A stretch of DNA of 11,429 bases from Caecitellus pseudoparvulus (taxonomy: Eukaryota > Protista > Bigyra: Bicosoecida). Every line of letters begins with the position of its first letter. Positions within the stretch are counted from its first letter, which is position 1. Under the pieces are notes generated by a model. It was not told the DNA's origin. It saw nothing but the letters and a program-made list of their open reading frames with translations, and ran no database searches. A program made the position numbers and the translations under genes. This document shows positions 1 to 11,429 of the stretch, one piece after another. The stretch lies in NCBI GenBank assembly GCA_965644315.1, contig CBFFRQ010000169.1:1-11429 (forward strand), in the 5' to 3' direction.

Positions 1-2069
1 AACTTAGCTGCTTCCTGCCGCACACTGTCTGGGATCCTGCGGTGCCCAGTCAGGCCCAGCAGCTCATGCACAACGTCTGTGTGGCCATTGGCGCATGCCA
101 CGCGGAAGGCGGCCTCAGGTCCACCCCATGCCTCAGCGTGCACATCCACCTCCCGCGCACCAGTCAAGCCCAGCAGCTCATGCACAACGTCTGTGTGGCC
201 ATTGGCGCATGCCACGCGGAAGGCGGCCTCAGGTTCACCGTATGCTGCCGCGTGCACATCCACTGCCTCATCCCCCGTCAATGCAAGCAGCTCACGCACT
301 CTCTCAAGTTTGCCTTCCTTGCACGCAACTAGAAAAGCAGCATTATTTACCTTGCTGAATCTAACTTGTTCAATGAATGGATCAGACTGTGCAGCTGGTG
401 CTGTGGCAGCTTCGGCTGCCTTCGCCTGAGCTGCTGCGTCAGCCGCCCATCTTCGGACAAGCACACCCCGCACAGCACTCTCTGCACCTTCCAAACAACC
501 CATCTGTCCCCCACTTTCTTCACACGCCATCGCATATGCACCCATGCAGCAACCGCTCCCTCCCCGCCCCAACACCTCCAACGCGCTCGACAGAGCATGC
601 TCACCACGCTCCCCACTCCCCACAAACAGCGACCCAACGCCCGATCCGCCTCTCAGCGCACCACCTCCCACATCAAACACCTCACGCAGCACACTTAACA
701 CACCCTCACCATCACCGCCGCCACCACCAGCCTGGCGTGTGCCCCACACACCGCCACAGGCACTCAACACCACCTCACACCCACCCCCATCCAATGCGCC
801 CACCAGATCACCCACACTGCCGCTCCCCACACCCACCACCACAAAGCTCCCCACACCCACGCCACTCAGACTCACTCCACACGCCTCCGCCACAGCACAC
901 ACACCCAGCACTCTCACAGCCACGCGCTGCTTCACATCCAGCCCAACATCGTCCCACGCTTCATCCTCCAGGAACACCCTCAGCGGCCACCCCGCCTCAC
1001 ACTGCACCTGCACTGTGACTCTGCTCCTCTCACCAACCGGCTCATCAGCTCGGCCACAAATGACTCCGTGCGCGAGTGCTGCTCTGCGTGGAGTCTGCGC
1101 CATCCGTGGAAGTCCTTGGGCGATGCGAGTCGCTTCGCCACGCTTCACAGCCCCAATACTAGTTGCAAGCGCTGTCGCACCCGCACCCACACTCCCTGCC
1201 CACTGTTCCACATCCACAGTTCCACCAATACCTTCATCCACGATCTCGCTCCGTCCACTGTACACACTCAAACCCTTGCCATTCAGGCAGCCCAAGCCGC
1301 CTGGCAAGTCCAAGCCACCCACAGCCTTCACCTTCCGACCGCTCATCACTGGCGCACACCCCAACAGCCCACGCAGCTCCTCCGCTGCACTCGCAGCACA
1401 CTCCAAGTGCTCCGCAGCACTTTCGCTCCTCAACTCGCCTGCCGCCTCGCCTCGCAGCCACTCAGCCTGCTGCCGCATGCCAGCCAGAGCCGCATCCGTC
1501 GCTGCCTTGCCACCAGCATCATGTGTGACGGGGCCACCCTGACCAGCCACACCTGCCTCCGCCACCTTGAAGCCTTGCCACCATCGCGTCAGGTCAGCCA
1601 GCGCACCCTCCACGTTCACACCGGCCCGCACACTGCCCCAAGCACCCGCAATGGAGCCCCACAGTGCGCCACCCTCCGGCACTGCATCGACACCTACACC
1701 GCTCGCCACCTGGTGCAGCACATCCACCGCGCAGAAGCACCGGAACGACAAGTACTGCAGCGCAGCACACACACCACCTCGCTCACGCTGCCCAGCCAAC
1801 AGCCCAGCCTGCCCCAACAGCGCACTCCCCGCATCACGCAGTGCAGCCTCCAGCTCCACCAGACTCATGGCCGAAGGGGCGTCAGCTGCAGCAGGCGCTT
1901 TGCCACGCCCAATGGCTGCCAGTCCTCGCAGTGCTGGGCCGTGGTCCATGACGCTGTCCGGCAAGCACTTCATCTTGCGCAAGCATGCCGCCACCACCTC
2001 AGCCTGCGTGCCATCGATGCCTGCAGTGGCTGCTGCACTACCCTTCATGGTTTGACCCACTGCTGCTGC
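1..2069 (-). CDS. Host gene, partial (3' end outside window): Ala/Gly-rich N-terminal region, degenerate kinase-like domain and ankyrin-type repeats
   Basis: One minus-strand frame is open from a TGA at 2090-2088 to the window edge. Acceptor-like CTGAC..CCACACCACAG| at 2070, in-frame ATG at 2048 (MKGSAAATAG...). The C-terminal part reads NNAAFLVACKEGKLERVRELLALTGDEAVDVHA / EAAFRVACANGHTDVVHELLGLTGAREVDVHA / EAAFRVACANGHTDVVHELLGLTG, the ankyrin pattern A-x-x-x-G-H-x-x-V-V-x-x-L-L. An upstream exon may end at the GTGAGT donor at 2336. Confidence 0.8.
46..234. repeat. Near-identical 114-bp-period internal duplication encoding two ankyrin-type repeats
   Basis: 46-120 matches 160-234 with one mismatch (CAGG vs CAAG). 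Offset is 114 nt = 38 codons. A third, diverged unit lies at ~250-345. Confidence 0.95.
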
Positions 2070-2471
2070 CTGTGGTGTGGGGGAGGGTCAGGGCGCTGTG
2101 TGCTGTGGTGTATGGGTGACATGCTCTGGCGCAAGTGCTGGCGAAAGCGGGGTGCCATGCCCACACCAACGCACCATGGCGATGGGTGGCAGGGGATCTG
2201 ATCGGGTGTAACAGTGCTGTATAGCTGGTTCCTGTAGTGCGAGCGCTGTGGGCAGGTGCTTTGGTGTGGCGTGAAGGCGATGTCGCACTTGACGTGCGAG
2301 GGTGCAACTTCCGCACTTGCACCAGTGCCCACTCACCTGCCGCGGCCAGGCATGGAGGCAGGGCACCAGTCACAAAGTTGTGCTTGTAATGGTACACACT
2401 CAAAGGTGTGTGATGATTTGCTGGACTGCGTTTTTCCCACTCCGGCTTCTTCATGGAGGCTCCATGAGTAA

Positions 2472-2526
2472 CCGTCATGAGATTTTCCAGGCCCCTCCGA
2501 ACCCGGCGGCGGGCTTGTTGCCGGGT
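2472..2526 (+). repeat. Left imperfect terminal inverted repeat
   Basis: CCGTCATGAGATTTTCCA...ACCCGGCGGC-GGGCTT-GTTGCCGGGT aligns with the reverse complement of 10021-10074 (CCGTCATCAAAATTTTTCCA...TCCTGGCAAC-CACGTC-GTTGGCGGGT). Confidence 0.65.
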
Positions 2527-2584
2527 TCCCAAATAAGGCCTGAGAGGTTGGCGGGTGTTTGGCGGGTTTACCCGCCAACGACGT
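2499..2584. repeat. Left subterminal cluster of the ACCCGCCAAC motif in both orientations
   Basis: Copies at 2501-2510 (+, 7/10), 2517-2526 (-, 9/10), 2547-2556 (-, 10/10), 2558-2567 (-, 9/10) and 2570-2579 (+, 10/10). Includes the palindrome TTGGCGGGT-TT-ACCCGCCAA at 2559-2578. Confidence 0.8.
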
Positions 2585-3076
2585 CGTGGAATGAATTGTT
2601 TGCGCGCCTGGTGTTTCCACCCCGGCACTGCACCTGGTACTGGCTTGTGCCACCCCTGTGCCACCCCTGCCTCTCCTCCTGTGTGTGAGACGTCTCAGGT
2701 TTCGGTCGTCGCTGTCGCCTGCACGGGAGCGGAGCGGGGGTGCATGTGAGGGAGGCTCTCCTTACCCACCCATGCATCACGGAAGGGGGTGCTCTTCACC
2801 AACACACCCGCAGTGTCTGATCTCGATCAAGGCATCGTATTAGTCTTGGGTTTACCTTTGCTCTTTACGGGGCAGCAGCTGCCAGCGGCGTTCGGGGGAG
2901 TGACACGGCGGGTGCAGGAGACGCCACGGCAACGCGGGAACCTCCAATGCAGCAACGCACCGCTCAGACTACCACGTGAGAGAGATCGGCATTCATGATG
3001 ACTTCATAGTTCCAAAAAGCAAGATCTGGCGGCAGGGGGCGTGGCGGGGAGCGTGTCACTACGGTGAGGCTGGGCG

Positions 3077-5945
3077 TTAACGCAGCCTTCCAACGCCAAC
3101 ACTCACATTCCGCAGTGGGGCCCCCTGCATGTGTCGAGGGTCGAGTCTGGGGGCCGAAGCAAATATTGTGCCAGGATATTGTTCAACTACATGAGTTTCT
3201 GCACAGGGGAGGGCGGCGTATAGAGTGGAGCAAAGCTTGTGGTTCAGGTCAAGCGCGCCGGAAACGCCAGTGCTGACAGGTGTGCGCAGCTGGCCTCCCG
3301 GCAGCCTCACGTCAACTGTGGGACTCGTGAATGCAAAACGCTTACAAGTATCTCGGCGGTGGCAAGTGGAGTGAATGCCAGTTGTGCCCACACTGCGCAA
3401 GTGCACCCCCCACCTGGGGGAGGGGGGGGTGTGTGGCTCTGCTGCCAAGATCGAGGGTCTTCCCATCAGGTCCTGTGGGCTTTTGGAGGCGCTCTAGGGC
3501 CTATGCAACCTGACACTGCCTTGAGCAAAGACCTAGCGAAGGGCTCGGGTGCATTTTGGCCCACAGGGACGCCCGCCCCTCCCCGATCAAGGGGGAGCCT
3601 GCAGGTATGCCCCAGGCTGCCAATGGCAACCTATGTATTCAACAAAAGCGCCTTATATGCGTTGAGTCGGCGCTTGGTGTCCGGTTCCAAGTCTTTCGTG
3701 GGGTCGCTGAGTTGGCGCTTTGTGCCCTTTCCCTGGCCTTTCAGTGTTTCAGCGACCCGTGCTTGTACCTTTTGCGCCAAGACCTTTGGGTCTTCCATCA
3801 TCGAATCTTGAAAGGCCTTGGTGATATACCCCCAGGTTATGGCGCATCCATCCTCACCTCGTAAGAACGTCCAAATAGGCCCGAACACGGTGGCAGCAAT
3901 GTACAGTTGCGAGTGACTGAGTGTGTGCCACTGGGCGTCGATCGGAAGTTGCGGGACGTCGCGAGCGAGGCTATACGCTTGGTCTCGGATGACGCCAAGC
4001 ATCACCCTGGTGAGATACAGCATTGCTGCAAGGGGGTGAGATGTCTGCCCATCGCCCTCCAGACCTCCGCCTCCAGGTTGCTCGGCACCTCGGCTGCAGA
4101 GGGCCTGAACCTCGGATGCTGCCAGCAGGCTCACATAGTCGAAGGGGGTGTCGGCCGTCACAAATGCGCTGACTGCTTCAAAACGTGCTCGTTGGCGGCG
4201 ACTCACCTCTTCCATGGCAAGGGCGGCGCCGTTCGCGCCTTCCCATGAGAGGAAGTCCATGTTCCTCCTGGTGGGCGGTTCGTCGACGAACTGGCGGTCT
4301 GAGATGTTGATGGAGTCGACGTGGGGAGGACAGACAGCGTACCTCTTGCAGCGAAGGGGCTCAGCTTCTGCCTTGGGACACAGAGTCTTCAGCGCCTTGG
4401 CAACACGCTCCTTTTGTGCAGCCTGACCTGGCTGCAGGATCCGCTGTACCGCACTTCGCAGCTTCTTGCATGCGTCCCGGACAACCCCCAAGGTCACCCC
4501 ACCCAGCAGACGTTTGGTGTCTACCCAAGGATGGGGGGCGCCAGCTCCTCCAGCAGACACTCTCTCCTTGAGAAGCTCACAAAAGCCCTCAAGTCGTGCG
4601 AGGGGGAAAGATAGAGCTGGAGTTGTGAGTCCAGCGACACGACGAAGTTCATCGTGTACTGCCAGGGCAGAGCCCAGCAGCCCTCCGGAGACGGCCAGCG
4701 CGGCGTCTGTGCACATGAGTGTGAGAAGGCTCCCATATTTGTCTTCCTTCCCTTTCCGCTGGGTGGGGAATTTTTTCAGCTTGGTTGTCAAACGAGGCTT
4801 CCCAATGGCGTCCATGTGGTTGGCCATGAACAACTCGCTGCTGTTGGCGCTGTGGTCCTTTCGCTTCGCAGGGGTCACTTGGTCGGCGACCACCCCCTGC
4901 ACCTTGTCAAGTCTACCTGCCAAGTATACCACCTGGTACTCCAGGGAGACCGTCCGAGCAAACAACAGCTGGAGAAGTCCTCGATTGACCACCACGGATG
5001 CTTGGGTCGCCCTCTCACGAAGGCCCGGATCCCGCACGTGGAAGGCCTCCACGTCCAGCATCCGTGGCACCTCGCTGGTCTGGGCAACATGCATAGCCAA
5101 CGCGTTTCCGTGGGACACTGCGAACGAGGACGAAATCCGACTTAGGACAAAGGGCTATGGAACCCAGCTCGTGCTGTGTGAGCGGCCTCGCCACTGTCAC
5201 CGGCTGCAGCGAGTTCCGTACGCACCCTCCGCACTCGATTGCCTTGAACTGCTCGTCATCTCACCGTGCATCTTGGCGAGGTGCTCTTGAAGTGCTATCC
5301 CTGTGCCTCATAGTGACAATGCGTTGTAGTGAAAGCGTGATATGATGCGGTGCTGTACAGTGCACAGGCGTGACGTGCCGTTGGCGCCAGTCAGGTCCTC
5401 CTGCCAGGTTTCGAACGAGGGGTGTGGCAAGGTTTTGTCAGCCATTTTGGCACAGGTGACCTGTGTCGCGTGAGTTGCCCTCAGTATCCGATCCAGGGAC
5501 TGTACCTCCTTCCTGATTGCCAGTTTGGCTTCGGGGGGTGAAAGACCGCAATCCTCAAATGTGGTTTGTTGGGCCATCTTTGCAGGGAGGGAGAAGGGCT
5601 CGAGCGGTATGGTGGCATACAAGGCGCTGAAGATGGTTGTGAGAAGTTCGATGGCGTCTGGGAGATGACCTGGCGCGCCAAGTGGCGTGTGCGTCGTGCT
5701 TCGTGCTCAACGGCCACCCCCCCTCCTCCGTCAGCATCACGGCGCCGCGCAGCCTGTACCATGACGGCCGACACTGCGCGCAGAGCCTGATCAGTCACCT
5801 CAACCTGCTATAGTTCGACCATATCCCCTCCCACGAAGATCACCCTGCCTGCTGTCCGCGATGCTGGTGCAGCCCCGGAAGGTTCTTGTTCACACACCAG
5901 TACGGAAACTGCACCACCACGCCTCAGCACCTGCACTCCCCCCAT
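3077..5945 (-). pseudogene. Disrupted large gene with a C-terminal tyrosine recombinase (phage integrase-like) catalytic domain; the intact part is the 495-aa ORF 5118..3631
   Basis: Motifs in order: TFLRGEDGCAITWGYI (3870-3823, cf. box I TGLRxxELxxLxWxDI); GKGTKR (3732-3715, cf. XerC/D GKGxKxR); LEPDTKRRLNAY; after a frame change RLPLAAWGIPAGSPLI; VHLRSVGTT (R at 3397-3395); LDLNHKLCSTLY (H 3241-3239, Y 3220-3218). Upstream pieces 5945-5707 and 5700-5265 read as protein. A possible in-frame 147-nt intron spans 5264-5118 (GTGAGA...CCTAAG...TTCGCAG). Lesions: TAG 5810, TGA 5310, TAG 3503, and frame breaks near 5700, 3640 and 3410. Start and end are uncertain. Confidence 0.6.
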
Positions 5946-6119
5946 CCTGCAGTTCCAGCGACAGGTGCGTCTGGGGGCCGCATTGTGTGCATTCTTCCTG
6001 TGTCCCTGCTCTCGGTTGCGAACTTAATGCATTCGCTGTGGGCATGCGGTAAGCACGCACTGTGGCGCTGGGCATTTGAATCACTCAGCTCCACTCATTG
6101 GTCACAGACGCAGTCAAGC

Positions 6120-9100
6120 ATGTCCAATCCAGCAAGTTTTGAATGTCCCGTTTGTAAACGCCCTTTCACAACTCAGCGGGGCCTTACTCGGCACTACAGG
6201 ACTAGGTGCAAGGATGTGGCACGTGAGCGACGGCTGGCAGCGGCCAGTCAACGGCGGGCGAAGCTTGCGCGACTTGCCGAAGATTCCGAACCCACCCTCC
6301 CGGAAGAGCTTGAAAAGACTTTCGTTGGCGCCCATGCCTCCCTCGAACAGTCCACAGCAGGGGTGGCCCCGGCGGAGCATTCGCCCCCATCCACGCCTGA
6401 CGATGAGGCCTTTGTGCCAGACTCTGACAGCGACAGCGATGCAGAGACGGGGTTCGAGACAGCCTTGTGGGAGAGGGCCTTTCCTGGACCAGGGGCCGAA
6501 GGCATTCAGCTCCAGCCAACTGGCAGCACGGCACCCGAATCCCGGGAGGTTGACGCCGAAGCCGCGTGCCAGGCGATCCAGGCTCGCATGCGGCTTGACG
6601 CGAAGGCGATGGAACACCTGCGGAGGGAAAACTACATGCTGAAAGCGATCTTGACGACTGACGCTAGTTCGGCATCCGTGTTGAATCTTTTGACTGGCCT
6701 GTGGAAGCAGTGCATGTCGGACACGGAAGGATGCACATGCCAGGCACGGATCCGTGGAAGGAAGCCGGTTCAGCCGCACGAGGCCATGGAGCGTTTGGCT
6801 CACAAGTTCCAAGGAGACCCCAGCGTCTGCATGCCGGGCGTGGTGCACGCCAAGCTGCCCCCGAGGCGCACGACCGGCGAGGCAACGCCCGCCACAGCTG
6901 GCCGATCCACGGTGTCAAACTACGAGATTGGCTTGTCCACGCGCTGGCTCGGGTGCCCGTCGAGTGCTTGCCAGCCCGGCCGGCCACGAGAGGTGTCCCA
7001 GACCCCATGCACACGTCGGGGATTGACACCCCCATGACTCGCACGCTGGCCGAGAGTGTCTGCGCTGCCTTCCGCGAAAGTGACGCCATTGCACTCGAAG
7101 CATTCCGAAGGCACCGGCGATCTTTGTGCGACACGGATACCCCCCCCTTGGCTGGGCCGTTCTGGAGAGGTGGCCGCTTGCAGGCGCACACGATGGCGGG
7201 CGCACAGGAGCCCCAGGATGGAACCGTATCCTGTTTCAGTGAGAGCCCCTGTGCCCAAGCAGCCTCTCGAACAGCCCTCGAGCACCACGCGCTGCCGTTT
7301 GTCATCAACGTCTTCATGGACGAGGCTCACCCCTTCCGCCAACCGAAGACGGCCATCACACCCCTGAGCGTCCGGCCCATGCAACTAAGTCCCCGTGAAG
7401 CTCGAAGCCTGGGTGCCGCGGGAGTTCTCGCCTTCATGCCTCTAAAGGACATGGACTTTAAGGGGACTGCGGAAGCGGTGAAGCGTGCCAAGTACAGAGT
7501 TCACCAGGCACAGCTCTCCGCTGTGCTGCTGGAGCCTCTTGCAGATATCCACGCCCAGGGGGGGCTCTGGATCCCTGTGAATGCTGACCAAGTGGCCGGG
7601 CTTCAAACCCTGGGCGTTGACGTGATAGAGGCGCGGCTTGGGGACTCTACACTGTCATTCACTGCCCGCGTGTGGCCGCTCATCGGCGCCATCTGCGCAG
7701 ACACCGCCGAGAGGTGGCAGCTGCTGAACTCTGTCCATGGGAGGCCTCCGCGGTGCTCTTGCGCGCTGGCATGGCGGAGTGGGGGCCAGCAAGCACGGGC
7801 AAACCCTGAACTCCGTCCCACCGCCGAGACCGTAGAAGCTCTCAAGACCTGCAGGCGGCACTCGGCAACCTTCCATGCCGACGCGCTGCGCAACGTGGAG
7901 TCAGCCGACCAAGCTGTGAGGGCGCAGGCCCAGGCAGACCTGGCCACGATCCGGTGGAAGAGCGAAGAAGACATTTGCGCCATTGAGCGCCACGCGTCCC
8001 TGTTCGTGGGGGGCAATGGCTACGACGCCTGCCCTGCAGACAGGCTGCACGTGCTGGGGTCAGGGGTGGTGGGGGACCGGACATGGGCCGCGCTGGAGCA
8101 GGCCATACTGGTGCCCGGCACCCTCACCCAGGACACCCGAAAGACAACTTTCATGAAACGCATGCAGCAGCCATACCCGCGCCGCATCGACGGTGTGCAA
8201 GTGGTCGGGGCGGGGAAGGACACGGCGGTGAAGCTATCGGCCGGCAACGCCGTCACTGCCGAGGACAAGCTGGGGCTCACTCGGTGGCAGACCCTTATGG
8301 TGGGCACGGACGACGCCGTCGTGGGGCCGCCCAAGGTCCGCCAACTGCTGAACGCACTGCATGGGGCCGTGGGCGTGGTCCTGCGCTTCACGTACGGCAG
8401 GGCAGTGGCTGGGCGGGGCGACGCGTGCCGTCTGGCCCAGTGGATGGCCCGTGTGGCCACCGTGTTCCAGCTGTTCAGCAACGAGCTGCAGACCCACGGC
8501 CGGGAGGCTCTGCCCCTTACCTACCCCAAGCTTCACATCGCGCAGCAGATAGCGCTGGACATGCATTGGTACGGAAGCCTGGAGACCGTGGACACGGACA
8601 ACGGCGAGACCATGCACACTCGAATCAACCGTGTGCTACGTACAGTGCACCGCGGCAAGGTCGGCATCTTGCGCAAGCTTGCAGTGAGGGTGTGCCTCGT
8701 GCAGGCCATGAGCTGTATACCGTACTCGCTACCTCCGGGGTACACCCCCTCCCCCAGGAGTTGGCACAACCTATTGCATTCTCGCTCCCTGGACGCCGGC
8801 GCCTGTGCCGGGGCTGCTGCTGACCCAGGCGCTGAGGTCCCACTGAACTTGGTGGGCACGGCCATGCGGCCGATCGTGACGCGATTCACCAGCGCTACCA
8901 AGCCGCTGACCTTCCCAGAGTCCTTTCTCGCGGGCGCAAGCGCCTTGGCGTGGCTTAGAGAGCGGCAGGTGTCGACAATGTTGCCCGGGGGCTTGCACGA
9001 GGTGCAGCTAAAGCCCGACGACGTTGTGGATGGGAACGACGCGGGCCACCGCCCCCCCCTCACGTTGTGTACAAAAGTGAGGCTACAGTATCCCTCTGGT

Positions 9101-9499
9101 AACACCAACTGGCTGTCGTTGCCGGGGCTGGCTGACGTCATGTGCATGGTTGTGTGGGAGGGCAAGCGGTACATGGAGCGGACACTGATGGAGGTGGCCG
9201 TGGCCCTGGCGCCAGTGCGGGTCAACGCACGCAGCTATCTGCCTGATGAGACCCTCCTCTTGTGTCGTCAACTGAAAGTGGGCGCCCCGGAGGTGCAGGG
9301 GTGGGGAAGGGTGGACCACGGGCCAGAGGCGGAGGCGGAGCCGTGGGTGCTGGTGACGGGGGGAGGGGTGGCTGGCCCGGCAGTCGTGCACGAAGCGCCC
9401 TGGTTTGTGAAGACTGAGGAGGAGAAAGCTTCCTACCGCTTCCACTGGGCGCTGCAGGGCCCCGTTGGCAAGCAGCGCAGCGCCACCGCGGACGCGTGA
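6120..9499 (+). CDS. Plavaka-like (CMC/EnSpm-related) DDE transposase with N-terminal C2HC zinc finger; split over two frames
   Basis: ATG 6120, zinc finger CPVCx12HYRTRC (6144-6209), acidic linker. Second frame: VINVFMDEAH...ITPLSVRPMQLSPREAR...VLAFMP (D 7319); RVHQAQLSAVLLEPL; RVWPLIGAICADTAE (D 7700); PADRLHVLGSGV (D 8039); YPKLH...WYGSLETVDTDNGETMH (E 8606). These match the Plavaka motif series (SD..., R-V-x-P-x-L-x-x-x-x-AD-x-x-E, D-x-LH, PKxH...FG...TE-x-x-E-x-x-H). Stop TGA 9497-9499. Frame change lies within 6701-7037, most simply at the C5 run 6858-6862. Confidence 0.85.
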
Positions 9500-9509
9500 G
9501 GCGGCACCT

Positions 9510-10046
9510 CGATTTTGCCAAAGACAGCCTGAGACGGCCGGTCAGGGGGGGTGCCGCATCGGCCAAATCTTTCTCACAGGGCGCTCAAAATGCACGACAG
9601 AGGCAGGAAATCGCCTTCACGCGCGCGTGTGCGCCGGCGTCAGGGACTTGGCAAAGGCGGTTGGCGGGTCGGCTGTCTCAGCGGAACTTGGAGCCCAAAA
9701 AGGCCCACTTTAGAGGTGCCTCACGCGCCATCAAGAGCGAAGCAGCGCGCGCCAATGCAACCATCGGCATGTGCACATCGAACTTAGTACCCTCTGCGAT
9801 TTATGCGAAAATGGCCAGATTTTCGACCCTCGTTGGGGGGTGAGGGCGTGCCCCAGGCTGCCTCCACTACCACGCCATACCAGCCCCTTCCCATTGCGCG
9901 GCCCGCCGCGGCGCCCCCGGCACGAAACGCGTTTGACACAATGTTAACACAAAATAATGCCATTCCCCGCCATTCCCGACCTCTGAAACGCCCTGGGGGC
10001 GAATCTTGCCAGAGAGCCTGACCCGCCAACGACGTGGTTGCCAGGA
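9510..10046. repeat. Right subterminal region with ACCCGCCAAC and related motifs
   Basis: GTTGGCGGGT 9660-9669, ACCCGCCAAC 10021-10030, GTTGCCAGGA 10037-10046. Related strings TTGCCAAAGACAGCCTGA (~9515) and TTGCCAGAGAGCCTGA (~10006). Confidence 0.55.
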
Positions 10047-10074
10047 AAATCCAGTGGAAAAATTTTGATGACGG
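10021..10074 (-). repeat. Right imperfect terminal inverted repeat
   Basis: Reverse complement begins CCGTCAT and then ATTTTTCCA, like the left end, with the motif pair at the same offset. Followed by AA. Confidence 0.65.
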
Positions 10075-10252
10075 AAACCACTCTTCATCACAGTTCACAA
10101 TAATCAAAACACTCAAGCCAACGCACATTTGTTCAAACACGAACCACCAATTCACTCCAACCCGTCACCGTTCTTGGTGAGCGATTTCACCACTTTCCAT
10201 CGTTGCGCGGAGTTGCCGGGGCAGTGGACGCCGCAGTCTGCCCAGCACGGAC

Positions 10253-11344
10253 ATGGCTTCAGTTTGGCTGGCACGTTCCCTCACGTGAGTGCCTTTCCTT
10301 GACTGCACCCACCACACCGCAGCACCGAGGCGCGAATCTCCTCCATGTTTCCAGCTTGGTGGGCTTGTTGTATGCCGTGTACCGCAGCTTCAAGGTGCTC
10401 AAGCAGCCACCTGGGCCAGGCCACGATGCCGAGACCAATCGCATGCTCATGTTGTGGTGAGTCGGGGCTTCGGCCGGCAGAACGAGGACCAGCTTTGCAG
10501 CCACTGCGCCCTGTCTCATATTCACACAGGGTGACCCTTGCCTTCAACTCCATGTTCGAGCAGTACGGCGAGTTTGCCATCAGTTGGTGCGTGCTGCTGC
10601 CGTTCCCGAGCAATTTCCGCAACGCAACGTGGACACATTCCCCGCCCTCCTGCAGGGCGCCGTTTTACTATGAGCTCAAGTGCGGCGTTCTAGTGTGGTT
10701 GTTGCTTCCACAAAGCAGTGTGAGTGGCTTTACCGCGCCTTAGGCCTCCGCGGCGCTTGCTCTGCCCGGTTGTCACAAGCTCTTGCCTGGCGCCATCACA
10801 GGGGCCGGGGTGGGCGTTCAACACGCTGGTGCACCCTCTGGTGCAGCACTTGCGCGTGCGACTGCACCGCGACGTGAAGCCAGTTCTCGCCCGTGTCTCT
10901 GCAGATGGTCTAGTGGGGTCGCAGAGCCAGCTGCTGCAGAGCACCATGTCTGGCTTGGGCGTGCAGCAGCTAAAACACGTGGAAGAGGTGCTGGCAGCCC
11001 AGGTGCAGGCGCTGAAGGCAGAGCGGGCACGGCGTGCGCAGGGTGGTGCTGTGCCTGGCGCTGCCCTGCTGGCTGAGGCTACTCCGCCGGGGGACGCCCT
11101 GCCGCCGCCCAGACCTGCCGTGCGATCTCGCAGTGCCTCTCTGAGCGAAGCCACGCCTCCTGCTCCAGGAAAGGCTGGGGAGGACACGACTGTGCCTCCA
11201 CCGCCATTGCCACAACAGGGGGGCGAGAGCTTTTTCGACGCTCTGTCCACGGCAGGCAGTCGCCTCGCCTCTGACCTGGGTCTGGCAAGGCCCAGCACCG
11301 CTGTGCCGCAGCAAGGCGAGGCGGAGAGCAAAAAGGACAGGTGA
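10253..11344 (+). CDS. HVA22/TB2-DP1 (REEP/Yop1) family membrane protein; exons 10253-10284, 10355-10456, 10530-10586, 10656-10719, 10802-11344
   Basis: Four GT-AG introns (70, 73, 69, 82 nt; donors GTGAGT x3 and GTGCGT) splice in frame to MASVWLARSLTLVGLLYAVYRSFKVLK...RMLMLWVTLAFNSMFEQYGEFAISWAPFYYELKCGVLVWLLLPQSSGPGWAFNTLVHPL, the family pattern (Y-x-S-x-K, L-x-x-W-V, W-x-PFYYE-x-K, WL-x-LP, G-x-x-x-x-x-x-x-x-x-x-P). The 3' end may continue through a further intron (AG|GTGAAT at 11341 to ATGTAG at 11416). Confidence 0.9.
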
Positions 11345-11429
11345 ATGCACTTGCTGCGTGCGCTTTGCCATACTTTTCATTGCACTTCAACCGCCAAGCA
11401 TGTCAGCTTCATGTAGCTGTGGCAGCTTC

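Follow-up and report, generated by a model that had tools for sequence, protein, structure and literature searches.

Positions 2472-10074 of the Caecitellus pseudoparvulus window (the whole 11,429-nucleotide stretch of contig DNA analysed) constitute a 7.6-kb TIR DNA transposon, which looks like a recently mobile cut-and-paste element. Beside a Plavaka-like DDE transposase it carries a divergently transcribed second gene, here gene 2, which has long belonged to the element and is under selection. The initial annotation had read the product of gene 2 as a tyrosine recombinase (YR) and proposed a two-enzyme element. Gene 2 stops before the parts that a YR needs and this proposal is therefore not supported; a role as an accessory factor, similar to that of TnpA in En/Spm, appears the most likely by analogy.

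The element and its ends

The unit first annotated as one TIR element was confirmed, and its left boundary is exact: homology to copies L006 and L007/L008 breaks off precisely at 2472, where the flanks differ, and this end is common to two other insertion sites in copies that are 99.8% identical. L184 provides an empty-site allele for the L007 insertion. Because such closely related copies are polymorphic between strains, the family looks recently active. Toward the right, homology to L001 extends as far as 9964. The termini (CCGTCAT on the left, ATGACGG on the right) belong to an imperfect inverted match of about 100 bp; the CCGTCAT 7-mer alone is weak evidence, with three matches against 1.1 expected.

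The element is flanked by AA on both sides, a probable 2-bp TSD for which both junctions were seen at one locus only and for which the chance of a match is 6.5%; the L007 junction reads GG where the empty site in L184 reads GA. The subterminal repeat CCCGCCAA occurs five times in the window against 0.68 expected, a count reached in none of 200 shuffles, in both orientations and with four of the five copies within 110 bp of an element end. The window had no match in Rfam, and a plus-strand ORF at 3239-3811 had none in the library searches. We are confident that this is a real transposon using the DDE mechanism, in which the transposase would cut at the CCGTCAT ends and insert with a 2-bp stagger. 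The features are collected in Table 1.

Table 1. Features of the transposon, in positions of the window
Feature	Position	Strand	Remark
Probable TSD, left copy, AA	2470..2471	.	One locus with both junctions; chance 0.065
Left TIR: CCGTCAT core and GATTTTCC box	2472..2580	+	Exact boundary in L006, L007, L008
Subterminal CCCGCCAA repeats, left side	2548, 2559, 2571	.	Within 2472..2580
3' UTR and subterminal DNA past the gene 2 stop	2581..3630	-	
Gene 2, last (main) exon	3631..5117	-	About 495 codons; stop 3633-3631
Gene 2, intron	5118..5264	-	147 nt, GTGAGA...CGCAG, phase 1; inferred from DNA
Gene 2, short middle exon	5265..5300	-	Provisional; donor of first intron uncertain
Gene 2, first coding exon	5350..5577	-	ATG 5577; 3' boundary approximate, 5380-5350
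Spacer between the two start codons	5578..6119	.	542 bp; presumed bidirectional promoter and 5' UTRs, function inferred
CMCT/Plavaka-like DDE transposase	6120..9499	+	No introns; intact copies encode about 1,126 aa
C2H2 finger of transposase	6138-6203	+	
Transposase catalytic motifs	D 7319, D 7700, DxxH 8039/8048, PKLH 8525, E 8606	+	
Transposase Cys pair, C-x-C	7754/7760	+	
Right subterminal region and right TIR	9500..10074	+	Ends ATGACGG
CCCGCCAA repeats, right side	9661, 10022	.	Within 9500..10074
Probable TSD, right copy, AA	10075..10076	.	

The transposase

The Plavaka-type D/D/DxxH/E series was found as annotated. The apparent start at 6701 is an artefact, because a C is missing near 6857, a 1-nt frameshift confined to this copy; the ATG lies at 6120. 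Library searches took the frameshifted transposase piece by piece and the spliced gene 2 exon by exon. The sole transposase family match obtained was PF18759, the profile that the initial annotation had named as a check: the match falls at the second Asp (17.4 and 19.9 bits; E = 0.0027 and 0.00048), with both scores below the 26.3-bit cut-off, and the relative P0001 scored 15.9 bits. Transposase_21 (PF02992) did not match the element. P0001 (1,159 aa) is 80% identical over the catalytic part and shares with the window the D, D, E, DxxH and PKLH motifs, the later ones being present in L012 as well. Membership in the CMCT clade, as a divergent protein nearest to Plavaka, is the best explanation of these motifs, on which the assignment is made.

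A conserved, divergently transcribed second gene

Gene 2 is spliced and lies on the minus strand, head-to-head with the transposase gene as had been described, from an ATG at 5577 to a stop at 3631. Its MAQQ start is common to the window and the relative L186, and the first exon aligns to L011 with a score of 71 against a shuffle maximum of 41. With gene 2 starting at 5577, the starts of the two genes are therefore 542 bp apart rather than the 140-175 bp estimated earlier. A start near 5946-5984 was rejected, since the ATGs there open only short unsupported frames and the MAQQ start is conserved. The peptide of the middle exon had no significant similarity to the relatives, whereas L003, L011 and L186 contain a 122-nt intron at the position and phase of the 147-nt intron in the window. 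The main exon encodes a helical domain that has LRGE (Arg 3861) and W-G at its end, followed by a Lys/Arg-rich, NLS-like tail.

Relatives of the protein (P0003-P0005, P0008) are 36-54% identical to it. Identity at the first, second and third codon positions is 0.52/0.59/0.39 against L011 and 0.61/0.70/0.46 against L004, the third position being the least conserved, a pattern indicating that purifying selection acts on gene 2 in four lineages. Divergence is nevertheless far faster in gene 2 than in the transposase core (36% versus 80% identity). In the diverged relative L005, a transposase 3' end (81% identical to the window and 90% to L001 at the nucleotide level) is joined to the middle of a gene 2 with the head-to-head polarity kept. 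No internal repeat family bounds gene 2, and the arrangement is identical in L005-L009; the annotated assignment of gene 2 to the element thus stands. A nested Crypton or DIRS insertion, the exception that the annotation had allowed for, was rejected for want of separate ends (5-6-bp direct repeats or split LTRs) and of the hallmark GCR1_C or RT/RNase H partner, profile searches having matched neither GCR1_C nor RT.

Gene 2 had no match in Pfam, PHROGs, NCBIfam or PDB when each piece was run as a sequence query; these negatives are weak, as a DIRS-like control in L004 was missed as well. Scans of JGI metagenomes, IMG/VR and GTDB yielded no relatives; the word-based search overlooked known relatives too, and an absence from it therefore says little.

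Proposed role of gene 2

We somewhat favour the view, drawn by analogy, that the gene 2 protein works in the nucleus as an accessory factor without catalytic activity, comparable to TnpA of En/Spm. Such a protein would bind the subterminal CCCGCCAA repeats or the transposase, may help to pair the element ends, and could regulate the shared promoter. The TnpA-like role is drawn from analogy because none of the libraries searched revealed a DNA-binding domain in gene 2. TnpA-like proteins are reported to diverge fast relative to the transposase (PMC2613891, PMC1636069). Set against the analogy is the observation that TnpA of En/Spm shares the transposase transcript, while gene 2 is a divergent gene.

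Alternatively, gene 2 might be cargo whose target is chromatin or host silencing instead of the element ends, as proposed for the TET/JBP genes of fungal Plavaka elements, or it might have been captured from a host or a virus; we consider this a rather unlikely but still sizeable possibility. Cargo of this kind is known from CMCT elements (PMC12730594), and the divergent promoter and introns of gene 2, its NLS-like tail and its long retention under selection would all suit cargo; yet library searches revealed no dioxygenase, methylase or other enzyme signature in it, and none of the relatives found has flanks that mark a host or viral gene.

Relation to tyrosine recombinases

The LRGE motif and a Trp at Arg+9 are invariant among the gene 2 relatives and resemble Box I of YRs, where the catalytic Arg sits in a helix-turn (R-x-x-E...W). 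In CryptonF elements Box I takes the form LRGE (PMC3212892, supplement 4), an observation that runs against the accessory-factor reading, and CryptonF YRs, including that of MarCry1_FO, have LLRGE there. These features would fit an origin of gene 2 from a Crypton-type YR whose C-terminal catalytic half was lost early in the lineage, while the Box I helix and the helical part N-terminal to it were kept as a DNA-binding module, in parallel to the catalytically dead DUF3504 and Ndc10/Gcr1 derivatives. The alignments are divided: the piece 3900-3634 can be aligned with Box I in a set of Cre/Int-type YRs at a score of 16.5, equalled or exceeded by 2 of 20 shuffles, but the gene 2 family alignment scores 13.2, the null level, which 10-12 of 20 shuffles also reached. 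In Cryptons, LRGE is followed by L-x-D-L, strands and G-K-T-N, whereas gene 2 has an amphipathic W-G-F-x-T-R-A-F helix, and Pfam, PDB and Foldseek give no link. We consider a Crypton origin improbable; it concerns ancestry and is compatible with an accessory role. Just as doubtful is the fuller scenario, in which a Plavaka-like transposon captured a CryptonF-like YR, trimmed it to the DNA-binding half and kept it as an end-binding partner.

The Box-I-like LRGE..W is the sole YR-like motif conserved in gene 2. Within the R-K-R-H-Y series assigned by the initial annotation, Arg 3861 is the only residue both inside gene 2 and conserved. The frame ends 76 residues past this Arg in the window and 90-116 in the relatives, as against an Arg-to-Tyr distance of 130-202 residues in ten reference YRs. 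The H-x-x-R motif, found in YRs some 100-170 residues past the Arg, is absent from gene 2 in every relative, as are the H/W position and a shared Tyr from its ORF. The catalytic Lys of the reference YRs lies in a beta-hairpin 23-29 residues past the Arg, a stretch where gene 2 has no conserved Lys and a helix is predicted at low confidence; the Lys annotated earlier aligns with the NLS-like KRPR tail, which all relatives carry. Both AlphaFold2 models, built from 5-6 sequences and of low confidence (pLDDT 39 and 50), place a helix after LRGE where YRs have strands, and Foldseek with these models found no integrase or other match. A Box-II-like alignment at residues 124-190 (probability 0.25%) was discarded, since it precedes Box I, lacks a Tyr and has an unconserved Arg. 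Judged by length and conservation, gene 2 is without a complete recombinase active site, and we hold with high confidence that it is not an active YR. The resolution of cointegrates or excision of circles attributed to it is not borne out, the conserved protein of all four lineages ending before the Lys hairpin, H-x-x-R, H/W and Tyr.

The remaining annotated residues are H-L-R (3403-3397), H 3241 and Y 3220. They follow the stop, belong to a different frame and have no counterpart in the relatives; H-L-R does not fit H-x-x-R, and of the 53 long stop-free frames in the window, 4 fit an equally loose pattern. Across 2581..3630, comparison with the matching region of L004, L005 and L011 revealed no DNA or protein similarity above shuffles. 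The piece 3490-3080 had no YR profile match, in a comparison where the L004 control beat all shuffles, and the post-stop DNA of L005 and L011 displays no clear coding signature. A downstream exon common to these two was rejected, as six frames were about equally similar and the likeness is at the DNA level only; YR-like words past the stop in L004 had null scores.

The frameshift that the annotation would have repaired in gene 2 does not exist: stop 3631 is identical in five near-identical copies (L006-L010), which have no differences across 3900-3297 (L006-L009 none down to 3200), and four of the five have an intact transposase 5' frame where that of the window is frameshifted. An intron running past the stop was likewise rejected, as no host-type donor (GTGAG, GTGCG, GTAAG) occurs between 3857 and the stop; a donor at 3857 would split LRGE and is missing from the relatives. 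An active YR restored by frameshift repair or unusual splicing, which would resolve dimers or cointegrates or circularise the element, is therefore highly improbable despite the Box-I-like Arg, the H-L-R, H and Y further down, a pyrimidine-rich acceptor-like site at 3414, a donor-like GTAAGC overlapping the stop in L005 and known DDE-YR elements elsewhere (PMC3464196, PMC3212892, PMC11244446).

Comparison with known systems

Plavaka ends are defined as TGT..ACA (A) or CATCA..TGATG (B) (PMC12730594). The element resembles PlavakaB (Kojima 2025, PMC12730594) in a transposase that matches PF18759 weakly at the second Asp and has the DxxH and PKLH motifs, in its short TIRs, a CCGTCA core similar to CATCA, the probable 2-bp TSD (2-3 bp in the CMCT clade; the AA/AA flanks here have a chance of 0.065) and room for a second gene. 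It departs from Plavaka in its sub-threshold Pfam score, C-x-C rather than C(2)C, ends (CCGTCA..TGACGG) that start with CC rather than CA or TG, a second gene other than TET/JBP, and a protist rather than fungal host.

With En/Spm (CACTA) the element shares a conserved transposase accompanied by a fast-evolving second protein, and subterminal repeats in both orientations; animal TRC elements (CCC ends, 2-bp TSD) likewise have ends that start with C (PMC1636069, PMC2613891). In contrast, its core is CCG, not CACTA/CAC or CCC, it has no Transposase_21 or TnpA Pfam match, and TnpA is an alternative splice product whereas gene 2 has its own start on the opposite strand.

Bacterial Tn4430, of the Tn3 type, combines a DDE transposase with a YR. 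The same holds for Euplotes Tec and Paramecium Sardine/Thon (PMC3464196), and in Fusarium MarCry-1_FO a Crypton YR accompanies a Mariner transposase (PMC3212892). Like the present element, all are TIR elements that carry another gene besides that of a DDE transposase, and the MarCry YR has the LRGE spelling of Box I. However, Tec, Sardine/Thon and MarCry-1_FO have Tc1/mariner transposases and a TA TSD; here the transposase is of the long-spacer CMCT type, the flanks are AA and no complete YR is present. In the YRs of DDE-YR elements the catalytic motifs past Box I are present, as seen for MarCry; gene 2 has the Arg only.

The pairing of Plavaka with a YR, for which the annotation knew no precedent, has been published for Amoebidium, where YR genes occur in Plavaka giant repeats (PMC11244446). 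These repeats too have a Plavaka-type transposase adjoining other genes in a protist host, but form tandem clusters of up to 50 kb with recognisable YR genes, unlike this compact 7.6-kb TIR element, whose gene 2 is without the YR catalytic half.

Conclusions

A union of DDE transposase and YR does not hold here, and would in any case have had precedents. Instead, the element extends Plavaka-like CMCT transposons to a GC-rich protist. Its end sequence, CCGTCA, is new to them, and so is a separate partner gene that is transcribed divergently and matches no known family. If true, the capture of a CryptonF-like gene would mean that a recombinase was domesticated not by a host but by another transposon. 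The family looks recently active and is thus testable, offering a small, defined system for the function of second proteins in CMCT elements.

The transposase and its affinities

Relatives were drawn from metagenome assemblies and an assembly labelled Symbiodinium sp. KB8, searched with the spliced gene 2 exon by exon and with the frameshifted transposase piece by piece. The frame initially annotated at 6701-9499 does encode transposase, but it is only the 3' portion of a longer frame that opens at the ATG at 6120: P0001, a related transposase of 1,159 aa, aligns to 6126-6860 in one frame and to 6872-9496 in another, near-identical copies L006-L009 have one extra C near 6857 relative to the window, and L006 is stop-free from that ATG up to its contig end. 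Homopolymers in the window are shorter than in four sister copies by 4 C at 5716 and 1 C at 6857, differences for which sequencing error, and not true mutation, may be responsible.

A C2H2 finger (E=3e-5) forms the N-terminus, and the sole transposase family matched was Plavaka (PF18759), at the second Asp, with E-values of 0.0027 (ORF) and 0.00048 (core) that are both under the cut-off. The catalytic motifs (see table) are kept in those relatives covering each site. The Cys pair, however, is C-x-C instead of the C(2)C of the CMCT clade, and the CCGTCA ends differ from the TGT of PlavakaA and the CATCA of PlavakaB (PMC12730594). Because of the sub-threshold profile scores, the Cys spacing and the ends, we call the transposase CMCT-clade and Plavaka-like on sequence grounds, rather than a Plavaka member as such.

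Compared with the transposase of the relative L001, the window's 6120-9499 product has 36% identity over the N-terminal 250 aa and 80% over the remainder, with nucleotide identity reaching 97% at 8278-8427 and 91% at 8728-8877; recombination between the two families is possible. The assembled copies break off within the 97% stretch or close to it. A further contig, L012, holds a degenerate transposase fragment and a palindrome.

Features of the window and of related contigs
Feature	Location	Strand
Ankyrin-repeat ORF, at least 695 codons, running off the window edge, opposite side from the HVA22 gene	window 3-2087	-
114-bp tandem encoding the ankyrin repeats	window 45-299	
Left terminus, CCGTCAT	window 2472	
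190-codon ORF antisense to the end of gene 2	window 3239-3811	+
Transposase motif D	window 7319	+
Transposase motif D	window 7700	+
Transposase motif DxxH	window 8039	+
Transposase motif PKLH	window 8525	+
Transposase motif E	window 8606	+
Right terminus, ATGACGG	window 10068-10074	
TB2/DP1/HVA22-family host gene, spliced, 70-85-nt introns	window 10200-11344	+
Possible other right end of the L001 family, CCCGTG; would be a CCC-type terminus	L001:4243-4253	-
DIRS/Ngaro-like YR fragments (Box I, G-L-R-S-G, G-G-W, Tyr; one stop)	L004:1-675	
AT-rich segment, from ~260 bp past the gene-2 stop	L011:2290-2455	
Degenerate internal transposase fragment (window 7741-8715, 77%) inside unrelated DNA	L012:289-1294	
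94-bp imperfect palindrome	L012:2289-2382	

Ends and mobility

The termini form a loose inverted match of ~100 bp with AA flanking both sides. By themselves the 7-mer CCGTCAT (3 matches against 1.1 expected) and the 2-bp flank match (chance 6.5%) are weak. The left end is settled by other copies: the window shares 99.8% identity with L006 and L007/L008, whose homology breaks off exactly at 2472 and whose flanks, an LRR gene and a kinase gene, are unrelated. L184, from a different sample, contains the L007 flank and lacks the element; with several insertion sites and an empty one, the element is thus shown to be both mobile and polymorphic. For the right end the window supplies the only junction, with homology to L001 extending to 9964. 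There are five occurrences of the 8-mer CCCGCCAA, where 0.68 would be expected, and four of these lie no more than 110 bp from the ends.

The length of the target site duplication is not secure, because the two bases after the element are GG at the L007 junction (L007:5890-5891) and GA in the empty allele (L184:825-826); the duplication or terminus may have been altered at this insertion. Contig L185 starts (L185:1) exactly past those two bases, as if both alleles coexist in the sample. L001 and L002 share a flank at the candidate CCCGTG right end.

The contig is not human and has a GC content of ~60%; a bicosoecid host such as Cafeteria is conceivable. The element lies within ~200 bp upstream of the HVA22-family gene, whose short introns are of the GTGAGT/GTGCGT type. 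The ankyrin-repeat ORF has a low-complexity middle and C-terminal repeats.

Gene 2 as part of the element

An unfiltered search of 1.84 billion proteins returned three real relatives of gene 2 (36-54% identity) and one near-identical copy. The first exon is conserved in the relatives' contigs, with a MAQQ start in both the window (ATG 5577) and L186; the two head-to-head genes thus start 542 bp apart and not ~140-175 bp. A phase-1 intron occupies a conserved position (window 5264-5118; its counterpart in relatives is 122 nt long), and the donor site of the first intron is uncertain. As codon position 3 is the least conserved in every pair compared, these alignments indicate that gene 2 is under purifying selection.

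That gene 2 is part of the element, rather than an independent insertion, is borne out: it has no ends of its own, and in L005 a reversed transposase 3' end (81% identical to the window, 90% to L001) directly abuts the middle portion of a gene-2 relative, the structure expected if a head-to-head element had lost 4.3 kb internally. Both genes also occur in sample ERZ27290035, the transposase of L001 type and gene 2 of L011 type, on different contigs.

The AT-rich segment of L011 suggests a junction with a foreign element, or misassembly. The antisense ORF is annotated as a gene in every metagenome copy, with no Pfam match and no counterpart among relatives.

Gene 2 and the tyrosine recombinases

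The initial annotation read R-K-R-H-Y recombinase motifs from a repaired 3900..3200 frame. There is no frameshift to repair, since five near-identical copies share the stop at 3631 with no indel there. From the LRGE Arg to the stop are 76 residues in the window and 90-116 in relatives, whose C-terminus is a low-complexity linker and a KRPR tail; in ten reference YRs the second Arg follows after 102-170 residues and the Tyr after 130-202. Of the proposed series only the LRGE Arg is genuine. LRGE and a following W-G are invariant in the window and relatives, and a Trp at Arg+9, the spacing in gene 2, is also found in many integrases. The Lys falls within the K-R-rich tail, while the H-L-R, His and Tyr at 3403-3220 lie beyond the stop in a different frame, where the DNA had no similarity above shuffles to the corresponding part of L004, L005 or L011. 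Neither H-x-x-R nor a common Tyr was found in gene 2 of the window or relatives, and 4/53 long frames across the window show a pattern no stricter than this one.

A family profile of the gene-2 C-terminal domain did no better than the null when compared with an alignment of YRs (Cre, lambda Int and eight from plasmids). At Box I the window's 3900-3634 piece gave a marginal score (2/20 shuffles), and the 3490-3080 piece had no match, whereas two DIRS-like control fragments of L004 outscored all shuffles at the correct motifs. AlphaFold2 models were poor (pLDDT 39 and 50); in both, the segment following LRGE is helical, whereas in YRs it consists of strands, and Foldseek matched nothing with them. 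Little weight attaches to the fold results or to the blanks from the libraries, which also missed the L004 control. On protein length, the common stop and the lack of conservation, identity as a YR is not supported.

L004 is the only place where a real YR adjoins the gene-2 family, directly upstream of a 5'-truncated copy; its fragments are probably a separate retroelement inserted in a decayed copy. Ngaro elements are known from Cafeteria (PMC8547959).

Possible roles of gene 2

Sister copies have an intact transposase 5' frame and P0001 a full-length one; like other CMCT elements, this one would be excised and reinserted by its transposase with a 2-bp stagger. The product of gene 2 would be a mostly helical protein of ~570 aa that probably has a nuclear signal and lacks a recombinase active site. 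In En/Spm the fast-evolving TnpA binds subterminal repeats and is required alongside the transposase (PMC2613891, PMC1636069); on that analogy our leading reading, at slightly better than even, is that gene 2 encodes a partner that binds the ends or has a regulatory role. A cargo role directed at host silencing ranks second and is a good deal less probable. Origin as a truncated Crypton, compatible with an end-binding or regulatory role, seems rather unlikely, even though LLRGE is the Box I spelling of CryptonF YRs (PMC3212892 supplement 4). That unusual splicing completes an active YR is very improbable, no host-type donor lying between LRGE and the stop.

Comparison with known elements

The two-enzyme model is not wholly new, as DDE transposases and YRs are combined in Tec, Sardine and Thon (PMC3464196) and in MarCry-1_FO (PMC3212892), and Amoebidium YR genes are flanked by Plavaka transposase (PMC11244446). 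Unlike those combined elements, the present one does not fit that model, its gene 2 having no YR active site. The initial observation is partly confirmed and its interpretation partly supported. Judged against published descriptions, what appears to be new is a lineage of Plavaka-like elements whose ends read CCGTCA and which carry an orphan gene head-to-head with the transposase.
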